This document shows positions 1 to 64,000 of a DNA stretch of 64,000 nt, one piece after another; the first letter of the stretch is position 1, and the number at the start of each line of letters is the position of its first letter. Source of the stretch: Patescibacteria group bacterium. GTDB lineage: Bacteria > Patescibacteriota > Minisyncoccia > Phycocordibacterales > WO2-35-19. The stretch covers positions 4,344-68,343 of the forward strand of contig JBBUFS010000003.1 of NCBI GenBank assembly GCA_038056395.1, read 5' to 3'. The position numbers and the translations under genes were made by a program. Below the pieces are notes generated by a model. It saw nothing but the letters and a program-made list of their open reading frames with translations, had not been told where the DNA came from and ran no database searches.

Positions 1-859
1 TCAAATCCTGACTTTTCTCATCTTTTTTTGATGACTTATCTAAAATTTCCTTGGCCTTATCCATTTCTTTTTCAAGCTGACGCAATTTCTCGGCCAGTGG
101 TTTTCTTTCTGTTTCTATTTTTTCTTCTTCTGCTTCCAAATAAATTTGCTCGCGTTTCAAATATTCCCTATAAAATTTTGTGAGCTTTACTCTAAGTTCT
201 TCAGCTTTCTCAACTTTTTCCACTTGTTTTTTGAGAAATTTTATATGGGGCGCTATTTCCCTCCTTAACGACTCTACTTGTTTTATATTTTCTTCCGTTT
301 TCAGTAATTTTCTCTCACTTTCTTCTCTTTTATACTGGTAAATTTTGAGTCCCAAAGCGTCTTCTATTATTTCTTTTCTTTCCTTGATATTGGCTGAAAG
401 TATCCTGTCAGCTTCTCCCTGTGAAATTATATGGTGTCCGGAAGCGCCTATGTGGGCCTGCGACAGCAGTTCAATGATATCTTTCAATCTTACCAATGAA
501 CCATTTAAATAATACTCATTACCGCCATCTCTGTTGACTATTCTTTCTATAATTAACTCTTCAAAATCCAGTTTGTTATCTTTAATGTTGAAATTATTTT
601 TTGTATTATCAAAAACAAGCTTTACTACAGCTCTGTTAGAACGGCTCATCTCGGATGAGCCGTTCCATATCAAATCTTCACCGCGCTTGCCGCGCATTGA
701 CTTCACGGACTGTTCTCCTAGGGCAAAACGAAAAGCCTCGGCAACATTGCTTTTGCCGCTTCCATTTGGTCCTACGATAGCCGTGATGGGCGATTTAAAA
801 TTTAGTTCTGTCTTTTTAGCAAAACTTTTAAACCCGCTTATCTCCAAACTTTTTAACAT
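1..859 (-). CDS. smc: Chromosome segregation ATPase SMC, N-terminal part; gene runs off the window at position 1
   Basis: Minus-strand reading frame open to window edge, ATG at 859; MLKSLEISGFKSFAKKTELNFKSPITAIVGPNGSGKSNVAEAF with Walker A GPNGSGKS, then coiled-coil-like sequence. Confidence 0.85.
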   Translation of the reverse strand, partial: MLKSLEISGFKSFAKKTELNFKSPITAIVGPNGSGKSNVAEAFRFALGEQSVKSMRGKRGEDLIWNGSSEMSRSNRAVVKLVFDNTKNNFNIKDNKLDFEELIIERIVNRDGGNEYYLNGSLVRLKDIIELLSQAHIGASGHHIISQGEADRILSANIKERKEIIEDALGLKIYQYKREESERKLLKTEENIKQVESLRREIAPHIKFLKKQVEKVEKAEELRVKLTKFYREYLKREQIYLEAEEEKIETERKPLAEKLRQLEKEMDKAKEILDKSSKKDEKSQDL

Positions 860-868
860 ACAAACATT

Positions 869-1564
869 TTACCAGTTTTTTTCTTTCAAAGCATTTCTGG
901 CGGCGGATTGTTCGGCACCTTGTTTAGAGTCACCTTCGCCTTCGGCTACTATTTTTTCACCAACAAAGACGGCGACGGTGAATTTTTTATCATGGTCAGG
1001 GCCGATTTCTTTTATAGTTTTGTATGACGGGGTTGTTCCCTCTATATCCTGCGCTTTTTCCTGGAATTTGCTTTTGGCGTCTGCCCAAAGTTCTTCTTTC
1101 ACTACTTGATCTGTCATGGGGGCGATATGCTCCAAAATAAAACCTTTTGCCTTTTCATAACCTAAGTCAATATAAATAGCTCCGATAATTGCTTCTAAAG
1201 CGTTAGCCAATATGTATTGTCGCGCTCGGCCTATATCTTTGGCTTCACCTCGGGAGAGAAACAAATAATCATTGATATTTAATTTTTTAGCCACCTCAGC
1301 GCAAGTTTGGGCATTAACCAAAGCGCTACGAATAGAAGTCATATCTCCTTCGTTTTTGTTAGGATATTCATCGTATAAATAATGGGTAATAACAAGTTCA
1401 AGCACCGCATCACCCAAAAATTCAAGCCGCTCATTGTGCTTGCCCTTTAAATTTTTATGTTCATTCAAAAAAGAGCGATGAGTGAACGCTTGTTTTAGTA
1501 TTTCTTGATTATTAAATTTTATTCCTATCCTTCCTTCAAATTCTGAAAAATCTTTTTCGTTCAT
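869..1564 (-). CDS. rnc: Ribonuclease III
   Basis: 231 aa; RNase III signature NERLEFLGDAVLELVI plus C-terminal dsRBD. Confidence 0.92.
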   Translation of the reverse strand: MNEKDFSEFEGRIGIKFNNQEILKQAFTHRSFLNEHKNLKGKHNERLEFLGDAVLELVITHYLYDEYPNKNEGDMTSIRSALVNAQTCAEVAKKLNINDYLFLSRGEAKDIGRARQYILANALEAIIGAIYIDLGYEKAKGFILEHIAPMTDQVVKEELWADAKSKFQEKAQDIEGTTPSYKTIKEIGPDHDKKFTVAVFVGEKIVAEGEGDSKQGAEQSAARNALKEKNW

Positions 1565-1577
1565 AAACTTTGTACTT

Positions 1578-2459
1578 TTAACTTTTAACTAACAGATTTA
1601 TGGCTTTGGTCACTATAGGCAAAATATCATCATAAAAATTCAAGTCAAGTATTTCCACTAATTTAAACCACTTAACATCATCAAGTCCGCCTTTCTTTTC
1701 TTTGTTTTCAAGAGTTAAGTCTTCAAACGGCGCTTCAGCTAAAAAGTATACAATATGTTTTTTTAATTTGCCCTTTTCCGGATGAAAAGTCTCGTAGCTA
1801 TTTTCACCAAGGCGATCTTTCGGCTTTATTTCTATGCCAAGTTCCTCTTTGGCTTCGCGCACAACAGCTTCTTTTTCACTCTCTCCTTCTTTTAATTTCC
1901 CTTTAGTCAGAGTCCAATGGCCGAAAACATCATGGACTAAAGCCACATAGACTTCTCCTTTATGGCGAGCATAAACAACCGCCCCAACCAAAGTTTCCTT
2001 GGTGACCGGTTTTTGGTCGGCGCTTTTTGCGTCTTTGCCTGGTTCGCCCATTTCCTTGTAGACAGCGCCAAGAACGCCGTTGACAAACTTGCCGCTGGTT
2101 TCTCCGCCAAATTTCTTAGCCAGTTCTATGGCTTCATTGATAGCTACTTTGGGCGGCACTTGTTCCCTGTCGGCGAATAGAAGCTCGTAAAGGCCGAGGC
2201 GCAGTATATTCCTGTCCATTACGCTTATTTTTTCAATGGGCCATTCGGGAGCGGCTTTGGTGATAACATTGTCAAGGTCTTTTTGCTTGGAAATTACTCC
2301 ATTCAAAAGACTTTTCATAAAATGCTCGGATTGAACGCCGGGAGCAAATTCCAAAGTATCTCTCGTCAGTACTTCGTCGGGATTTATTTTTTGACCGCTA
2401 AAATCCCACTCGTAGAGAGTTTGAAGAACTGTTGATCTTGCAAGGTGCCGATTAGCCAT
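1578..2459 (-). CDS. nusB: NusB antitermination factor fused to a C-terminal Nudix hydrolase domain
   Basis: N-terminal about 140 aa NusB-like (RSTVLQTLYEWDF...AINEAIELAKKFG); C-terminal half carries a complete Nudix box GKLKEGESEKEAVVREAKEELGI. Confidence 0.8.
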   Translation of the reverse strand: MANRHLARSTVLQTLYEWDFSGQKINPDEVLTRDTLEFAPGVQSEHFMKSLLNGVISKQKDLDNVITKAAPEWPIEKISVMDRNILRLGLYELLFADREQVPPKVAINEAIELAKKFGGETSGKFVNGVLGAVYKEMGEPGKDAKSADQKPVTKETLVGAVVYARHKGEVYVALVHDVFGHWTLTKGKLKEGESEKEAVVREAKEELGIEIKPKDRLGENSYETFHPEKGKLKKHIVYFLAEAPFEDLTLENKEKKGGLDDVKWFKLVEILDLNFYDDILPIVTKAINLLVKS

Positions 2460-2483
2460 TACAATATTTTAACAAATCCAAAA

Positions 2484-2711
2484 CTATTTGCTAGCCTTTG
2501 CTTTTTCTTTAGCTTTCTTTTCTTTCTTGGCAATTTTAGCATGAACATCTACAACCTGCCTGCCTTTGTATTTACCACAGACAGAGCAAACTGAATGCTG
2601 GGCTTTTGGACTGCCGCATTCTTTGCATAAAGTCAAAGCCGGGGCCACCAAAGCATGATGACTCCTTGTATTGCCCCTTTGGCTCCTATTATGTCTCATT
2701 CGAACTACCAT
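2484..2711 (-). CDS. rpmF: 50S ribosomal protein L32
   Basis: 75 aa, MVVRMRHNRSQRGNTRSHHAL... with CxxC...CxxC zinc ribbon. Confidence 0.9.
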   Translation of the reverse strand: MVVRMRHNRSQRGNTRSHHALVAPALTLCKECGSPKAQHSVCSVCGKYKGRQVVDVHAKIAKKEKKAKEKAKASK

Positions 2712-2757
2712 GGTTCTATATTAATATATTTCCCAAAATAAGGCAATATATGATTTT

Positions 2758-2802
2758 ATATAAAAGGAAACCGCCAGCAGATGTTATTTACACTACTGGC
2801 GG
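2758..2802 (-). terminator. Hairpin terminator of the GC-rich orphan gene; stop codon lies in the loop
   Basis: CCGCCAG (2771-2777) pairs with CTGGCGG (2796-2802); on the minus strand it is followed by TTTCCTTTTATAT. Confidence 0.55.
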
Positions 2803-3336
2803 CGGTTCTTTGGTACACAGGATCTCAGTGAGTTCCTTGTGCCATTTAAGCACATACCCAGAAAATGATGACGAATTGGTACAATCATTATCGCCGTAGT
2901 CAATTAGGCAATATTCCGATGGGCTCTTTTTGACAAAGTTTTCGCCCGTGTAGTAATGCGGATCCAATTCGCCGATATCTCCACCCGTGTTCCTTCCCAT
3001 CTCTCCAACCACGCGCAACCAATCCTTAATGGTGAGTTCTTCTCCAAACTCTCTTTTCTGTATGTTTACCAAACCAAACAGAGAAAAGTATGTTGGGGCA
3101 AGGAAGGGCGCGCGGCAGCGTCTCCAACATTTATACTCAGTTTGGTTCTGGTGTAGCCCTTTGCAGAACGCAACCCAGTCGGTTTTGACAATTCTGGAGA
3201 TGGAATTCAAATCACCCCTAAGCAGTCTCTTGACGACGGTTTTGATTATCCATCCAAACGGTTCAGCGCTCGGGAACTTTAACACCAGATTTCCGATCAA
3301 CAAAACAGCACGAGTACTTCCGTATACTATTTTCAA
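2788..3336 (-). CDS. GC-rich orphan protein, possibly a minimal protein-kinase-like (RIO/Kdo-kinase-like) fold
   Basis: 182 aa, TTG start with AGGAGA 5 nt upstream. Motif order VLK ... NQTEYKCW ... DPHYYTGENF ... CLIDYGD resembles kinase Lys / alphaC Glu / catalytic loop / DFG-like. No search was possible. Confidence 0.55.
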   Translation of the reverse strand: MKIVYGSTRAVLLIGNLVLKFPSAEPFGWIIKTVVKRLLRGDLNSISRIVKTDWVAFCKGLHQNQTEYKCWRRCRAPFLAPTYFSLFGLVNIQKREFGEELTIKDWLRVVGEMGRNTGGDIGELDPHYYTGENFVKKSPSEYCLIDYGDNDCTNSSSFSGYVLKWHKELTEILCTKEPPPVV

Positions 3337-3393
3337 TCTGTTCTCCTATCTAAACAGAAAATAACACAAAAAGTATTATTTAGTCAAATATTC

Positions 3394-3513
3394 TAACCTC
3401 TCCCCGTCCCTCTCCTTACCTTAAGGAGGGGGTGACTACTATTTATTATTCAGCCGTTGAGTGGAACTTGTTGCGCGGTTCCCTCCTTAAAATAAGGAGG
3501 GTTAGGGAGGTTA
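3394..3513. repeat. Degenerate closed member of the cloverleaf repeat family (outer stem plus two CCCTC..GAGGG hairpins around a 48-nt insert)
   Basis: TAACCTC (3394-3400) pairs with GAGGTTA (3507-3513). Hairpins CCCTCTCCTT/AAGGAGGGGG at 3408-3432 and CCCTCCTTA/TAAGGAGGG at 3481-3501. Confidence 0.6.
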
Positions 3514-4161
3514 GGTTTGAGAAAGTTTCTTACAAAAACTTTTGCGATGGATTTCGGAAAGACCGTGTTTGAGGAGGAGGGAGTAATGGAGCTTTGTACC
3601 ATACCCTTTGTGAATTGGAAACATATAGAGAGGGAATTTCCCGCCCAGGCGGCACATTAGGCGGTCGCGGCGGACTTTGGCGACAATGGAGGCACAGGCA
3701 ATAAAAATATCTTTACTATCGCCTCCAATTATGGTTTTTTGATTTTTAAATTCTTTTGGCGCTTTGAGCAGACCATCCAACTTAATATTAAAAGTATCAA
3801 AGGTGCCCTTTGAGTTTTGTAAAGTGTGTTGTAATTTTTTTAAACATCTTTTTATTCCCAATCCTGTCGCATAAGAAATTCCTTTTTTGTCTATTATCTT
3901 ATTTGAAATGTGGGAGACTTTAAAATTTATTTTTCTTGTCCCGCGAAGCTTTAGCGAAGTGGGATTTTTCCTTAATTTCAAAAATTCTTTATAAATTTCT
4001 TTTCTTCTTTTTGGAGAAAACTGCTTTGAATCTTTTATTTTGCCACCCAGTATTTTTATAAGCTTGCTTCTCAAATTTTGAGGGGCTAGAAATGCCGACA
4101 AAGTTATAGGTCCCGCCAAGGGCCCTCTCCCCGCTTCGTCAATCCCAATTATGTAGATCAT
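3511..4161 (-). CDS. rnhB: Ribonuclease HII
   Basis: 216 aa, MIYIIGIDEAGRGPLAGPI... typical RNase HII N-terminus. Contains two repeat-derived segments (listed separately). Confidence 0.9.
   Translation of the reverse strand: MIYIIGIDEAGRGPLAGPITLSAFLAPQNLRSKLIKILGGKIKDSKQFSPKRRKEIYKEFLKLRKNPTSLKLRGTRKINFKVSHISNKIIDKKGISYATGLGIKRCLKKLQHTLQNSKGTFDTFNIKLDGLLKAPKEFKNQKTIIGGDSKDIFIACASIVAKVRRDRLMCRLGGKFPLYMFPIHKGYGTKLHYSLLLKHGLSEIHRKSFCKKLSQT
3797..3840. repeat. 44-nt segment inside rnhB duplicated at 56597-56640
   Basis: TCAAAGGTGCCCTTTGAGTTTTG is identical at both loci (23 nt); 38 of 44 nt match overall. Confidence 0.8.
3938..3965. repeat. Family B GC-rich repeat inserted in frame in rnhB (encodes PTSLKLRGT)
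   Basis: CCGCGAAGCTTTAGCGAAGTGGGA versus CCGCGAAGCTTCTGCGAAGTGGGA in rplU (59211-59234). Confidence 0.75.
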
Positions 4162-4167
4162 GTATGA

Positions 4168-4173
4168 ATTATA
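4168..4173 (-). promoter_or_regulatory. -10 hexamer TATAAT 6 nt upstream of the rnhB ATG (leaderless-type)
   Basis: Minus strand reads TATAAT-tcatac-ATG; no Shine-Dalgarno. Confidence 0.5.
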
Positions 4174-4195
4174 ACTTAACTTTAAATATGGCGGA

Positions 4196-4238
4196 GCCCC
4201 CTTCCCCTTAGCAAGGGGAAGGGTTTGGGGATGAGGTC
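4196..4238. repeat. Fragment of the cloverleaf repeat family (central hairpin plus 3' outer-stem-like GGGGATGAGGT)
   Basis: CCCTTCCCCTTagcAAGGGGAAGGG followed by TTTGGGGATGAGGT; compare 42407-42431 and 42467-42482. Confidence 0.65.
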
Positions 4239-4246
4239 TTTTGTAT

Positions 4247-4252
4247 TATAAT
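4247..4252 (+). promoter_or_regulatory. -10 hexamer TATAAT 6 nt upstream of the dnaE ATG (leaderless-type)
   Basis: TATAAT-gccaat-ATG(4259); no Shine-Dalgarno. Confidence 0.5.
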
Positions 4253-4258
4253 GCCAAT

Positions 4259-7200
4259 ATGAAATTTACTCATCTCCATACCCACTCCCACTATTCCCTG
4301 CTTCAAGCTTTACCTAAGATTCCAGAGCTTATAGAAGCGGCTAAAAAGGAGGAGATGGAAGCTTTGGCGCTGACAGATAACGGCAATATGTACGGCGCTA
4401 TTGAATTTTATAAGGAGTGCAAAAAAGCCGGCATTAAGCCGATTATTGGCGTGGACGCTTATCTGGCCGGCCGCACCCGATTTGACAAACAGGCCGGTAT
4501 TGATAAAGATAGATTCAGATTGATTTTGCTTTGCAAAAATGAAACAGGTTATAAAAATCTTTTGAAATTAGTGTCAGCATCTTATTTGGAAGGATTTTAT
4601 TATAAACCGCGTATTGATTTTGAAATTTTAAAGAAGTATTCGGAAGGACTCATCTGCATTTCTTCGTCCTGGAGCGGGGACATTTCCACCGCTTTAAGAA
4701 ATAAAAATGTGGAACTGGCCAGAGAGTTGGTGCAGAAATATAAAAAAATTTTTGATGGAAATGATGATGGCGATTTTTACATTGAAATCACTAAACATCC
4801 GGAGCTGTCTGGACATAACGAACATATGGATATCTTGGCAGAGTTTGCCAAAGAAAATTCAATTGGAATCGTGGCTGCTCACGATGTTTATTATATCGCG
4901 CCGGAAGACAAAGAAGCTAAAAATACTTTAATGGCGGTAAGTCAAGGTGCTCCGCAGAGTAATGGCGAAAGGGGTGCTTGGGATAATGAAGATGAGGATT
5001 TCTCTTTTCTCTCGGAAGCTGAAATTGGGGAAAGGTTTAAGAATATGCCAGAAGCAATTTTCAACAACCATAAAATTACCGCTCTTTGCAATTTGGAATT
5101 GGAATTAGGTAGATGGTCTTTCCCCGACTTGAAGGTGGAGTCTGGAAAGAGTTATAACGAAGAATTGCGCGATCTAGCTTACAGCGGATTGGAAAAACGC
5201 GGCCTGCCGCGGAGCAAAGAGGTGATAGAAAGACTGGAATACGAGCTCAATATCATAGTAACAAAAGGGTATTGCCCGTATTTTTTGGTGGTGGCTGACT
5301 TAATGAATTACGCTCATGAGCACGGCATATTAACAAACATAAGAGGATCGGTCTCTGGATCGCTGGCAACCTACGCTTCCAATATTACAAATATAAACCC
5401 GTTGGAATACGAAATACCTTTTGAAAGATTTTTGAATCCGGACCGGCCCTCCGCGCCGGACATAGATATAGATTTTGCGGATAACAGGCGCGATGAAATA
5501 GTGGAATACGTCAAGAAAAAATATGGCGAGGATAAAGTAGCCCAAATAGGCACTTTTGGCACTATGATGGCTCGCGGCAGTGTAAGGGACACGGCTCGGG
5601 CTCTTGGTTTTGCCTACACCATTGGAGACAAAATAGCCAAACTTATCCCCATGGGCCAGCAAGGTTTTCCTATGACCATTGATCGCGCTCTAGCTGAAGT
5701 GCCGGAACTGGCAGAGCTTTATAAAAAAGACGCCGATTCAAAAAAAATAATAGATATGGCCAAAAAAATTGAAGGCTGCGCCAGACATATCGGAGTGCAT
5801 GCGGCTGGCGTAGTTATCAGCCCAACCGATTTAACCGACTTTACTCCTCTTCAATATGATCCAAAAGGCGAAGGCAAAATAATTACTCAATATGATATGT
5901 ACAGTGTAGATGAAAACGGCGCCGGGCTTTTGAAATTTGATTTTTTGGGGCTAAAAAATCTTTCCATTATTGCGGCCACTATTGCTTTAGCTAAAAAAAC
6001 AAAAGAGACAGAAATAGATTTGGACAAAATGCCGATTGACGATAAGAAAACATTTGAAATGTTAGCTCGGGGGGAAACAGAGGATCTTTTTCAGCTCAAT
6101 GGCGACGGTATGACCCGATTTTTGGTAGAACTCAAGCCTACTTCTATACACGATATAAACGCTATGGTAGCCTTGTACCGTCCGGGACCGATGCAATTTA
6201 TTCCAAATTATATAGAACGCAAGCATGATCCTTCCAAAATCACCTATCTTGATCCGGCCCTGGAGCCAATACTCAAAAAAACTTATGGCATTTTGGTTTA
6301 TCAGGATGATTTGTTGATGATGGCCCATAATTTAGCCGGCTATACTTGGGGCGAGGTTGATAAATTTCGCAAAGCGGTCGGCAAAAAAATTCCCAAAGAA
6401 ATGCAGGAACAAAGAGAGAAGTTCATAAAAGGTTGTATGGAATATTCAAAGTGGAATGAAAAGAAAGCCAAAGAAATTTGGAGCTGGATAGAACCCTTTG
6501 CCGCTTATGGTTTTAACAAAGCCCACTCTGTTTCCTATGGGAGAGTGGCTTATCAAACCGCCTATCTCAAAGCAAATTTTCCCGGAGAATATATGACTTC
6601 GGTGCTTTCGACTGAATCAGGAGATACCGAAAAAGTGGCTCAGTCCGTAGCCGAATGCAAAAGAATGAACATTGAAATTTTGCCACCGGATATAAATGAA
6701 AGTTATTCTGACTTTACTTTAATCAAAAAGGAAGTAAAAGATAGTAAAGAAACCATAAGATTTGGATTAACGACAATAAAGAATTTTGGCGAAGGAATTT
6801 CACACACAATAACTGCTGAAAGAAAAGAAAGAGGCAAATTCAAATCAATGGAAGATTTTTTAATCAGAATTCAGGACAGAAATTTAAACAAAAAATCTTT
6901 GGAAGCTTTGGTCAAGTCCGGCGCTTTTGATAATTTTGGAGAAAGGGGTAAAATGCTCGCTAACACGGAAACATTTTTGGAATACAGCAAAGAATCAGCT
7001 GGCAATAAAGACCAGGAATCTCTCTTTTCCTCTGTTGCTGTTTCAGGAGACTATTCTCCTATTCATTTAACGCCTGCAAATCCGGCTACTCCGGCTGAAA
7101 AACTAGCTTGGGAAAAAGAACTTTTGGGTTTGTATGTTTCAGGGCATCCATTGGAGCAATTCAAGGAAAAACTCTTGGCTCAAAAAAACACGATTAAAAA

Positions 7201-7468
7201 TATAAAAGAAAAGTCAAAAGAAAATGAAATAGTAGTAGTCGGCGGCCTCATAGAAAATATGCGCGATATTCTTACCAAAAACGGCGACAAAATGTTTTTT
7301 ATAAAATTTGTTGATTTAACCGATGAAATTGAATTGGTTGTCTTCCCCCGCGTTCTCCAAGAATTTTCTAGCATTTTTGTTCCCGACCAATGCATTGCCG
7401 TCAAAGCCCGCGTCTCCCTCCGCAACGGCGAAAAGACTCTCATTGCCGAAAAAGCCAAGAAGTTATAA
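4259..7468 (+). CDS. dnaE: DNA polymerase III alpha subunit
   Basis: PHP domain start MKFTHLHTHSHYSLLQA, polymerase core and OB fold. Start moved to ATG 4259 (the ORF track starts at TTG 4241). Confidence 0.93.
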   Translation: MKFTHLHTHSHYSLLQALPKIPELIEAAKKEEMEALALTDNGNMYGAIEFYKECKKAGIKPIIGVDAYLAGRTRFDKQAGIDKDRFRLILLCKNETGYKNLLKLVSASYLEGFYYKPRIDFEILKKYSEGLICISSSWSGDISTALRNKNVELARELVQKYKKIFDGNDDGDFYIEITKHPELSGHNEHMDILAEFAKENSIGIVAAHDVYYIAPEDKEAKNTLMAVSQGAPQSNGERGAWDNEDEDFSFLSEAEIGERFKNMPEAIFNNHKITALCNLELELGRWSFPDLKVESGKSYNEELRDLAYSGLEKRGLPRSKEVIERLEYELNIIVTKGYCPYFLVVADLMNYAHEHGILTNIRGSVSGSLATYASNITNINPLEYEIPFERFLNPDRPSAPDIDIDFADNRRDEIVEYVKKKYGEDKVAQIGTFGTMMARGSVRDTARALGFAYTIGDKIAKLIPMGQQGFPMTIDRALAEVPELAELYKKDADSKKIIDMAKKIEGCARHIGVHAAGVVISPTDLTDFTPLQYDPKGEGKIITQYDMYSVDENGAGLLKFDFLGLKNLSIIAATIALAKKTKETEIDLDKMPIDDKKTFEMLARGETEDLFQLNGDGMTRFLVELKPTSIHDINAMVALYRPGPMQFIPNYIERKHDPSKITYLDPALEPILKKTYGILVYQDDLLMMAHNLAGYTWGEVDKFRKAVGKKIPKEMQEQREKFIKGCMEYSKWNEKKAKEIWSWIEPFAAYGFNKAHSVSYGRVAYQTAYLKANFPGEYMTSVLSTESGDTEKVAQSVAECKRMNIEILPPDINESYSDFTLIKKEVKDSKETIRFGLTTIKNFGEGISHTITAERKERGKFKSMEDFLIRIQDRNLNKKSLEALVKSGAFDNFGERGKMLANTETFLEYSKESAGNKDQESLFSSVAVSGDYSPIHLTPANPATPAEKLAWEKELLGLYVSGHPLEQFKEKLLAQKNTIKNIKEKSKENEIVVVGGLIENMRDILTKNGDKMFFIKFVDLTDEIELVVFPRVLQEFSSIFVPDQCIAVKARVSLRNGEKTLIAEKAKKL

Positions 7469-7469
7469 T
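7464..7469 (+). promoter_or_regulatory. TATAAT 8 nt upstream of the thrS ATG, overlapping the dnaE stop
   Basis: aagTTATAATatttaaatATG. Confidence 0.35.
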
Positions 7470-7477
7470 ATTTAAAT

Positions 7478-9313
7478 ATGGCAAAAACTGAACAAATTGA
7501 AAAAATTAGGCATTCCCTGTCGCACCTTATGAGTATGGTGGTGCAGGAGTCGTATCCGGAGGTGAGACTGGGAGTGGGACCAGTTATTGAAAATGGTTTT
7601 TACCAAGATTACGACTTACCTGAGATAATTAGTCCAGAAATTTTGCCGAAGTTGGAAAAGAGAATTAAGGAGCTCATAAAAGAAAATATAAAATTTGAAC
7701 AGCATGATATGGAATTTGATGAAGCTCTCAAATTTTACAAAAATGATCCTTATAAAACAGAACTTATAAATAATTTGAAAGATGGAGAAACCCCTTCGAC
7801 TGCGCTCAGGGCAGGCAAAGTCAGTTTTTATAAATCAGGAGAATTTGATAATCTTTGCGCTGGTCCTCATGTTGGTTCTACCAAAGAAATTGACCCGCAA
7901 GCTTTTAAACTTACTCACATCGCAGGCGCTTATTGGCGCGGCGATGAAAAAAATAAGATGCTCACCCGCATTTACGGACTGGCTTTTGAATCAAAAGAGG
8001 AGCTTGAAGAACACTTAAAAAATCAGGAAGAGGCTAAAAAAAGAGACCATAGAAAATTGGGCAAAGAATTAGATCTTTTTCATATTGACGAAGTTGTTGG
8101 TTTGGGACTTCCTTTATGGCACCCCAAAGGCGCTTTGTTGTGGAGAATTATTGAAAATTTTTGGTACGAAGAGCATTTAAAAAATGGCTACGGTTTAGTA
8201 AGAACACCTCATATAGGCAACAGAGTGCTTTGGGAAACTTCGGGACATTGGGGTTTTTATAACAAATCAATGTATCCACCCATGGAAGCTGGGCAAAGTC
8301 TGGAAGAAAAACAACAAAACAAAAAAGCGGAAAACTCTGAAGAATATTTGCTTAAGCCCATGAATTGCCCTTTTCATGTTCAAATTTATAAAAATAATCC
8401 TAAATCCTATAGAGAACTTCCCCTCCGCTGGGCTGAATGCGGCACGGTTTATAGATTTGAAAAGAAAGGAGAGCTTTCGGGTTTGGTTAGAGTCAGAGGT
8501 TTTACTCAAGATGATGCCCATATTATATGCAGAAAGGATCAGGTTGAGGATGAGCTTAAAAAAGTTATAGATTTTATTCTTTTCATTTATAAATCTTTTG
8601 GATTTGATATTGATAAAGTGAAAGTTTATCTTTCTTTGCGAGATCCAAAAAATAAAGATAAATATGCCGGCAATGACGCTGGTTGGGAATTTACAGAAAA
8701 TGTTTTAAGAGAAGTAGCCAAAGATAAAAAACTTGATTTCAAAGAAGAATTAGGAGAAGCGGCTTTTTATGGACCCAAACTTGATTTCAAAATTAAAGAT
8801 GTTTTGGGTAGAGAATGGCAATGTTCCACTCTCCAATTTGATTTTAATCTGCCCGAAAGATTTAATATGGTTTTTACAAACAATGAAGGCAAAGAAGAAA
8901 GACCTTATATGCTTCATCGCGCCTTGTTTGGTTCTTTTGAAAGATTCATAGGACTTTTGATAGAACACTATGCCGGCAACTTTCCTCTTTGGTTATCGCC
9001 TGTGCAGGTTAAAGTAATACCGGTGCGCGAATCGCACAACGCTTACGCGCAAGAAGTTTATGATTTGTTAAAAGAAAACGGCATTCGCGCCGAAGTTGAT
9101 TTGGAAGATGAAAATTTGGGTAAAAAAGTCCGCGCCGCCAAAAACGAAAAAATTCCTTATTGGATAGTTCTTGGTGACAAAGAAATTGAATCAAAAGAAG
9201 TCACTGTTGAATCCCGAAGCGCCAGCGAAGGTGCTGACAAAGGAAGCATTGGGCTCATGTCTCCTCAAAAATTCCTAGAACTTCTCCAAAAAGAAATAAA
9301 AGATAAAAAATAA
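7478..9313 (+). CDS. thrS: Threonyl-tRNA synthetase (no N-terminal TGS domain)
   Basis: 611 aa; begins in the editing/SAD domain (HSLSHLM), class II core (PMNCPFH, RVRGFTQDDAHI) and anticodon-binding domain. Confidence 0.92.
   Translation: MAKTEQIEKIRHSLSHLMSMVVQESYPEVRLGVGPVIENGFYQDYDLPEIISPEILPKLEKRIKELIKENIKFEQHDMEFDEALKFYKNDPYKTELINNLKDGETPSTALRAGKVSFYKSGEFDNLCAGPHVGSTKEIDPQAFKLTHIAGAYWRGDEKNKMLTRIYGLAFESKEELEEHLKNQEEAKKRDHRKLGKELDLFHIDEVVGLGLPLWHPKGALLWRIIENFWYEEHLKNGYGLVRTPHIGNRVLWETSGHWGFYNKSMYPPMEAGQSLEEKQQNKKAENSEEYLLKPMNCPFHVQIYKNNPKSYRELPLRWAECGTVYRFEKKGELSGLVRVRGFTQDDAHIICRKDQVEDELKKVIDFILFIYKSFGFDIDKVKVYLSLRDPKNKDKYAGNDAGWEFTENVLREVAKDKKLDFKEELGEAAFYGPKLDFKIKDVLGREWQCSTLQFDFNLPERFNMVFTNNEGKEERPYMLHRALFGSFERFIGLLIEHYAGNFPLWLSPVQVKVIPVRESHNAYAQEVYDLLKENGIRAEVDLEDENLGKKVRAAKNEKIPYWIVLGDKEIESKEVTVESRSASEGADKGSIGLMSPQKFLELLQKEIKDKK
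7793..7820. repeat. Family A repeat inserted in frame in thrS (encodes PSTALRAGK)
   Basis: CCTTCGACtgcgCTCAGGGCAGGCA versus CCTTCGACaagCTCAGGGCAGGCA at 40933-40956 and ACTTCGACaagCTCAGGACAGGCA at 61753-61776. Confidence 0.75.
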
Positions 9314-9317
9314 GAAA

Positions 9318-9713
9318 ATGGAAAATCTAAATCATCAAAAAGAAACTCGTCACGAGATTGAAGGTAATCCATATTACGAAGAAACCCACAGAAAAAATTT
9401 GGAATTTATGAAAAAGTTGATTGAACATGATTTGGGGATAGAATTAACAAACACCGAATTAATTAAATTATCGTTCATAATCGAAGATATTATTAGACAA
9501 ATGAGACGACAGGCAAAGGAAGTTGAAACTGGTTTTAGTACAATAGCTGGCTTTGAAGAAGTAACAGAAAAATTTTTAAGAGAATGTTACGGAGTTACTT
9601 ATGAAGAAATAGCGAGGCTTTTTCCGAGATCTGAAAATGAAGAGGAGGATGAGAAAAATAAAGAATTAAAGAAAAAATATTTTAGAAGAAAACAAGCCGA
9701 ACTTTATAACTAA
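9318..9713 (+). CDS. Hypothetical protein
   Basis: 131-aa ORF immediately after thrS; charged helical composition; no recognisable motif. Confidence 0.5.
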   Translation: MENLNHQKETRHEIEGNPYYEETHRKNLEFMKKLIEHDLGIELTNTELIKLSFIIEDIIRQMRRQAKEVETGFSTIAGFEEVTEKFLRECYGVTYEEIARLFPRSENEEEDEKNKELKKKYFRRKQAELYN

Positions 9714-11809
9714 ATATCAATAGTGGCCAGTTTGGCGTTGGATTGGATGAAGCTTTTGCGGGCGGGGACATCTGTGCCCATAAGGATGTCAAAAATGCGG
9801 TCGGCTTCTTGGGCGTCATCAACATTTATTTGTTTTAGAATTCTTCTTTTTGGATCCATTGTGGTCTCCCAAAGCTCTTCGGCATTCATTTCGCCCAAAC
9901 CTTTGTATCTTTGAACAGACAGCCTAGAGGTTTTAGCTGAGAGCTTAGAGGTTTCATTTTCGGATTCATTTTCTTCTGTTTGCCCAATTTCCTCGTTTTC
10001 AAATCTTTCTTCGCCCGCCGACTTGTCCATCGTAGCTTCAGCGAAGTTGGAAGCTTCGGCGGAGGCGGGGCCTATTATTCTGGCTTTTTCATCATCGCTA
10101 TAGGCATAAAATATTTCCTTTCCTTTCTTTATTTTATAAAGTGGCGGCTGAGCGATGTAAATATAACCTCCGTCAATAATGGGTCTGAAATATCTGTAAA
10201 GCAAAGTCAAAATAAGAGTGCGAATGTGGGCGCCGTCAACATCGGCATCTGTCGCTATTATTACTTTATGATATCTAAGTTTGGAAATATCAAAAGTATC
10301 TCCTATGGCAGTTCCCAAAGCTACAACCAAATTTTTAATTTGTTCAGAACCAAGCATTCTGTCCAGACGCGCTCTTTCTATATTTAAAATTTTGCCGCGC
10401 AAAGGCAATATAGCCTGTGTCCGCCTGTCTCTGCCGGTTTTGGCAGTGCCTCCTGCTGAATCCCCTTCCACAATGAAAAGCTCTGACTCTTCAGCCGATT
10501 TGCTTTGGCAATCAGCCAGTTTGCCCGGCAAAGTCATACCTTCTAAAGCCCCTTTTCTTAAAATTGAGTCCTTGGCGGCTTTAGCTGCCTTTCGTGCCCT
10601 CAAAGCCAAAACTACTTTATTAATTATGGCCCTAGCATCATCCGGATTTTCTTCCAAAAAGGCGTCAAAAGCTTCTCCAAAAACTCCCTCCACCATGCCT
10701 CTGGCCTCCACGCTGCCGAGTTTGGCCTTGGTTTGTCCCTCAAACTGTATTTCCCGAAGCTTAACCGAAATAACAGCGGTTAATCCTTCCAAAACATCAT
10801 CCCCCGTGAAAACATCATCTCCATTTTTGGTAAGATTATTTTTTTTAGCGTAATTGTTCAGAGTTCTGGTTAGAGAAGTTTTGAAACCGGTAATATGAGT
10901 ACCACCTTCACTGGTATAAATATTATTGGCAAAAGGCATAATTCGGGCCGATATGTCATCTACATACTGCAAAGCCACCTCCACTCCCTCAAATTTTTCA
11001 TTTATTTTTTCAACATAAAAAATATTTTTATGGATTGGTTTTTGGTTGTGATTGTAAAATCTAATCAAAGAGATAAGTCCTCCGTCAAAATAAAAAGTCA
11101 TAGACGGGGCTTCCAGCCTTAAGTCTCTCAAATAAAATACTTCATCATCTTTAATTTTCACCTCCCGCAAATCCAAGACAGATATTTTAAGGCCCCTTAC
11201 CAGATAAGCCTGCTGGCGCATATGATGAACAATTCTTTCAAAATCAAAATTTATTCCTTCTTTAAATATTTCAGCATCTGGTTCAAAAGTAATAATAGTG
11301 CCGTGGAGCTTGGAGGGACCAATTCTTTTTACTGCCATCTTTCTCTTTCCTTTTGAATATTCCTGAACATACATCCCTCCGTCTCGATGCACTTCCGCTT
11401 TCATATAAACGGAAAGAGCATTAACTACGGATGCGCCGACACCATGCAATCCTCCAGAAATTTTATAACCCTCTCCCCCGAATTTTCCTCCGGCGTGGAG
11501 AGTTGTCAAAATTGTTTCCAGAGCGGAAACTTTTGTCTGCTTATGAATATCAACCGGAATGCCTCGGCCGTTGTCAGCTACCCTAATGCGATTGCCGGGC
11601 AGGAATGCCACCTCAATATCATTGGCAAAATTACCCATAGCCTCATCACGGGAATTATCAAAAATCTCCACAATTAGGTGGTGCAGGCCGTCCGGTCCGG
11701 TGGTGCCGATATACATTCCCGGCCGACGGCGGACAGGCTCCAAACCCTCCAAAACGGTAATATTTTCAGCGCTATACCCGCCTTTTTTAGTCTTGTTCTC
11801 CTTTGTCAT
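9710..11809 (-). CDS. gyrB: DNA gyrase subunit B
   Basis: 699 aa; GHKL ATPase (LEGLEPVRRRPGMYIG), Toprim (EGDSAGG), C-terminal QRYKGLGEM; acidic insertion near the C-terminus. Confidence 0.95.
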   Translation of the reverse strand: MTKENKTKKGGYSAENITVLEGLEPVRRRPGMYIGTTGPDGLHHLIVEIFDNSRDEAMGNFANDIEVAFLPGNRIRVADNGRGIPVDIHKQTKVSALETILTTLHAGGKFGGEGYKISGGLHGVGASVVNALSVYMKAEVHRDGGMYVQEYSKGKRKMAVKRIGPSKLHGTIITFEPDAEIFKEGINFDFERIVHHMRQQAYLVRGLKISVLDLREVKIKDDEVFYLRDLRLEAPSMTFYFDGGLISLIRFYNHNQKPIHKNIFYVEKINEKFEGVEVALQYVDDISARIMPFANNIYTSEGGTHITGFKTSLTRTLNNYAKKNNLTKNGDDVFTGDDVLEGLTAVISVKLREIQFEGQTKAKLGSVEARGMVEGVFGEAFDAFLEENPDDARAIINKVVLALRARKAAKAAKDSILRKGALEGMTLPGKLADCQSKSAEESELFIVEGDSAGGTAKTGRDRRTQAILPLRGKILNIERARLDRMLGSEQIKNLVVALGTAIGDTFDISKLRYHKVIIATDADVDGAHIRTLILTLLYRYFRPIIDGGYIYIAQPPLYKIKKGKEIFYAYSDDEKARIIGPASAEASNFAEATMDKSAGEERFENEEIGQTEENESENETSKLSAKTSRLSVQRYKGLGEMNAEELWETTMDPKRRILKQINVDDAQEADRIFDILMGTDVPARKSFIQSNAKLATIDI
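10034..10070. repeat. Probable family-B-like repeat within the gyrB C-terminal insertion
   Basis: AGCTTCAGCGAAGTTGGAAGCTTCGGCGGAGGCGG resembles GGAGCTTTCAGCGGAGGCGG (22780-22799) and the family B core. Confidence 0.4.
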
Positions 11810-11816
11810 TGCTCAC

Positions 11817-11822
11817 ATTATA
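11817..11822 (-). promoter_or_regulatory. -10 TATAAT 7 nt upstream of the gyrB ATG (leaderless-type)
   Basis: Minus strand TATAAT-gtgagca-ATG. Confidence 0.5.
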
Positions 11823-11856
11823 GCAAATTTTAATCTACTTTGCTACACTAAATCAA

Positions 11857-12999
11857 ATGAAAGAATACATTATCCCAACTGACGAGGAAAATAAAATGCT
11901 CAAAACCTTGGAGGAGCGAAAAGATGCAGATGCTTTGCGTATGAAGCGTTATTTGAGCATGCCCGATTTGTCCCGAACCACAGGCAGTCCCATTGCTGAA
12001 ATTGTGGAACGCATAGTCAAAGCTCCCTATTTTAAGGATTTGGATGTTATTAAAACTCCGGAAATTGTGCCTGCCGATGTCAGTTTTGACTTGTTTGATT
12101 TCCCCGCTGATCACCCGGCGCGTAGTCATTCTGATACTTATTTTGTAGATAATAATCATATTTTGAGGACCCAAACCACTGTCTGCTGGTATTACTATTT
12201 GATAGATGAAGAAATAAAAAGACGAATGGCCAAAAATGAATCAATGGGATGTTTTAGTTTTGGCAAAGTTTATCGCAAGGATGAAATTGATCGCTATCAT
12301 ATGAATGTTTTTCATCAAATAGACGGCTGGTATTTAATTCCAAAAACTACCGGAATCATTGGCCAGAAAGATTTGGAAGAAGCTCTCGGTAATATAGCCA
12401 AAGCCGTCTTCGGACCAGATACTAAATATCGTTTGAACAAAGATACTTTCCCTTACACTGATCCATCTCTGGAAATGGAAGTTGAAATAGAAGGCAAATG
12501 GGTGGAGGTGGTCGGTTGCGGTGTCGTCAAAGGCAGCGTACTCGAAAAGTTGGGAGTTGATTCATCAAATTACACCGGCTGGGCTTTTGGTTTTGGTCTG
12601 GAACGTTTGGCTATTGCCAGCATGTCTTTGCCGGACATCCGTCTGCTTTGGTCTGAAGATGATAGAGTTAAAAAACAGCTCAAGCTCGGACAAAAATATA
12701 AAGAAGTGAGTAAATACCCGCCAATAGTTCGCGATATTTCCCTTGTGGTGGATAAAAATTTTGTGCCAAATAATTATTTTGATTTAATTCGTGAAGTGGT
12801 TGGGGAAGATATGATTGAAGAAGTCAAGCTGATTGATAAATATGAAGACAAAAATAAATTTGGCATAGGCAAAATAAGTTACACTTACCGAATTATTTAC
12901 CGTTCATTGGAAAAAACTTTGACTAGCGTCTGGGTTGATGCTATGCATAAAAAACTTGAACAAAAAACGGCTGAAGTTTATGGGGCCAAAATTCGCTAA
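11857..12999 (+). CDS. pheS: Phenylalanyl-tRNA synthetase, single-chain mitochondrial-type architecture (alpha catalytic core plus C-terminal FDX-ACB-like domain)
   Basis: FPADHPARSHSDTYF, FGKVYRKDEIDRYHMNVFHQIDG, GWAFGFGLERLAI (class II motifs 1-3). The C-terminal about 95 aa (YPPIVRDISLVV...ISYTYRIIYRS) resembles the ferredoxin-fold anticodon-binding domain. Confidence 0.8.
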   Translation: MKEYIIPTDEENKMLKTLEERKDADALRMKRYLSMPDLSRTTGSPIAEIVERIVKAPYFKDLDVIKTPEIVPADVSFDLFDFPADHPARSHSDTYFVDNNHILRTQTTVCWYYYLIDEEIKRRMAKNESMGCFSFGKVYRKDEIDRYHMNVFHQIDGWYLIPKTTGIIGQKDLEEALGNIAKAVFGPDTKYRLNKDTFPYTDPSLEMEVEIEGKWVEVVGCGVVKGSVLEKLGVDSSNYTGWAFGFGLERLAIASMSLPDIRLLWSEDDRVKKQLKLGQKYKEVSKYPPIVRDISLVVDKNFVPNNYFDLIREVVGEDMIEEVKLIDKYEDKNKFGIGKISYTYRIIYRSLEKTLTSVWVDAMHKKLEQKTAEVYGAKIR

Positions 13000-13014
13000 A
13001 TTCTAAAAATATAC

Positions 13015-13020
13015 TATAAT
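13015..13020 (+). promoter_or_regulatory. -10 TATAAT 6 nt upstream of the GT2 ATG (leaderless-type)
   Basis: TATAAT-tagaat-ATG(13027). Confidence 0.5.
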
Positions 13021-13026
13021 TAGAAT

Positions 13027-14271
13027 ATGCATATTGTTTCAGAATCCATCACCTATATTTTTCTTTTTATTGCTCTTTATTTGGAAGTGTTCTTTTTGAT
13101 TACTTATTTTGAATTTGGGGATGCTCCCTTCGCTAAAGCTTTGGAGGATCAAAGAAAGAATCCAAAAAAATTGCCCAGCGTTTCTATTATTGTGCCCGTT
13201 TGGAACGAGGAAACTACTGTCCTGAAAACAATTTTTTCTCTACTTAAACTTACTTATCCAAAGGATAAGTTGTCTATTTTCATAGTAGACGATGGTAGCA
13301 CCGACAAAACTTGGAATGTCATCCAAAGATTTGTATGTAACAAACAAATAAAACTTTTAAGAAAAGAAAATGGCGGCAAATATACAGCTCTAAATTATGC
13401 TTTAGAATTCGTGAACACCGAGCTAGTCGGTTGTCTGGACGCTGATTCGTTTGTCCATCCGGAAGCTTTAAAAAGAATTGTCGCTCAATTTGATAATGAA
13501 GAAATAATGGCCGTTACTCCTTCCATAAAAATATTTGAGCCGAAAGGTTTGCTCGGACTTATCCAGAAAGCCGAATATATGTTCGGTATTTTTCTGAGAA
13601 AAGTCTTTTCGGACTTGAATGCCGTTTACATAGCGCCCGGTCCCTTTTCAATTTTCAAAAAATCTGTTTTTGAAAAAATAGGAGGTTACAAGCATTCCTA
13701 CAATACCGAAGATATGGAAATTGCCATGCGAATGCAGAGAAACAACATGAAAATCGGCAATGCCCACAGTGCTTATGTCTATACCGTCGCCCCGGCCGGC
13801 TTGAGAGCTCTCTATAAACAGCGCTTGCGATGGGTTTATGGCTTTATTAAAAATGCCATTGATTATCGGGATATGTTTTTCAAGCCGCAATATGGCAATT
13901 TGGGGATGGTTGTTTTGCCAGCTGCCGGCTTTTCCGTTCTCTCCACCATGTATTTTTTTGGCGCCATGGTTTTAAGCTGGTTTGAAACTTTAACTACTCA
14001 AATAATCAAAATTTATACTGTTGGCATTTCTTTTAACAGTTTTAATTTTGATTTATTTTATGTGAATACCGACATTTTGGTTTTTGTTTCTTTGATTGCG
14101 ATTTTGGGAACGCTTTTGATAATCGTGACTTCCAGGAAGTTGGCGGAAGAAAAAAATAAATTCGGCCTGGACAGCATCCTTTTTTTGGCGCTTTATACCT
14201 TTATTTGCCCTATTTGGATAAGCAAAGCGGTTTACAATGTAGTCTTCTCTAAAAACACAAAATGGAGGTGA
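13027..14271 (+). CDS. Processive family-2 glycosyltransferase (PgaC/NodC/cellulose-synthase-like), integral membrane
   Basis: 414 aa; DDGSTD, DAD, TED and QRLRW (QxxRW) motifs with N- and C-terminal TM segments. Confidence 0.8.
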   Translation: MHIVSESITYIFLFIALYLEVFFLITYFEFGDAPFAKALEDQRKNPKKLPSVSIIVPVWNEETTVLKTIFSLLKLTYPKDKLSIFIVDDGSTDKTWNVIQRFVCNKQIKLLRKENGGKYTALNYALEFVNTELVGCLDADSFVHPEALKRIVAQFDNEEIMAVTPSIKIFEPKGLLGLIQKAEYMFGIFLRKVFSDLNAVYIAPGPFSIFKKSVFEKIGGYKHSYNTEDMEIAMRMQRNNMKIGNAHSAYVYTVAPAGLRALYKQRLRWVYGFIKNAIDYRDMFFKPQYGNLGMVVLPAAGFSVLSTMYFFGAMVLSWFETLTTQIIKIYTVGISFNSFNFDLFYVNTDILVFVSLIAILGTLLIIVTSRKLAEEKNKFGLDSILFLALYTFICPIWISKAVYNVVFSKNTKWR

Positions 14272-14981
14272 GCTGGAAAAAATACGCCTACACTTTTCTG
14301 ATTACGGCGGTTATTTTTATAACCGCGATTTTTGCCAGCAATTATTTCAGCCAGAAAAAAATGAATGAGATTAAAAACATTGAAAGCAGGATATCAGTTG
14401 ACATCTTAGCCTCTGAAACCCAATTTTCCTTGCTCTCGGAGCTTTCATGCAAAGAGATTTCCAGCGGCCTTCTTTCCAAAGAACTGGCTGCTCTTGGGGA
14501 TCGGCTTTCTTATACCGAAGAAAACCGCGGCCGGGACGACCCTGAAGTATTGAACCTCAAAAAATATTATTCCCTGCTCCAGATAAAAGATTTCCTTTTG
14601 ATGCAAAAAATCAAGGACCGTTGCGGTTCAGGCGGGGCAAATAACGGCCTTTTCATAATGTATTTTTATTCAAACGAAGGCGATTGTTCGGACTGCGAAA
14701 GAGAAGGTTTTGTCCTGACTAAATTAAGGGAAGATTACCCAGAACTGCGGGTTTATTCTTTTGATTATAATTTGGACCTTTCTGCCCTCCGAACACTGAT
14801 AAGCATCTACAACATTGATGAAAAATTGCCGGCTGTTTTGATAAACGATAAGATTTATTACGGCTTTAAATCTGTTGACGAAATAAAAGATTTTCTGCCT
14901 GTTCTTAAAGAAATAGACAAGCAAAAAGCCAAAGAAGAAACTCTTAAAACCAAACAAGCCACTTCCACCAAACCCAAATAA
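14262..14981 (+). CDS. Membrane-anchored thioredoxin-like protein (CSDC motif)
   Basis: 239 aa, N-terminal TM helix. Trx-like segment MYFYSNEGDCSDCEREGFVLTKL...LPAVLIND; 10-nt overlap with the GT2 gene. Confidence 0.45.
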   Translation: MEVSWKKYAYTFLITAVIFITAIFASNYFSQKKMNEIKNIESRISVDILASETQFSLLSELSCKEISSGLLSKELAALGDRLSYTEENRGRDDPEVLNLKKYYSLLQIKDFLLMQKIKDRCGSGGANNGLFIMYFYSNEGDCSDCEREGFVLTKLREDYPELRVYSFDYNLDLSALRTLISIYNIDEKLPAVLINDKIYYGFKSVDEIKDFLPVLKEIDKQKAKEETLKTKQATSTKPK

Positions 14982-15003
14982 CTTTTAAATTTTGTTGTTA
15001 TGC

Positions 15004-15009
15004 TATAAT
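15004..15009 (+). promoter_or_regulatory. -10 TATAAT 7 nt upstream of ATG 15017 (leaderless-type)
   Basis: gcTATAAT-aattttt-ATG. Confidence 0.5.
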
Positions 15010-15016
15010 AATTTTT

Positions 15017-16225
15017 ATGAAAAGAAAGATAACTATTATATTCGCAATAATCTTGGTGTTAGTCGCTGTCGGCGGCGCCCGTCGTTCATTTCAATCAAAA
15101 TACGAGGCTCTGCAACCAAAAAGCCCTTCTCTATCCTCATCACCCCTACCACCCTCACCACCACCTCCACCCCAGACATCAGAAATAACGCTCGTCAAAT
15201 TAACGGACGAAGGGGGTCGGGTGGACTGGTATCGCGGCAGTCAGGCCAAGCATAGTTTGATTGCTTATGATCCTATTGTAAATTTTCGGCAGGACACTGA
15301 AATTTACACCATGGAACCGGACGGCGGCGACAAATTTTGCGTAACCTGCGATTCCTCCGTGCCTAAAGGGTTTATCGGCCAGCCGGCATGGCATCCGAAC
15401 GGACAACTTATTTTATTCCAGGCTGAAAATTCAAACTCCAAACACGGTTTTTACAATCATATGGCTTGGGGTTTTAACAACGACTTGTGGATTATCAATA
15501 AAGACGGCTCTGGCGCTCAGAAAATTTGGTCCACGCTAAAAAGCAGTTCGGTATTGCACCCGCACTTCAGTCATGACGGCAAAAAAATCGTTTTTGCCGA
15601 ACGCAAGCCCGGAAGCGCTCTTTCTCCGTATTGGCGCAAAAACGGCCCGGACGGACAAAATCCTTGGATTGATTGGCAGATTCACATTGCCGACTTTGAT
15701 TTAAGCAAAACTGGCGAAAGCGCGCTTTCCAATCATAAAATTCTGTACAGCGATAGTGGCGACTTTTTTGAAACCCATGGTTTTACCGAGGATAATCAGC
15801 GAATCGTATTTTCCATGACCGCTAACGGCAAACCTTACGAGGACGACATCTATACCGCTCGTTTGGATGGTTCGGATAAAATTAATCTTATTAACAGCCC
15901 GTCCACATGGGATGAACACGGCAGTTTCTCGCCCTCCGGCAAAACATTAGCCTTTATGTCTAGTCGAGCCGACAACGGTTGGACGGCGCCTGAATCCACA
16001 GGCGCCACTCTTCGAACTGAATTGTATATAAAAAATATTGGCGACGGAAAAATTATCCGATTGACCGACTTCAACAAAGATATGGACGATTCGCGCTTTC
16101 TGGTTTCTGATTTGGATTGGAATCGAGGCGGCAATAAAATTGTTTTTGTCGGCGGCGAATTTGACGCCAATAGCCGGCCGAAGCACCCCCAAATCTGGGT
16201 ATTGTCGTTTCTTAAACCGCAATAA
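15017..16225 (+). CDS. Secreted TolB-like (PD40/WD40-like) beta-propeller protein
   Basis: 402 aa; signal anchor, Pro-rich linker SSPLPPSPPPPPQ, repeated DGKKIVF / DNQRIVFS / SPSGKTLAF propeller motifs. Confidence 0.65.
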   Translation: MKRKITIIFAIILVLVAVGGARRSFQSKYEALQPKSPSLSSSPLPPSPPPPPQTSEITLVKLTDEGGRVDWYRGSQAKHSLIAYDPIVNFRQDTEIYTMEPDGGDKFCVTCDSSVPKGFIGQPAWHPNGQLILFQAENSNSKHGFYNHMAWGFNNDLWIINKDGSGAQKIWSTLKSSSVLHPHFSHDGKKIVFAERKPGSALSPYWRKNGPDGQNPWIDWQIHIADFDLSKTGESALSNHKILYSDSGDFFETHGFTEDNQRIVFSMTANGKPYEDDIYTARLDGSDKINLINSPSTWDEHGSFSPSGKTLAFMSSRADNGWTAPESTGATLRTELYIKNIGDGKIIRLTDFNKDMDDSRFLVSDLDWNRGGNKIVFVGGEFDANSRPKHPQIWVLSFLKPQ

Positions 16226-16237
16226 AAAATAGGATTT

Positions 16238-16313
16238 TGGAGCCAGAAGTCGGACTCGAACCGACGACCACCCGTTTACAAAACGGGAGCTCTACCAACT
16301 GAGCTATTCTGGC
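16238..16313 (-). tRNA. tRNA-Thr (anticodon UGU), CCA encoded
   Basis: GCCAGAATAGCTCAGTTGGTAGAGC...CCCGTTTTGTAAACGGG...GGTTCGAGTCCGAC TTCTGGC T CCA; cloverleaf folded manually. Confidence 0.9.
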
Positions 16314-16714
16314 ATTTTAAGATTTTCCTCTATTTTTCCTTTTTCACCGCTGTCCTTATTTTCCGTTATCTTCTTCAAGTAAAACGAAGCTGAGCCGTTG
16401 CCGCTTATATTTTTGCGGCCCATCATTATGGCGCTTTGCCTGGCTCTGTATTCGTTCATTATTTTTTCTTCCACTTTGTCAAGCAAATTCTTGCAGATTG
16501 TTTTGGTTTGGACAAGGGCGATATAGCGCAAGCTTTGAATTAACTGCAATCCCCTAAATTTTAAGCTTGAAACAAGAATTTCCGACTTGGCGTCAAGCCG
16601 GCCCATAAATTCCAGTACCATATTTTTCCTACCGCGTCTAAGTTCGACAGCCTTAAGAACCAGCAAGGCTGAAGCAACCAGAAGAGATAAAGCAAATACT
16701 ACTATAGTCGCCAT
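16304..16714 (-). CDS. Hypothetical membrane-anchored protein
   Basis: Start moved to MATIVVFALSLLV (ATG 16714) to avoid overlapping tsf. The stop TAG lies within the first 10 nt of tRNA-Thr. Confidence 0.45.
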   Translation of the reverse strand: MATIVVFALSLLVASALLVLKAVELRRGRKNMVLEFMGRLDAKSEILVSSLKFRGLQLIQSLRYIALVQTKTICKNLLDKVEEKIMNEYRARQSAIMMGRKNISGNGSASFYLKKITENKDSGEKGKIEENLKMPE

Positions 16715-16724
16715 TTTTTTAAGT

Positions 16725-17306
16725 TTAATTAATGGAAAATCTGGCAAATCTTCCTATTTCCATTCTCTCCCCGAATTTTTGGGAAACTTGCTCAACCAGC
16801 GCGCGGATATTAATCTCCGGATTTTTAATGAATATCTGCTCAAGCAAAACCTTCTCTCCAAAATAAGAAGTTAGTTTGCTTTCCAATATTTTCCCTCGAA
16901 TTTCTTCAGGTTTGCCCGTTAAATCTTTTTCAAAAAGCTCTCTGGCCTTAGCCTTATCTTCTTCTTTAATGTCTTCCATTTTCAAATATTCCGGAGCCAA
17001 AGCGGTAACATGCATGGCAATATCTTTAGCTAAGGCTTTGAATTCATCATTGCGGGCCACAAAGTCGGTCTCGCATAAAAGTTCCAGCATAGACCCTACC
17101 GAGCCGTTTCCGTGGATGTAGGAGGCTATAACGCCCGCCCCCAAGGTCCGGCCGGCTTTTTTATCTGCGGTTTGCTTGCTTATTTTGCGCAATATTATCT
17201 TGGCTTTTTCTAAATCTCCCTCGGCCTCCTCCAAAGCTTTTTTGCACTGCATCACAGAGACGCCAGTTTCATCCCTAAGTTTTTTTATTTGATCAGTTGT
17301 TATCAT
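16725..17306 (-). CDS. tsf: Elongation factor Ts
   Basis: MITTDQIKKLRDETGVSVMQCKKALEEAEGDLEKA (UBA-like N-terminus). Start set at ATG 17306, 4 nt after the rpsB stop. Confidence 0.9.
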   Translation of the reverse strand: MITTDQIKKLRDETGVSVMQCKKALEEAEGDLEKAKIILRKISKQTADKKAGRTLGAGVIASYIHGNGSVGSMLELLCETDFVARNDEFKALAKDIAMHVTALAPEYLKMEDIKEEDKAKARELFEKDLTGKPEEIRGKILESKLTSYFGEKVLLEQIFIKNPEINIRALVEQVSQKFGERMEIGRFARFSIN

Positions 17307-17310
17307 AAAT

Positions 17311-18012
17311 TTAAACTGTTTTCTTCCCTTTATTATAACTCTCGGCAATTTTTTCCACAAAAAATCTAATGCTGGCCATATTTGAATCATTAGCCAGAAT
17401 GGGATAATCAATATTCGCAACATTATTATCTGAACCGCACAAAGCAATAACCGGAATATTCAAGTTTTGAGCCTCTCTTAAAGCAGTTTCTTCATATCTA
17501 GGATCAACAATAAAAAGAGCTTTTGGTAAAGCGACCATATCTTTTATACCGCCAAACATTTTTTGCAGTTTTTCTATTTTCTTGTCTATCAAAAGCCTCT
17601 CTTTTTTAGTATATTTTGCCAGCTCCCCTTTTTCTTTTTGAGACAAGAGATTAAGCATCATATCTATCCTTTTCCTTATTTCTGGAAAATTAGTCAGAGT
17701 GCCTCCGATCCAGCGACCGGCCAAATAAGGCATATTTATTTTTTCAGCCGTTTCTTTTATGATCTCTTGAGCTTCATTCTTGCCGCCGACAAAAAGAATA
17801 ACAGAATTAGCCGCCGCCAAGGAAGCAACTAATTCCATGGCTTTGTTTAAAGAATCTTGAGTTTTTTCCAAATCAAAAATATCCACCCTATTTTTAGAGC
17901 CGAATATGTAAGGAACTGCACTGGGATGCCTTCTGGATTTCCCAAACCCAAAATGAGCTCCTACCTTGAAGAGCTCATCCAAATTTTGCTCTGTTTTTAC
18001 TGTCTCTGCCAT
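17311..18012 (-). CDS. rpsB: 30S ribosomal protein S2
   Basis: 233 aa; LFKVGAHFGFGKSRRHP..., conserved rpsB-tsf gene order. Confidence 0.93.
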   Translation of the reverse strand: MAETVKTEQNLDELFKVGAHFGFGKSRRHPSAVPYIFGSKNRVDIFDLEKTQDSLNKAMELVASLAAANSVILFVGGKNEAQEIIKETAEKINMPYLAGRWIGGTLTNFPEIRKRIDMMLNLLSQKEKGELAKYTKKERLLIDKKIEKLQKMFGGIKDMVALPKALFIVDPRYEETALREAQNLNIPVIALCGSDNNVANIDYPILANDSNMASIRFFVEKIAESYNKGKKTV

Positions 18013-18070
18013 ATCTTAAAATCTTATCAAATTTAAAAATTTTAGCAAGTTTTAATTTTATTATTTGTAT

Positions 18071-18106
18071 AAAACAAAAGCCCGTCCTCCTCGCGGATTG
18101 GGGCTT
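18071..18106 (-). terminator. Rho-independent terminator after the 356-aa orphan gene
   Basis: Minus strand AAGCCC-loop-GGGCTTTTGTTTTAT. Confidence 0.55.
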
Positions 18107-18126
18107 CGAGAAACCAGTATTTGGAG

Positions 18127-19197
18127 CTATTTCATTTGCTTTAATACACTCTGTTCTCTATTAACTTGAACCTGATGATACTTTGTTGCTTCTTCTTCCT
18201 TTATACGACAGTTTTTGACGACTTCAGTGAGCTTTGAAACTAGATCGGCGTCATCACTGAATTCGGTCAGCATTGCTTTTGCTGCATGCTTCGTGTTGCT
18301 GTCGTGAACGAAGAACGGATCGATAGTTCTGAAAGCCACATGCCGAGCGAAGCGGTGACGGAGTTCTAGATACTGGCCGCCAGAGAGAATCTTGAGAATT
18401 TTTCCGACATTCCAGTCGTTGAACAAACGCTTTTCACCAATGCCAGACAATCCCAGAACGAAATCAATCTGAAAAGCGAGGAGTTCCGCGCTGTACCTGA
18501 TCGTGCCGTCACTTCCGACTAAAGGAAGCTGAATTTGCTCCACATACCACTGCAGAGCGTTTTCGTGATTTTCCCGCGGCCTCTCTTTGCCCTTTTGTTC
18601 CGCCATGATGATTTCGTGCATTTTGACGGAGGCAGCCCGTTTCCATTTCTCAGGAATTTCTTCATTGAGAATTGGATAGAGCGGGTTGTATCCCGAACAG
18701 TCGTCCATATTGCTGAAAACGACTGGGTCGCGAAGCTCATAGCAACCGAAGACCTCCTCCGCCTCCCGAGAATTTTCGGGTAGGATTGCGAGGAAGTCCA
18801 GAACATATCGGTTGTAGTAAGTCAGTGCCGAGTGAATTTTCTCCTCGTCCGCATATTCACGCGCGACTTCCACATACATTGTGATAAGCCAACGCTCAAA
18901 TTCACGGAGCTTGTCGGGAAGCTCGCTCGATTTGACCGGCCGTTCGGTCAGAAAAAGCAAATTGGTCAAAGAACTGTTGTTTGGCCACTTGAAGGGTAAA
19001 AACTGGAAGTGAGGAACGAGCAGAATTGTGATTGCTCGCATTTTGAACTCATCGCGCACATCCGATTTGATGAGAGTAGCGAGGTCTCGCCATTCTCTTT
19101 GTTTTAAGTCCAACCATGCCTTCCAAATCTTGTCCTCTCGGTCAAGTTGGAGAGAGCGCGACAAAAAAGCTCGCACTATTGAAGCCGATATTCTCAT
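18127..19197 (-). CDS. GC-rich orphan protein, 356 aa, unknown function
   Basis: Long ORF with GGAGGcaaaaATG ribosome-binding site, own promoter and terminator. Visibly higher GC than flanking rpsB and prfA; no motif recognised. Confidence 0.7.
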   Translation of the reverse strand: MRISASIVRAFLSRSLQLDREDKIWKAWLDLKQREWRDLATLIKSDVRDEFKMRAITILLVPHFQFLPFKWPNNSSLTNLLFLTERPVKSSELPDKLREFERWLITMYVEVAREYADEEKIHSALTYYNRYVLDFLAILPENSREAEEVFGCYELRDPVVFSNMDDCSGYNPLYPILNEEIPEKWKRAASVKMHEIIMAEQKGKERPRENHENALQWYVEQIQLPLVGSDGTIRYSAELLAFQIDFVLGLSGIGEKRLFNDWNVGKILKILSGGQYLELRHRFARHVAFRTIDPFFVHDSNTKHAAKAMLTEFSDDADLVSKLTEVVKNCRIKEEEATKYHQVQVNREQSVLKQMK

Positions 19198-19225
19198 TTT
19201 TGCCTCCTATGGCAAGTCTGGCGGA

Positions 19226-19254
19226 AAGATACTACATTTACTTGAAAGCGTCAA
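19226..19254 (-). promoter_or_regulatory. Sigma70-like promoter for the 356-aa orphan gene
   Basis: Minus strand TTGACG (19254-19249), 17-nt spacer, TATCTT (19231-19226). Confidence 0.45.
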
Positions 19255-19265
19255 TGATACAACTA

Positions 19266-19544
19266 TTACCCAAACAAATCAGAGTGACTGCCGATATTTA
19301 CAAGTATTAAAATGAGGTAATCTTTTTCTATTTTATAGATTAATAACAAATTTGGTTTAATGTGACATTCTCTTGAATTTTTCATTTTCCCAGATAATTG
19401 GTGGTCTTTATGTCTTTCTTCTAATTTTTCTCCTCTGGCAAGGGTATCAATAATATTTTTAACTGCTTCTGCATCAAATTTTCCAGACCTTGCATATTTT
19501 TTTAAGGACTTTCTAAATTTACTTGTCTTTCTGATCTTATACAT
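19266..19544 (-). CDS. yafQ: Type II toxin, YafQ/RelE-family mRNA interferase
   Basis: 92 aa; KFRKSLKKYARSGKFD...HKDHQLSG...ECHIKPNLLLIYKIE typical YafQ pattern. Confidence 0.8.
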   Translation of the reverse strand: MYKIRKTSKFRKSLKKYARSGKFDAEAVKNIIDTLARGEKLEERHKDHQLSGKMKNSRECHIKPNLLLIYKIEKDYLILILVNIGSHSDLFG

Positions 19545-19545
19545 C

Positions 19546-19818
19546 TTAATTTTTCAAAATATCATCAAAAAGTTTTTCAGCAGAATCATATGACTTTCCG
19601 TGTTTTAATGCCCAGTTCGTTTCCCTAATCATCTCTTCTTCTTGTTCTATGGTAAATCCATTTTCAGTTCTGATTCTGAATGGAATAGATTTTGTATTGA
19701 GTATTTGTTTAAAAAACATTTTTACACTAGAAGAAACATCCAAACCCATCTTTTTGAGCTCTTTACTAGTATCTTCTTTTAACTTTTTATCTATTCTTAT
19801 GCTTAATGTGGAATTCAT
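19546..19818 (-). CDS. dinJ: Type II antitoxin, DinJ/RelB family
   Basis: Start set at MNSTLSIRIDKKLKEDTSKELKKMGLDVSSSVKMFFKQIL (RHH fold); directly upstream of the toxin. Confidence 0.75.
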   Translation of the reverse strand: MNSTLSIRIDKKLKEDTSKELKKMGLDVSSSVKMFFKQILNTKSIPFRIRTENGFTIEQEEEMIRETNWALKHGKSYDSAEKLFDDILKN

Positions 19819-19870
19819 ATTATTATGATTATTTAATAATACCTTCAGTATATACAATGTAATTACATTG

Positions 19871-20749
19871 TCAAGCAGTCTTAAAAGCATCAATAATACC
19901 GCCTATCTGGCCTTTCATGATATTTTCAATGCCATGCCAATTTTTATTTAACCGATGATCGGTTACTCTGTCTTGAAGGACATTGTAGGTTCTGATTTTT
20001 TCTGACCGGTCGGCTAAACCAACTTGTTTTTTGCGATTAGCGGCATATTTGCTGTCCTCTTCCGCTCTTTGTTTTTGTTCAAGTTTGGCCGAAAGAATCA
20101 TTAGAGCTATTTCTTTATTAGCGCTCTGACTTCTTTCAGATGTTGAACGCACCGTAAGGCCGGTTGGTTTGTGAGTCAAACGAACCGCGGTTTCTACTTT
20201 GTTTACATTTTGGCCACCCTTGCCTCCAGAGCGAGAGAACTCAACTTCCAAATCGGCTGGATTTATTTCAAATTTTGTTTTCTTGCGAATTGGCAATATG
20301 GCTACCGAGGCGGTGGAAGTATGAACCCTTCCCATTTTTTCAGTTTTAGGCACTCTCTGTATCCTGTGAATGCCTGTTTCGTATCGTAATTTTTTATAAA
20401 CATCTTTGCCCCGTATTTCAAAACTAGCTTCTTTATAGCCACCCAAAGGCGATTCGGCCTCATCTACAATTGAAACAGACCATCCCTTTGAATCAGCGTA
20501 TTTACGATACATGTTAGCCAGTTCTTCCGCAAAAAGAGCGGCTTCTTCCCCGCCTACGCCCGCCCTTACTTCAAGCACTATTTCATTAGGAAACTCTTCA
20601 TCCTCCACTGGCCCATCTTCCAAAATCTCGTCCATTTGTTTTATTAAAACTTCCTGCGTCAAAATATCAACTCCTTCTTTGATTAGTCGCTCTAAACTTT
20701 CTGCCAAATATTTGGTCTTGGGATTTGATTTATATTTTGAGAGATCCAT
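19871..20749 (-). CDS. prfA: Peptide chain release factor 1 (short N-terminal domain)
   Basis: RVPKTE (PxT tripeptide), [20 protein letters not shown] (GGQ), [14 protein letters not shown]; 292 aa. Confidence 0.88.
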
Positions 20750-20976
20750 TACTTTTTCTTTGAGACTTTTGGTTTGGCGGCAGCTCTTTTGGCTCTGAAT
20801 CTCTCTACTCGGCCGGCGGCGTCAATCACTTTTTCATTGCCGGTAAAAAATGGGTGGCAAGCGCTACAAATTTCCACCTTTATTTCTTTTTGAGTGGAAC
20901 CAACAGTAAATTTATTACCGCAAGAGCAGCTTACTTTGGCGTCGCTATAATATTGCGGGTGTATTTCTGTTTTCAT
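20749..20976 (-). CDS. rpmE: 50S ribosomal protein L31
   Basis: [23 protein letters not shown]...[10 protein letters not shown]; TAATG overlap with prfA. Confidence 0.92.
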
Positions 20977-21004
20977 GTTTTTAATATAACATATTTAAAT
21001 TTTT

Positions 21005-21224
21005 ACACAAATACGAAAGGCCGCTGTCTGATGTTTTGTGTCCGGAGACACCATCAAGTCGCGGCCCTTTCTGGCTAGGCACTAGCCCGCTTTTTACCGG
21101 GAAAAACAGAGTCACCAGTCCCCGGCCTTTCTTGGTGACCTTTACTTGCCGGCGTAAGTCTGCCGGCAAGACACGAAAAGAAAAATCTTTCTGATAAAAT
21201 CCTCCTTTCACGTCTAAGCTTCTA
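21005..21224 (-). ncRNA. Candidate structured RNA or long 5' leader of rpmE-prfA, class unknown
   Basis: Five GC-rich hairpins at 21019-21066, 21074-21086, 21086-21101, 21111-21139 and 21145-21170. They are closed by 21013-21020 pairing with 21204-21214, downstream of a consensus promoter. Confidence 0.45.
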
Positions 21225-21230
21225 AAGGAA

Positions 21231-21259
21231 AGCATATCAATATGCACCATTTTTGTCAA
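21231..21259 (-). promoter_or_regulatory. Sigma70-like promoter TTGACA-17-TATGCT
   Basis: Minus strand TTGACA (21259-21254), 17-nt spacer, TATGCT (21236-21231). Confidence 0.5.
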
Positions 21260-21346
21260 CAAAATGTTACATTAAAATAATTTAAATTGGGGATATCTAA
21301 AAAAAGCTTTATTTTAAGCCATTATTTTATTACCATTTTTTATTGA

Positions 21347-22729
21347 CTAAAATCCTTCCAGTGGGTCAATCATTGTCAGCTGGATATTTTCAGCTTTGGC
21401 GAGCACTTGAGTGCCATAAAACGAATTGGCTGGTTTTTTGCTGTCGCAAGAACGGCCAGAGTAATATCTGCAAGCAGCATTGCGTTCGGCTGTATATCCC
21501 CCACCTGAAGCGCCTAAGTCCGCCATATAAACAGCAGTAGCCAATATGGCATGTTCAGGATTCCAAGGATTTATATCATTTGCATTGAGCCCCAAATTGT
21601 TGCCAAGGCGGTCTTTAAAAAGTTCCCAGGTGGAGGGGATAAATTGGGAAGGCCCCATGCCTCCGCCATAACCGCGGCTGGAGCTCCATTTAGTGCCCGG
21701 AGGGCAGGAAACAGGCGTCATTTTCCAATCTTTACCAAGCCGGCTAGTTATATTTTTAAAAGGTTCGGTATCTCGCGGAGCTTTCATTACCTTTTCAAAA
21801 AAAGTGCCAGTATTTTTACCAGTCCCATCCCCAGTATCTAAATTATTAACTAAACAGGAACCCTGGTTTTTGCCCAAATCGGATTCTTGGGTGAGAATAG
21901 CCAAAATAAGGGCTGGGCGAACGCCAGTTTTTCCTGACGCTAAAGCGGCATATTTGAGAGCGTCGCCAAAAGGAATACCTTCAGTGTCGCGCAAAGAAAA
22001 AAGAGCAGCCCTGATTTGAGCGGCCTTTTTCTCTTTTTCCGCGATTACCTGCTGGTAAGTTTTTTCCTGAGTCTTATTTATTTTTATGAGAGTCTGCTTC
22101 TCTTTTTCATTTTGCTCTACCCTCCTTTTTTCTTCTTCTATTTTGGCTTTGGTATCCGCTTCGGCGGTCCTTTTTTCATCAAGAATTTTTCTCTCACCAT
22201 CAGTCTTTGCCTGCAACGCTCTTATTTCGTTAAACTGCTCTTCCAGAGAATTTTTTATGGAATTGTAGGAATCTATATCTTCAAAAAATTTGGATAAATT
22301 TTTATTGGAAAGCATTACTTCTACCAGAGAATACGAATCTAACTCGTTGGTTGACCTTAAAATTCCAGCCAACGATTCTTTGCCCCGGTTCATTTTCTCT
22401 TCAAGTTCATTGATGGTTTTGGTCTTCAGTCCGATGTCGCGGGTCAGCTGTTCAATTTGAATCTGCCTTTTCTTTATAAAAGCTTTTGCCTCGCTTATTT
22501 TTGCCTGCAAAATAACCGCGTCTCTTTCCAGCGAAGCGGTGCCTTTTTTTGTCTGGGATAATACCGATTCCCATTGGGCGATTTCTTTTTCAGTGGTTTC
22601 CAGCTCGCTTCGCCATTTGGCTTCCTGCTCGGCAATTTGCTGTTCTGTCAGAGCATAAGCGAAATTGAAAACCAAAAATTGAAAATTGAAAATTATAGTA
22701 AAAATAAAAATAAAACTGCATTTTTTCAT
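21347..22729 (-). CDS. Secreted coiled-coil protein with C-terminal MltB/SLT-like lytic transglycosylase domain
   Basis: 460 aa; signal peptide, about 230 aa coiled coil, then ILAILTQESDLG ... GPSQFIPSTW. Confidence 0.65.
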   Translation of the reverse strand: MKKCSFIFIFTIIFNFQFLVFNFAYALTEQQIAEQEAKWRSELETTEKEIAQWESVLSQTKKGTASLERDAVILQAKISEAKAFIKKRQIQIEQLTRDIGLKTKTINELEEKMNRGKESLAGILRSTNELDSYSLVEVMLSNKNLSKFFEDIDSYNSIKNSLEEQFNEIRALQAKTDGERKILDEKRTAEADTKAKIEEEKRRVEQNEKEKQTLIKINKTQEKTYQQVIAEKEKKAAQIRAALFSLRDTEGIPFGDALKYAALASGKTGVRPALILAILTQESDLGKNQGSCLVNNLDTGDGTGKNTGTFFEKVMKAPRDTEPFKNITSRLGKDWKMTPVSCPPGTKWSSSRGYGGGMGPSQFIPSTWELFKDRLGNNLGLNANDINPWNPEHAILATAVYMADLGASGGGYTAERNAACRYYSGRSCDSKKPANSFYGTQVLAKAENIQLTMIDPLEGF

Positions 22730-22749
22730 ACATTTTCATTATAACAAAT

Positions 22750-23430
22750 TTATTCTTTTGGAGCTTCCTTCGGCTCGCTGGAGCTTTCAGCGGAGGCGGC
22801 TTCATCTTTTTTGCCTTTCTTTTCAACTTCTATTTGAGTTAGGTCAGGAACAACTTCTTCAACTTTTTCTTCAGCTTTTGGAGTAGCTACTGTAACAATT
22901 ACTTCCTCCGGATTTTCCATCAGTTCAACCCCTTTAGGCATAACAATATCTTTGGCCAAAATTTGGCCTTCCAGTTCAGTAATAGGAGAAATGTCAACTT
23001 CAATCTGATGCGGCAAATTTGAAGGTTCAGCTTTGACCTTAATTTCATGCAAAATTTTCATAAGCACTCCGCCCAGATCTTTCACCGCAGGGGAAATACC
23101 GATAAATTCAAGCGGCACTGCAATTTCAACCTCATGCCCTTTTTCAAATATATAAAAGTCGGCATGCCGCGGCTCGTCCGTTATTGGGTCTAAATCCACA
23201 TCATGAATAAGAGCTTCTAATTCGCCGTCCGCAGTATCTAACTTAATGACTGTGGATTCTCCCGCATTTTTCCAGGCTTTTAAAAATTCATTCTTTTTTA
23301 TTTGAATGGGAGTGGATTCTTTTTTGTGTCCATAATAAACAGCAGGCATTAACCCAGTTTTCCTCAAGCTTTCTAATTTTCCTATTTTTTGTCTTTTGTC
23401 AGCTTTTAATGTGATGGTCATGGGGACCAT
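22750..23430 (-). CDS. rplY: 50S ribosomal protein L25/Ctc
   Basis: LKADKRQKIGKLESLRKTGLMPAVYYG...; long form with acidic C-terminal tail. Confidence 0.85.
   Translation of the reverse strand: MVPMTITLKADKRQKIGKLESLRKTGLMPAVYYGHKKESTPIQIKKNEFLKAWKNAGESTVIKLDTADGELEALIHDVDLDPITDEPRHADFYIFEKGHEVEIAVPLEFIGISPAVKDLGGVLMKILHEIKVKAEPSNLPHQIEVDISPITELEGQILAKDIVMPKGVELMENPEEVIVTVATPKAEEKVEEVVPDLTQIEVEKKGKKDEAASAESSSEPKEAPKE
22775..22800. repeat. Family-B-like repeat in the rplY C-terminal tail
   Basis: CGCTGGAGCTTTCAGCGGAGGCGG versus CGCCGGAGCTTTGAGCGAAGGCGG in gap (30758-30781). Confidence 0.5.
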
Positions 23431-23437
23431 CCTAACA

Positions 23438-24322
23438 TTAAAAATTTAAACCTGCAAACAACGCCATTCTTTTTTCCACCACCGCTTGCATGGCGTCGCG
23501 GGCGGGACGGAGATATTTATAGGGAGCGAGCTCGTCTGGATTTTCAGAGAGTGATTTTTGCAGGCCTTGTTTATAAGCCAGACGCAATTCTGTGTTTATG
23601 TGAATTATTGAAATGCCAGCGGCAATAGCTTGTTTAAATTCCTCATCAGTTATACCAGAGCCGCCATGCAAAACCAAAGGCACCCCGCAAGCCTCGCGAA
23701 TATTTTTTATTCTCTCTATATCCAATTTTTCAAAATTAATATTTAGATTTTTAGCCATACCGTGAATATTCCCCACTGCCGGAGCAAAAAGGTCTATCCC
23801 TGTTTCTTTAACAAATTTGGCGGCTTCTTCTGGTTCAGTGAATACATATTCCGAAGAAGAAGCGCCTTCTGGTACTTTATCCCAAACTTTTGACGACTTG
23901 CCTATAAAACCAAGTTCGGCTTCTATTAAAATTTCAGGATTTTTTAAATTTCGGTATTCAATTACCTCTTTTGTTGTTTTTAAATTTTCTTCAAAACTTT
24001 TTTCAGCCTCATCGATGATTACAGAATCAAAACCGGCGTCTATCACTTCCTTAGCTCTCTCAAAAGAATAAGTATGATCGGCGTTTAAAAATACAGGAAT
24101 GTCTCGGTCACCCTCGACACCTACGCTCTTTACAAGAGCTACGGCTTGTTTTATGCCTATAAAATCTCTTTCGCCTTCCGAAACTCCTATTATCACGGGC
24201 AAATCCAATTTCTTGGCCGCGTTCACAACTGCCCAAAACCCTTCAGTATTTGAAATATTAAAATGCCCAATGGCTGTCTTTTTCTCCTCAGCTTCTTTTA
24301 TATATTCGCGCAAGGTTTTCAT
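23438..24322 (-). CDS. fba: Class II fructose-bisphosphate aldolase
   Basis: HFNISN, NADHT, LVLHGGSG motifs. ATG 24322 is preferred (GATAAT 8 nt upstream); alternative GTG at 24328. Confidence 0.9.
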   Translation of the reverse strand: MKTLREYIKEAEEKKTAIGHFNISNTEGFWAVVNAAKKLDLPVIIGVSEGERDFIGIKQAVALVKSVGVEGDRDIPVFLNADHTYSFERAKEVIDAGFDSVIIDEAEKSFEENLKTTKEVIEYRNLKNPEILIEAELGFIGKSSKVWDKVPEGASSSEYVFTEPEEAAKFVKETGIDLFAPAVGNIHGMAKNLNINFEKLDIERIKNIREACGVPLVLHGGSGITDEEFKQAIAAGISIIHINTELRLAYKQGLQKSLSENPDELAPYKYLRPARDAMQAVVEKRMALFAGLNF

Positions 24323-24368
24323 ATCCACATATTATCATATTTTTATTTTTTAAAAATTTCTATCAGTG

Positions 24369-24374
24369 TATAAT
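24369..24374 (+). promoter_or_regulatory. -10 TATAAT 7 nt upstream of ATG 24382 (leaderless-type)
   Basis: TATAAT-tgtgtgt-ATG. Confidence 0.5.
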
Positions 24375-24381
24375 TGTGTGT

Positions 24382-25368
24382 ATGGATTTTATTTCCATCG
24401 GCGATATCACCACTGATGCTTTTATTCGGCTGAAAGACGCTAAAATTATTTGTGACCCCGGCGGCAAAAAATGCGAATTGGCTTTAAGATTTGGTGATAA
24501 AGTGCCTTATGAGTTTGTGGAAGAAGTAAGAGCAGTCGGCAATAGCGCCAACGCCGCGGTTTGCGCCGCCAGATTGGGGCTTGATTCGGCCATGGTCACG
24601 AATGTCGGCGATGACCATAATGGCCACGAATGCATCGCTACCCTCCGCAAAAACGGCGTGGCGAGCTATTTTGTTTCTGTCCAAAAAGATAAGGAAACTA
24701 ATTATCACTATGTTTTATGGTTTGAAGAAGACCGCACCATTTTGGTTAAACATCACGAATATGATTACAAACTGCCTGATATTGGTGTGCCAAAATGGAT
24801 TTATCTTTCTTCCATCGGAGAAAACTCTTTGGAATATCATAAACAAATTGAAGAATATTTAAGAAAAAACCAAGAAGTAAAATTTGCTTTTCAGCCCGGC
24901 ACTTTTCAGATTAAAATGGGAATTGAAAACCTGAAGGATTTATATAGTCGCTGTGATATATTTTTTTGCAATATAGAGGAAGCTAAAAAAATTTTAAATA
25001 AACCAGACGAATCAGATGTTAAGAATTTACTGAGAGAAATGCATAATATAGGTCCTAATGTTGTAGTTATCACCGATGGTCCCAAAGGCGCTTACGCCTA
25101 TGATGGTTATGAAGGATTTTTTATGCCGCCTTTCCCCGATGCCAAACCTCCTTACGACCGCACCGGCGCGGGGGATGCTTTTTCTGCCACTTTTACCTCA
25201 GCCATTGCCTTGGATAAATCTTTATTTGATGCATTTTTGTGGGCTCCGGTCAATTCAATGTCCGTTGTCCAATATGTCGGCGCCCAAAAAGGCCTACTTT
25301 CTCAAGAAGACATTCTAAAATGGCTTTCCCAAGCTCCGCAGGATTATAGGCCGCAGAAGATTATGTAA
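24382..25368 (+). CDS. PfkB-family carbohydrate kinase
   Basis: ISIGDITTDAF..., DRTGAGDAF anion-hole motif near the C-terminus. Confidence 0.85.
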   Translation: MDFISIGDITTDAFIRLKDAKIICDPGGKKCELALRFGDKVPYEFVEEVRAVGNSANAAVCAARLGLDSAMVTNVGDDHNGHECIATLRKNGVASYFVSVQKDKETNYHYVLWFEEDRTILVKHHEYDYKLPDIGVPKWIYLSSIGENSLEYHKQIEEYLRKNQEVKFAFQPGTFQIKMGIENLKDLYSRCDIFFCNIEEAKKILNKPDESDVKNLLREMHNIGPNVVVITDGPKGAYAYDGYEGFFMPPFPDAKPPYDRTGAGDAFSATFTSAIALDKSLFDAFLWAPVNSMSVVQYVGAQKGLLSQEDILKWLSQAPQDYRPQKIM

Positions 25369-25384
25369 CTCACTCCACTTTTTC

Positions 25385-25883
25385 GACCCCACCCCGAATG
25401 CCTTACGGCATTCTGCCCCTCACCTTGCGAAGGTGAGGGGAAAAATTAAAACCAAAATAACTTTTAATTTTATCCAAAACTTTTTCAATATCATTTTCAA
25501 CCTCATTATTTTGAAATCTTAAAACTTTATAATCAAGTTCTCTAAAATATTTATCTCTAATCTCATCATATTCTTTGGCTTCTTTTGTGTTATGTATTTC
25601 TCCGTCTAATTCAACTATTAATTTCTTTTGTGGGCAATAAAAATCCAAAATGTAACCTCCTATACTGTGCTGTCTTTTGAATTTATAACCCAGTTTTTCG
25701 TGTCTCAATTCAAACCATAATATTTCTTCTGTTTTTGTTTGATTTTTTCTTAATTCTTTTCTTCTTTCTTTAAGAACCTCATTGTTGTGAATAAGTTTAG
25801 ACATTTTGATTTTTGTTCCCTTCTTATCCCCTCACCTTCGCAAGGTGAGGGGTAGTTCCGCTTTAGCGGAACGGGGTGGGGTC
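25385..25883 (-). mobile_element. Composite palindromic element carrying a DUF559 nuclease gene (cloverleaf repeat split around an ORF)
   Basis: Outer arms GACCCCACCCC (25385-25395) and GGGGTGGGGTC (25873-25883). Hairpins at 25396-25413, 25416-25440, 25828-25852 and 25855-25872. Same module order as the solo element at 42375-42463. Confidence 0.65.
25403..25804 (-). CDS. DUF559 (Vsr/restriction-endonuclease-like) domain protein
   Basis: 133 aa; EEILWFELR...LGYKFKRQHSIGGYILDFYCPQKKLIVELDGEIH typical DUF559. The last about 13 aa (SPHLRKVRGRMP) are encoded by the flanking repeat. Confidence 0.8.
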   Translation of the reverse strand: MSKLIHNNEVLKERRKELRKNQTKTEEILWFELRHEKLGYKFKRQHSIGGYILDFYCPQKKLIVELDGEIHNTKEAKEYDEIRDKYFRELDYKVLRFQNNEVENDIEKVLDKIKSYFGFNFSPHLRKVRGRMP

Positions 25884-25887
25884 GTTC

Positions 25888-26880
25888 CTATTTTCTTTTT
25901 ATTACTCTTTCAATTGCCGCTTCTATACTTAAAACGCCCATACCATAATATTCAATCAGCTCGGAAGCAGTGCCGGATTGGCCAAATTGGTCATGAACGC
26001 CAATAAGTTCCATAGGCACCGGATAATTTTGAACCAAAACTTCGGCAATGGCAGAACCCAAACCGCCAACCACCTGATGTTCTTCCACGCTGACGATAGC
26101 TCCGGCTTCTTTGGCTAAATTTTTGATCGCTTCAAAATCAAGAGGCCTTATGCTTGAAATATTCAAAACTTTTATCGGGACGCCTTTTTGAGCAAAATTT
26201 TTGGCGGCCATTATTGCGTTATAAACCAAAGGTCCGGTTGCAATAATTCCAACTTGGGCGGTCATAGGAGGCGCATAAAAAATTGAGCTTTTACCTATTT
26301 CAAAAGGTGTTTCTCCCGTTGTTATTATAGGAGTTTTTTCTCTGGCTAAGCGAATATAAACTGGCTTATTTATTTTAACCGCTTCAACGATCGCTTTTTT
26401 AGCTTCAATGGCATCACAGGGAGAAAGCACAACCATATTCGGCAAAACTCGCATTAAAGCGATATCTTCTAGAGCTTGATGAGTTCCTCCGTCGGCTCCC
26501 ACCGAAACTCCGGTGTGACTGCCGACAATTTTAACCGGCCTGTCATTATAAGCGATGGTTGTTCTGATTTGTTCCCAATTTCTGCCCGGGCTAAATACAG
26601 CGTAAGAAGCAGCAAAGGGAATCTTACCCATAGCAGCCATGCCGCTGGCAATGGTCACTAAATTCTGTTCAGCCACACCAACTTGAACAAATCTTTCAGG
26701 ATATTTTCTGGCAAATAAATACATTTGGGTTGATTCATTCAAATCGGCGCAAAGCCCCACCACATTTTTGTTTTGATCTCCGGCCATAACTAACCCCTCG
26801 CCAAAGCCAACTCTTGTTGAAATTTTTTCTACATCCGCATCAAAAAGTTTTGTATTTAATTTTAAGTTTTGATTAAGCAT
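25888..26880 (-). CDS. Transketolase, C-terminal (pyrimidine-binding) subunit of split enzyme
   Basis: 330 aa; GFGEGL..., EQNLVTIASGMA, HQALEDIALMR. Confidence 0.9.
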   Translation of the reverse strand: MLNQNLKLNTKLFDADVEKISTRVGFGEGLVMAGDQNKNVVGLCADLNESTQMYLFARKYPERFVQVGVAEQNLVTIASGMAAMGKIPFAASYAVFSPGRNWEQIRTTIAYNDRPVKIVGSHTGVSVGADGGTHQALEDIALMRVLPNMVVLSPCDAIEAKKAIVEAVKINKPVYIRLAREKTPIITTGETPFEIGKSSIFYAPPMTAQVGIIATGPLVYNAIMAAKNFAQKGVPIKVLNISSIRPLDFEAIKNLAKEAGAIVSVEEHQVVGGLGSAIAEVLVQNYPVPMELIGVHDQFGQSGTASELIEYYGMGVLSIEAAIERVIKRK

Positions 26881-27715
26881 TTTTTAATTCCTCAATAGCT
26901 TTTTCTCCTTCTTCTTTATTTATTAGCTTACTGTGCCATTCGTATTTGTTTTCCATAAAAGAAACTCCTTTGCCTGAAATAGTGTTGGCAATTATTACCG
27001 AGGGTCTGTCAAAAACGGCTTGAGCTTGCCCTACCGCCTCCACAATTTCCTTAAAATTATGCCCATTAATAGTTTGTGCATGCCAGTTGAAAGATTCCCA
27101 TTTTTGTTTTAGTGGTTCCAACGGCATTATGTCTTCGGTATAACCTTCTATTTGAATATTATTTCTATCTATTATAACCGTTAAATTTTGAAGTTTTTCT
27201 TTGGCGCTAAGCATTATAGCTTCCCAAATATTTCCCTCCTCAAGTTCCGCATCACTAATGATGCAATAAAATTGTTTGTATGAATATTTGCCATTATCAA
27301 TTCTGTCAGCTAAACACATACCCGCCGCCTGAGAAAGGCCTGAACCAAGCGGGCCTGACGAGGTTTCAAGAAGCGGTAGAAATCTTCTATCAGGATGCCC
27401 CTGCAATCGTGAACCGAACTTTCTCAGAGTTTTTAATTCTTCAAGAGGAAAATACCCGGCATGAGCCAATGTTGCGTAATAAACAGGACAAATGTGGCCG
27501 TTTGAAAGCACCAGCCGATCTCTTTCTTCCCACATTGGATTTGTCGGATCATGCTTCAAAATTCCAAAATAAAGAATGGTAAAAATATCAGCCATTCCTA
27601 ACGCTCCGCCAGGATGTCCACTCCCAGCCTCCACCAGCATTTCAATAACCGAGATCCTTATATCTCTTGCCTTCTCCTCCAGCCATTTTATTTTTTCATC
27701 CGTCAGTTGGAGCAT
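26873..27715 (-). CDS. Transketolase, N-terminal (TPP-binding) subunit of split enzyme
   Basis: 280 aa; SGHPGGALGMADI, GHPD, SDAELEEGNIWEA. Confidence 0.9.
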   Translation of the reverse strand: MLQLTDEKIKWLEEKARDIRISVIEMLVEAGSGHPGGALGMADIFTILYFGILKHDPTNPMWEERDRLVLSNGHICPVYYATLAHAGYFPLEELKTLRKFGSRLQGHPDRRFLPLLETSSGPLGSGLSQAAGMCLADRIDNGKYSYKQFYCIISDAELEEGNIWEAIMLSAKEKLQNLTVIIDRNNIQIEGYTEDIMPLEPLKQKWESFNWHAQTINGHNFKEIVEAVGQAQAVFDRPSVIIANTISGKGVSFMENKYEWHSKLINKEEGEKAIEELKNA

Positions 27716-27716
27716 C

Positions 27717-28388
27717 TTATAATGATTGAAGTTTAATTATAGCTTCTTTTATGTTTGGAGCGTTGAATATGGCCGAGCCGGAAATGAAGCGGGAGACGCC
27801 GGCGTCTTTTAGTTTGGGAATAGTTTCTTCATTTACTCCTATGTCAATCTGAATTGTGGTTGAGGGGTGTTTTTCGTGAAAGTATTTTATTTTATTCATA
27901 ATAGAATTGTCCAGTTCTATGCCACTGTGGCCAATTTTGTCGTTGCCCATAAATTGGACAAAATCTGTTTGAGGCAAAAATGGCTGGAGAAGATCCACAT
28001 CCACCGAAGGTTTTATACCTAAACCAGCCTCGCAGCCCAAATTTTTAATGGTATCAAGACATTCTTTTATATGGTCAGTAGAATCAATATGAATAACAAA
28101 ACTTTTGGCGCCTAAAGAAATAAAATCATCCAAATATTCAACTGGATGCAAAATCATCATATCTATTTCCAAAATAAAATCATCAATGTGCGGAAATTTT
28201 TCTTCACCTCTGGCAAATTTCATGAGATCATCCGAATTTTTCTCTACAAAAGGCCATGTCTTTACGGGAGCATATTTTCCATCCACAATATCCACTTGCA
28301 CCTTTTTGACCAATCCCAAAAGCTTGTCCAATTTTTCTCTGACAATATTGAGGTCTTGGGGAATGATTGATGGGATAATTTCTATCAT
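27717..28388 (-). CDS. rpe: Ribulose-phosphate 3-epimerase
   Basis: 223 aa TIM-barrel; IIPSII..., VQVDIVDG, context with rpiB and tkt. Confidence 0.8.
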   Translation of the reverse strand: MIEIIPSIIPQDLNIVREKLDKLLGLVKKVQVDIVDGKYAPVKTWPFVEKNSDDLMKFARGEEKFPHIDDFILEIDMMILHPVEYLDDFISLGAKSFVIHIDSTDHIKECLDTIKNLGCEAGLGIKPSVDVDLLQPFLPQTDFVQFMGNDKIGHSGIELDNSIMNKIKYFHEKHPSTTIQIDIGVNEETIPKLKDAGVSRFISGSAIFNAPNIKEAIIKLQSL

Positions 28389-28396
28389 GATTGTTT

Positions 28397-28840
28397 TTAA
28401 TTTTCAATTTGCTCAATTCTTCTTTTGTGTCTTTCCTCACCAGAAAATTTTGTTTCTAGCCAAAGTTTAACTGCTTCTTTGACTTCATTCATAGACAAAA
28501 ATCTTGCGCCTAAAGATAAAACATTTGCATCGTTGTGTTCACGCGATAATTTTATTATTTCAAGATTACCCCCATAATATTCTGCCACTCTCACATTTGG
28601 AAATCTGTTTGCCACCATTGCTTCTCCTTGACCGCTACTCCCCAAAACTATTGCCATTGAGCCGTCTGTGGCCCCAGAGACTGCCTGCGCGGCTTTTTTT
28701 ATAAATTCAGGATAATCATCCTCTGGATTAAATTCATAAGCTCCACAATCTTCGACTTCGTAACTAAATTCTTTAACATACTTAATCAAAGCATTTTTCA
28801 TATCAAATCCAGCATGATCGCTTGCAAAAAAAATTTTCAT
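28397..28840 (-). CDS. rpiB: Ribose-5-phosphate isomerase B
   Basis: MKIFFASDHAGFDMKNALIKYV..., GSSGQGEAMVANR. Confidence 0.9.
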   Translation of the reverse strand: MKIFFASDHAGFDMKNALIKYVKEFSYEVEDCGAYEFNPEDDYPEFIKKAAQAVSGATDGSMAIVLGSSGQGEAMVANRFPNVRVAEYYGGNLEIIKLSREHNDANVLSLGARFLSMNEVKEAVKLWLETKFSGEERHKRRIEQIEN

Positions 28841-28858
28841 ATTGTTTATAAATAAATT

Positions 28859-29359
28859 TTACAATTGTGGCAAAGTTTGATTTCCGCATACATCTCGTGC
28901 TTCAATATTCCCATTAGGCATCTCAGTAACTTTATAACACTCGGAACTTCTCTTGCACATAGTTGTAGAATCACTAAAAGCAGTCTCTGATTCTTTTGTC
29001 TTTAAAATCCCAATTCTAGTTTTACCTCCATACCCACTCTCCTGAGCATTCAAGTATCCTTCTTTAGATACTCTAACACTTACTCCATTACCTTTGTAAT
29101 TAAGAGAAAAATATCCTGATTGATTTGTGATATCATCATAACTTTCCGTACTTCCACCCCAATGAAATGTCAGAACATCTAATAAAGTTGCTTGTTTTGC
29201 CACTTTTACTTCCGCATTAGATACTGGTAAATCTGTCTCGCAGTCGTAAACGGTGCCTTCAAATTTTTGAGACCCATAATCACCCCATAAAGTTTTTATC
29301 ACAAATAAAATCGCTACAATTATAACCAAAACCAAAATAATTTTTATTAATTTTTTCAC
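28859..29359 (-). CDS. Secreted hypothetical protein with carboxypeptidase-regulatory-like beta-sandwich
   Basis: 166 aa; signal anchor; GTVYDCETDLPVSNAEVKV pattern. Confidence 0.45.
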   Translation of the reverse strand: MKKLIKIILVLVIIVAILFVIKTLWGDYGSQKFEGTVYDCETDLPVSNAEVKVAKQATLLDVLTFHWGGSTESYDDITNQSGYFSLNYKGNGVSVRVSKEGYLNAQESGYGGKTRIGILKTKESETAFSDSTTMCKRSSECYKVTEMPNGNIEARDVCGNQTLPQL

Positions 29360-29368
29360 ATTTTTATG

Positions 29369-29917
29369 CTATTTGTAAAAATCTTCTTCTTCATAATAAT
29401 ACGACTGCTCTACACCCTTAATAAAGACTTCGCGGTCATCAATTTTATCGGTCAAAGCAACGCGCAAAAGCTCGCGAATCTCGAGGTTGTTCACCGGGCT
29501 GCGCTGCATGGCGTTCAAATAGTCGGCTTTGTCGATCTTGGCCCAATCAACGCACCGCCCGATATTTTTTTTCAAAATTAAATCAAGCCAAATCCTCATA
29601 CTCCTCCCATTGCCTTCCATAAACGGATGAGCGATATTCATCTCCACATATTTAGCCACAATTTCTTCAAAAGTACTTTCCGGCATTTCTTCGATTCTAG
29701 CTAAACTTTCAGCAAGATATAAAGAAGAAGCGAACCGGAAACCGCCCTTGCTTATATCTTTAGTGCGAACTTGCCCAGCGAAATCATACAGTCCCAGAAA
29801 TAAGTATTTGTGAATTTGTTGCAAACCCTTGGTGGTGCCGATTTCAAAACTTTCAATTTCTTGGCTACCAAAAAGTTTTGTAGCTCGTTCTTTGCTGATT
29901 TCGTCAACATTTTGCAT
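29369..29917 (-). CDS. fic: Fic-domain AMP transferase, small NmFic-like (class III-like) form
   Basis: Fic motif [13 protein letters not shown]-terminal SYYYEE resembles the (S/T)xxxE(G/N) inhibitory helix. Start set at ATG 29917. Confidence 0.8.
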
Positions 29918-29923
29918 ATTAAT

Positions 29924-29929
29924 ATTATA
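29924..29929 (-). promoter_or_regulatory. Extended -10 (TGgTATAAT) 6 nt upstream of the fic ATG (leaderless-type)
   Basis: Minus strand gTGgTATAAT-attaat-ATG. Confidence 0.5.
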
Positions 29930-29939
29930 CCACAATAAA

Positions 29940-31004
29940 CTATAAATATTCCCCTATTTTCAAGACATGTTTTATTAAAGTGGCGGTGTAACCCATTTCG
30001 TTGTCATACCAAGCGCAGACTTTTACCAAATTTTTATCTATCACCTTGGTTAAATTAAGGTCGGCAATTGATCCGTAAAGAGAACCAATAATATCGGCAG
30101 AGACAATTGGGTCTTCAGTTATTGTAAAAATGCCTTGCCACCTTGCCTCTCCCGCTGCTTCTTTGAGAATTTTATTTATTTCTTCCACACTGGTTTCCCT
30201 TTTTGAAATAAAAGTAACATCAACGATTGACCCCGCAATTACAGGAACTCGCATAGCCAATCCGTCAAATTTACCTTCTAATTCTGGAATAGCTTTAGTG
30301 ACGGCAATAGCCGCGCCGGTGGTTGTTGGCACGATATTCTGGGCAGCGGCGCGCCCCTCCTTCCAATCTTTTTTGTTTGGTCCATCTACTATGCTTTGAC
30401 TGGTTGTATATCCATGCACCGTGTTAAGCACCGCTTTTTCAATGCCTATTTTTTCATTTAAAATCTGAATAAGCGGCGCGCCGGCATTGGTGGTGCAAGA
30501 AGCATTTGAACTTATAATGCTTTTTTCTAATTTTTCATCATTTATACCCATCAAAACCATAACTTGAGTTTCGTCTATCGGTTCGTCTTTGACTGGCGCG
30601 GTTATAAGCACCCTTTTAGCTCCAGCATCAATATGAGCTTTAGCTTTTTCAAAAGAATTAAAGGCGCCCGTTGATTCAATAACCACATCTATTTCCAAAT
30701 CTTTCCACGGCAACTCTTTTGGTTCTTTTAAGCTAAAAAATTTAACTTCCATCGCCTCGCCGGAGCTTTGAGCGAAGGCGGGTTTTCCAATTATCAGCGC
30801 GTCTTTGTTTGCTTTCACAGAAACAGGAAATTGCGCAGCTCCATAGGCTGTATCATACTTTAAAAGATAGGCAATATTTTCTATATCACCCAAATCGTTT
30901 ATAGCCACCAGTTCTATTTCTGGCGTATTTTGCGAGAGTCTTATAAACGCTCTTCCAATCCTCCCCGCGCCATTCACGGCGACTTTAATTTTTTTATCCT
31001 GCAT
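29940..31004 (-). CDS. gap: Glyceraldehyde-3-phosphate dehydrogenase, type I
   Basis: [19 protein letters not shown], 354 aa. Confidence 0.93.
30753..30783. repeat. Family B repeat inserted in frame in gap (encodes [11 protein letters not shown])
   Basis: CGCCGGAGCTTTGAGCGAAGGCGG; compare CCGCGAAGCTTTAGCGAAGTGGG in rnhB. Confidence 0.6.
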
Positions 31005-31011
31005 ACACTAA

Positions 31012-31017
31012 ATTATA
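31012..31017 (-). promoter_or_regulatory. -10 TATAAT 7 nt upstream of the gap ATG (leaderless-type)
   Basis: Minus strand TATAAT-ttagtgt-ATG. Confidence 0.5.
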
Positions 31018-31070
31018 TCAAAAACAAAAAATCAATGTGCAAGAAATTGGGTAAAAGAAAAAATTTAGTT

Positions 31071-33392
31071 TTACGCCGTTTTGGCTTCAGCAACAGCCGT
31101 TATATCGCCAATTTCACAAACTCCGCCAACGCAGGCCAACTCTTTGGCGCCAATGGTTTGGTCGCTTTTTTCATAGAGAACAAGTTTTGAGAAATCAAGA
31201 TGGCTGATAGTTTTCAGGCGCTGTTCATATTCTTCTTTGGTGATTTCTTCATAGGGAGCAAGCTGGTAGACATGGTTATCGCGTGGCAAAAATGAAAGAC
31301 CGCCCATGATATCCCAGTTCTTGTAAACAAAATCCGCAACGGAAGTCCATTCATCATCCCCGACATAAACGGTAACCGACGGGTTATGCTCGGTGAAATT
31401 TCTCTTCAGCCTTTCCCACTCTTTCAGCATTTCAATGGCGGTAACATCTTTGTTCACAAGAGCTCCTTCCGGAGCTTTGCATGGAAATTCCAAAACCATT
31501 TTAGATGCGTTTGAAGTGGAATAACCGACTTCAGGCAATGCTGGTACGCCCTGGTCCTTGACAAGCTGAAGAAGGGGGTCGTTTATGGAAATTCTGACTC
31601 GGCGGATATAATATTTTGAATACCAAGTGTGCATACCGGAACCAACCCCCAGAAGCTGCCCTGAATTACCATGAGGTTTGACACAGGTAATGGAAGTTGA
31701 TTCATTTACACCCAGACGTTTTGCATATTTTTTGTTTGTTTTAATGGCTTCGTCACGGAGAGTCCGCAGATTTTTGTCGTCTCTGACTATTTTGTTGTCG
31801 TAATAGCCGGTAATTGAGACCCCGAGGAGCTGTTCTTTTTCGCAATTCTCTTTCCACTCTTTTGATAAGTATTCAAAATTTGTAAGGGTTGCTTGATAAG
31901 TGCCTAAAATAGTCGCCAAACGCATCTTTCTTTTTAAGTTTTCCATATCGTCATGCGGACGAACAACGATGGAAGTGAGATTGCAAAACTGTTTTGACTG
32001 AAGATAAATTTCTCCGCACGGATTCATTCCTATTTGTTTTGCGTCTTTTACAATTTCCCAGCGCCGGCTTGGCATTTGCGCCTGCAGGCTGCCGCGGTTA
32101 AAAATGCCCCGCTCTCCGGCATGAGAAGTAACCAGTGCGGTCCATTCCTGCAAAAATTCTTCAGCCGAAGGCCTTACTTCATAAACGGCGGAGTTATTTG
32201 CCATTGAACGCTGGCCTTCCGTTTGCCAGAAATTGCCCTTTTTTGCATCCCGCATTTCATAATCATCAAAAGCGGACAGAGAAATAAGGGCTGAACGCCG
32301 CATACCACCGGCATCAACTATAAGTCCGATTTCACAAATAATATCGTGGAGATCCAGAGTAGTAAGCCTGCGTCCTTGGCGGGAAAGTATTTTACGCTTG
32401 GTAAATTTCATTAAATCCTGAAGCACGCCTGGTCCAGATGCCCTGCCCCCCATCGTGCTAAGTTTTGCTCCGGCCGGCCGGATAAGGGAATAATCAATCT
32501 CAACATCTTTTCCGTGTTCCCAAGCTTCACAGGCCTTGACAAATCCTTGGCACCAGCCGATTTTATCATCCTCAATCGTTATTTTAGGGGCCATTTCGCC
32601 TGTTTGTTTTTGAATTTGGGGAAACTTGCCTACATTTTCCGGCTCAACCGAAAACCCGCATCCGGCGCCGCACATTGATACATACATTATTTCAGAAAGG
32701 TCCCGCCAACTTGTCGGGGCGATATAGGCGCAATTATAGGCGCACACATTTGTCCTCCTTGCCGCTTTGCCGGATGACCAAAGAAGCCTCATTGAGGGGC
32801 AGACTTCCTGATTTAATATTGCATCTTTTAATTCCGAATACTCTGTCTCCGTAAATTTGTCGCCCATATTCTCTCTCATAAAATCTATAAAGCGGCCAAT
32901 TGATTCCATCCATGTTTCTCTGCGGCCGAGCTCTTCGCGCCACTTTGAATAAAATTGGTAGAAAATAAATTCCTGATAGGGCGTTTTAAAATACTTGCTG
33001 CTCTCGGCCATTTTTCTTTTCACCTCCTCAGGCACTATCATACTCTGTTCGCGAAGCCTTGTTCTCTCCTGCCTGTAAAGAATATAATTTTTTGCCGTGT
33101 TTACATATTCAGAAAGCATAAGCTTTCTTTCTACCGTATCCTGTATTCCTTCCACCCCGGGTATGAAATTTTTGAATTTTTTATTTATGCGCGCCAAATC
33201 CGACAATACTTTGTTTGCCACTTTTCTAGCTTCAACCTCAGAACCCTCATTGGAAGCTTTCATGGCTTTGTTTATGGCTGTCACAATCCTTTCAAAATCA
33301 AAAGGAGCAATAGAGCCGTCCCGTTTTTGAACTTTTTTTATGATATCAATTTTAGCCGGCTTTTTTGGTGTTTTTTTGATTTTTTGAGGCAT
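31071..33392 (-). CDS. nrdJ: Class II (adenosylcobalamin-dependent) ribonucleotide reductase with N-terminal ATP-cone
   Basis: 773 aa; ATP-cone VQKRDGSIAPFDFERI, NPCGEI active-site loop, C-terminal CVGGVCEI. Confidence 0.88.
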   Translation of the reverse strand: MPQKIKKTPKKPAKIDIIKKVQKRDGSIAPFDFERIVTAINKAMKASNEGSEVEARKVANKVLSDLARINKKFKNFIPGVEGIQDTVERKLMLSEYVNTAKNYILYRQERTRLREQSMIVPEEVKRKMAESSKYFKTPYQEFIFYQFYSKWREELGRRETWMESIGRFIDFMRENMGDKFTETEYSELKDAILNQEVCPSMRLLWSSGKAARRTNVCAYNCAYIAPTSWRDLSEIMYVSMCGAGCGFSVEPENVGKFPQIQKQTGEMAPKITIEDDKIGWCQGFVKACEAWEHGKDVEIDYSLIRPAGAKLSTMGGRASGPGVLQDLMKFTKRKILSRQGRRLTTLDLHDIICEIGLIVDAGGMRRSALISLSAFDDYEMRDAKKGNFWQTEGQRSMANNSAVYEVRPSAEEFLQEWTALVTSHAGERGIFNRGSLQAQMPSRRWEIVKDAKQIGMNPCGEIYLQSKQFCNLTSIVVRPHDDMENLKRKMRLATILGTYQATLTNFEYLSKEWKENCEKEQLLGVSITGYYDNKIVRDDKNLRTLRDEAIKTNKKYAKRLGVNESTSITCVKPHGNSGQLLGVGSGMHTWYSKYYIRRVRISINDPLLQLVKDQGVPALPEVGYSTSNASKMVLEFPCKAPEGALVNKDVTAIEMLKEWERLKRNFTEHNPSVTVYVGDDEWTSVADFVYKNWDIMGGLSFLPRDNHVYQLAPYEEITKEEYEQRLKTISHLDFSKLVLYEKSDQTIGAKELACVGGVCEIGDITAVAEAKTA

Positions 33393-33523
33393 ATTTTTAT
33401 AAAAAATTAAAAATTTTGCGCTTTTTTGTTAAATTTTGATAAAAATTTAAAAATTCTGGTACCTCATTCTACAATTTTTACGCCACTATAACCTGTGGAT
33501 AACAGTGCAGAAAACAGAAAAAA

Positions 33524-33970
33524 TTAAAAGGCAACAAAATCTCCAATTTTAATGTTATTTTTCAGCAAAAATCCGGCTGGGATTTCCAGGACATACAAAA
33601 TTGGAACTGGAGAATTAAAAACTTTTGGATAAGTTTCCGGCAAAACATTTTCTGCCAGATATATTATTTTTTTATCTTTATTCAGCCAGGCAATATCTAT
33701 GGGAAATTTCATATCTTTCATCCAAATGCCGTAATATCCCTCTTTATCAAACACAAAAAGCATTCCTTCTTTCTCTCCCAGCCCCTCTTTTCCTGAAAGT
33801 CCTCGTGTCCTTTTTGCATCCGTATCAGCTATTTCAATTATTTTTAATATTTTTTGGCTTTTTTCAGATTTTTCTACTGATTTTTGCTCAATTTCTTTAT
33901 TTTTATCTCTTAAACCAAAAGAAACAATCAAAAACACTATTGATAATGCAAAAATAACTGTTTTTTTCAT
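33524..33970 (-). CDS. DUF192 domain protein (secreted)
   Basis: 148 aa; RTRGLSGKE...GMLFVF...GIWMKDMKFPIDIAWL. Confidence 0.75.
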   Translation of the reverse strand: MKKTVIFALSIVFLIVSFGLRDKNKEIEQKSVEKSEKSQKILKIIEIADTDAKRTRGLSGKEGLGEKEGMLFVFDKEGYYGIWMKDMKFPIDIAWLNKDKKIIYLAENVLPETYPKVFNSPVPILYVLEIPAGFLLKNNIKIGDFVAF

Positions 33971-33984
33971 AATTCATATTATAA

Positions 33985-34016
33985 CAAAAAACCCTTCGAT
34001 AAACTCAGGGTTTTTT
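33985..34016. terminator. Bidirectional hairpin terminator; stem-loop resembles the 5' half of family A
   Basis: AAAAAACCCTtcgataaactcAGGGTTTTTT between convergently ending genes. Confidence 0.6.
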
Positions 34017-34036
34017 GCGATTAAATGTAAACGATG

Positions 34037-34315
34037 TTATCGTCTAAAATTATCTCTGCGAGGACGGGCCTCTTGAGGGCGAGCCTCATTTACGGTCAGG
34101 GCCCTTCCTTCAATATCCTTGCCATTCCATGCATCGATGGCGGCATTGGCTTCGGCATCATTTGTCATAGTTACAAAACCAAAACCCTTGGAGACACCTC
34201 TTTCCCTGTCCATAATAACGACAGCCTCGGTGACCTCGCCGTTTTTGGAGAACATGTCTCTCAAATCGGCATCGGTGGTTTTGTAAGGCAAATTGCCTAC
34301 GAAAAGCTTTTTCAT
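34037..34315 (-). CDS. RRM-type RNA-binding protein
   Basis: MKKLFVGNLPYKTT (RNP-2), KGFGFVTM (RNP-1), RG-rich tail. Start set at ATG 34315. Confidence 0.88.
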   Translation of the reverse strand: MKKLFVGNLPYKTTDADLRDMFSKNGEVTEAVVIMDRERGVSKGFGFVTMTNDAEANAAIDAWNGKDIEGRALTVNEARPQEARPRRDNFRR

Positions 34316-34636
34316 TGCGTACTTTGTTACATTGCGATTAAAACGACCAATGGTTCGATTGCTCTCACCATAAAGCGGTTCCGCCTGCTGTTCGCGATAC
34401 AAAGCCCGCAAAACAAACAAAGAGAACTTAACACTTACTTTAATAATATATACCTATGCCTCCCAAAAGTCAACCCCATTGCACATTTAAATACAGATGC
34501 TATCATGTACGAGTTATTAAAAAAGTTCCGAAGCATAACCTTCCGCAATACCGAAATAGCCCAACCTTCACTAAAGTTACGGCGGGCAAGGCAAGAGAAT
34601 GCGGAAAAGCGACGGTTTTTGTTTTGCAAAATTATT

Positions 34637-35731
34637 ATGGTTAAAAAAATTGTTGAAAAAAAAGAAGAAAAGCAAGAAAGCAGAATGTCCAAATTTTTGG
34701 ACGGCTCGGCGCTACCGCCAGCCAAAGATTCAATTGTGGAAGGCGCGGTCATAGCTATTGCCAAGAATTCTATTTTCGTGGATTTGCCACCTTGGGGCAC
34801 CGGGGTTATTTTTGGCAAAGAATACATCAACGCACGCGATTTAATAAAGAAGATAAACATTGGAGATAGAATTACCGGCAAAATAGTCGGCAATGACAAT
34901 AAGGAAGGATATATAGAAATATCTCTGAAAGAAGCTAAGCAAGCTCTTATTTGGAGCGACGCCGAGGAAGCGATTAGAGACAAGAAAGTATTTGAAATAC
35001 CAGTTAAGGAAGCAAATAAGGGGGGCTTGATGCTAGTTTGGCAAGGCATTACCGGCTTTTTGCCGGCCTCCCAATTAAAGATGGAGCATTATCCGCGAAT
35101 TTCTGATGGAGACAAAGACAGAATATTGGAAGAATTGCGAAAATTAGTAGGTCAAAAACTTTCGGTGGCTATTATTGCCACCAACGCTAAAGAAGGTAAA
35201 CTTATTTTTTCCGAGAAAGACCCCGATAGCGGCGAGAAAGAAAAAATAATTGATAAATACAGCTTAGGAGATGAATTAGAAGGAGAGGTGACCGGCATCG
35301 TTGACTTCGGAATTTTTGTTAAAATAGAAGAGGGTTTGGAAGGTCTGGTTCATATTTCAGAAATAGATTGGGGCCTCGTTGACGATCCGCACAGGTTTGC
35401 CAAAGTGGGAGATAAAATAAAAGTAAAAATAATTGAAATAAAAGACAGCAAAATTTCCCTTTCCATTAAAGCTTTAAAGGAAAATCCGTGGACCGAAGCG
35501 TCTAAAAAATACAAAAAAGATGATGTGGTCAGCGGAGTAGTTATTAAATTCAACAAACACGGCGCTTTAGCTTCCATTGAAGAGGGGGTGGCCGGCCTGA
35601 TTCATATTTCCGAATTCGGCACCGAAGAAAAACTGCGCGAAAAACTAGAGCTTGGCAAGACCTATAATTTTAAAATAAATATTTTTGATCCCAAAGAGCA
35701 AAAAATGGCATTGTCATTTGTTGAGAAATAA
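34637..35731 (+). CDS. rpsA: Ribosomal protein S1-like protein (four S1 domains)
   Basis: Start set at MVKKIVEKK (34637). Repeated GxV...GxFVxL S1 motifs. The upstream part of the ORF-track frame is antisense to the RRM gene. Confidence 0.8.
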   Translation: MVKKIVEKKEEKQESRMSKFLDGSALPPAKDSIVEGAVIAIAKNSIFVDLPPWGTGVIFGKEYINARDLIKKINIGDRITGKIVGNDNKEGYIEISLKEAKQALIWSDAEEAIRDKKVFEIPVKEANKGGLMLVWQGITGFLPASQLKMEHYPRISDGDKDRILEELRKLVGQKLSVAIIATNAKEGKLIFSEKDPDSGEKEKIIDKYSLGDELEGEVTGIVDFGIFVKIEEGLEGLVHISEIDWGLVDDPHRFAKVGDKIKVKIIEIKDSKISLSIKALKENPWTEASKKYKKDDVVSGVVIKFNKHGALASIEEGVAGLIHISEFGTEEKLREKLELGKTYNFKINIFDPKEQKMALSFVEK

Positions 35732-35746
35732 TTATATGGGTCTTTT

Positions 35747-35792
35747 TAATTGAATGCATTCATCGCCTTGTCTCGTCCGTCAGTAATGGGTT
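35747..35792. repeat. Diverged duplicate of the pth 3' end
   Basis: TTAATTgaatgcATTCATCGCctTGTCTCGTCCGTCaGTaATG versus 36952-36996 TTAATTaaacatATTCATCGCtcTGTCTCGTCCGTCgGTgATG (about 38 of 46 nt identical). Confidence 0.75.
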
Positions 35793-35816
35793 CCCCTGAT
35801 GGGCACCATCAAGGGG
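35793..35816. repeat. REP-like hairpin flanking the RAYT gene (left)
   Basis: CCCCTGATGGgcaCCATCAAGGGG; contains the RAYT stop codon. Confidence 0.75.
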
Positions 35817-36489
35817 ATTCAAACTCGGCATATTCAAGTTCGAGTTCAGAATGTTTTTTCTGCTGAATATTTTCAAAAGAATCTTCTACCATCTTCTTAT
35901 AACTACTGGGATCTTTAAGTTGATCTAAAATAATTTTGTTTTTACAAATTTTTTCAGAATTAATACTTAAATATTCTACATAACTACTCCACCGCCAACT
36001 AATGTCTTTTTTTATCAAGTTAGCAATTCTTGGATTTAAATGAATATAAGCAGAGAGCCACAATAAATATTCATTACTATCTATAAGTACAGATTTAAAT
36101 TGGTCCTGAAATAAAGAACCGACTCGATTGTATTTTAGATTGAAGTATTTTGAATAACTACTACACACTTTTAAAATAAGTCTGCTTACAGAAACATCGC
36201 TATTTTGTTTGATTAAAATATGAAAATGATTTGGCATCAAACAGTAGGTAATAAGCGAAAAAGATCCAGGTGGAAGCATTTTTCTGATGTATGGTGTGTG
36301 ACTTTTTCCTCGATAGACCTTATTTTTTAATTTGGAAACTTTCTTATTTGGAAATAAATTTTCTTTTAATCGATTAAAGAAAACATTAAAATCTTGTTCA
36401 TCTTTAAATATAGCCATCTTATCAACTCCACGATTATAGATATGGTAATAACAACCTGGTGCAAAATTCTTATAATCTCTGGTACCCAT
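35809..36489 (-). CDS. REP-associated tyrosine transposase (RAYT, IS200/Y1 HUH family)
   Basis: YHIYNRG..., HUH motif MPNHFHILIKQ, C-terminal RWSSYVEY Tyr motif. ATG 36489 is preferred (TATAAT 7 nt upstream); alternative ATG at 36498. Confidence 0.85.
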   Translation of the reverse strand: MGTRDYKNFAPGCYYHIYNRGVDKMAIFKDEQDFNVFFNRLKENLFPNKKVSKLKNKVYRGKSHTPYIRKMLPPGSFSLITYCLMPNHFHILIKQNSDVSVSRLILKVCSSYSKYFNLKYNRVGSLFQDQFKSVLIDSNEYLLWLSAYIHLNPRIANLIKKDISWRWSSYVEYLSINSEKICKNKIILDQLKDPSSYKKMVEDSFENIQQKKHSELELEYAEFESP

Positions 36490-36505
36490 GAAAAACATTA
36501 TAACT

Positions 36506-36530
36506 CCCCTTGATGGTGCCCATCAAGGGG
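36506..36530. repeat. REP-like hairpin flanking the RAYT gene (right, inverted copy)
   Basis: CCCCTTGATGGtgcCCATCAAGGGG; reverse complement of the left copy except for one extra A. Confidence 0.75.
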
Positions 36531-36585
36531 ATCTGTGGAAAACAAAAAGTGCCAAGGACGCGCCTTGACACTTGATTGCCCAAAG

Positions 36586-36900
36586 TCAGACATTGGGCAA
36601 TGTTTGCTCTTCCATAATTGCTTTGTATTGAGCATTAAGAGATCTCATAAATATTTTCAAAAATCTTTTGTCAGACAAACTCTCGAGTGAGAGCATGACT
36701 TTTCTAAGATCTCCGAGATAATCATCTATCTCGGGATGCTCTGATGAATCATTGGAAGCCAAAAGGGTCTGCCTCACAAATTCTTCGACCACCTTTTGAA
36801 TACTCGTTACTTTTTTGACAGAATGGAGTTTCAATTTCGTGTGTAAATCTCGATCAAGAAAAATGCTTACTTTTACCTTTTCCACCCTCGTTTTCTCCAT
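36586..36900 (-). CDS. Ribbon-helix-helix (CopG/Arc-like) domain protein
   Basis: KVKVSIFLDRDLHTKLKLHSVKKVTSIQKVVEEFVRQTL. ATG 36900 with GAGGAGA 7 nt upstream. Confidence 0.5.
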   Translation of the reverse strand: MEKTRVEKVKVSIFLDRDLHTKLKLHSVKKVTSIQKVVEEFVRQTLLASNDSSEHPEIDDYLGDLRKVMLSLESLSDKRFLKIFMRSLNAQYKAIMEEQTLPNV

Positions 36901-36951
36901 GTACAAATCTCCTCTATTTGCAGACTACTCTTTTTAAATAAATAATCAACT

Positions 36952-37554
36952 TTAATTAAACATATTCATCGCTCTGTCTCGTCCGTCGGTGATGAGAGTC
37001 TGGATGGCTTCGCTTACTTTTTTAAAGATTTTTTTTATAATTTCCAGTTCAGCCGGTTTGAATTTATTCAATATAAAATCAATGACCGCTTTCTCGCCTT
37101 GAGGTTTTTTAATTTTTCCGCTCGGAGTTGCGGATGAAATGCCAATTCTTATTCTGACAAATTCTTTTGTCTTGACTGCTTTAACGACTGAGTCCAATCC
37201 CCTATGCCCACCCGTACCTTTATTGTAAGAAATTTTTAATGTTCCCAAAGGCAAATCAATATCGTCATGCACCACAATCAAATTTTCCAGACCTTTTTTA
37301 GAAGTTTTTAATTTTGGCTTAACAAAATAAGAAACGGCTTGCCCTGATTTATTCATAAATGTCTCCGGCAAAATTAAAGTGGCTGGTTCTTTTCCTATTT
37401 TTGATTTTGAAATTTGAGATTTGGATTTTTTATCAAATTCCCATTCCGGAAAATTTAAATCTTTATATAATTTCATAACCGCCTCCCTTCCGGTATTGTG
37501 GCGAGTATTTAAATATTCCTCTCCTGGATTGCCCAAACCTATGATGTAAAACAT
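36952..37554 (-). CDS. pth: Peptidyl-tRNA hydrolase
   Basis: MFYIIGLGNPGEEYLNTRHNTG..., 200 aa. Confidence 0.92.
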   Translation of the reverse strand: MFYIIGLGNPGEEYLNTRHNTGREAVMKLYKDLNFPEWEFDKKSKSQISKSKIGKEPATLILPETFMNKSGQAVSYFVKPKLKTSKKGLENLIVVHDDIDLPLGTLKISYNKGTGGHRGLDSVVKAVKTKEFVRIRIGISSATPSGKIKKPQGEKAVIDFILNKFKPAELEIIKKIFKKVSEAIQTLITDGRDRAMNMFN

Positions 37555-37560
37555 AAAATT

Positions 37561-37588
37561 TTGAATTAATTGGTATATGTAATATAAT
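37561..37588 (+). promoter_or_regulatory. Promoter TTGAAT-16-TATAAT ending 7 nt before the lepB ATG (leaderless-type)
   Basis: TTGAAT (37561-37566), TATAAT (37583-37588), ATG 37596, no Shine-Dalgarno. Confidence 0.55.
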
Positions 37589-37595
37589 AGCTCAA

Positions 37596-38159
37596 ATGAA
37601 CGAAGAAAATCAAACTTCTAAAGAAAATCCAAAATCTTCTTTTTGGGAACTGGTGCGATATGCTGTTATCGCTCTGCTTATTGTAGTGCCATTTCGCATT
37701 TATGTGGCCCAGCCGTATGTGGTGAGCGGGGCTTCGATGGACCCGACATTTAGAGATGCCGATTATTTGATTGTGGACCAGCTTAGCAAAAGATTTGAAG
37801 AGCCAAAAAGGGAATCCGTTATTATCATAAAATACCCCAGAGACCCTTCCAAATTTTTTATAAAAAGATTAATCGGCTTTCCCGGCGAAACGATTGAAAT
37901 AAAAGGGGGTGTGGTTAATGTTTTTAATGAAGACAATAAGGAAGGCCTAAAATTGAATGAGCCTTATATCGTTTTTAAAAAAGATGAAAACTTTTCTATA
38001 AAGTTGGGAGTTGACGAATATTTTGTGATGGGAGACAATCGAGCCGGCAGCTCCGATTCAAGAGTTTGGGGGCCATTGCCTAAAAAATATATTATTGGCA
38101 GGCCGATTGTAAGATTATTACCGTTGGAAAAAATAAATATCTGGCCAGGAATTTATTAA
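37596..38159 (+). CDS. lepB: Signal peptidase I (bacterial Ser-Lys type)
   Basis: SGASMDPTF, KRLIG, GDNRAGSSDSR. Confidence 0.9.
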   Translation: MNEENQTSKENPKSSFWELVRYAVIALLIVVPFRIYVAQPYVVSGASMDPTFRDADYLIVDQLSKRFEEPKRESVIIIKYPRDPSKFFIKRLIGFPGETIEIKGGVVNVFNEDNKEGLKLNEPYIVFKKDENFSIKLGVDEYFVMGDNRAGSSDSRVWGPLPKKYIIGRPIVRLLPLEKINIWPGIY

Positions 38160-38163
38160 AATT

Positions 38164-39315
38164 ATGGACCACAAACCAATTCAAGACAGAAATGTCAAGG
38201 AAATGACCGGGATAGATAAGATTGCAAAGTTTTATGGCTTTCAGCCGATTATTCCGCCGGCAATAGAAAAACAAGATTTTGAATGTGTTAAGAATTTTGA
38301 TCAATCTTCGCATCCGGCAGAAAAATCGGCTCTTTTGCGTATGTATTTTGAAGAAAGAATGATGTCTTTGCCGCAGCCAAACATGTTTTATTGCGAAAGG
38401 CCGTTTCGCGGGTCAAAAGAAAAGAAAAAACCTCTTCGGCTGGAAGGGGCAATAGTTTCCTTGGGTTCTTCTAAAAGCATCTGCGAATGCCTTGCCATCC
38501 AAACCGGCATCGCCATATTAAATGAGGCGGGCTATAAAAATATGGAAGTTCAGATAAATTCAATTGGAGATAAAGATTCAATGAATGAATTTCAAAAAAA
38601 ATTAGCTTTGTTTGTCAGAAAAAATTTCAATGCTTTCCCAGCCGATTTGAAACAGGCTATTAAAAAAGATTTGTTCGTTGTATTGAAAGAATGCCGGGAT
38701 GATTGTCAAAGTTTTCAAGCTGAATGCCCCAAATCGATAGATTTTTTATCCGAATCAAGCAGACTGCATTTTAAAGAAGTGCTTGAATTTTTGGAGATTA
38801 TGGATATTCCTTATCAAATAAATCATCATCTGGTCGGCGATCTGGATATCGGGTCGGAAACTATATTTTCCATATTAGACGCTCAAGATGGAAAAAATGA
38901 ACTGGCTTACGGTTTCCGTTTTAACCGGCTGGCAAAAAAAATAGGCTGCAAAAAAGATTTGCCCTGCAGTATTTTGAATATTTCCGCCAAGCTCAAAAAA
39001 AATTTAAAGAAAGTCAGAGCCAAAATAAGCAAACCCCAGTTTTATCTAGTTCAATTCGGTCCTGATGCCAAATTAAAAAGTTTCCTTATATTGGAAGAAC
39101 TTTATAAAGCCGGAGTAAGCGTTATCCATTCAATAGCCAAAGACAAATTAGGCGGTCAAATAAGCACCGCCGAGATTTCAGAGGCTCCCTATATAATCCT
39201 TATCGGCCAAAAAGAAGCTTTGGAAAATTCAGTCATCATCCGTAATACCGCCACCCGCGCCCAAGAAGTCGTCCCCATCTCCGAGCTGGCCGTCAAAGTC
39301 AAAGAGTTGGGTTAA
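38164..39315 (+). CDS. Histidyl-tRNA-synthetase-like paralog with degenerate catalytic motifs
   Basis: HisRS/HisZ-like N-terminus and motif-2-like FYCERPFRG. HisRS GGRYD is replaced by YGFRFN and motif 3 is not recognisable. HGTP anticodon-binding domain retained. Confidence 0.6.
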   Translation: MDHKPIQDRNVKEMTGIDKIAKFYGFQPIIPPAIEKQDFECVKNFDQSSHPAEKSALLRMYFEERMMSLPQPNMFYCERPFRGSKEKKKPLRLEGAIVSLGSSKSICECLAIQTGIAILNEAGYKNMEVQINSIGDKDSMNEFQKKLALFVRKNFNAFPADLKQAIKKDLFVVLKECRDDCQSFQAECPKSIDFLSESSRLHFKEVLEFLEIMDIPYQINHHLVGDLDIGSETIFSILDAQDGKNELAYGFRFNRLAKKIGCKKDLPCSILNISAKLKKNLKKVRAKISKPQFYLVQFGPDAKLKSFLILEELYKAGVSVIHSIAKDKLGGQISTAEISEAPYIILIGQKEALENSVIIRNTATRAQEVVPISELAVKVKELG

Positions 39316-39368
39316 ATGTTGGAATCAGTTTTTTTGCATAAAAAATAAAGATGTGATAGGATATTTTC

Positions 39369-39605
39369 ATGGCGGTAAATGTGGAAATAACAAAAAGCGG
39401 CAATGACAATAATTTGGGGCTGATCAGGAAGTTCACTAAAAGAGTGCAGGGCTCCGGCATTTTGGCGCGTCTGCGAAGCCGAAGATATAGCGTCAGAAAA
39501 CTTTCTGAATATGTCAAAAAGAAAAGAACCCTTAAAAAAATATCTGAAAGAGCCAGAATCCGAGAGCTTATCAAAATGGGCAAAATGCCCGGCACGCTGG
39601 AATAA
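39369..39605 (+). CDS. rpsU: 30S ribosomal protein S21
   Basis: 78 aa basic protein; LIRKFTKRVQGSGILARLRSRRYS...KKKR. Confidence 0.75.
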   Translation: MAVNVEITKSGNDNNLGLIRKFTKRVQGSGILARLRSRRYSVRKLSEYVKKKRTLKKISERARIRELIKMGKMPGTLE

Positions 39606-39959
39606 ATGAAGATAAAGCTGCCTATTGAAAAAATTAAAAATGATATTTTAGGAAAACGGTATGAGCTTTCCGTTGTTTTTACAGGTAAAAACAAAATAAA
39701 ATCTTTAAATAAAAAATATAGAAAAAAAAATGTGGCGACAGATATTTTATCTTTCAATTTATCTCCGTCTATGGGGGAAATCTTTATTTGTCCGGAAATT
39801 GCAAAAACAAAATCAGCCAAATTTGATATGACATTCCCAAATTACTTGCTGTTTTTAGTTATCCACGCAATTTTTCATTTGAAAGGAATGGAACATAGTA
39901 GTAAAATGGAAAGATATGAGCTCGCGTATTACAGCCGGTATAGATATAGGCACTTATGA
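39606..39959 (+). CDS. ybeY: rRNA maturation endoribonuclease YbeY
   Basis: HAIFHLKGMEH (HxxxHxxGxxH). Confidence 0.85.
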   Translation: MKIKLPIEKIKNDILGKRYELSVVFTGKNKIKSLNKKYRKKNVATDILSFNLSPSMGEIFICPEIAKTKSAKFDMTFPNYLLFLVIHAIFHLKGMEHSSKMERYELAYYSRYRYRHL

Positions 39960-41112
39960 AGTGCGGGTAGTGGTTGCGGAACAGACGGCCCAAAATTATT
40001 TGCCAAATATTATAGGCACCGGCAGAGCCGAATCAAAAGGCCTTCGGCACGGGTATATAATAAACACCGCCGATGTTGCCAAGAGCGTATCCTTAGCCAT
40101 AAAACAAGCCGAGAAGTCTTCCGGCATCAAAATAAAAAAAGTGTTTATTTCTATAGGCGGAGTTGGTCTTTCCGGCCTAAATTCTCAAGGTTCGGCCATT
40201 GTCGGCCGGGCCGACCAGGAAATAACAGAAACAGATGTGGAACAGGCCATTGCCGCCGCCGAAGAATCCATACCAAGCGCTTTAATGCAGAACCGGAAGA
40301 TAATATATTCCATTCCCACCTCCTGGAAAATAGACGGAAAACCGGTATTGGGCAGAGTTCTCGGCATGAAAGGGGTAAAACTGGAAACTAAAGCCCTTTT
40401 CATCAGTTGTATTGAACTTCATCTGGACGATTTGGTGGAAGCGGTAGAAAACACCGGAGTGGAAGTAATTGATGTGGTTGCTTCTCCCATTGCCGCCAGT
40501 TTTGTAACTCTTTCAAAAAGCCAAAAGATTGCCGGCTGTGTGCTGGCTAACATAGGAGCAGAGACGGTATCAATTGTAGTATTTGAAAATAATATACCGA
40601 TATCTTTGGAAATATTTCCCATTGGCGGTTCAGATATCACCAACGATATCGCCCTCGGTCTTAAAATATCTTTAGAAGAGGCCGAGTCTATAAAACTGGG
40701 AGGAGTTACTGCCACTAATTATTCAAAGAAAAAATTGGAAGAAATTATTTCGGCTCGTCTGGGGGATATATTTGAATTGATTGAAGCTCATCTTAAAAAA
40801 ATCGGCAAGTCAGGTGTTTTGCCGGCCGGCATAATAATAACTGGCGGCTCTTCTTCCATCGGCCTGATTGAAGATTTAGCCAGAAGCTATCTTCGCCTGC
40901 CTTCCCGCATCGCCTCTTTGAATATTGGCAACCCTTCGACAAGCTCAGGGCAGGCAGGAAAATTTCAAATAAAAGATTCTTCCTGGTCTGTCGCTTATGG
41001 ACTCTGCATCATCAGTAATCTGCCAGACGAAGAAGAAAGGCTCGGCCTTAAAAAACATAGCCAAAATTTATTTAAAAAAGTGCTCCAAACCCTAAAACAC
41101 TTTCTGCCATAA
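39916..41112 (+). CDS. ftsA: Cell division protein FtsA
   Basis: ITAGIDIGTYEVRVVV, actin-like ATPase, upstream of ftsZ; 44-nt overlap with ybeY. Confidence 0.9.
   Translation: MSSRITAGIDIGTYEVRVVVAEQTAQNYLPNIIGTGRAESKGLRHGYIINTADVAKSVSLAIKQAEKSSGIKIKKVFISIGGVGLSGLNSQGSAIVGRADQEITETDVEQAIAAAEESIPSALMQNRKIIYSIPTSWKIDGKPVLGRVLGMKGVKLETKALFISCIELHLDDLVEAVENTGVEVIDVVASPIAASFVTLSKSQKIAGCVLANIGAETVSIVVFENNIPISLEIFPIGGSDITNDIALGLKISLEEAESIKLGGVTATNYSKKKLEEIISARLGDIFELIEAHLKKIGKSGVLPAGIIITGGSSSIGLIEDLARSYLRLPSRIASLNIGNPSTSSGQAGKFQIKDSSWSVAYGLCIISNLPDEEERLGLKKHSQNLFKKVLQTLKHFLP
40933..40958. repeat. Family A repeat inserted in frame in ftsA (encodes PSTSSGQAG)
   Basis: CCTTCGACAAGCTCAGGGCAGGCAGG. Confidence 0.75.
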
Positions 41113-41155
41113 TTCAAGCTTTGCGTTTTTATGGCTTTTTTGATACTCTACATTC

Positions 41156-42304
41156 ATGCCTCAAATAAAACCGGAAGTAGAAGTCTTTGCCAGAATAAAG
41201 GTAGTAGGTGTAGGCGGTTCCGGCAAAAATGCCATTAATCATATGATTAACTCCAAGGTAAGGGGGGTGGAGTTTATTGCCATAAATACGGATGCTCAGG
41301 ACCTGCATCATTCGGAGGCGAAAAAGAAAATACATATTGGAAAAAATTTAACAAAAGGCTTAGGCACCGGCATGAATCCGGAATTGGGCAAACGAGCCGT
41401 GGAAGAAACCAAGGAAGAGGTACAGGAAGCTCTAAAAGGGGCCGATATGGTTTTTATCGCCTATGGCGCGGGGGGAGGAACTGGCACTGGCGCCGGACCA
41501 ATCATTGCCCGGACCGCCAAAGAATTGGATGCTCTAACAGTGGGTGTAGTCACTAAACCGTTTTCTTTTGAAGGCCAGCAAAAAATGCGGTTGGCCGAAG
41601 CCGGGCTGGAAGAGCTTCGTCAATCAGTTGATGCTCTTATAGTTATTCCAAATGACAGACTCCTGGCCACCATTGATAAAGAAACTTCAGCCAAAAATGC
41701 CTTCGCTATGTGCGACGATATTCTAAAACAAGCGGTTGAAGGCATCTCCGACTTGATTACCATGCCCGGTATCATAAATATAGATTTTGCCGATGTTAGA
41801 GCGATTATGGAAGGCGCCGGCGGAGCTTTGATGGGCATCGGTCGGGCCAGTGGCGAAAAAAGAGCCGAGGAAGCAGCCAAACTGGCCATTAATTCACCGC
41901 TTCTGGAAGTTTCCATAAATGGCGCTAAGGGGGTGCTCTTTTCCATTGCCGGAGGTGACGACTTAACTATGTTTGAAATACACGATGCCGCCAAATTCAT
42001 TACCGAGTCGGTAGATCCAAATGCTAAAATAATATTCGGCACCGTTCGTGATGAAAAACTCAAAAAAGGTGAAATAAAGATTACCGTCATCGCCAGCGGT
42101 TTTCCGGAGAGTTATATGAAGAAAAATTTGTTTGGAGATAAGGGGGAAGAAGATGGCAAAGGCAAAATATTTAATTCCGTATTCAGAACTGACAAAGGAG
42201 ACAAAAAAGAAGAAGAGCCGGAAGGAAAAAAACAAAATATTATAGAAGATGACGATGAATGGGGCGCCGTGCCGGCATTTTTAAGACGTTCTAAATTAAA
42301 ATAA
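41156..42304 (+). CDS. ftsZ: Cell division protein FtsZ
   Basis: [23 protein letters not shown] tubulin signature. TGaTACTCT lies 6 nt upstream of the ATG. Confidence 0.95.
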
Positions 42305-42312
42305 ATTCCTTC

Positions 42313-42357
42313 CCAGGGGGTGACCCTTGAAATGCCCCTGCCCCAAAGGGTCACCAC
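42313..42357. repeat. Family E hairpin repeat
   Basis: GGTGACCCTT (42319-42328) pairs with AAGGGTCACC (42346-42355). Second copy at 56641-56685. Confidence 0.7.
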
Positions 42358-42374
42358 CAACTTTTTTGTTTTTC

Positions 42375-42463
42375 CTACCTCACCCCGTTCCGCTAAAGCG
42401 GAACTGCCCCTCCCCTTTGCAAGGGGAGGGGCAATCCGACGCAAGTCGGATGGGGTGAGGTAG
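42375..42463. repeat. Solo cloverleaf (four-way-junction) GC-rich repeat
   Basis: 12-bp outer stem CTACCTCACCCC/GGGGTGAGGTAG encloses three hairpins: GTTCCGCtaaaGCGGAAC, CCCCTCCCCTTtgcAAGGGGAGGGG and ATCCGACgcaaGTCGGAT. Confidence 0.8.
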
Positions 42464-42505
42464 TAAGGGTTGGGGATGAGGTAGTAATATGATACAATAA
42501 ATTTT

Positions 42506-43432
42506 ATGTACGATTTAATTATTATAGGCGGGGGGCCGGCGGGAGCGGCAGCGGGGGTATACGCGGCTAGGAAGCAAATAAAGACGGCGCTGATTGCCGA
42601 ATCTTTTGGCGGCCAGTCTGTGGAGTCAGAAGAAATCCAAAATTGGATAGGCACCGTAGCTATTTCCGGCATTGATTTGGCTAAAAATTTCAAGGAACAT
42701 GTCAAATTTTATGCTGGAGGTTTTGTTGATATCAAAGAAGGCGAAAGAGTCGGCAAAATCGAGCGTATTGAAAGTAACGGATTTTTGGTTACCAGCAATA
42801 ATGGTGTTTATAAAACAAAAACTATTTTTATGGCCACCGGCGGCTCAAGGAGAAAATTGGAAATAACCGGCGCCAAAAAATTTGAAGGCAAGGGAATCAC
42901 TTATTGCGCCTCCTGCGACGGGCCGTTTTTCACTGACAAGGATGTAGTGGTCATTGGCGGCGGCAATGCCGGATTTGAAACGGCCGCCCAATTATTAGCT
43001 TATTGCAAGAGTGTCACTTTGATTTCTCGAGGGGAATTTCATGCCGACCCTGTTACTGTTGAAAAAGTGCTGGCTGATTCAAAAATGAAAGCTCTGACTA
43101 ATACTTTGCCAGTGGAAATAAAAGGGAACGATTTTGTAAAGTCTTTCGTTTATCAAAGAACCGCTCCTTTTGTGGATAATGTTGAAATTGAAACCGAGAG
43201 CATTTTCGTGGAAATCGGCCACATTCCGGCCACTTCTTTTGTGAAAGGTTTGGTGGAGATGGACGAATATAAACGCATCAAAGTTGACCCCAGAACTCAA
43301 CGAACCAGCCTGGATGGAATTTGGGCAGCTGGTGATTGTACTGATGCTCTATATCACCAAAACAATATCGCCGCCGGCGATGCTACAAAAGCTTTAGAGG
43401 ATATTTATCTGGAATTGCAAAGGATGAAATAA
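42506..43432 (+). CDS. trxB: Thioredoxin-disulfide reductase
   Basis: IIIGGGPAGAAAG, CASCDG redox centre, GGGNAG. TGaTACAAT lies 7 nt upstream of the ATG. Confidence 0.88.
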   Translation: MYDLIIIGGGPAGAAAGVYAARKQIKTALIAESFGGQSVESEEIQNWIGTVAISGIDLAKNFKEHVKFYAGGFVDIKEGERVGKIERIESNGFLVTSNNGVYKTKTIFMATGGSRRKLEITGAKKFEGKGITYCASCDGPFFTDKDVVVIGGGNAGFETAAQLLAYCKSVTLISRGEFHADPVTVEKVLADSKMKALTNTLPVEIKGNDFVKSFVYQRTAPFVDNVEIETESIFVEIGHIPATSFVKGLVEMDEYKRIKVDPRTQRTSLDGIWAAGDCTDALYHQNNIAAGDATKALEDIYLELQRMK

Positions 43433-43444
43433 CAACACACTTTT

Positions 43445-43503
43445 TATATTAGACGCTGGTTTGTCCCGCCGTAACTTTAGCGAAGGAGGAGCGTTTAGTA
43501 TAG
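43445..43503 (+). repeat. Hairpin repeat (copy 1) with a family-B-like insert in its loop; likely trxB terminator
   Basis: TATATTAGACGCT ... AGCGTTTAGTATA pair with two G-U wobbles on the plus strand only. Loop carries GTCCCGCCGTAACTTTAGCGAAGGAGGA. Confidence 0.6.
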
Positions 43504-43530
43504 AATTTTTAAATTTTTGTTGCATTATTT

Positions 43531-44046
43531 TCATTTTGCCGGAGTGCCAAACATTTGAACCACAAAGACGGCTTGACGGCCTTTATAGATGCCGGTGGAA
43601 GTGGCAATGCCTATTTCGGTATATTTTGGATTCATAATATTTAAAAAGTGGCCGCGAGAATTCATCCAAGCAGTTTCTATGTCTTCACTGTTTTCAAAAT
43701 TGACGGCCAAATTTTCTCCGGCATAAACATATTTGTAGCCGGCTTGATCAAGCCAATACCAAGGATTTTTGCCATCTGGAGTATTGTGAGCAAAATAACT
43801 CTTGGCCGCCATATCATCGGCTTTCATCTGAGCCGCTTTTTCAAGAAACGGATTTACTTTTAATTCTGAAATATTCGCGGCCGCCCTGTTTTGGTTTGTC
43901 AGAGCAACCAGCACGCTCGCATAAATCGCCGAGAGTGAATCAATAACCCCGATTCGCAAACCAGGCACAATTCCAATTAAAACAACCAAAATCACCAAAC
44001 AAATAATAGCGATTTTTAATTTCATAATTTCTTTAATCCCCTTCAT
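43531..44046 (-). CDS. Membrane-anchored CAP/SCP/PR-1-like domain protein
   Basis: 171 aa; YFAHNTPDGKNPW...GENLA...GHFLNIM. Confidence 0.75.
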   Translation of the reverse strand: MKGIKEIMKLKIAIICLVILVVLIGIVPGLRIGVIDSLSAIYASVLVALTNQNRAAANISELKVNPFLEKAAQMKADDMAAKSYFAHNTPDGKNPWYWLDQAGYKYVYAGENLAVNFENSEDIETAWMNSRGHFLNIMNPKYTEIGIATSTGIYKGRQAVFVVQMFGTPAK

Positions 44047-45130
44047 TCCTTGATTTTATAACAAATCTCCAAAAAATGTAAGCGATTAAAAGTATAATAA
44101 GGATCCAAAGCCACCACGAGAACAAACTGTTCCAGCCACCGGAAAATGCGGCGGCTAAATTGTTTTCGTTAGAAGTTGACGCTACGCTGCCACTTTCTGA
44201 GACAGCTCCATTATTATCAGAACTGGCTCCAAGTATTTCTCCCCAAGAAAATCCCAAAGGAGCCGACTTCGTCAAAGGATTCGTTGTACCAATGTCAGAA
44301 ATAGGCACCGTAAACTCATGTTCATAACTTATAGTTGGCGGTGAAGCGCGGGATACCACTCTGTAGACATAAGTTTCGCCCGGTAGAAGACCGGTCAGCA
44401 AAACAGAATGGTTTATTACCTTTATTAAGCCCTCCGGCGTAATGGATGGATAGCCGAATTTTGGCAATGTCAAATCCAAAGTGTATGGGCCGCCAGATGC
44501 AAGGCCGTAAATAACTTGGGAAGTAGCTGGTTTATTTGTCTCCCAGTGGACGATGACCTCCGTTGTTTGCGGAAGCGGAACTTCGTTTCTCTCGTTATAA
44601 ATCATTAGATGCGAGCCGCCTGAACTGCCCCCCGAAGTGCCGCCTCCAGTGCCGCGTTCAGGAGTTATAACAATGTCGTTGGTGCAATGCTGGCCGCCTC
44701 CGGAAAATCCGACGCAAACATCAAACTTGAGAGTCTTGCCTTGATAATTGTCGTTGGCATTTTCCAAAAAAGTTATTTTTAAATTATATGTTTTGGAACC
44801 GTCCGTTCCGATTGAAGAAAGAGGTACCGGACCGGCATTTAAAAAAGCTTCAAAATTGTTATTGTAAATTTCTGTTGAGCCATCAAGTATTCTTAAATTC
44901 ATTTGACTGGCTAAATTGCCGTTATTTGAAATATTGACTGCTTCCACATAAGCATTTCGTATAACCGTATCGCTGTTTCCAACGGTAATATTCGCCTCTT
45001 TACTATCTCCCGGCACAAAATTTAAGGCTTCAAACAGAGGATTTGGACTAAAAATTACCGAGAGGGGCGGATTAGCCGCAAAAGCCGAGAAAGGAAGTAA
45101 AAATAAAATTGGAATTATAAATTTTTTCAT
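44033..45130 (-). CDS. Surface protein: signal peptide, TasA/camelysin-like N-domain, Gly linker, FN3 domain, C-terminal TM anchor
   Basis: 365 aa; ...NYQGKTLKFDVCVGF (TasA-like C-motif), GTGGGTSGGSSGGS, VIVHWETNKPATSQVIYG...GETYVYRV, WWLWILIILLIAYIFW. Confidence 0.55.
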   Translation of the reverse strand: MKKFIIPILFLLPFSAFAANPPLSVIFSPNPLFEALNFVPGDSKEANITVGNSDTVIRNAYVEAVNISNNGNLASQMNLRILDGSTEIYNNNFEAFLNAGPVPLSSIGTDGSKTYNLKITFLENANDNYQGKTLKFDVCVGFSGGGQHCTNDIVITPERGTGGGTSGGSSGGSHLMIYNERNEVPLPQTTEVIVHWETNKPATSQVIYGLASGGPYTLDLTLPKFGYPSITPEGLIKVINHSVLLTGLLPGETYVYRVVSRASPPTISYEHEFTVPISDIGTTNPLTKSAPLGFSWGEILGASSDNNGAVSESGSVASTSNENNLAAAFSGGWNSLFSWWLWILIILLIAYIFWRFVIKSRNEGD

Positions 45131-46458
45131 ATTGTTTCTGGTTCTATAATTACTGGTGTTTCAATAATTGATTCTGGAATTGGTTCGTCCACGACCTCTG
45201 AAATTATTTCTGGCTCAGGCGGTATTATGACTGGTTCTGCTATTTCTGGTGTTATACTGGCTGTTTCTGCAATAATTTCCGGTGTTGTTGTAGCTACTAA
45301 ATCACCAATTATATTTTCAGTACTTGTAGCGATTGGTTCTGTGCTAGTGGATGTTTCTACAACTAAAATATCTAACGCTACCTCACTGCTACTGCCTCCT
45401 AAAATTTCTTCCGCTTTATTCGGCCCGCCCGGTGTCGGAATCGGGTCAACCCAAGCGCCTGTGCCGTCTGGAATTCTAGCAAAAGATTTATTTATTGGCA
45501 CACCAGAGGAAGCATAAGAATAAAAATCTTGCTGTACTCCACTGCTATTAAAAAGTGTTATTGTTTCAGTGCCAGAATTATTTAAGAATTCTTTATTCAT
45601 ATAAACCACTAGCCAGCCCTTAGGCGCGATTATTGTGCTTGATGCGTGTATGGAAAAATCATATGTATTATTTAATAAAATATCTACTTTTCCTGTCGCG
45701 CTGGCATCTCTTATATACCAGCTACTTAAATCAAAACTGTTTGTCGAGCTGTTATTGTAAAGCTCAACCCATTCTCCATCTGGCGCATCTGCAGAATCAT
45801 TTCCAATCGGATTAGGCAAAAATTCATTTAAAACCACATCCGGCACAATCGGCACAGTTGGTGCTGTTCCAATTTGGATTGAACCGTCTATCTCGGCCAC
45901 ATCGCTAAAACCTTGCAAACTGTTTGGCAAATTTGTTTGCCAAGCTATGTAAGATATTTTGAAATTGCATATTTTGCCTAAATCAGCAGATGGAATAGAA
46001 TCAGTCGCCGTAAAAGTAAAATCCCATTGGACGGGACCAATCGGCGCGCTGGCAAAAGAAATAAAATTTTTCAGGGGCGAAGAAATAATTTGAGGAGAAC
46101 TTGAGGCAGATATTGCAATGTAATCGCAGGCGGTCTGGTCGGTGTCCAAAATTGTTGAGCTGGCAAAATATTGGTAGTTCAAATTTGCCGGATTTGATTT
46201 TGATAATGTAATCGTAGTTGTTGTGGCATTACCAGAATTAACTATGCCAGAGATATTTCTGCCGGAAATATTAATATCTAAAATGCCGGCTGAAAAATTA
46301 TTGCCAATCGAGTTTTCGATATCATTAAAATAAGCGTTGGTGGAATAAACATTGAAAGTCAGTATTCCTATTATTAAAAGCGCAGCTGGCGCAAATTTAA
46401 ACAGCGTTTTTTCAAATTTCTTAAATATCTTTTTCCTTTTTCTTCTGGTGCTAAACAT
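45127..46458 (-). CDS. SipW-type signal-peptide protein with lamin-tail domain (LTD) and acidic P/E/I-rich tail
   Basis: 443 aa; STNAYFNDIENSIGNNFSAGILDI (TasA-class signal region), VVLNEFLPNPIGND...GEWVELYN (LTD). Confidence 0.65.
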   Translation of the reverse strand: MFSTRRKRKKIFKKFEKTLFKFAPAALLIIGILTFNVYSTNAYFNDIENSIGNNFSAGILDINISGRNISGIVNSGNATTTTITLSKSNPANLNYQYFASSTILDTDQTACDYIAISASSSPQIISSPLKNFISFASAPIGPVQWDFTFTATDSIPSADLGKICNFKISYIAWQTNLPNSLQGFSDVAEIDGSIQIGTAPTVPIVPDVVLNEFLPNPIGNDSADAPDGEWVELYNNSSTNSFDLSSWYIRDASATGKVDILLNNTYDFSIHASSTIIAPKGWLVVYMNKEFLNNSGTETITLFNSSGVQQDFYSYASSGVPINKSFARIPDGTGAWVDPIPTPGGPNKAEEILGGSSSEVALDILVVETSTSTEPIATSTENIIGDLVATTTPEIIAETASITPEIAEPVIIPPEPEIISEVVDEPIPESIIETPVIIEPETI

Positions 46459-46987
46459 TTCCTTCTAAATTATTTGAAATTTTGGAATTTTTTATCTTCT
46501 TGACTTCTTTCATTATTTTCTTAACTTCATCATAAACAATATAAAGAGCTGGTAAAACAATGATCAAAATTAAACCGAGCGGTTTTCTGACAAAATCAAC
46601 CGCATACCCAGCAAGAGGCACGGAAATATAAACTTTACCAATAATATCTCTTACCGCGACCTCCTTCATGTCCTCGGCATTGTTAGCGTCGCCTTTGGTC
46701 TTATAAATTGTCTGGCCTTCCTGGACGCGAATCTCCGCAATGCGGTGAGTGGTCGGTATTTGAGTTTTTGTATTTAGACCGAAAGTTACAATGTCGCCGA
46801 TTTTATAATTTGCGGTCGGCTTCACCAGTACCAAACTCCCCGTATGTATGCTCGGCTCCATTGAGCCGGAGAGCACCGTCAAAACCTTTATGCCAGTAAC
46901 GGGAAAAATAAAAACGATGAGCAGTATGGCAACAGCAAAAATAAAAGCAAGAACTACATAATAAATTATTTTTGATAATTTTTTCAT
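46451..46987 (-). CDS. sipW: Signal peptidase I, archaeal/ER-type (SipW-like)
   Basis: VLSGSMEPSIHTGSLVLV, PTTHRI, YKTKGDANN, PLAGY, C-terminal TM; matches the SipW pattern. Confidence 0.85.
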   Translation of the reverse strand: MKKLSKIIYYVVLAFIFAVAILLIVFIFPVTGIKVLTVLSGSMEPSIHTGSLVLVKPTANYKIGDIVTFGLNTKTQIPTTHRIAEIRVQEGQTIYKTKGDANNAEDMKEVAVRDIIGKVYISVPLAGYAVDFVRKPLGLILIIVLPALYIVYDEVKKIMKEVKKIKNSKISNNLEGNV

Positions 46988-47007
46988 ACTTTTTCAAGCC
47001 TCACTCT

Positions 47008-47039
47008 CCCTCCTCACTTTTTAATAAAAGTGGGGAGGG
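47008..47039. repeat. 14-bp GC-rich hairpin between the fibre-subunit gene and sipW
   Basis: CCCTCCTCACTTTTtaatAAAAGTGGGGAGGG; related to the CCCCTC..GAGGGG hairpins. Confidence 0.65.
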
Positions 47040-47075
47040 GTTAGAAGCTTCAAAATCTATAACTGATTTATCCGG

Positions 47076-48092
47076 TTATGATTTGTAGTAGTCAATCAAT
47101 CCAGTGTCAAACAGATAATTCGCGCCATTCCAAGCGTGAAATGTGGCAGTGCCAGCATCCAAATCTGAACTTGGGACAAGCCATACTTTCATGTTTGTGA
47201 ATGTATTAGGGTCGGTTACAACCTGAGTAAAGCCCGTAATGTTGTTACTCCCATCAACCGTAACATTTGCTAAGACAACACCAGTTCCTGGCCATCCGGC
47301 ACCGGAAGGGGTTGAGAATAATTCAGGATAAGTAATCAAAGAATGAGGTCCTGCAACTACTGTTTTTCCTGTTAAGCTATTAATCTTGAGAATAGAATCT
47401 TTTACTCCGTAAGTAAAGGTTACTTGTGGAGCCGTATCGCTTCTCACTCTCCAAGGAGCCACTTGGTCTTTATCTTCCAAAACCGCCGTGCCTGTCAACT
47501 GTTCACCAGTCAAAGTGATATCGAAAGTCATCTTATCGCTTTGAGCCCAATTTCCAGTCTCAGCAATCATGTGATAACTCTCTGTTACATCCATACTCCA
47601 TCCGGCTGGAATCATGCCCAAAAATGTGCCGTTGCCATTGATTTGGTTAATGGTTTTGTTTAGATTATAAAGAGTTTGATTCCACTGTGCTACACCTTGT
47701 CCATTCTTTAATACGACAGACAAGTCATACTGGATAGTTGTATCAATAGCATTTTGTAGCTCTACTGGAAGTTGATTGGTTTCGTAATAATTTATTTCTG
47801 GGTCATTTGTTCCATTTTCTTCGGTCACAATATTGTCAACTTTTTTCCACACATTTACAGGATTGGTTCCTGAGTTATGGATTGTAAAGTTAGAGTAAGC
47901 AACTTGGCTAGGCTTCATATCAGTTAAAGCAAATGGGGCCGTTTCTTCAAAGCTGGAGGTTATATCAATTGTCCCGGCTGTGAAAGTGTTTCCAGTTGAA
48001 GTTTCTGTATCGGAAAAAAAAGCCCCCGTAGCGCCTAAAACTAAGGCGCCAACGACAGCCAATACTCCGACACTTCCTAATATTTTTTTCAT
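47076..48092 (-). CDS. TasA/camelysin-like putative fibre subunit with SipW-cognate signal peptide
   Basis: 338 aa; MKKILGSVGVLAVVGALVLGATGAFFSDTETSTGNTFTAGTIDI. Confidence 0.75.
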   Translation of the reverse strand: MKKILGSVGVLAVVGALVLGATGAFFSDTETSTGNTFTAGTIDITSSFEETAPFALTDMKPSQVAYSNFTIHNSGTNPVNVWKKVDNIVTEENGTNDPEINYYETNQLPVELQNAIDTTIQYDLSVVLKNGQGVAQWNQTLYNLNKTINQINGNGTFLGMIPAGWSMDVTESYHMIAETGNWAQSDKMTFDITLTGEQLTGTAVLEDKDQVAPWRVRSDTAPQVTFTYGVKDSILKINSLTGKTVVAGPHSLITYPELFSTPSGAGWPGTGVVLANVTVDGSNNITGFTQVVTDPNTFTNMKVWLVPSSDLDAGTATFHAWNGANYLFDTGLIDYYKS

Positions 48093-48396
48093 ATTTAATT
48101 TAAATTTATAATTAATAATTAAAGAACAAATTTTTATCTCGCGCCAGATTTAACCGACCGTCAATATTGGCGCAAGGTTCAGTATCTTAATAATAATGCC
48201 GTTCCTCAGTAATTTAGATTACTAGCACTAATTTTAAAATGCAAAACAATTATCCCCAATTAATCCCCATTATCAAAAATGACTTTTAGACGGCTATTTC
48301 AGCTTTAAACAACAACTCAAATAGAAAAGGACAAAATTACTATTTTTTAGCATTGTCCTTTTGTTTAAGAACTACACAATATATCAAAATAAAATC

Positions 48397-48424
48397 TATA
48401 TTAGACGCTCAGCGTTTAGTATAG
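48397..48424 (+). repeat. Hairpin repeat (copy 2, without loop insert)
   Basis: TATATTAGACGCTcAGCGTTTAGTATAG; same arms as 43445-43503. Confidence 0.6.
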
Positions 48425-48497
48425 TATTTTTATAAAAATATTGTTTAATTTTATTTAATAAATTGATGTTAGGGAAAAAATTTGATAAATTTATAAG

Positions 48498-48571
48498 GCG
48501 CGGTTAGCTCAGTTGGTTAGAGCGCGTCTTTGACGTAGACGAGGCCGTGAGTTCAAATCTCTCACCGCGCA
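48498..48571 (+). tRNA. tRNA-Val (anticodon GAC)
   Basis: GCGCGGT TA GCTCAGTTGGTTAGAGC G CGTCTTTGACGTAGACG AGGCC GTGAGTTCAAATCTCTC ACCGCGC A; folded manually, one T-T mismatch in the T stem. Confidence 0.88.
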
Positions 48572-48572
48572 C

Positions 48573-49766
48573 ATGAAAAAGTTTTTTGTCGCAGGAATGA
48601 TGTTGATTTTTAGTGTGGCGGTTTTAGTTTTTGTTTTAAGAGGTAATGAGACGCCAGTTCCCCACCGCAATTTTATAGACGCGCAGATATCCCAGTATTC
48701 CGACAAAAATATTACCCCAAATGCGATTGCGATTAATCCAGAATTCAAAAATATTGTTTTTGACGCAAGTTCGAAGCCATCACTCTTTTCAAATCAACCC
48801 CTCAATTTTACTCGGGACAAGCTCGCCACAGTAATTAGAGCCATCAAATCTTTTACTTCGCCGGCAAAAAAAGAGGAGATAAAAACAAAAGAATACGGAA
48901 CATGGATTTGGACGCCTATTATGCAGATGACGCCCGAATATATGGAATCAATACTTTCCGGCGCAGAAGCGGATGGGGTGAACGCCATATATGTCTCCAT
49001 TGATACTTATCTGGATATTTTCGTGATGGAAAAAGGACAAGAAAGAGAAAAACAAAAAGAAGCATTCTCAGATAAACTGGAAGATTTTATAATTCGCGCC
49101 AACGAAAATGGCATAGCTGTGGATGCTGAAGCCGGCTGGCGCAATTGGGCAGAAGAAGGCAATGAATACAAAGCCTTTGCAGTGGCAAATTTTGTTAAAA
49201 ATTTCAACGCCGAACATAAAAATAAATTTCGGGGCTTTCAATATGATGTGGAACCGTATCTTTTGGATTCTTATGCAGAAAATAAAGCTTCTGTCTTAAA
49301 AAATTTTGTTAAATTGGTGGACCAAACAGAAAACTTTTTGAAAGAAAACGAGCTTAAATTTTCAGTGGTAGCGCCTGATTTTTATGACGGTCAAGACGCT
49401 CTCACCCCCAAATTTTCATACAATAGAAAAAAAGATTTTGCTTTTGGGCATTTATTAAATATTTTAGATAGAAGGCCGGACAGCTCAATTATTATAATGT
49501 CATACAGAAATTTTTCCGACGGATATGATGGCGCTATAGCTGTATCAAAAAATGAAATGCAGACGGCAAATGACGGAGTCCATAAAACCAAAATAATCAT
49601 TGCCCAGGAAACAGGCGATGTACCGCCACCGTACATCACTTTCCATAACACTTCCAAAAAATACTTTTCCAGGCAAATAGAAAAAATCAACGCCACTTTT
49701 AATTCCCATCCCAACTTCGGCGGTATCGCTATCCACTATGTAAATGCCTTTTTAGCGATGAGATAA
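48573..49766 (+). CDS. Membrane-anchored hypothetical protein, possibly glycoside-hydrolase-like TIM barrel
   Basis: 397 aa; MKKFFVAGMMLIFSVAVLVF anchor; YGTWIWTP...GVNAIYVSIDTYLD pattern. The ATG lies 2 nt after tRNA-Val. Confidence 0.55.
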   Translation: MKKFFVAGMMLIFSVAVLVFVLRGNETPVPHRNFIDAQISQYSDKNITPNAIAINPEFKNIVFDASSKPSLFSNQPLNFTRDKLATVIRAIKSFTSPAKKEEIKTKEYGTWIWTPIMQMTPEYMESILSGAEADGVNAIYVSIDTYLDIFVMEKGQEREKQKEAFSDKLEDFIIRANENGIAVDAEAGWRNWAEEGNEYKAFAVANFVKNFNAEHKNKFRGFQYDVEPYLLDSYAENKASVLKNFVKLVDQTENFLKENELKFSVVAPDFYDGQDALTPKFSYNRKKDFAFGHLLNILDRRPDSSIIIMSYRNFSDGYDGAIAVSKNEMQTANDGVHKTKIIIAQETGDVPPPYITFHNTSKKYFSRQIEKINATFNSHPNFGGIAIHYVNAFLAMR

Positions 49767-49835
49767 ATTATTAAAAAAGTCAAACTTGATTTTTTGGCGC
49801 ATTAGTGCAAATATATCTCCGGAAGGAGTGTTGTC

Positions 49836-50411
49836 TTGAAAAGAACATTTGTTGTTCCAGAGAGTTTGGCAATTATTGCCAAAGAAGTTGTTGTCGCAGT
49901 AATAACCTCTATTCCCAATGGTTGGGCAGTCTTGCGGGGATGTTTGCATGCTCCCAAGAAAATGCTTGACTCAGGAGAGGCCTTGATGTCAACAAAGCTC
50001 GTTTTTGATTCGTCAATCGCGCAAATGATTGCGAAAACAAAAACCGACCAGGTGGCAGACATTTTTGGGGTTCTGATTGAAGGCAAGAAACCAGAATCCA
50101 TAGAATTTGGTCGAAACTTTGGATATTGTGAAGTCATGCCTATGAGGCAATCCAAACTTATGGCGGCTTACTTTATTCAACTCGGCTATCGCGGCCGCCT
50201 GACTTTCAGATGGCGAGACCAAGAAGGCGGGGAAGATGTCCATTTTGGATGCATGATCTGGCTACCATCCGATAAACCAGATATCGCGCCAATCTTTAAG
50301 ATTGAAAGCAATTGCGAGGACTACCCAGATAGTGGCGGAACTGTTGCCCCCACCATAAAGATTTGTGAAGAAATGAGGCTTTCCGAGAAAGAACCTGAAG
50401 TAGTAAAGTAG
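49836..50411 (+). CDS. GC-rich orphan protein, 191 aa
   Basis: TTG start with GGAAGGAG 8 nt upstream; own terminator; no motif recognised. Confidence 0.6.
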   Translation: MKRTFVVPESLAIIAKEVVVAVITSIPNGWAVLRGCLHAPKKMLDSGEALMSTKLVFDSSIAQMIAKTKTDQVADIFGVLIEGKKPESIEFGRNFGYCEVMPMRQSKLMAAYFIQLGYRGRLTFRWRDQEGGEDVHFGCMIWLPSDKPDIAPIFKIESNCEDYPDSGGTVAPTIKICEEMRLSEKEPEVVK

Positions 50412-50422
50412 TTGGGTCATCG

Positions 50423-50461
50423 CTCGCCGGCAAGACAAGATCTTGCTCGGCGAGTTTTTTT
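50423..50461 (+). terminator. Rho-independent terminator
   Basis: CTCGCCGGCAAGA-loop-TCTTGCtCGGCGAG followed by TTTTTTT. Confidence 0.75.
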
Positions 50462-50630
50462 ATGGAAGATGTCAAAGGGCATCTTTGACATTTGACTAAC
50501 TTAAATTATTGTGGCGGAGACGATTGCCGGAACTTTGAACCGAAACTACGGCTCAACTATAGCAATATTGATAGGATTATACGAAAATTGAGGAGGTTTT
50601 ACCAAGAAAAGCCCGAACTATTCGAGGTAC

Positions 50631-50807
50631 CTACTTTTGCTCAGAAGGTTTACTGATTGCATCCAGAATCTGCTCAACCTGGTCATTAGTAACTTTAGAG
50701 CCTGGAAGACGAAGTGATGAACCGGTAGAAGCGACAAGAGTCGCGCGGCGAAGCTCTGCCAAACGCTCTGGCGAGATACTCAAATGCTTTTTGTTTTGCT
50801 TTGCCAT
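50631..50807 (-). CDS. Small hypothetical protein (58 aa)
   Basis: MAKQNKKHLSISPERLAELRRATLVASTGSSLRLPGSKVTNDQVEQILDAISKPSEQK. The ATG lies 6 nt after the Nudix-remnant stop. Below the ORF-track cutoff. Confidence 0.3.
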   Translation of the reverse strand: MAKQNKKHLSISPERLAELRRATLVASTGSSLRLPGSKVTNDQVEQILDAISKPSEQK

Positions 50808-50813
50808 ACTTGC

Positions 50814-51083
50814 TTAGTTCAGTTTACCTTCTTTAAGTAATTCAATGGTCGACTTTCCTGTTTGAATTTTTAATGTTACCTCATTTGGGGTTGCAAGAAA
50901 ATCCCTGATTCGTTCGACCTGTTTCGGGACAGTATTGGCTGGAAGTTTGCCTACCTCAAAATATTCAATTTGATCTGCCTCGTCATTAAACGTGATTTGC
51001 CCACTTGTTATTTTACACACAAAAGAGAAAACCATATCATCCTTACCCGATTTACTGTAGACACCTGCCAGTTTATTGAGATT
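50814..51083 (-). pseudogene. C-terminal remnant of a Nudix hydrolase gene (Nudix box missing)
   Basis: Open frame LNKLAGVYSKSGKDDMVFSFVCKITSGQITFNDEADQIEYFEVGKLP matches the post-Nudix-box region only. The frame is cut by a stop at 51084-51086, next to the GIY-YIG cassette. Confidence 0.55.
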
Positions 51084-51102
51084 TCATTTAGTTCGAATCC
51101 CT

Positions 51103-51351
51103 TTAGGGTTCACCCATTTTAGCAAAATGCTTGTTGACAAATGCTCGACCCGACCCAGATTTTAAATACTTTTCAAATTCAAATGCTTTGTATTTATCTT
51201 CGGTTGCAAAATAGAACTCTAGAGTTATTGGTAAACTGTTAGCTGTTGCGGGTACGTTACCTTTCGTATGCCTATCTAAACGATCGGCAATGTTGTCGGT
51301 ACAACCGATATAATACCCATCTTTACATTTTAGAGAATATACATAGTGCAT
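51103..51351 (-). CDS. GIY-YIG nuclease family protein (82 aa, stand-alone)
   Basis: MHYVYSLKCKDGYYIGCTDNIADRLDRH...; GIY-YIG motifs YVY..YIG, R, E. Confidence 0.8.
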   Translation of the reverse strand: MHYVYSLKCKDGYYIGCTDNIADRLDRHTKGNVPATANSLPITLEFYFATEDKYKAFEFEKYLKSGSGRAFVNKHFAKMGEP

Positions 51352-51361
51352 GTTGGCTCAG

Positions 51362-51428
51362 GTCGCCTTCGCGTCCCTTCAGCGGACTTCGTCACGCCGA
51401 AGGTCCGCTACTGCGGACCGAAGGCGGT
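51362..51428. repeat. GC-rich multi-hairpin element (family F, CGCCTTCGCG type) upstream of the GIY-YIG gene
   Basis: GCCTTCG (51365-51371) pairs with CGAAGGC (51419-51425). Inner hairpin GGTCCGCtactGCGGACC at 51402-51419. Confidence 0.6.
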
Positions 51429-51576
51429 GTCTTGGCGATTCAAACTTTAGGGTTGAATCGTTGCAAGGGTATTTTAGCAAATTTTTTGGCTAGCACGTTG
51501 AGGCCTTCGGGTCACAATATTATTTAATGGACAAAAACTGTTTTCTTTGTTATTTTTCTGTTCGGAGGTAGTAGTT

Positions 51577-52038
51577 ATGCAGTTTTATGCGGCTTACCAA
51601 GGCAACATCAGTCCAGAAGATATGCAGATGTTTGCCGAGATTTCAGAGATACTTCGTTGTCTCCCTGATTTGACTTTCGATCTTGACGATCCAGAATGGA
51701 GAAATTGCAAAAATCAAATCTCGTGCCATCTGATTTCCCGCGCACTAGCAAGACATTTTGATGTCTCTGTCTGTGACGGATATTTTACACCAGGCTGCCA
51801 GCACAGCTGGCTGAAAACCAAAGGAGGATCAAGCATTATTGATGCTTATCCCGTGGCTGGAGCGGCTCCATTTATTGTGTCAGCCAAGTGGCCATCTCCT
51901 TGGGCCAAGTTGTACCAGGAATCAACCAGATTCCAAGAAAAATTTCAGACTCCCGAATTTGCTTCCCGTCTCGAACAGACTGTTCGTTCTGTTGCAGAAA
52001 TAATACAGCAACCGGATTCTAAGCCGCCATCTTCGTGA
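51577..52038 (+). CDS. GC-rich orphan protein, possibly transglutaminase/papain-like Cys-His-Asp fold
   Basis: ATG 51577 with GGAGG 7 nt upstream. ISCHLISRALARHF ... GCQHSWLKT ... SIIDAYP ordering resembles a TGase-like catalytic triad; tentative. Confidence 0.55.
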   Translation: MQFYAAYQGNISPEDMQMFAEISEILRCLPDLTFDLDDPEWRNCKNQISCHLISRALARHFDVSVCDGYFTPGCQHSWLKTKGGSSIIDAYPVAGAAPFIVSAKWPSPWAKLYQESTRFQEKFQTPEFASRLEQTVRSVAEIIQQPDSKPPSS

Positions 52039-52052
52039 GGCGGCTTTGTTTT
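52021..52052 (+). terminator. Rho-independent terminator with the stop codon in the loop
   Basis: AAGCCGCCatcttcgtgaGGCGGCTTtgtttt. Confidence 0.7.
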
Positions 52053-52088
52053 GAGTACTCGGGTCTGTCCGATACCAAAAACTAAAGG

Positions 52089-52173
52089 CGGAGGGTACAG
52101 GATTTGAACCTGTGATGCCTTGCGGCATATTCGCTTTCCAAGCGAACGCACTAGACCACTATGCGAACCCTCC
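52089..52173 (-). tRNA. tRNA-Ser (anticodon GGA), long variable arm
   Basis: GGAGGGT...TTCGCTTGGAAAGCGAA...TATGCCGCAAGGCATC...ACAGGTTCAAATCCTGT ACCCTCC G; folded manually. Confidence 0.88.
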
Positions 52174-52265
52174 AAATAATTACATACAATTTAGCATTAA
52201 ATTGGAATTTTGAAAAATGTTTTAAAAAGATTATAATTAATAGTATATTAATTAATATAAAAAAT

Positions 52266-52511
52266 ATGGAAAACGCAGGTGAAAAACTTTATACAACTCC
52301 AAAAGGTGAAGAAATACGCAGTACAGAACGATTCACCACTCCAGAAGAAAAGAGTGAGATTTTAAAAAAACAACAGGAATATGATCACGCATATTCTTTG
52401 TGGCTTTTGGGTAAGGGTCCTAATCCAAATGAGCAGAAAGGAGCGGCGAGTAAAGTTATTGAGTTTCCAGGAAAAAGAAAAGGTTATGAAGAAAAAAGGA
52501 AGGCGGCTTAA
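52266..52511 (+). CDS. Small hypothetical protein (81 aa)
   Basis: Start set at MENAGEKLY (TAATAT 7 nt upstream); charged, no motif. Confidence 0.4.
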   Translation: MENAGEKLYTTPKGEEIRSTERFTTPEEKSEILKKQQEYDHAYSLWLLGKGPNPNEQKGAASKVIEFPGKRKGYEEKRKAA

Positions 52512-53146
52512 CTAACTTCAACTTCTGGAAGTTTAGAATACGCCGTTACTTTATTGCGGTCGGAGTGTTTAGAAGCGTAGAGAGCTTGGTCTGCCGCATT
52601 TAGGAGTTGGTCAAATTCGGGAAATTTACGGGAAGTTGCTACCCCGACGCTTACGGTTATTTTAAAATCTTTAAGTCTGTCTATATCTGAAAAATCTATT
52701 TGCTCTATTTTTTCTCTGATGAAATTGGCTTTAAGTTCGGCTTGGTCCTCATCGGCCCCTATCATAGCCAGAGCCATTTCTTCCCCGCCCCAGCGGCAAG
52801 TGGGATCATATCCCCTTATGTAACTCCCTATGACTGCGGCCACTCTTTTTAGGACAACATCTCCGATATCATGGCCGTAAGAATCGTTGACATTTTTAAA
52901 ATGGTCAATATCGAAAATTATCAAGGCCACTGATTTTATTTCCGGATCGGCCAAACGAATTTTTATTTCCTCCTCAAATGGGCCTCTTCTCATTAAGCCG
53001 GTCAGGGAATCAAAAGAAGCCTCTTGAGCCTCTTGGTATTTTTTGGCAAGTTGGAGCATTATCTCTTTGTGAGCTTCTAACAATACTTCGTTTTTTTCTT
53101 CTAATTCTCTTATTGTTTCAGATCCAGCATCTTCCAGATTTTTCAT
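52508..53146 (-). CDS. GGDEF-domain diguanylate cyclase with N-terminal coiled coil
   Basis: DSLTGLMRRG, FDIDHFKNVNDSYGH, RWGGEEMAL (GGEEM active-site variant). Confidence 0.85.
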   Translation of the reverse strand: MKNLEDAGSETIRELEEKNEVLLEAHKEIMLQLAKKYQEAQEASFDSLTGLMRRGPFEEEIKIRLADPEIKSVALIIFDIDHFKNVNDSYGHDIGDVVLKRVAAVIGSYIRGYDPTCRWGGEEMALAMIGADEDQAELKANFIREKIEQIDFSDIDRLKDFKITVSVGVATSRKFPEFDQLLNAADQALYASKHSDRNKVTAYSKLPEVEVS

Positions 53147-53165
53147 AGTTATTGTTAAATATAAA

Positions 53166-54062
53166 TCAACTTATCATTCCGCGCAATATCCTTATTCTTT
53201 CCCCTATCGGCGGATGGGTTTGGAAAAGATTTGTTACGGAAGATTTTTTGCCAGCCAGTGGATTTGAAATAAAAAGATGAGCGGTGGCAGCACTGACTGT
53301 TTTCATAGGCAGATTGTAAGCGGAAATTTTTTCAAGCGCTTTGGCCAAACCTTCCGGATAGCGGGTAAGCAAGGCGCCGGAAGCGTCGGCCAGATATTCT
53401 CGTCGGCGGGAAATGGCTAATTTTATCAAAGTGGCAATAATGAGCGAAAGAACTATCAAAACAATTCCCAAAATTGCCAAAACACTACCAGCACGGCCGC
53501 TATCATTATCCCTACTTCCGCCACCCCGAAACATACCTCGCAAAAACATATCAGAAATTATAGAAACAAAACCAACCAAAACAACCACGGCGCTCATAAG
53601 CAAAATATCGCGGTTGCCTATGTGAGAAAGTTCGTGGGCAATCACTCCTTCCAGTTCCGTTTTTTCAAGTTTTTGCAAAAGTCCCGTAGTGGCACAGATT
53701 ACTGCATGATTTTTATCTCGGCCTGTGGCAAAAGCGTTTGGCGCCTGGTCGTCAATAACATAAATTTTTGGCATAGGCAATCCGGCGGCAATAGAAAGAT
53801 TTTCGGTCACAGTGTAGAGGTCAAAAAATTCTTCTCTGCTTGCAGGTTTGGCTTTTGAAATTCCCAAAACTATTTTATCAGACCACCAAAAACTGGCCGC
53901 ATTCATAAACAAGCTGAAAATAATGGCCACATAAAAAATTCCAGGATTGTTGTAATAAAAAGAAATAAAATAACCCAATCCCGCAATTACAACCAAAAAA
54001 AGCCCCATTAAAAAATAAGTTTTAGCAATATTTGAGCTTTGATGGGTATAAATTGAGGGCAT
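53166..54062 (-). CDS. htpX: Zinc metalloprotease HtpX
   Basis: HELSHIGNRD (HExxH), four TM segments. Start set at MPSIYTH (ATG 54062); the ORF-track upstream extension overlaps the neighbouring gene. Confidence 0.88.
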   Translation of the reverse strand: MPSIYTHQSSNIAKTYFLMGLFLVVIAGLGYFISFYYNNPGIFYVAIIFSLFMNAASFWWSDKIVLGISKAKPASREEFFDLYTVTENLSIAAGLPMPKIYVIDDQAPNAFATGRDKNHAVICATTGLLQKLEKTELEGVIAHELSHIGNRDILLMSAVVVLVGFVSIISDMFLRGMFRGGGSRDNDSGRAGSVLAILGIVLIVLSLIIATLIKLAISRRREYLADASGALLTRYPEGLAKALEKISAYNLPMKTVSAATAHLFISNPLAGKKSSVTNLFQTHPPIGERIRILRGMIS

Positions 54063-54068
54063 GTTTAT

Positions 54069-54074
54069 ATTATA
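54069..54074 (-). promoter_or_regulatory. -10 TATAAT 6 nt upstream of the htpX ATG (leaderless-type)
   Basis: Minus strand TATAAT-ataaac-ATG. Confidence 0.5.
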
Positions 54075-54079
54075 ACATA

Positions 54080-54117
54080 AAAAGTTAGGCGGCCGCACGA
54101 GAATTCGTGAAGCCGCC
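54080..54117 (-). terminator. Terminator of the zinc-finger orphan gene
   Basis: GGCGGC (54088-54093) pairs with GCCGCC (54112-54117), inner CACGA/TCGTG. The minus strand is followed by TAACTTTTT. Confidence 0.65.
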
Positions 54118-54138
54118 AAATTGAATCGATGCTGGCAG

Positions 54139-55023
54139 TCATCTTTTACCTCTCCGCACCAGATCATGAAGAGCTGCGAGCGAAGCAAGGATGACAAGCT
54201 GCTGCGTGGGGCTGTCCACATTGTGGGAAGAGAATTCATACCCCGTACCTCTTTCAATTCCATAACCTGCGTTATGGGACGGATGCAGACCGCAAGCGTC
54301 TCCGGGGAGATCGGTGCAAAGCCACCCCACGCCGTTTGAAAGGTTGGCGCGGAATGAATGCTCGTAGAATTCCATTATTCGGCCATCCATTTTCTCCCAA
54401 ACAACACGCATGGCCGAGACCATCTCCGGGATTTCTCCAGGTCCACGCTGCCTCATCCATTCCACTACTTCTCTGCTGTACTCTCCTCCGATAGAGCCGC
54501 CATGAGAACCCTTGATGGTGACAGTGTTGATGCTCATGAGTTGCAGCAAGGAACAGGAAGTTTCAACTTCCGGAAAATTCATGAACTCAAAAAGAGTAGT
54601 GAGCGTAGCCGAGACTGCAAAGGCTTCGGTATAATCATAAACGATCTTCTTGCCTTCACCGTCGCAATACAAACATTCCTCGCCCTCAAACACTCCGCTT
54701 TTGCCCGATCCATCACAGGACAAACAGTCCTTACCGGTATTTTTCCTGACCAACGGAGTCGGCACGGTATACTCAAGGAAACCGTTTGCCTCGCCGAGAA
54801 ATTGCAAGGATTCTTCAAAACCAAAGTTCTCGCCGAATTTATGGCCGAACTTGGAAAAACCAAATTCTTTTGCATAATGCCCAACAATCGGAGCATCAGC
54901 CTTAAACTGTTTGACCTCGTTCACGAAGTCCTGATGGATTCGCAAAACAATTCCTTCCCCGCGCCAAGAAAGCTCGTACCAGCATGGAATAGCATTTCGC
55001 GCGACCATTTTAAAGTCTCTCAA
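54139..55023 (-). CDS. GC-rich orphan protein with DnaJ-type CxxCxGxG zinc-finger pair
   Basis: 294 aa; CLSCDGSGKSGVFEGEECLYCDGEGK. TTG start with GAGGAGGA 7 nt upstream; own terminator. Confidence 0.65.
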   Translation of the reverse strand: MRDFKMVARNAIPCWYELSWRGEGIVLRIHQDFVNEVKQFKADAPIVGHYAKEFGFSKFGHKFGENFGFEESLQFLGEANGFLEYTVPTPLVRKNTGKDCLSCDGSGKSGVFEGEECLYCDGEGKKIVYDYTEAFAVSATLTTLFEFMNFPEVETSCSLLQLMSINTVTIKGSHGGSIGGEYSREVVEWMRQRGPGEIPEMVSAMRVVWEKMDGRIMEFYEHSFRANLSNGVGWLCTDLPGDACGLHPSHNAGYGIERGTGYEFSSHNVDSPTQQLVILASLAALHDLVRRGKR

Positions 55024-55145
55024 TGTTCTATCCTCCTCTTAATGATATTAAGGATATATTTACAAAAAGCAACTCTGGGAATGGTTATCCCCTTTTTAAC
55101 CACAATTTATTAAGATTGAAATTTTGAAGTTTTTGCGCATTAAGA

Positions 55146-55151
55146 TATTAT
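55146..55151 (+). promoter_or_regulatory. -10 TATTAT 6 nt upstream of the dnaB ATG (leaderless-type)
   Basis: TATTAT-ctttgt-ATG(55158). Confidence 0.4.
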
Positions 55152-55157
55152 CTTTGT

Positions 55158-56534
55158 ATGCCAGAAATAAAATCGCATATAAGAATTCCGCCGCATAATT
55201 TGGAGGCCGAGAAAGCGCTACTTGGTTCGGTGATGCTGAGGCCGGAAGTGATGTTTGAAATTACGGACTTGGCGCACGCGGTTTCTTTTTATTCAGAAAA
55301 GCATCGTCTTATTTTTGAGACAATGTTGGATCTTTTTTCAAAAAGAAGTCCGACAGATTTATTATCTGTTTCTGCAAGATTGAAGGAAAAAAATTTGCTA
55401 GACGAAATAGGCGGCAACAGTTATTTGGGCGAGCTGGTCAATTCGGTGCCCTCGGCAGCCAATGCAAATTATTACGCCCAGATAATTCAAAAAAAACATA
55501 TCGCCAGAAATTTGATTGGCGCCGGGGATTTTGTGTCTTCTTTGGGGTATGACGAAGCCGAAGAATTGGAAAATCTCTTGGATCAAGCCCAAAAGAAAAT
55601 TTATGATGTGACAAACATTTCAAGCATACATAAATTTGTAGAACTTAAAGAAGAATTAACGGAGGCATGGGAAAGACTTGATCGATTGCATAATTCAGGA
55701 GACGGCTTACGAGGTGTGCCAACCGGTTTTAAAGAGCTTGACGAAAAACTTTCCGGTTTGCAAAAATCTGATTTGATAATTTTAGCGGCGCGACCTTCCG
55801 TTGGTAAAACTGCTCTGGCTCTTGATATTGCTCGCCAGACAGCCGTTTATCACAATACTCCGGTTGGCATTTTTTCATTGGAAATGAGTTCCCAGCAATT
55901 AGTTGATAGAATGCTTGCTTCCCAATCAAATGTTGACGCCTGGAAATTGCGTACAGGAAAATTGATCAGAGAAGACGATTTTTCAGCTATTCGCCAATCC
56001 TTGGATGTCCTTTCCAAAGCGCCCATTTTTATAGACGATCAGCCGGGCAACAATATTTTGAAAATGCGCTCAGTGGCCAGACGGCTCAAAAATGAAAAAG
56101 GGTTGGGACTGATTATTGTAGATTATCTGCAGTTGATGGCCACTAATAAAAATTATGATTCTATGGTCAATCAAGTAACCGAAATTTCCCGCTCTTTAAA
56201 AAATTTGGCACGCGAACTTGAAGTGCCTGTCATGGCCCTTTCCCAGCTTTCCCGCGCCATTGAACAGAGAGGTGGCAAGCCAAAGCTCTCCGACCTGCGC
56301 GACTCCGGTTCCATTGAACAGGATGCCGATGTTGTTATGTTTATACACCGCGAAGATAAACAAAAAAATACAAACGAAGCCGAAAAAACAAACATAGCCG
56401 AAATTTTGATTGAAAAGCATCGCAACGGCGCCACCGGCCGTGTTGAACTTTTCTTTAACGAAAAAAAGGCCTCATTCCTGCCCCTTGAAAAAGCCCAATT
56501 CACCGGCGCCGAAAGCGAGTTTAGAGAGTTTTAA
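55158..56534 (+). CDS. dnaB: Replicative DNA helicase DnaB
   Basis: PPHNLEAEKALLGSV, Walker A ARPSVGKT, SQLSRAIEQR. Confidence 0.95.
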   Translation: MPEIKSHIRIPPHNLEAEKALLGSVMLRPEVMFEITDLAHAVSFYSEKHRLIFETMLDLFSKRSPTDLLSVSARLKEKNLLDEIGGNSYLGELVNSVPSAANANYYAQIIQKKHIARNLIGAGDFVSSLGYDEAEELENLLDQAQKKIYDVTNISSIHKFVELKEELTEAWERLDRLHNSGDGLRGVPTGFKELDEKLSGLQKSDLIILAARPSVGKTALALDIARQTAVYHNTPVGIFSLEMSSQQLVDRMLASQSNVDAWKLRTGKLIREDDFSAIRQSLDVLSKAPIFIDDQPGNNILKMRSVARRLKNEKGLGLIIVDYLQLMATNKNYDSMVNQVTEISRSLKNLARELEVPVMALSQLSRAIEQRGGKPKLSDLRDSGSIEQDADVVMFIHREDKQKNTNEAEKTNIAEILIEKHRNGATGRVELFFNEKKASFLPLEKAQFTGAESEFREF

Positions 56535-56535
56535 C

Positions 56536-56593
56536 GACCCCACCCCGTTCTGCTAAAGCAGAACTGCCCCTCACCTTGCGAAGATGAGGGTGG
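56536..56593. repeat. 5' half of a cloverleaf-family element (outer arm plus two hairpins, no closing arm)
   Basis: GACCCCACCCC GTTCTGCtaaaGCAGAAC tg CCCCTCACCTTgcgAAGATGAGGG. Confidence 0.7.
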
Positions 56594-56596
56594 AAG

Positions 56597-56640
56597 TCAA
56601 AGGTGCCCTTTGAGTTTTGAGACGTATGGTGTAATTTTTT
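56597..56640. repeat. Copy of the 44-nt rnhB-internal segment
   Basis: TCAAAGGTGCCCTTTGAGTTTTG...GTAATTTTTT; see 3797-3840. Confidence 0.8.
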
Positions 56641-56685
56641 CCAGAGGATGACCCTTGAAGAATTTTGTCCCAAAGGGTCACTCTC
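56641..56685. repeat. Family E hairpin repeat (copy 2)
   Basis: CCAGAGGATGACCCTTGAAgaattttgtcccAAAGGGTCA; compare 42313-42357. Confidence 0.7.
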
Positions 56686-56720
56686 AAAATTTTTGTGTGA
56701 TTTTATGCTATATTTTAAAT

Positions 56721-57548
56721 GTGAAATTGTATTCCAAAAAACCAGTTGCTTTTCAGGGAGAACACGGGGCCTTCAGCGAAATGGCAGTTTTTAATCTGTT
56801 CAATAAATTAATCAAAACAGAACCAAGCCAATCGTTCCATGATGTGTTTGACAAGGTAAAAAGTGGCAAATGCGAATATGGAATTGTGCCGGTTGAAAAT
56901 ACACTAGGAGGAATTGTTTATCAAGTTTGGGATCTTTTAAATGAATACGGATTGAATGTAGTTGCAGAAACAAAAATCAAAATAAAACATTGTTTGATTG
57001 TAAATCCAGATACAAAAATCACCGACATAAAAAAAGTTTATGCCCACTATCAAGCAGCATTGCAGTGTAATAATTTTTTGATAAAACATAAGAATTGGGC
57101 GATAGAAAATGCTTATGATACAGCTGGTAGTGTAAAAATTATAAAAGATCTCCCCAGCGGAGAAAAGTTTGAAACAGCCGCTATCGCTTCAGAAAGAGCC
57201 GCTAAAATTTTTGAAATGGAAATATTAAAAAAGAACATACAAGATTCAAATGAAAATTACACCAGATTTATGATAATTAGCCGAAAACCAGTAAAAGTGG
57301 GTGATAAATTTACTTCCGTTTTGTCCATAAAACATAAGCCGGGAACTCTGCTTGAAATTTTAAAAATTGTGAATAAATATAAAATAAATTTAACATCTAT
57401 TCATTCTAGGCCCAATAAGAACAGGCCTTTTCAATACAATTTCTTTTTAGAAGGTATTTTTAAAAATTCTATAGACCAATTTACGTCTGAAATAAGAAAA
57501 AAATGCAATACTTTTAATATATTTGGAATATACGAATCTAATTTATAG
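56721..57548 (+). CDS. pheA: Prephenate dehydratase (PDT plus ACT domains)
   Basis: VAFQGEHGAFSE, VPVENTLGG, C-terminal ACT. GTG 56721 is preferred because the upstream ORF-track residues are repeat-encoded. Confidence 0.8.
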   Translation: MKLYSKKPVAFQGEHGAFSEMAVFNLFNKLIKTEPSQSFHDVFDKVKSGKCEYGIVPVENTLGGIVYQVWDLLNEYGLNVVAETKIKIKHCLIVNPDTKITDIKKVYAHYQAALQCNNFLIKHKNWAIENAYDTAGSVKIIKDLPSGEKFETAAIASERAAKIFEMEILKKNIQDSNENYTRFMIISRKPVKVGDKFTSVLSIKHKPGTLLEILKIVNKYKINLTSIHSRPNKNRPFQYNFFLEGIFKNSIDQFTSEIRKKCNTFNIFGIYESNL

Positions 57549-57558
57549 TAATTAAAAC

Positions 57559-58221
57559 ATGAATTCTATAGAAAAACTGATTCAAATATTTTCCAATTTT
57601 CCAGGCATTGGGCCGAGACAGGCCAGGAGATTTGTTTATTATTTATTGACCAGAGCAAACAGAACTTTGAGTGAATTGGCAGAAAATATAAAAGATTTAA
57701 AAGATGATGTGGTTATATGCGAAGATTGCCACAGATTTTTTGAATTACAACATAAAAATCACAACAACAATGACGGCCATTGTAAGTGTAAAATTTGTTC
57801 TGATCAAAACAGGGATCATTCAACACTGATGGTAGTGCAAAGAGATGTGGATTTGGAATCTGTAGAAAAAAACGGGGGATTCAACGGTATTTATTTTGTG
57901 CTTGGCGGTTCGGTGCCGATATTGGAAAAAGAGCCGGAAAAAAGGATAAGGGTTAAAGAGCTAAAGGCGTTTTTGGAAAAGAAACTAAACCCGCCTTCGC
58001 AAAATGCTTCGGCGCGGCTAAGGGAAATTATTTTAGGAATGAACTGGAATCCAGAAGGAGAAAATACTGGTGACTATGTGGTAAAAATGTTAAACACCGA
58101 GTGTTCAACATTAATTAAAAAAGTAAAAATATCACATTTAGGGAAAGGTCTTTCTATGGGTTCTGAACTAGAGTATACTGATCCTGATACATTAAAAAAT
58201 GCGTTAAGAAATAGGTCATGA
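57559..58221 (+). CDS. recR: Recombination protein RecR
   Basis: FPGIGPRQARRFVYYLL (HhH), Cys4 zinc finger, Toprim; TGA stop. Confidence 0.88.
   Translation: MNSIEKLIQIFSNFPGIGPRQARRFVYYLLTRANRTLSELAENIKDLKDDVVICEDCHRFFELQHKNHNNNDGHCKCKICSDQNRDHSTLMVVQRDVDLESVEKNGGFNGIYFVLGGSVPILEKEPEKRIRVKELKAFLEKKLNPPSQNASARLREIILGMNWNPEGENTGDYVVKMLNTECSTLIKKVKISHLGKGLSMGSELEYTDPDTLKNALRNRS
57990..58018. repeat. Probable family-F-like repeat in frame in recR (encodes PPSQNASARL)
   Basis: CCCGCCTTCGCaaaatGCTTCGGCGCGG shares CGCCTTCGC with 51364-51372 and 63724-63733. Confidence 0.4.
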
Positions 58222-58820
58222 CAATTCAAAAATCATATCCTTATATTTTGATAATCGGCAGCATCATTGGCCTTGCGGCTTCTTTTCTGCTGACTTTGGA
58301 CACTATTAAACTTATTCAAAATCCAGTTGCTGACATACCATGCAACATCAATCCTTTCATAAGCTGTGGCAATGCCGCTATTTCCTGGCAGGGACATGTT
58401 TTCGGATTTCCAAATTCCATCTTGGGGTTGGTGGCTTTTTCCATGCTTTTAGCGGTCGGAGTAATGCTTTTCTCAGGCGGCCGCGCCAAAAAACCGCTTT
58501 GGCTTTTGGCCAATCTCGGGCTATTGACGGCGGTTGCTTTTGTCATCTGGTTTATTTATGAAAGTTTGTATTCACTGGGCTCTCTTTGCGTCTATTGCAT
58601 GATTATCTGGGCAGTCATTTGGCCGCTTTTTCTTTATACCACCGTTTGGAATTTCAAAGAGGAACATTTTATTTTGTCTTCATTAAAAACAAAAACCCAA
58701 AATAAAATTGATATGATTATGAATTTTATCTCTCGCAATTACATTCAAATCCTAATAATCTGGTATCTTATCATTCTTCTTCTCATTCTTTTTCAGTTCA
58801 AAGATTTCTTTTTTAATTAA
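58218..58820 (+). CDS. Vitamin K epoxide reductase (VKOR) family membrane protein
   Basis: CNINPFISCG and LCVYCMIIW cysteine pairs, multiple TM helices. Confidence 0.8.
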   Translation: MTIQKSYPYILIIGSIIGLAASFLLTLDTIKLIQNPVADIPCNINPFISCGNAAISWQGHVFGFPNSILGLVAFSMLLAVGVMLFSGGRAKKPLWLLANLGLLTAVAFVIWFIYESLYSLGSLCVYCMIIWAVIWPLFLYTTVWNFKEEHFILSSLKTKTQNKIDMIMNFISRNYIQILIIWYLIILLLILFQFKDFFFN

Positions 58821-59260
58821 GAAATTTTATCTATCTTCACTTTAAAATATGGCTGGCGGTGGCCGTTCTTTTTAAAATAACGGCTTTTTTGCTTGTATTT
58901 GATAACTATGACTTTGGCATTGCGGCCGATTTCAACCAAAGTTCCGGAAACTTTCGCTCCATCTAGGTAAGGAGCGCCGATATCGGTGGCATCAGCGCCA
59001 TTATCAACCAAAAGAACTTTATCAAAAACTACCGTATCCCCCTCCTTTGGCTCGACGGAGCCTTTGGCGGAGTCGGCTTTCAATTTCTCTATTTTTATTG
59101 TATCTCCCACAGCCACTCTGTACTGCTTGCCCCCGGTCTCAATAACGGCAAAAGCGCCATTATTTACAGGTTCAGTTTTGGCTACCTTTTTTGATTCTTT
59201 TTTGCCCGCTCCGCGAAGCTTCTGCGAAGTGGGAATTTCTCTTATTTCTGCCATAACCAT
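58817..59260 (-). CDS. rplU: 50S ribosomal protein L21 with N-terminal extension
   Basis: FAVIETGGKQYRVAVGDTIKIEKL core. About 45-aa extension containing repeat-encoded IPTSQKLRGAG. Confidence 0.88.
   Translation of the reverse strand: MVMAEIREIPTSQKLRGAGKKESKKVAKTEPVNNGAFAVIETGGKQYRVAVGDTIKIEKLKADSAKGSVEPKEGDTVVFDKVLLVDNGADATDIGAPYLDGAKVSGTLVEIGRNAKVIVIKYKQKSRYFKKNGHRQPYFKVKIDKIS
59204..59235. repeat. Family B repeat in frame in the rplU N-terminal extension
   Basis: CCGCGAAGCTTCTGCGAAGTGGGA; 22 of 24 nt identical to rnhB 3941-3964. Confidence 0.75.
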
Positions 59261-59305
59261 ACCACTTTACAGGATTTCCTTATTTTTTGCAACAGAAAGG
59301 GCGGC

Positions 59306-59572
59306 TCAAGCCGCCCCGCCAAATTTATCTTCCGGCCCAAAGGGTTTGACCTGTTTGCCCCCGGGGATTCCTATGTCGACCCTTCTTTTGGTGGCAAGAA
59401 GCCACTCTTTGTACTGCTCGCTATACATAGGATCGTAGGGAATGATAAACTTACGCAACTCTTCCACAGAGAACAAAGAAGAATTCCTCTCCATGAGATA
59501 TTCTTTCAAAGAGCGAATCACTTCTTTTGTATCTTCCGGATATTCCGGGGGGTCGAAAACTTCGTAACTCAT
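59306..59572 (-). CDS. GC-rich orphan protein, 88 aa
   Basis: GAGGAGG 7 nt upstream of the ATG. The stop TGA lies in the loop of hairpin GGGCGGCtcaaGCCGCCC (59299-59316). Confidence 0.55.
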   Translation of the reverse strand: MSYEVFDPPEYPEDTKEVIRSLKEYLMERNSSLFSVEELRKFIIPYDPMYSEQYKEWLLATKRRVDIGIPGGKQVKPFGPEDKFGGAA

Positions 59573-59599
59573 TACCGAACCTCCTCTGTCTCATTTATA

Positions 59600-60679
59600 T
59601 CACCCCTCATCCAGCTTGTCGAGTTTTAAAGATGATTCTCCTGAATTTATTTTGTCTATTATTTTTGTCAGCCGTCTGTCTCTTACTCCAGATACATTTT
59701 CATATTCCTTATCCGCAGATTTAATTTTCTGTCCCAAAGAATCTAGAGCCTGACTAAATTTAGAGTATTCATTTTGAAATACTTTTATATGGGAGATTAT
59801 TTTATGTAAATCTTTCTGATATTTAAAGTTTTCGTAGGATTGTTGCACCATTCTCAAAATTGCGGTAAAACTAAATGGCCCACACATTACAACTTTATTT
59901 TTCATAGCATCTCTCCAGACATCATCAAATCTTTCGTATATAAAACTGAATATCATTTCATTGGGAATAAACATAACAACAAAATCAACTGTGTTTTCTT
60001 CTGGATTAATATAATCTCTTGTAGTTACTTCCTTTATTTTATTTTTTATATCAGTCTTAAATTCAGAAATATATTTTTTCTGTTGCTCTTTATCATCAGT
60101 TTCTTGAAGTCTTTGAAGAGCTTGGAATGGGAATTTCACATCAATATTAATTTTTACGCCATCCGGTAAAAACACAGTAAAATCTGGCTTGCTTCCGCCA
60201 CCCAACTGTTCTTGAGATGAATAGTTCTGACCTTTTACGAAACCAGCCATCTTTAACAAATCCTCAGCAACTTCTTGACCAAAATTGCCTCTTAATTGGT
60301 TGTTTGATAATACTTTTCTTAAATTATCCGTTGTAATCTGAAGTGATTCGGTTATTTTTTTATGTTCATCTATAACGGTTTTCAGATCTATAAATTCTCT
60401 TACTCTATCTTTGTCACTGTCCTCCAATCTTTTTTGGCTCTGGCTTACTTCATTTCTCATTTGGTCCACAACTTTTTCTATTAGATCTTTCTTTGACTGC
60501 ATAGATTGTTCATTTAGCTTTATTTTTGAGTCAACGTTTTCATTTATTCTGTCACGTTCATCATCTATCCATTTTTTAAACTCCTCCAAACTCATATCAC
60601 TTCGCGGTTTCTTTCTTAGTAAGGCAAAAATAGCCAACAAAAGCCCGACAGACAGAACTATTAAAGCGATGTTTTGCAT
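59600..60679 (-). CDS. rmuC: DNA recombination protein RmuC
   Basis: N-terminal TM, coiled coil, DFVVMFIPNE nuclease-like core. Start set at ATG 60679. Confidence 0.85.
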   Translation of the reverse strand: MQNIALIVLSVGLLLAIFALLRKKPRSDMSLEEFKKWIDDERDRINENVDSKIKLNEQSMQSKKDLIEKVVDQMRNEVSQSQKRLEDSDKDRVREFIDLKTVIDEHKKITESLQITTDNLRKVLSNNQLRGNFGQEVAEDLLKMAGFVKGQNYSSQEQLGGGSKPDFTVFLPDGVKINIDVKFPFQALQRLQETDDKEQQKKYISEFKTDIKNKIKEVTTRDYINPEENTVDFVVMFIPNEMIFSFIYERFDDVWRDAMKNKVVMCGPFSFTAILRMVQQSYENFKYQKDLHKIISHIKVFQNEYSKFSQALDSLGQKIKSADKEYENVSGVRDRRLTKIIDKINSGESSLKLDKLDEG

Positions 60680-60685
60680 AAAAGA

Positions 60686-60691
60686 ATTATA
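60686..60691 (-). promoter_or_regulatory. -10 TATAAT 6 nt upstream of the rmuC ATG (leaderless-type)
   Basis: Minus strand TATAAT-tctttt-ATG. Confidence 0.5.
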
Positions 60692-60775
60692 ATCCAAAGC
60701 CGATAAAGCACAAATTATAAAAACAAAAATGGAGAGCCGCCGCAACGACTCCCCACCCAATAATGCTCCTTATTA

Positions 60776-61282
60776 TCAAAGCAATCCTTTAAGTTCCTCA
60801 AAGACGCCCCTTGAATATGTGTCGTGGGTCTTTGGATCGTCCGGATTGAACAAGGTATTGACCATCACCAAAAATCCCGTGTTCTCCTCAAGCGCCTGAA
60901 AGGTGTGCATAATGAACGGGGGGATTCTTACACCCATCCCGTTTGAGAGCTTAAATATACTTATATTGCTGAAAAGGTCTTCACAAACACATTCAAGAGT
61001 CCCGTTGATTACAACGAAAATTTCCTTTCGTATTCGATGGAACTCATTGCCACCGATGCCATTCTTCGGCATATCGCGCACAGAATATACGCGGATGCCA
61101 CGAATGTCCTCCGGGATTTCTTTCAGCTCTTTCTCGTTGTAAGTAAGATAATCCATCAACGTTTCCAACGGCAATCTGAAATGAACATTCAAATTTCCGC
61201 CAGACTTGCTTTTCCAAGGTCCAGTGCTCGCTGTTAGGTTTACTTCACCAACAGACGGAATTTTATTTGGCAGTTGTAGCAT
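60776..61282 (-). CDS. Cupin-fold protein, WxcM/FdtA-like (sugar ketoisomerase-like)
   Basis: GGNEFHRIRKEIFVVINGTLECVCEDL ... IPPFIMHTFQAL. ATG 61282 with AAGAGG upstream. Visibly higher GC than neighbours. Confidence 0.5.
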   Translation of the reverse strand: MLQLPNKIPSVGEVNLTASTGPWKSKSGGNLNVHFRLPLETLMDYLTYNEKELKEIPEDIRGIRVYSVRDMPKNGIGGNEFHRIRKEIFVVINGTLECVCEDLFSNISIFKLSNGMGVRIPPFIMHTFQALEENTGFLVMVNTLFNPDDPKTHDTYSRGVFEELKGLL

Positions 61283-61407
61283 AGAACACCTCTTTCTAGA
61301 GAATATATTAAACATATTCTTTAAAATGTCAATGAAATCGAAATATGATGATATTTTGCTTTTTCCCTTTAAATTGATAAACTTTAACCGTGATTAATAA
61401 ATAATCT

Positions 61408-61881
61408 ATGCACGAGGAAATTCAAGAGCAAATAAAGGAAGCCATGCGGGCTAGAGACCAAGTGAGGTTGACGACTTTGCGGGGTATGCTGGCCGCTTTT
61501 ACGAATGAATCAGTGGCTTTAAAAAGAACTCCTAAAGATAAATTATCCGACGGCGAGGCAGTCGCCGTAATCAGGAGATTGGTAAAACAGAGAAAAGATT
61601 CTATAGAGCAGTTTGAAAAAGGAGGACGCAAAGATTTGGCGGACAATGAAAAGGCGGAACTTAAAGTTTTGGAAGAATTTTTGCCGGCCCAGATGAGTGA
61701 GGAGCAAATTGAAAAGATTGCAAGATTGAAAATTGAAGAATTAAAAATCACCACTTCGACAAGCTCAGGACAGGCAGACAAAAGCAAAATCGGAATTCTG
61801 ACCGGAGCTGTTATGAAGGAATGCAAAGGCCAAGCCGACGGCGCTCTGGTCAAAAAAATTGTTGAAAAAGTTTTGGAATAA
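61408..61881 (+). CDS. yqeY: GatB/YqeY domain protein
   Basis: IKEAMRARDQVRLTTLRGMLAAF..., 157 aa. Confidence 0.85.
   Translation: MHEEIQEQIKEAMRARDQVRLTTLRGMLAAFTNESVALKRTPKDKLSDGEAVAVIRRLVKQRKDSIEQFEKGGRKDLADNEKAELKVLEEFLPAQMSEEQIEKIARLKIEELKITTSTSSGQADKSKIGILTGAVMKECKGQADGALVKKIVEKVLE
61753..61778. repeat. Family A repeat inserted in frame in yqeY (encodes TSTSSGQAD)
   Basis: ACTTCGACAAGCTCAGGACAGGCAGA. Confidence 0.75.
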
Positions 61882-61897
61882 AATTACACAATATTTT

Positions 61898-61928
61898 TAA
61901 AATGGAAGAGGGTTCCCCTCTTCCATTT
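61898..61928. terminator. Bidirectional terminator between yqeY and truB
   Basis: AAAATGGAAGAGGGttcCCCTCTTCCATTTT. Confidence 0.8.
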
Positions 61929-61945
61929 TAGTTTTGTGTTATAAT

Positions 61946-62719
61946 TTATTTTATTGAATCTTCTATTTTGTAATTGCCTACTCGCGTACGGCGGATGGAA
62001 AGGGTAGTAGCACCACAGCCGAGAGTGTTGCCCATATCGTTTACTAGCCCTCTAATATAAGTACCAGATGATACATAGGCGCTGAATTTACCGATAAAAT
62101 ACCCCACCCCTCGCTTCGCGTGGCCCTCCCCTTGGTCAGGAGAGGGAAAACCAAAAAGCACCTGTTTCCACAAAGTTAAAATTTCGTGCTGTCTGAAATC
62201 ACCTGTTACTTTTGAGATATCCATTAAAAGTCTACTGAAAAGTTCTTTGCTGTTTAATAAATCTAATCCATGAAATTGAATTTTGTGGATAGTGATATTT
62301 TTAATGGGAACATCCTCAGAATCTTTTTTCTTCCGAGACTTTCTAGAAGCAATCATCTTTGATGAATAAAATGGATATTCCTGTTCTCTTTCGCCTTCAT
62401 AAATCATTGTAACTCTTCTGACATCACTCTCCAAAAGTTCATGCAATTTTTCCACTCGCATTATTTTTCCTAAAATATCATACGAATCAGTGGCAAAGCC
62501 GAAAATGGAAACAAAATCGTATTCTTTATCAAGCCCCAAAAATTCTTCTTTCCTTTTTACATCTTCGCCACTCGCCATAAGCAAGACTCCTTCGGCTAAC
62601 GGGTCAAGCCGCCCCATATAAGTCATTTTTTGCCCTTTCAATTCAGGCGTGGCTTTGGCAAACCTTTGGATACACTCAAGCGGTGTCTCTCCGCGATTTT
62701 TATAGAGATTGTATATCAT
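61946..62719 (-). CDS. truB: tRNA pseudouridine-55 synthase TruB
   Basis: MGRLDPLAEGVLLMA catalytic Asp motif; 257 aa. Confidence 0.88.
   Translation of the reverse strand: MIYNLYKNRGETPLECIQRFAKATPELKGQKMTYMGRLDPLAEGVLLMASGEDVKRKEEFLGLDKEYDFVSIFGFATDSYDILGKIMRVEKLHELLESDVRRVTMIYEGEREQEYPFYSSKMIASRKSRKKKDSEDVPIKNITIHKIQFHGLDLLNSKELFSRLLMDISKVTGDFRQHEILTLWKQVLFGFPSPDQGEGHAKRGVGYFIGKFSAYVSSGTYIRGLVNDMGNTLGCGATTLSIRRTRVGNYKIEDSIK
62102..62147. repeat. Cloverleaf-family fragment in frame in truB (encodes PSPDQGEGHAKRGVG)
   Basis: CCCCACCCC tcgcttcgcgtgg CCCTCCCCttggtcaGGAGAGGG; outer-arm motif plus CCCTC hairpin. Confidence 0.65.
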
Positions 62720-62732
62720 AAGATTTTGTTTT

Positions 62733-63992
62733 CTAAGTTTTGTATATACTCAAGAATTCTTCTTTAAATTCAAAAAATTTGTCTTTCAAAATCGCCGCGC
62801 GAATTTGAGACATTAAATTGTTTAGGAAGTAAAGATTGTGAATAGTGGCCAGAGTGGCGGCCAGCATTTCTTTGGCGCGGAAGAGATGGGATAGATAGGC
62901 GGCAGTGTAATTTTTGCATGTATAGCATTCGCAGCTCTCCTCAATTTTTGATATTTTATTTTTATATTTTGAATTAGTGATGTTTATTTTACCGCCTTTC
63001 GCATAGAGGGCGCCATTGCGAGCCATCCGAGTAGGCGCCACGCAATCAAAAGTATCGCACCCGTTTTCAACTCCCAAAATCAAATCAATGGGTTCCCCCA
63101 CCCCCAAAAGATGTCTCGGCTTTTCTTCGGGCAAAATTTCGTTGATCCATTTTACAGCTGTGGCTATATCCTCTTTAACAAAAGAGCCGCCTATGCCAAA
63201 ACCTTCAAAATCCATACCAGAAATAATTTTGGCGCTTTCTTTTCTTAAATCTTCATAACGCCCGCCTTGGACGATGCCAAACAGAGCTTGTCGCCCTGAA
63301 TTTTCAATTTTCAATTTACGATTTTCAACCAAACATCTCTCTGCCCACCTATGCGTCCTTCCCATCGCCTTTTTTAAATATTCTTTGGAAGCATGCGGCG
63401 AAGTGCATTCGTCAAAAGCAAAAATGATATCAGCTCCTAAATCATTTTGAATTTGAATTGATTTTTCAGGCGTAAAAAAATGCCTGCTGCCATCTATGAC
63501 TGATTTGAATTCAACCCCATCTTCCGTAATTTTAGCTTTTCTTTCTTCGCCCGCCTTAGCTTTAGCGGCGGGTCTTAATCTTTCCATTATTTCTTCATCT
63601 GGGGTATTAGTGCCTATAAACTTACTCAGTTTATTTCCATAGGCCGCCCCCAGAGAGAAAGCTTGGAAACCGCCGGAATCAGTCATTATCGGTCCAGACC
63701 AATTCATAAAATTATGCAGGCCGCCCGCCTTCGCGAGGCCATAGCCCGTTTCGGCGTGGCGAAGGCCCGCCTTTTTTATTATTTTTTCACCAGGCTCCAG
63801 ATAGAGATGATAGGTATTTGCCAAAACTATTTGAGAACCGGCGCCAGCCACTTGTTCAGGCGCAAGAGATTTCACAGTGGCTTTGGTGCCAACCGCCACA
63901 AAAGCCGGAGTTTGCACTTCTCCATGGGGTGTAGACAAAATCCCCGCTCTGCCGAGAGAATTTTTTATTTTCCTTTCTATTTTAAAACCCAT
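62733..63992 (-). CDS. tgt: Queuine tRNA-ribosyltransferase (tRNA-guanine transglycosylase)
   Basis: TPAFVAVGT, DSGGFQ, zinc site CxCxxC...H (CECYTCKNYTAAYLSHL). Confidence 0.92.
   Translation of the reverse strand: MGFKIERKIKNSLGRAGILSTPHGEVQTPAFVAVGTKATVKSLAPEQVAGAGSQIVLANTYHLYLEPGEKIIKKAGLRHAETGYGLAKAGGLHNFMNWSGPIMTDSGGFQAFSLGAAYGNKLSKFIGTNTPDEEIMERLRPAAKAKAGEERKAKITEDGVEFKSVIDGSRHFFTPEKSIQIQNDLGADIIFAFDECTSPHASKEYLKKAMGRTHRWAERCLVENRKLKIENSGRQALFGIVQGGRYEDLRKESAKIISGMDFEGFGIGGSFVKEDIATAVKWINEILPEEKPRHLLGVGEPIDLILGVENGCDTFDCVAPTRMARNGALYAKGGKINITNSKYKNKISKIEESCECYTCKNYTAAYLSHLFRAKEMLAATLATIHNLYFLNNLMSQIRAAILKDKFFEFKEEFLSIYKT
63548..63574. repeat. Family-B-like hairpin in frame in tgt (encodes RPAAKAKAG)
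   Basis: CCCGCCttagctttagcGGCGGG. Confidence 0.5.
63719..63771. repeat. Family F GC-rich element in frame in tgt (encodes GLRHAETGYGLAKAGG)
   Basis: GGCCGCCCGCCTTCGCGAGGCCATAGCCCGTTTCGGCGTGGCGAAGGCCCGCC; shares CGCCTTCGCG and GCGAAGGC with 51362-51428. Confidence 0.6.
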
Positions 63993-64000
63993 TTTCTACT

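Follow-up and report, generated by a model that had tools for sequence, protein, structure and literature searches.

A displaced copy of the pth 3′ end next to rpsA: a probable recombination scar beside a hairpin-bounded RAYT-like cassette in a patescibacterial genome

Within the window, that is, the whole stretch of 64,000 nt that was analysed, the 3′ end of the gene for peptidyl-tRNA hydrolase (pth) occurs twice: once as the functional end of the intact gene and once as a diverged copy beside the convergent rpsA-like gene. The two copies are separated by approximately 1.16 kb that carry an orphan gene resembling those for ribbon-helix-helix (RHH) proteins and a hairpin-bounded RAYT-like gene, with no further ORFs. 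The event has the look of a one-off recombination that left a scar, the spacer concerned having different cargo in nearly all relatives. We think it probable, with some reserve, that an allelic pth 3′ end was acquired together with its downstream cargo by recombination in the hypervariable pth/rpsA spacer. The structure is an unusual recombination scar at a site already known as an insertion hot spot, and not a new type of integrating element.

Results

Two copies of the pth 3′ end

The pth gene (36,952–37,554, minus strand) encodes an intact protein of 200 aa, which scores 176 bits against the Pfam model and 156 bits against TIGR00447. It converges with an rpsA-like gene on the plus strand (34,640–35,731, the start being approximate), which was assigned by domain search (four S1 domains) and conserved synteny. 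The best local alignment pairs 35,745–35,788 (copy A) with 36,951–36,994 (copy B), both read on the minus strand, and is ungapped, with identity at 36 of 44 nt (82%). The repeat reported in the preliminary description is therefore real, with its coordinates corrected by 1–4 nt and its match count lowered from 38/46 to 36/44. Copy B, identified as the functional end by this alignment and by the match of its peptide to those of relatives, encodes ITDGRDRAMNMFN; copy A reads ITDGRDKAMNAFN at 35,746–35,787 and is separated from the rpsA stop codon by 14 nt. Both peptides are exactly as first given. At the related locus L015, the pth end has the same peptide as copy B, and P0136 shares it up to an extra final Q. 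When the 45-nt pth end was slid over both strands of the window, the background had a mean of 11.7 matches (sd 2.9) and the next best position reached 25 of 45; the repeat stands about 8 sd above this window-wide background. No other gene-end repeat of this kind was found in the 64 kb.

Copies A and B differ at eight positions, all by transitions, which fall in five codons and change two residues. Three of the codons differ synonymously at the third position; the other two give K/R and A/M, and functional pth homologues carry K or R at the first of these positions and M, I, L, V, Q, A, S or T at the second. Two or fewer residue changes would be expected with P = 0.0016 under random mutation and with P = 0.01–0.016 if only transitions are considered, figures that are based on only 42 nt. 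Since the differences are all transitions and mostly silent, both copies seem to have evolved as coding sequence, which argues that they are alleles and not a gene end with its decayed local duplicate.

The latter reading would have the last 44 nt of pth copied locally when the insert arrived, by staggered breaks, template switching or slippage, with the rpsA-side copy then drifting as non-coding sequence. We consider it unlikely. The 13-nt identical core, the lack of indels between the copies and the synonymous codons GGA CGA, which the nearest relatives do not use, would suit such an origin, but only two residue changes from eight substitutions are hardly expected from drift (P about 0.002–0.016), both residue changes fall at precisely the two positions where functional pth ends vary, and copy B is closer to L015 (38/42) than to copy A (34/42). 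HUH transposases, moreover, are not known to make target duplications. The whole synonymous run GAC GGA CGA GAC, common to copies A and B and encoded by other codons in the nearest relatives, would fit a very close donor and a within-lineage duplication equally well.

The pth/rpsA junction in related genomes

The host genome is that of a groundwater member of the Zambryskibacteria (CPR). More than 40 Paceibacteria loci share the order hisS–lepB–pth with rpsA facing it. At junctions without an insert, the stop codons of pth and rpsA are 1–3 nt (L007 and L015) or 44 nt (L111) apart. Because the pth stop of relatives lies so close to the rpsA stop, copy A occupies the native position of the pth end, and we read it as the displaced original pth end of this lineage; the junction comparison proposed in the preliminary description thus bore out a displaced terminus. 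The spacer varies from 1 nt to 2.7 kb and contains unrelated cargo in nearly every relative, which marks this convergent junction as a cargo hot spot in Zambryskibacteria and the wider Paceibacteria. RAYT-like cassettes of other subfamilies are found here too: one lies between pth and rpsA (L018), and one has its left hairpin inside the 3′ coding end of pth, the canonical terminus being replaced (L064). The closest homologue of the window RAYT (73% identity, L006) is located 1.3 kb downstream of pth, and the relatives closest by pth (78–82% identity) have no RAYT at the pth locus.

The insert itself was found at pth in no other genome examined: some 55 Paceibacteria pth loci and 114 fetched loci were without the RHH-like gene and the composite. 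A donor genome with pth followed by this RHH-like gene was likewise not found. The closer relatives L107, L111 and L112 showed no second copy of the pth end; for L007–L018, the check was confined to the 100 nt that precede the rpsA stop codon. Exact-protein look-ups returned no empty-site variant of the population, all contigs with the window RAYT being 100% identical to the window, and the pth cluster at 90% identity has the window sequence as its sole member. A comparison of pth with 12 relatives gave no clear mosaic breakpoint, since the nearest of them (about 75–83% identical) are too distant to resolve such a boundary.

The RAYT-like gene and its hairpins

The RAYT-like gene (35,809–36,498, minus strand) encodes 229 aa from its first ATG; its likely start is at 36,489 (226 aa), because the homologues begin with MGTRDYK. 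The protein scores 38.6 bits against Pfam Y1_Tnp (PF01797; cut-off 23) and possesses the Y1 HUH core of RAYTs, namely an HUH motif (HFH) and a single catalytic Tyr, here in YIHLNP; H91, H93 and Y151 do not vary among the 36 members of an alignment to which the window RAYT belongs. Its best NCBIfam match is REP_Tyr_transpos (NF047646), at 45.3 bits and under the cut-off of 80, so that it falls outside the RAYT equivalog of this model. In a profile search of the PDB, the best match was E. coli TnpA-REP (4ER8), with a weak E-value of 0.057; a profile was needed there, as the single sequence retrieved spurious TLR matches alone. More than 7,800 homologues were found, mostly in Patescibacteria. The GC content of the gene is 26–29%, about 10 points lower than that of the flanks (35–42%). 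A paralogue (L004), 56% identical and with its own distinct flanking repeat, apparently lies on the same 139-kb contig as the window RAYT; a DprA homologue (Pfam DNA_processg_A) occurs at that locus.

As first described, the gene is bounded by an inverted pair of hairpins, at 35,793–35,817 and 36,505–36,530. The upstream (RAYT-proximal) hairpin has a perfect 12-bp stem with the loop GCA on the gene strand and folds as ssDNA with −13.2 kcal/mol (z = −6.5). The distal hairpin, recognized by the inverted-pair match and the ssDNA fold (−9.4 kcal/mol, z = −3.1), reads CCCCTTGATGG TGC CCATCA-GGGG on the gene strand, with one stem base missing. The loops GCA and TGC indicate that the two copies of this 25-nt hairpin are inverted, and their complementarity as inverted partners is 96%. 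The stop codon TGA of the RAYT-like gene lies inside the distal stem, and a stop codon within the hairpin is also seen in L006, L087, L089, L093 and L095. This hairpin is 5 nt away from the relic of the pth end: the right junction, GGGGAACCC/ATT, is located 5 nt 3′ of the distal stem. On the other side, a promoter-like site (36,497–36,526, minus strand) consists of a −35 box TTGATG that falls within the stem of the upstream hairpin and, after a spacer of 18 nt, a perfect −10 box TATAAT, and it may drive the RAYT-like gene; a TATAAT or TAAAAT box 2–4 nt after the upstream hairpin is likewise present in L006, L089, L095 and L103. A YCCACA motif (36,534–36,541, minus strand) stands shortly before this hairpin, on its 5′ side, and a similar motif (TCCACA, TTCACA, TCCACC or CCCACA) occurs 2–6 nt upstream of the hairpin in five of seven cassettes; it probably represents the left cassette edge. 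The order is thus YCCACA motif, hairpin with −35 box, −10 box, Y1 HUH gene, and hairpin with stop codon. At least seven homologous cassettes share this architecture, with co-varying stems, and the RAYT-like gene is accordingly flanked by its cognate hairpins in the manner of a REPtron.

The RHH-like gene

The small gene between pth and the cassette (36,586–36,900, minus strand) encodes 104 aa from ATG 36,900, or 106 aa from TTG 36,906, and is directly followed by a hairpin and T-run resembling an intrinsic terminator (36,547–36,573, minus strand). Its product is predicted to have an N-terminal strand-helix-helix and then two long helices. The Pfam match to ParG reaches 18.2 bits, below the cut-off of 21.4; the profile of the six-member family matches the solved structures of ParG, 56B, E73 and CopG with E-values from 4e-4 to 1e-2, and one family member passes Pfam Antitox_RHH. 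An AF2 model based on the six-sequence alignment (pLDDT 71) had RHH-type proteins as its top Foldseek matches, all with E ≥ 0.3. A model from the single sequence (pLDDT 54) was uninformative. From these sequence and model comparisons, the RHH assignment is likely but not proven; the contents ascribed to the insert thus hold for the RAYT-like gene with its hairpins and for a small gene, and the RHH identity of the latter is likely, given a sub-threshold Pfam score and the profile matches.

The GC content of this gene resembles that of the flanks. A word search of 5.8 billion proteins found no relatives, and an exhaustive HMMER search gave six weak matches; the sole context looked up for a relative was a contig of 901 nt. 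The gene is absent from all 114 fetched loci. With no relatives at the other loci examined, it is not a partner of the RAYT.

The unit that moves

Only the hairpin-to-hairpin cassette (35,791–36,530 in the window, about 740 bp) is conserved across genomes. Its similarity to L095 and L103 ends at the hairpins, the closest RAYT homologues (61–74% identity) lie in differing genomic contexts, and the cassette adjoins RNase J in one case, adjoins a tRNA in another and is near pth in a third; the hairpin stems co-vary between genomes. These comparisons point to the cassette of about 740 bp alone, and not the 1.16 kb, as the recurrent mobile unit. A 1.16-kb module had been proposed to be inserted at the pth 3′ end: this stretch does lie between the functional end and the displaced copy, but it is not one module.

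Exact solo copies of the hairpin (23 nt) are present in other CPR-like contigs, including some from the same aquifer, and some of them lie in frame inside genes. The window contains no further hairpin copy at up to 3 mismatches (0 chance matches expected) and no dispersed copies of the flanking repeat of either the window RAYT or its paralogue. The proposed search for hairpin copies thus came back empty within the 64 kb and found identical ones elsewhere, on contigs not assignable to the window genome, and the term REP is only half justified. As for domesticated RAYTs, which are single-copy, vertically inherited and stable in synteny, the window type departs from them in its differing contexts, its absence from the closest pth relatives and its low GC content. 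No account of RAYT/REP systems in Patescibacteria was found in the literature searched.

The insert had been said to behave like an integrative island. In that case, the 1.2 kb comprising pth end, RHH-like gene, hairpin, RAYT-like gene and hairpin would move as a whole, by one-ended or pseudo-end HUH transposition into a matching pth site, bringing a replacement terminus much as integrase islands do. Several observations are compatible with this: the insert is flanked by direct repeats of the 3′ end of its target gene, as are the 3′-end-replacing integrative elements whose attL and attR match the end of the target gene; its right junction is 5 nt from the foot of the distal hairpin, a plausible distance for HUH cleavage; RAYT-like cassettes recur at, in or near the pth 3′ end (L018, L064 and L006); and IS200/IS605 elements insert next to a short sequence identical to the flank of their left end. 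We nevertheless hold it to be improbable. The unit conserved elsewhere stops at the hairpins, without RHH-like gene and pth end; a duplicated gene end accompanies none of the 13 other RAYT-like cassettes, which answers in the negative the question raised earlier as to whether other RAYT copies sit beside such ends; the RHH-like gene is in no other locus examined; no second 1.2-kb copy occurs in any collection searched; and the RAYT protein cluster represents a single context. The insert encodes no recombinase (its ORFs are RHH-like and Y1 HUH), and the earlier remark that no integrase is present stands for the several kb around it, with no recombinase at 31–41 kb of the window. With the composite not conserved and not recurring at pth, a RAYT-driven integrative island is not supported.

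A bolder variant would regard the Paceibacteria RAYT cassettes as autonomous HUH elements preferring the pth 3′ end, in which a pseudo-end in pth mobilises upstream DNA and a copy of the terminus, so that insertion restores the gene. We give it little credence; if true, it would constitute a recombinase-free analogue of integrase-mediated 3′-end replacement.

Integrity of the assembly

Three independently assembled contigs (L001, L002 and L003) are 100% identical to the window, and all of them cross the junction between the RAYT-like gene and the relic. L002 and L003 extend well into rpsA, and the match of L001 ends at 35,696; the pth/RHH/RAYT side is spanned by L001 alone. The longest identical run between copies A and B is 13 nt, too short to mislead an assembler, and the arrangement is not an assembly artefact. 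That the repeat is a chance similarity, or that a mis-assembly fused two strain variants, is effectively refuted by the excess of 8 sd, by this short shared run and by the three identical contigs, two of them reaching rpsA, even though the window belongs to a metagenome-assembled genome and L001, from the same population, has an unrelated GC-rich end of 126 nt.

Discussion

Probable replacement of the pth end

The reading that we prefer, an exchange of pth ends by recombination, draws on where the relic lies, on the coding-type pattern of divergence, on the hot spot, on the cassette as a unit, on the unlinked RHH-like gene, on the mobility of the hairpins and on the DprA homologue as a component of uptake machinery. 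DNA of a related bacterium would have replaced the resident pth end, supplying a 3′ end of pth that was intact and allelic, with the RHH-like gene and the RAYT cassette downstream of it, and the 44 nt beside rpsA would be what was left of the resident terminus. Homology within pth or upstream of it may have served for the left crossover. On the right, the join would have been made 5 nt past the RAYT-distal hairpin and 13 codons before the resident stop, so that those codons stayed. One possibility for this join is homology-facilitated illegitimate recombination; another is a join at a hairpin copy already lying in frame within the resident pth. If the missing stem base is restored, PLDGAHQGEP can be read from the sequence in frame with the relic, a reading that has a 1-in-3 probability by chance and also postulates a 1-nt deletion. 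The in-frame hairpin peptide LDG(A/H)HQG was found in 0 of 120 pth homologues, so that a resident pth with a hairpin would have no direct precedent in pth. A two-step course is equally possible: the cassette may have landed in the pth end, as in L064, and allelic recombination may then have repaired pth and imported the RHH-like gene. By analogy with E. coli TnpA-REP and IS200/IS605 TnpA, the RAYT enzyme would bind the hairpins in ssDNA and cut and rejoin at the hairpin foot.

In such an exchange, the essential pth would have stayed functional, as the foreign cargo brought an allelic end with it and the former end persisted as a scar. Scars of this kind at gene ends can help in dating and orienting horizontal acquisitions in CPR genomes, where classical mobile elements are few. 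Three further points concern the family and not the scar itself. One is that the RAYT-like genes, which abound in Patescibacteria, are unlike textbook domesticated RAYTs, in that the whole hairpin-gene-hairpin cassette appears to relocate between genomes. Another is that the hairpin is able to sit in frame inside essential genes. The last is that the pth/rpsA junction seems to be a recurrent landing zone.

Comparison with known systems

REPtrons, in which a RAYT (TnpA-REP) gene is flanked by cognate REP hairpins, are represented by E. coli YafM (4ER8) and the Pseudomonas RAYT/REPIN systems (PMC6006769, PMC5581495, PMC3116915). The window cassette resembles them in its Y1 HUH protein, whose catalytic Tyr stands in a YI(H/Y)xNP context and whose best solved-structure and NCBIfam matches are TnpA-REP, in the placement of one gene between two cognate GC-rich hairpins, which are copies of one another and here inverted, and in the existence of a paralogue with its own flanking repeat and of solo hairpin copies elsewhere. 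It differs in its NCBIfam score (45 against the cut-off of 80), in a hairpin foot without the GTAG or CGTC tetranucleotide, in the absence of dispersed hairpin copies from the 64-kb window, in having its stop codon in the 3′ hairpin and its −35 box in the 5′ hairpin, and in a C-terminal extension of about 70–80 aa. Furthermore, REPtrons have been described as not moving as a whole (PMC6006769), whereas the window-type cassette is found whole in different contexts across genomes.

With IS200, the minimal IS200/IS605 form, the cassette shares a size of about 0.7 kb, a single Y1 transposase gene between two subterminal hairpins, the lack of terminal inverted repeats beyond these hairpins, and different sites in different genomes. 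Its hairpins are near-identical copies, however, and not distinct left-end and right-end structures; instead of multiple near-identical copies there is one per subfamily in the sequence at hand (one in the window, with a paralogue only 56% identical); and TnpA-REP is a closer match to the protein than ISDra2 TnpA is (E = 0.057 versus 0.7). Insertion of IS200/IS605 elements, in addition, neither duplicates nor replaces gene ends.

Replacement of the 3′ end of a target gene is a property of certain integrase-borne elements, for example e14 and phage 21, both in icd, or the tRNA-targeting islands. The insert is similar to these elements in its direct repeats of the target 3′ end, in the diverged distal copy with mostly synonymous changes and in the intact gene; it differs in having no tyrosine or serine recombinase, in being only 1.16 kb and composite, and in not recurring at the same target elsewhere.

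The Rickettsia palindromic elements (RPEs; mentioned in PMC1779305) are inserted into protein-coding genes with the reading frame kept. Of the hairpins described here, just the solo ones, which occur in other contigs and not in the window, invite this comparison: they lie in frame in the housekeeping genes for Dus, TsaE and GluRS, adding the short peptide PLDG(A/H)HQG. In contrast to RPEs, they measure approximately 24–36 nt instead of 100–150 nt and are tied to an identifiable cognate HUH gene.

The duplicated pth end and its junction with rpsA

The preliminary description held that the 3′ end of pth (36952-37554, minus strand) occurs twice, and this was confirmed: the best local alignment, ungapped and identical at 36 of 44 nt, joins 35745-35788 beside rpsA (copy A) with 36951-36994 at the functional gene end (copy B). 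The match stands well above the background, since, moved stepwise along both strands of the window, the 45-nt pth end scored at most 25/45 elsewhere (mean 11.7, sd 2.9). Copy A encodes ITDGRDKAMNAFN and copy B encodes ITDGRDRAMNMFN. One genome per species was scanned, giving 80 pth loci, the nearest of which are from Candidatus Zambryskibacteria, a lineage of Paceibacteria (CPR). The proposed comparison of junctions revealed that hisS-lepB-pth is convergent with rpsA in more than 40 Paceibacteria, and that the stop codons of pth and rpsA lie 3, 1 and 44 nt apart in the relatives' loci L007, L015 and L111, respectively. In the window, the copy A stop lies 14 nt from the rpsA stop, and the functional stop lies 1.2 kb away. 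Copy A is the displaced native pth end; given its rpsA-proximal position and the 1-44 nt stop spacing in these relatives, the whole stretch from the pth body up to copy A is an insertion with respect to the ancestral junction.

This junction is a hot spot for cargo. The pth/rpsA spacer measures between 1 nt and 2.7 kb in relatives, and what it holds varies with the genome: FAD oxidase, glycosyltransferase, SWIB-like protein, DUF559, nucleotidyltransferase, HIT with NUDIX, sigma factor, HD protein, a small membrane protein and GC-rich repeats. A RAYT-like (REP-associated tyrosine transposase) cassette of another subfamily lies between the two genes in L018. In L064, from a distant Paceibacteria genome, such an other-subfamily cassette has its left hairpin within the coding end of pth, and the pth there has lost the canonical …EG.EK.MN.FN terminus. 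The L064 protein (24% identity) is accompanied by hairpin copies at 4487-4520, about 4698-4725 and 5239-5267, and one of the three lies in frame within its own RAYT ORF. The small membrane protein (97-100 aa; …LGI.TIY.GLN.DL.C…WKKPQIGN…) is conserved in the spacer of several Zambryskibacteria (L107 4126-4425; L112 4112-4405; L008 6372-6674; L014 4578-4880) and is absent in the window, L007, L015 and L111. On the other side of the junction, the 565-aa 'rpsA' ORF (34034-35731) is over-extended at its 5′ end, the true start being near 34640-34700. An antisense ORF within this extension (34037-34420) resembles RRM-type RNA-binding proteins, a call based on its own sequence and on the RRM_1 gene adjoining rpsA in L107 and L112.

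The composite insert and the RAYT-like cassette

In minus-strand order, pth is followed by a ribbon-helix-helix (RHH)-like ORF (36586-36900, minus), a terminator-like hairpin (36547-36573), the upstream hairpin (36505-36530), a Y1 HUH gene (35809-36489/36498, minus) and the distal hairpin (35793-35817). A RAYT flanked by inverted hairpins had been described; the Y1 HUH gene and the two hairpin copies stand, while the protein, scoring 45, falls short of the NCBIfam cut-off of 80 for RAYTs. The 1.16 kb had also been regarded as one module, which was not borne out, since the cassettes of L095 and L103 resemble only window 35791-36530, that is, hairpin to hairpin, and the RHH-like gene is an orphan. 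The insert is thus composite.

The RHH-like gene had no relative among 5.8 billion proteins in a word search and six weak relatives in an exhaustive HMMER search, and none of the 114 fetched loci (~768 kb in total) contains it. Its family profile matches the ParG, 56B, E73 and CopG structures, and the top Foldseek matches of the protein are RHH-type proteins, but weak; an RHH fold is likely. Its GC content is similar to that of the flanks; the GC content of the RAYT gene is 26-29%, and that of the window 39.8%.

Homologues of the RAYT-like protein number more than 7,800, most of them in Patescibacteria under the annotation 'transposase' or 'RayT'. In the closest homologues, the first hairpin lies ~10-30 nt 5′ of the start codon, with a TATAAT/TAAAAT box directly 3′ of it, 17-18 nt past the stem's TTGATG, and the second copy spans the end of the gene (…EFE(S/T)P*), whose TGA stop forms part of the stem. 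The stems co-vary across genomes (e.g., CCCCTTGATGG/CCATCAAGGGG, GTCCTTGAAGG/CCTTCAAGGAC and CCCCTGAAGAC/GTCTTCAGGGG), and in 5 of 7 cassettes a YCCACA-like motif directly precedes the upstream hairpin. This upstream hairpin has a 3-nt GCA loop in the window and L103, where the pair is inverted, and a TGC loop in L006 and L095, where it is direct; the stem is identical, and therefore the hairpin has flipped between genomes.

The cassette is found 1.3 kb downstream of pth (L006), beside RNase J (L087-L089), next to a tRNA downstream of LemA/NUDIX (L103) and followed by tRNA-like sequence (L093); in L090-L092 the same cassette is repeated on short contigs whose flanking genes are unannotated or different. 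A paralogue, 56% identical, lies between topA and relA/spoT (L004, from a 37.8-kb Hainich contig); its protein is present on a 139,281-nt contig too, equal in length to the contig bearing the window's RAYT, which suggests that the two share a contig. The paralogue has its own 47-nt direct flanking repeats (L004 4949-4995 and 5659-5704) with a small ACAATGGC/GTCATTGT hairpin, and the window contains no copies of this repeat.

With its protein and flanking hairpins, the cassette is similar to a REPtron (a RAYT with cognate REPs). It differs in that its hairpins lack the GTAG foot, dispersed hairpin copies are absent from the window, and it relocates as a unit, whereas REPtrons are reported not to do so (PMC6006769). 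Nor does a relocating cassette fit the picture of RAYTs as 'domesticated, vertically inherited' (PMC5581495). It is similar to IS200 in size and layout but not in copy number, and a single hairpin sequence occurs, nearly unchanged, at both of its ends.

Origin of the arrangement

The most likely origin is the acquisition of an allelic pth end plus cargo by recombination. We infer that a related strain would have supplied DNA in which an intact pth end preceded that strain's own hot-spot cargo, namely the RHH gene plus the RAYT cassette. Homologous recombination would have operated on the pth side, and the other side would have been joined 5 nt past the RAYT-distal hairpin, leaving behind the resident last 13 pth codons. 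A hairpin-mediated distal join is plausible, because the 23-nt hairpin occurs as exact solo copies in other CPR-like contigs, several in frame within genes, and because PLDGAHQGEP would come into frame with copy A if the single base missing from the distal stem were restored (chance expectation 1 in 3). By analogy, the enzymology might be that of TnpA-REP and IS200/IS605 TnpA (PMC3479197, PMC6006769). Equally compatible with the data is a two-step route, in which the cassette would first insert into the end of pth (L064 being a parallel), with the RHH gene imported later by allelic repair.

Some elements, such as e14 and phage 21 in icd, replace the 3′ end of their target gene, and the duplicated pth end is like their attL/attR. 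The junction geometry would permit a RAYT-driven integrative module carrying its own replacement terminus, and cassettes do recur at pth. However, the limits of the conserved unit and the orphan RHH-like gene argue against such a module, as does the lack of a second example: duplicated gene ends, which had been sought beside other RAYT copies, were found at 0 of 13 cassettes. Unlike e14 and phage 21, the insert is non-recurrent and has no recombinase, consistent with the integrase noted as missing. Of the original interpretation, the insertion at the pth 3′ end and the second copy of the terminus are retained, and integrative-island behaviour is not. The locus is best read as a one-off recombination scar that adjoins a RAYT-type cassette, and the convergent spacer of this CPR genome in which it lies is hypervariable.

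In-situ duplication of the pth end followed by drift is contrary to the substitution pattern. The 8 differences between the copies fall in 5 codons, three synonymous (ATT/ATC, ACT/ACC, TTC/TTT) and two residue-changing (AAG/AGA, K/R; GCA/ATG, A/M). Eight random substitutions on 42 nt give two or fewer residue changes with P = 0.0016 (P = 0.011-0.016 with transitions only). Both replaced positions are the variable ones across 120 functional pth homologues, the first being K or R and the second M, I, L, V, Q, R or E, rarely A, S, T or G. This coding-type pattern implies that both copies were under pth-peptide selection for most of their divergence, and by their sequences they are to be regarded as alleles, not as a gene end and its decayed duplicate. 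Copy B shares 38/42 nt with the L015 pth end, more than the 34/42 that it shares with copy A. The two copies have in common a 13-nt identical core with the synonymous codons GGA CGA, absent from the nearest relatives; therefore, any donor would be close, or the history partly within-lineage. All 8 differences (35746-35787 vs 36952-36993) are transitions, including all three positions of GCA vs ATG, a pattern that may reflect chance or a mutational signature.

Chance similarity and assembly artefact are excluded, the latter because three separately assembled contigs (L001-L003) are 100% identical to the window and all cross the junction of the RAYT cassette with copy A; among them, L001 alone covers the pth-RHH-RAYT side. 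Exact-protein look-ups traced sequences identical to the window to groundwater metagenomes of the Hainich aquifer. The terminal 126 nt of L001 (5038-5163), where rpsA follows in the window, are GC-rich and unrelated to it, and are probably a chimeric contig end.

Solo hairpins and other repeats

The suggested search for further hairpin copies gave none in the 64-kb window besides the two flanking ones (0 expected by chance), and succeeded in other CPR-like contigs. In-frame solo hairpins (CCCTTGATGG-NNN-CCATCAAGGG) are located at L099 333-355, L100 1828-1850, L096 6673-6695 and L097 773-795, the last being the same sequence as L101 2660-2682. They insert PLDG(A/H)HQG-type peptides, like Rickettsia palindromic elements, into Dus, TsaE, a 451-aa ORF that we take to be GluRS-like from its N-terminal motif, and a 122-aa ORF. 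The solved Dus structures 1VHN and 6EI9 align with a gap of 10 residues precisely where the hairpin peptide is inserted. Three traits of the family may merit separate study: the mobility of the cassette, hairpins in frame within essential genes, and the repeated use of the pth end as a landing zone.

A separate GC-rich repeat family (~63 nt; double hairpin, ACCCCACCCCG…CCCCTCACCTTGCGAAGGTGAGGG) occurs at window 25377-25439, 42368-42430 and 56528-56590, with no associated enzyme in the window. By eye, L012, L013 and L016 have lookalikes in the pth/rpsA spacer, on its rpsA side, and L111 has a shorter related GC-rich stretch. Short repeats with small hairpins (TCAAAGGTGCCCTTTGA; CCCAAAGGGTCAC) at 3797-3840/56597-56640 (89% identical) and 42339-42369/56666-56696 (81%) adjoin copies of this family, forming a BIME-like mosaic around 56.5-56.7 kb.

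Follow-up and report, generated by a model that had tools for sequence, protein, structure and literature searches.

What is an 89-nt sequence that folds without a flaw into a four-way junction, and why does it lie between ftsZ and trxB of a Patescibacteria group bacterium? We analysed it within a contiguous stretch of 64,000 nucleotides (the window). Folding resolved positions 42375-42463 into stems of 12, 7, 13 and 7 bp with no unpaired base at the junction, and 39 of 39 base pairs are Watson-Crick. As RNA the structure reaches -73.3 kcal/mol (z = -11.8), a value that none of 200 shuffled sequences equalled; the same fold is obtained for DNA (-43.7 kcal/mol, z = -12.3). A first-pass annotation of the window had thus correctly described a perfect junction made of a closing stem and three hairpins, two of them with 7-bp stems. 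It had, however, given the middle hairpin 11 bp and had treated the dinucleotides TG and CA as separators. These dinucleotides pair with each other, and the middle stem (42405-42433) is therefore 13 bp long. The features discussed below are collected in Table 1.

Table 1. Positions of the junction, its parts, its flanking features and the related copies in the window
Feature	Position	Strand	Remarks
C-arm (CTACCTCACCCC)	42375-42386	+	5' half of the closing stem, left terminal inverted repeat; pairs perfectly with 42452-42463
Small spacer hairpin 1 (GTTCCGC taaa GCGGAAC)	42387-42404	+	From the fold; module recurs in other copies
Central 13-bp polypyrimidine·polypurine hairpin (TGCCCCTCCCCTT tgc AAGGGGAGGGGCA)	42405-42433	+	Common to both BoxC-like units
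Small spacer hairpin 2 (ATCCGAC gcaa GTCGGAT)	42434-42451	+	From the fold
G-arm (GGGGTGAGGTAG)	42452-42463	+	3' half of the closing stem, right terminal inverted repeat, 'third strand' segment of the BoxC/TM unit
'Family E' hairpin (10-bp stem, 17-nt loop) and T-run	42319-42373	+	Likely ftsZ terminator; module travelling with the arms
Extra unpartnered G-arm (GGGGATGAGGTAG)	42472-42484	+	Between the junction and the trxB -10 box
Full-length element	25385-25883	-	Left C-arm GACCCCACCCC, small hairpin and CCCCTCACCTT hairpin; inverted copy on the right; DUF559 gene between
DUF559 (EDxHD/Vsr-like) endonuclease gene, 133 aa	25403-25804	-	Final 12 codons run into the arm
Solo left arm (GACCCCACCCC, GTTCTGCtaaaGCAGAAC, slightly decayed CCCCTCACCTT hairpin)	56536-56591	+	
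Solo BoxC-like unit (CCCTTCCCCTT agc AAGGGGAAGGG, ttt, GGGGATGAGGTC)	4199-4238	+	Just 5' of the dnaE start
Probable decayed double-armed copy (AACCTCTCCCC … two CCCTCCTT hairpins … GGGAGGTTAGG)	3396-3514	+	

The arms of the junction correspond to a repeat that has been described under the names BoxC, PIT (potential intrastrand triplex) and TM or TM_ECO, and that is known from E. coli and over 260 further genomes (Holder et al. 2015, PMC4666352, citing the earlier work of Bergler 1992, Bachellier in the 1990s and Hoyne/Maher 2000). Judged by its sequence, the junction is a cargo-less, double-armed member of this family. It is composed of two BoxC-type units on opposite strands, each with a polypyrimidine·polypurine hairpin, a spacer and an arm of the GGGGTGAGG type; the palindromic central hairpin is common to both units, and small hairpins of free sequence form the spacers. 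C-arm and G-arm form the outer ends as terminal inverted repeats and, when paired, appear as a 12-bp 'closing stem'; the layout of arm, hairpin and arm makes the four-way junction a geometric consequence.

The short-loop polypyrimidine·polypurine hairpin typical of the family is present as the 13-bp central stem, the counterpart of the E. coli BoxC/TM_ECO hairpin. Compared with the E. coli consensus (CCCTCTCCC…GGGAGAGGG…GGGTGAGGG), the core of the arm, GGGTGAGG, is identical to that of TM_ECO, and the hairpin (CCCCTCCCC versus CCCTCTCCC) is off at one stem position. Common to both systems are the CCCTCTCCC-type hairpin followed by a spacer and a GGGTGAGGG-type arm, the scatter of copies over intergenic regions, inverted ('palindromic') pairs, and variable neighbourhoods in which deletions tend to leave the hairpin. 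In the junction, the mirroring of the purine strand by the arm is imperfect: read from the sequence, the G-arm (GGGGTGAGGT) fits the triplex code at only 9 of 10 positions when set against the purine strand of the central hairpin (AAGGGGAGGGG), the longest contiguous run of purine-motif triplets being 6. The two systems differ in spacer and layout. The spacer of about 3 nt found in BoxC is not present in the junction, whose 18-nt spacers (17-18 nt in the comparison) are perfect hairpins and yield a four-way junction instead of a simple hairpin. E. coli pairs consist of two full units placed tail to tail, whereas the opposite-strand units of the junction use a single hairpin with the arms pointing outward. 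The host differs as well, being an AT-rich CPR bacterium, and published BoxC work reports no associated gene; common flanking genes were sought in E. coli by Holder et al., who found none (PMC4666352). That the arms are a described repeat (PMC4666352) and that the closing stem consists of terminal inverted arms were points absent from the first-pass annotation.

That annotation had proposed to look for further copies and for compensatory changes between them, and both were found. At least five BoxC-type copies lie within the window, whose family shares with BoxC the trait of many dispersed, mostly intergenic copies. Related CPR sequence contains 96 such arms in 705 kb, and a metagenome scan yielded at least 120 stretches with, among the matches listed, at least 104 cargo-less elements and at least six four-way junctions; at least five independent four-way versions other than that of the window are known from metagenomes. 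The module of the first spacer hairpin recurs in inverted form at 25855-25872 and in the relative L009, and a compensatory variant of it (GTTCTGC/GCAGAAC) is found at 56547-56564. The reverse complement of the second spacer hairpin forms the left-arm spacer of another relative, L011, and the corresponding position in L009 is taken by a different perfect hairpin, ACCCAGC/GCTGGGT. Across copies the small hairpins covary: 4 of 7 pairs have changed on both sides, 97.6% of the cells are still paired, and the observed score was reached by none of 500 shuffles. Spacers also form hairpins far more often than shuffled spacers do. Spacer types are mixed, with 'tta' in the right arm of L011 and 'ttt' in the solo unit at 4199 as opposed to the 18-nt hairpins of the junction.

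One of the copies in the window carries a gene between its arms. The inner-hairpin loops of this element (gcg and cgc) are reverse complements of each other, and its ends are thus true terminal inverted repeats. The encoded protein belongs to DUF559 (Pfam PF04480, E = 9e-35; PDB 3HRL, E = 5e-16) and its residues E65, D67, H71 and D80 are invariant among 28 homologues; NCBIfam and PADLOC searches returned generic nuclease-fold matches only. The first-pass annotation had considered that the junction might be a Holliday-junction mimic recognised by a nuclease or resolvase; the DUF559 fold is Vsr-like and not that of a known resolvase.

The same type of gene is found at the orthologous position of the junction itself. 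The gene order ftsA-ftsZ-[X]-trxB is kept in the relatives L008, L009 and L011, and in L009 and L011 the two arms of the junction enclose a cargo of about 0.9 kb, in which the gene for a DUF559/EDxHD endonuclease is accompanied by a small variable ORF. This occupied arrangement also occurs in many Zambryskibacteria assemblies. Both halves of the junction align with the arms of L009 and L011, the alignment running through the trxB promoter: the C-arm is identical to their ftsZ-adjoining left arm, and the central hairpin corresponds in the alignment to the inner hairpin of either arm. In a small, midpoint-rooted TrxB tree the window branches from within the occupied lineages, and the junction is thus most simply explained as a collapsed, cargo-deleted element. 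By parsimony over this tree, the direction of change at ftsZ–trxB would be a loss of cargo in the lineage of the window. At the pfkB/transketolase site, the window and L015 are occupied and L010 and L018 are empty and armless, so that arms and DUF559 gene come and go together. The closest cassette is carried by L008 but lies elsewhere, after the orthologue of the window ORF 36952-37554, a site that is empty in the window. Presence or absence of DUF559 at a fixed position was seen at these three sites. Identical DUF559 proteins were always accompanied by the same neighbours and never occurred in two genomic contexts, and there is thus no sign of very recent jumps.

The proximity of DUF559 genes to the repeats is also evident in the counts. 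In CPR, a complete unit was located within 200 nt of 35 of 42 DUF559 genes, compared with 54 of 1077 other ORFs (odds ratio 95, p = 5e-35). For loci outside CPR the figures are 31 of 48 and 25 of 851, respectively (odds ratio 60, p = 5e-30). Units were present on both sides of 37 of 90 DUF559 genes, and they were inverted wherever both were read by eye. DUF559 genes and BoxC-type units are thus statistically tied in CPR, Bacteroidota and other phyla; the tie is anecdotal in E. coli K-12, where ycjD lies about 170 nt from TM_ECO #9 and a duplicated DUF559 3' fragment abuts BoxC. E. coli genomes with ycjD have about 15 BoxC places and those without it about 4-5, counts that track phylogroup. When the search was centred on the motif, a DUF559 gene was found at 2 of 120 loci among the matches listed, in both cases 33-59 nt from the element; cargo-less elements are mostly without a nearby DUF559 gene (118 of these 120 loci). 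DUF559 clade and arm type are weakly associated (0.555 versus 0.501, significant by label permutation), an association that is confounded with host phylogeny. The suggestion that a nuclease might recognise the junction is thereby borne out as far as association is concerned, both by the genes between the arms in relatives and by the strong enrichment beside the units. In the literature searched, whose coverage leaves out most subscription journals, including those with the original BoxC and PIT papers, we found no published link between DUF559 and a repeat. The link may thus be unreported, and it could explain how the repeats spread. Predicted inversion targets are enriched for DUF559 (PMC9881135).

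We favour, with a probability of about 0.7, the explanation that the junction is the collapsed remnant of a BoxC-type element that has lost its DUF559 cargo, and that the arms are putative cis sites of the nuclease. Most simply, the loss would have involved the 11-nt direct repeats CCCCTCCCCTT that the two inner hairpins contain: recombination or replication slippage between these repeats would merge both hairpins into one. The adjacency of arms and gene suggests that the arms are probably nicked or cut by the DUF559 nuclease, either as duplex or as extruded structured DNA. Such an activity would favour copying, inversion and deletion as well as the exchange of cargo at arm sites, in a RAYT/REPIN-like or homing-like manner. 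The copy between ftsZ and trxB would have no function for either gene, except perhaps as a spacer or insulator. Only tentatively would we extend this to the family as a whole, i.e. to BoxC/PIT/TM and whalefall-1 as cis-acting partner sites of the Vsr-like DUF559/EDxHD nuclease family, which would recognise folded DNA such as a triplex, a cruciform or a four-way junction like the present one, and not plain duplex, in a selfish or domesticated system found across bacteria and comparable to RAYT–REPIN.

Two known systems offer partial parallels. REP/REPIN–RAYT likewise comprises many dispersed short structured repeats, inverted doublets that form long hairpins, and a low-copy nuclease-type gene flanked by repeats, with most repeats far from the gene. 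The gene flanked here, however, encodes a Vsr-like EDxHD/PD-(D/E)XK nuclease and not a Y1 HUH transposase, and mobilisation is putative. Homing endonucleases of the EDxHD type, either free-standing or borne by an intron or intein, such as I-Bth0305I (PMC3239194), have the catalytic family, the motif and the presence or absence at fixed sites in common with DUF559. In contrast to these, the DUF559 gene lies in intergenic DNA between structured inverted repeats rather than in an intron or intein, and its protein comprises the catalytic core of about 115 aa only.

The description of BoxC/PIT repeats goes back three decades, to work on E. coli in the 1990s, and for the very large DUF559 protein family a structure has been solved. 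The link described here joins the questions about both in one model organism, where they become those of E. coli YcjD on BoxC DNA and of variability around BoxC sites. For genome scanning, it explains one type of very stable, multi-branched fold in intergenic DNA of CPR bacteria, which would otherwise be mistaken for an RNA.

The most serious alternative, which we nevertheless consider unlikely, is that the structure of the DNA acts independently of any protein: triplex or cruciform arms would stall replication and create fragile sites prone to recombination, at which DUF559 genes merely accumulate, as other small accessory genes do. For E. coli oligonucleotides, triplex formation has been demonstrated in vitro, and variability is raised around TM sites (Holder et al. 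2015, PMC4666352). The mirror covariation in our data is consistent with triplex rules, since at gene-centred loci the arm mirrors the purine strand of its hairpin (run of at least 8) in 44% of cases, whereas permuted partners give 8% and a parallel control gives 5%. Alternative cargo is found both at ftsZ–trxB and at the E. coli sapF–fabI site, which holds either ycjD or eefRABCD. However, in vivo DMS footprinting detected no triplex (PMC4666352), and the enrichment is confined to a single gene family and very strong across unrelated phyla. Arms and gene moreover look like one unit, given the inverted units on both sides of many DUF559 genes and the joint presence or absence at the pfkB site.

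It is somewhat more doubtful that the junction is not a deletion scar but an ancestral empty landing or homing site of the kind that DUF559 cassettes would enter. The EDxHD family does include proven homing endonucleases (PMC3239194, PMC3384342), and cargo-less double-armed elements are abundant. The cargo between the arms also varies among the relatives, as expected under entry. Still, with the window nested in the TrxB tree, at least three gains would be needed instead of one loss. Furthermore, the occupied alleles have two complete inner hairpins in inverted orientation, which insertion into a single hairpin would not yield.

A structured RNA, acting as a stabiliser or terminator at the 3' end of the ftsZ mRNA or as a small RNA of the whalefall-1 type, is improbable, and the junction is probably not an ftsZ RNA element, a role that the first-pass annotation had entertained. 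Termination at an intrinsic terminator does leave the stem-loop at the 3' end of the transcript, but here the T-run is situated upstream of the junction, which speaks against such a role. Upstream of the junction, the annotation had recognised the 'family E' hairpin, whose 10-bp core is formed by GGTGACCCTT (42319-42328) and AAGGGTCACC (42346-42355), and which is followed by a T-run (42362-42373) that stops one base short of the junction. Hairpin and T-run are likely the ftsZ terminator. A promoter and terminator scan of 42200-42600 called nothing; the 'family E' hairpin escapes a simple terminator scan because its loop exceeds 8 nt. It is kept upstream of the left arm in L008, and a second copy (approximately 56647-56695) follows the solo arm. 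As the annotation had supposed, the junction itself is not a simple terminator: it was rejected as an intrinsic terminator since the sequence 3' of it is TAAGGGTTGG, without a T-run. It is situated between the hairpin with its T-run on one side and the trxB -10 box on the other.

The RNA fold is extremely stable, and each arm resembles whalefall-1 (Rfam RF01762), which was rated 'certainly RNA' by its authors (Weinberg et al. 2010, PMC2864571). In both, a CuCuCC/GGaGaG hairpin comes first, a variable hairpin follows, and the conserved GgGuGAGGA stands last. Many spacer loops are UUCG on the C-rich strand, and the DUF559 ATG of some loci is preceded at 0-7 nt by the G-arm, which is Shine-Dalgarno-like there and could be sequestered by the C-arm. 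However, the Rfam search that had been proposed gave nothing for the junction at the gathering threshold, at which only three tRNAs were found in the whole window. It did give two sub-threshold matches to whalefall-1, each over model positions 1-56 of 56: one at 42376-42434 on the minus strand (26.9 bits) and one at 42404-42462 on the plus strand (18.8 bits). Neither attains the gathering score of 37, and the junction was not accepted as a member; none of 20 further loci reached this score. The same architecture is found on both strands, the arms occur in either orientation relative to neighbouring genes, and the supposed RNA is interrupted by a gene cassette in relatives. PIT motifs, according to work cited in PMC4666352, also acted neither as promoters nor as terminators in E. 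coli. Whalefall-1 is catalogued as a small RNA from whale-fall metagenomes only, whereas our data favour a DNA repeat and suggest that whalefall-1, and perhaps Acido-Lenti-1 too, are modules of DNA repeats.

Very improbable is a REP/REPIN moved by a RAYT (Y1 HUH transposase) or a MITE of a DDE transposon. Inverted doublets that form long hairpins are REPIN-like, terminal inverted repeats are MITE-like, and the arms of this lineage end in CTAC…GTAG, reminiscent of the GTAG tetranucleotide of REP. The REP/RAYT origin was rejected because arms of other lineages (ATCACCACCCC, GACCCCACCCC, etc.) are without GTAG and because the flanked gene is DUF559 and not a Y1 transposase; nor is it a DDE transposase, and no target-site duplication is visible around the junction or the element at 25385-25883. 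Finally, a chance juxtaposition of independent hairpins, for which only the modular make-up speaks, can be dismissed in view of z values around -12, an expectation of 0.00 for the pattern describing the element in 100 shuffles of the window, the homologous arms at the orthologous site and the independent four-way versions elsewhere.

The extra G-arm downstream of the junction had been noted in the first pass as a partial repeat of the closing arm; it is indeed present, but at 42472-42484 instead of 42470-42482. L011 retains it as AATGAGGTAG, in L009 it has decayed, and a G-arm of this type also follows the solo hairpin, at 4227-4238.

The four-way junction that the first-pass annotation proposed between ftsZ and trxB is real. 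The ViennaRNA minimum-energy fold and the centroid fold are both the proposed junction, which the computed RNA fold matches exactly (-73.3 kcal/mol, z = -11.8, 0 of 200 shuffles equally good; as DNA, -43.7 kcal/mol, z = -12.3). The TG and CA dinucleotides, formerly taken for unpaired linkers, are base-paired to one another, which extends the middle stem to 13 bp and leaves no unpaired bases in the junction. The element follows the "family E" hairpin and its T-run and lies ahead of a -10-like box, TGATACAAT. The presence of this hairpin was confirmed, but its extent was corrected, as was the position of the extra arm (formerly 42470-42482). The family E hairpin (GGTGACCCTT…AAGGGTCACC plus T-run) adjoins arms at two sites of the window (42319-42373 and ~56647-56695) and is also found at the orthologous site in the related locus L008 (first 60 nt of the reverse complement of 4054-4752). 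The hairpin may be a terminator that travels as a module with the repeat.

Scans of the window for GC-rich perfect hairpins and for arm motifs showed that the junction's modules recur elsewhere. An arm here is a polypyrimidine·polypurine hairpin with a spacer and a C-arm or G-arm, which pair to form the closing stem. The most informative copy has the architecture of the junction with a gene in its middle; its inner hairpins are inverted copies of each other (loops gcg and cgc), and the sequence of one of its small hairpins is exactly the reverse complement of small hairpin 1 of the junction. The ORF encodes a protein of the DUF559 family (Pfam PF04480, E = 9e-35; nearest solved structure 3HRL), in which, as in 27 homologues, the E-D-H-D residues of EDxHD/Vsr-like nucleases (PMC3239194, PMC3384342) are invariant. 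The small hairpin of the solo left arm carries a clean compensatory double change (GTTCTGC/GCAGAAC vs GTTCCGC/GCGGAAC). One small-hairpin module is common to two elements of the window genome (25855-25872 and 42387-42404), and another (42434-42451, compared with the left arm of L011) belongs to the left arm in L011 and, inverted, to the right arm in the window, which suggests that arms exchange or invert such modules.

Features of the junction, its neighbours and related elements (window coordinates unless a comparison locus is named)
Feature	Position	Composition
ftsZ	41156-42304	upstream neighbour
Family E hairpin, 10-bp core	42319-42328/42346-42355	
T-run	42362-42373	
Junction	42375-42463	CTACCTCACCCC, GTTCCGCtaaaGCGGAAC, TGCCCCTCCCCTTtgcAAGGGGAGGGGCA, ATCCGACgcaaGTCGGAT, GGGGTGAGGTAG
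Extra arm	42472-42484	GGGGATGAGGTAG
trxB (thioredoxin-reductase-like)	42506-43432	downstream neighbour
Most informative copy	25385-25883	left: GACCCCACCCC, GAATGCCttacGGCATTC, tg, CCCCTCACCTTgcgAAGGTGAGGGG; middle: 133-aa ORF, minus strand; right: CCCCTCACCTTcgcAAGGTGAGGGG, ta, GTTCCGCtttaGCGGAAC, GGGGTGGGGTC
Solo left arm	56536-56591	
Solo right unit	4199-4238	
Decayed copy	~3396-3514	
Decayed copy	62098-62150	
Stretch with Shine-Dalgarno-like G-arm, L013	9841-9932	
Stretch with Shine-Dalgarno-like G-arm, L025	9906-10000	
Stretch with Shine-Dalgarno-like G-arm, L033	9855-9940	
Stretch with Shine-Dalgarno-like G-arm, L035, L037, L039, L012		

A profile search of reference genomes for DUF559 homologues yielded 80 loci, three of which (L008, L009, L011) share the order ftsA-ftsZ-[X]-trxB with the window, their FtsZ being 89-91% identical. 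Read in the direction of ftsZ, X in L009 and L011 opens with CTACCTCACCCC, after which come a small hairpin and then one of the type GCCCCTCCCCTT; its far end consists of CCCCTCCCCTTtgcAAGGGGAGGGG, either a small hairpin or "tta", and finally GGGGTGAGGTAG, and leads into a trxB promoter of the window type. Between these arms lies ~0.9 kb of cargo comprising a DUF559 gene and one small ORF. The junction's left half aligns with the L009 left arm with a single base difference, and the right half aligns with the relatives' right arms as far as the trxB ATG. The comparison shows that both halves are homologous to arms which, at this site in relatives, enclose a DUF559 cassette. This occupied arrangement was found again in many Zambryskibacteria assemblies, and in L008 the family E hairpin and left arm are kept with a different cargo; the interval that the arms enclose acts like a slot of variable content. 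The second cargo gene (L009 9299-9733; L209-L219 ~1907-2383) is a small ORF of 53-158 aa that has no Pfam match and varies in length and sequence among close relatives.

In a midpoint-rooted neighbour-joining tree of TrxB, the window is sister to one occupied group and further occupied lineages lie outside. Because the window is nested among occupied lineages, one loss is more parsimonious than several gains, and we infer that its junction arose through deletion. The inner hairpins of the occupied form share an 11-nt direct repeat, CCCCTCCCCTT, and recombination or slippage between its copies would remove the cargo and leave a single central hairpin exactly as in the window. The window and L015 are occupied at the pfkB/transketolase site, which is short and without arms in L010 and L018 and filled by unrelated DNA in L012. 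The cassette closest to the window's (protein 85% identical, same arm subtype) lies in L008, directly past the stop codon of the gene orthologous to window ORF 36952-37554, a site that is empty in the window. Judged from such comparisons, arms and DUF559 gene come and go together. Identical DUF559 proteins were not found in two contexts among those compared; movement is therefore not very recent.

The 96 arms found in 705 kb of Patescibacteria sequence give a consensus in which ACCTCACCCC, ATCACCACCCC or ACCCCACCCC is joined through a spacer of 0-35 nt to a hairpin of the CCCCTC(C/T)CC type. The cargo-less double-armed pattern, with an expectation of zero in the window, matched at least 120 stretches of a metagenome collection. 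Among the matches listed, 104 extracted elements folded into 60 long single hairpins, 38 three-way and 6 four-way junctions, five of the latter from independent contigs (L132, L166, L145, L187, L111) with unrelated small-hairpin sequences. Spacers of 12-30 nt (85 distinct) had a mean MFE of -5.2 kcal/mol vs -1.7 in shuffles, and 21% of them reached -8 kcal/mol or below (shuffles: 2.8%). When six left arms were aligned, 4 of 7 small-hairpin pairs had changed on both sides with 97.6% of cells still paired; the covariation score of 0.281 (shuffled, 0.121) was reached by 0 of 500 shuffles, and all slid registers collapse. A chance arrangement of independent hairpins, to be suspected if copies and compensatory changes were lacking, is at odds with both having been found. 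In many spacer hairpins the loop is TTCG when read on the C-rich strand and CGAA on the G-rich one (e.g. L036, L134, L140, L192, L130). The cUUCGg loop is a stable RNA tetraloop and C-GAA-G an unusually stable DNA mini-hairpin; being stable as either, these loops cannot tell RNA from DNA.

Searching full texts of the literature with the arm sequences turned up the E. coli BoxC repeat, also called PIT element or TM_ECO (Holder et al. 2015, PMC4666352), whose unit (CCCTCTCCC-loop-GGGAGAGGG, 3-nt spacer, GGGTGAGGG) corresponds to one arm of the junction. MG1655 has 23 BoxC copies, and motifs related to BoxC occur in >260 genomes; the repeat formed a triplex in vitro, not in vivo, and had neither promoter nor terminator activity. 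Neighbouring DNA shows raised variability, inverted pairs undergo deletions leaving a hairpin, and no common function of flanking genes was found (all PMC4666352); that paper uses neither the word "endonuclease" nor "DUF559". In our gene-centred loci, 44% of 484 hairpins have an arm that mirrors the purine strand over a run of at least 8 triplets, compared to 8% with permuted partners and 5% in parallel orientation; the window junction has 9 of 10 triplets. At the level of sequence, the arms are identified with the BoxC/PIT/TM repeat, and both fold and family of the junction are established. It is a new architectural variant of this known repeat, a shared-hairpin, hairpin-spacer, four-way form. 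Short-read contigs with window-type ftsZ (L004, L005, L006) stop 50-58 nt past the ftsZ stop, just short of the junction, and N-runs occur at arms in two reference MAGs (L008, ftsZ–trxB spacer; L015, beside an arm). As BoxC-type repeats break assemblies, counts of them in MAGs are probably too low.

Interest in the junction as such is moderate; the main thing worth pursuing is the link between BoxC-type repeats and DUF559 nucleases, as it is testable in E. coli. Using other ORFs of the same loci as background, a complete unit (hairpin plus mirror arm) lay, in CPR loci, no more than 200 nt from 35 of 42 DUF559 genes (both sides: 20) vs 54 of 1077 other ORFs (odds ratio 95, p = 5e-35), and, in Bacteroidota, Chloroflexota and other non-CPR loci, from 31 of 48 (both sides: 17) vs 25 of 851 (odds ratio 60, p = 5e-30). 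These counts demonstrate a genomic association of gene and repeat. It is asymmetric, in the same way as that of RAYT and REP: among the matches listed, only 2 of 120 motif-centred loci have a DUF559 gene, both 33-59 nt from the element. Units beside DUF559/EDxHD genes (L008-L087, window 25385-25883, E. coli L208) are often on both sides and inverted. In E. coli K-12, the DUF559 gene ycjD lies ~170 nt from TM_ECO #9 (L208, NC_000913.3 1351204-1351760); its 3' end enters a hairpin that has decayed, and a second, duplicated 3' fragment of DUF559 directly adjoins BoxC. The sapF–fabI site holds ycjD or the eefRABCD operon, depending on the strain (PMC12817139). Predicted targets of programmed inversion are enriched for "DUF559 domain-containing protein" (PMC9881135), which would be expected of genes lying between inverted repeats. 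We found no published DUF559–BoxC link in the literature searched, mostly outside subscription journals. In an evenly spaced sample of complete E. coli genomes, those with ycjD have 8-22 BoxC-matching places (median ~15) and those without have 1-11 (median ~4-5); as counts follow phylogroup, cause is inseparable from confounding.

We infer that the DUF559 nuclease acts on the arms, which would drive copying, inversion, deletion or cargo exchange. The junction probably has no role for ftsZ or trxB. A purely structural fragile site is possible, but leaves the specific bracketing of one gene family unexplained. An RNA role is unlikely given the junction's position and symmetry. In a permissive Rfam scan, both junction arms match whalefall-1 over its full length, though below threshold (26.9 and 18.8 bits; gathering score 37). 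The whalefall-1 consensus has the same three modules, and Weinberg et al. gave it as an RNA of unknown role.

In several loci (table), 0-7 nt separate the end of the G-arm (GGGGTGAGGA/T or GGGGTGGT) from the DUF559 ATG, which makes the arm Shine-Dalgarno-like, with a promoter-like TAGTATAAT inside the element; pairing of C-arm and G-arm would sequester the ribosome-binding site of the nuclease gene. In L061, L075, L077 (~10000) and L081 (~1700), a DUF559 segment with arm-like flanks is apparently in-frame within a larger gene, whose flanking coding sequence looks like that of a putative type I restriction R subunit. Matches to Acido-Lenti-1 (RF01687) above the gathering score (45-56 bits; L150 170-215 and 304-349, L091 484-530, L162 1206-1252) lie within ~10 nt of BoxC-like double-armed elements, in L150 on both sides in inverted orientation. 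The "sRNA" catalogued in Rfam under this name may be an outer module of composite DNA repeats.
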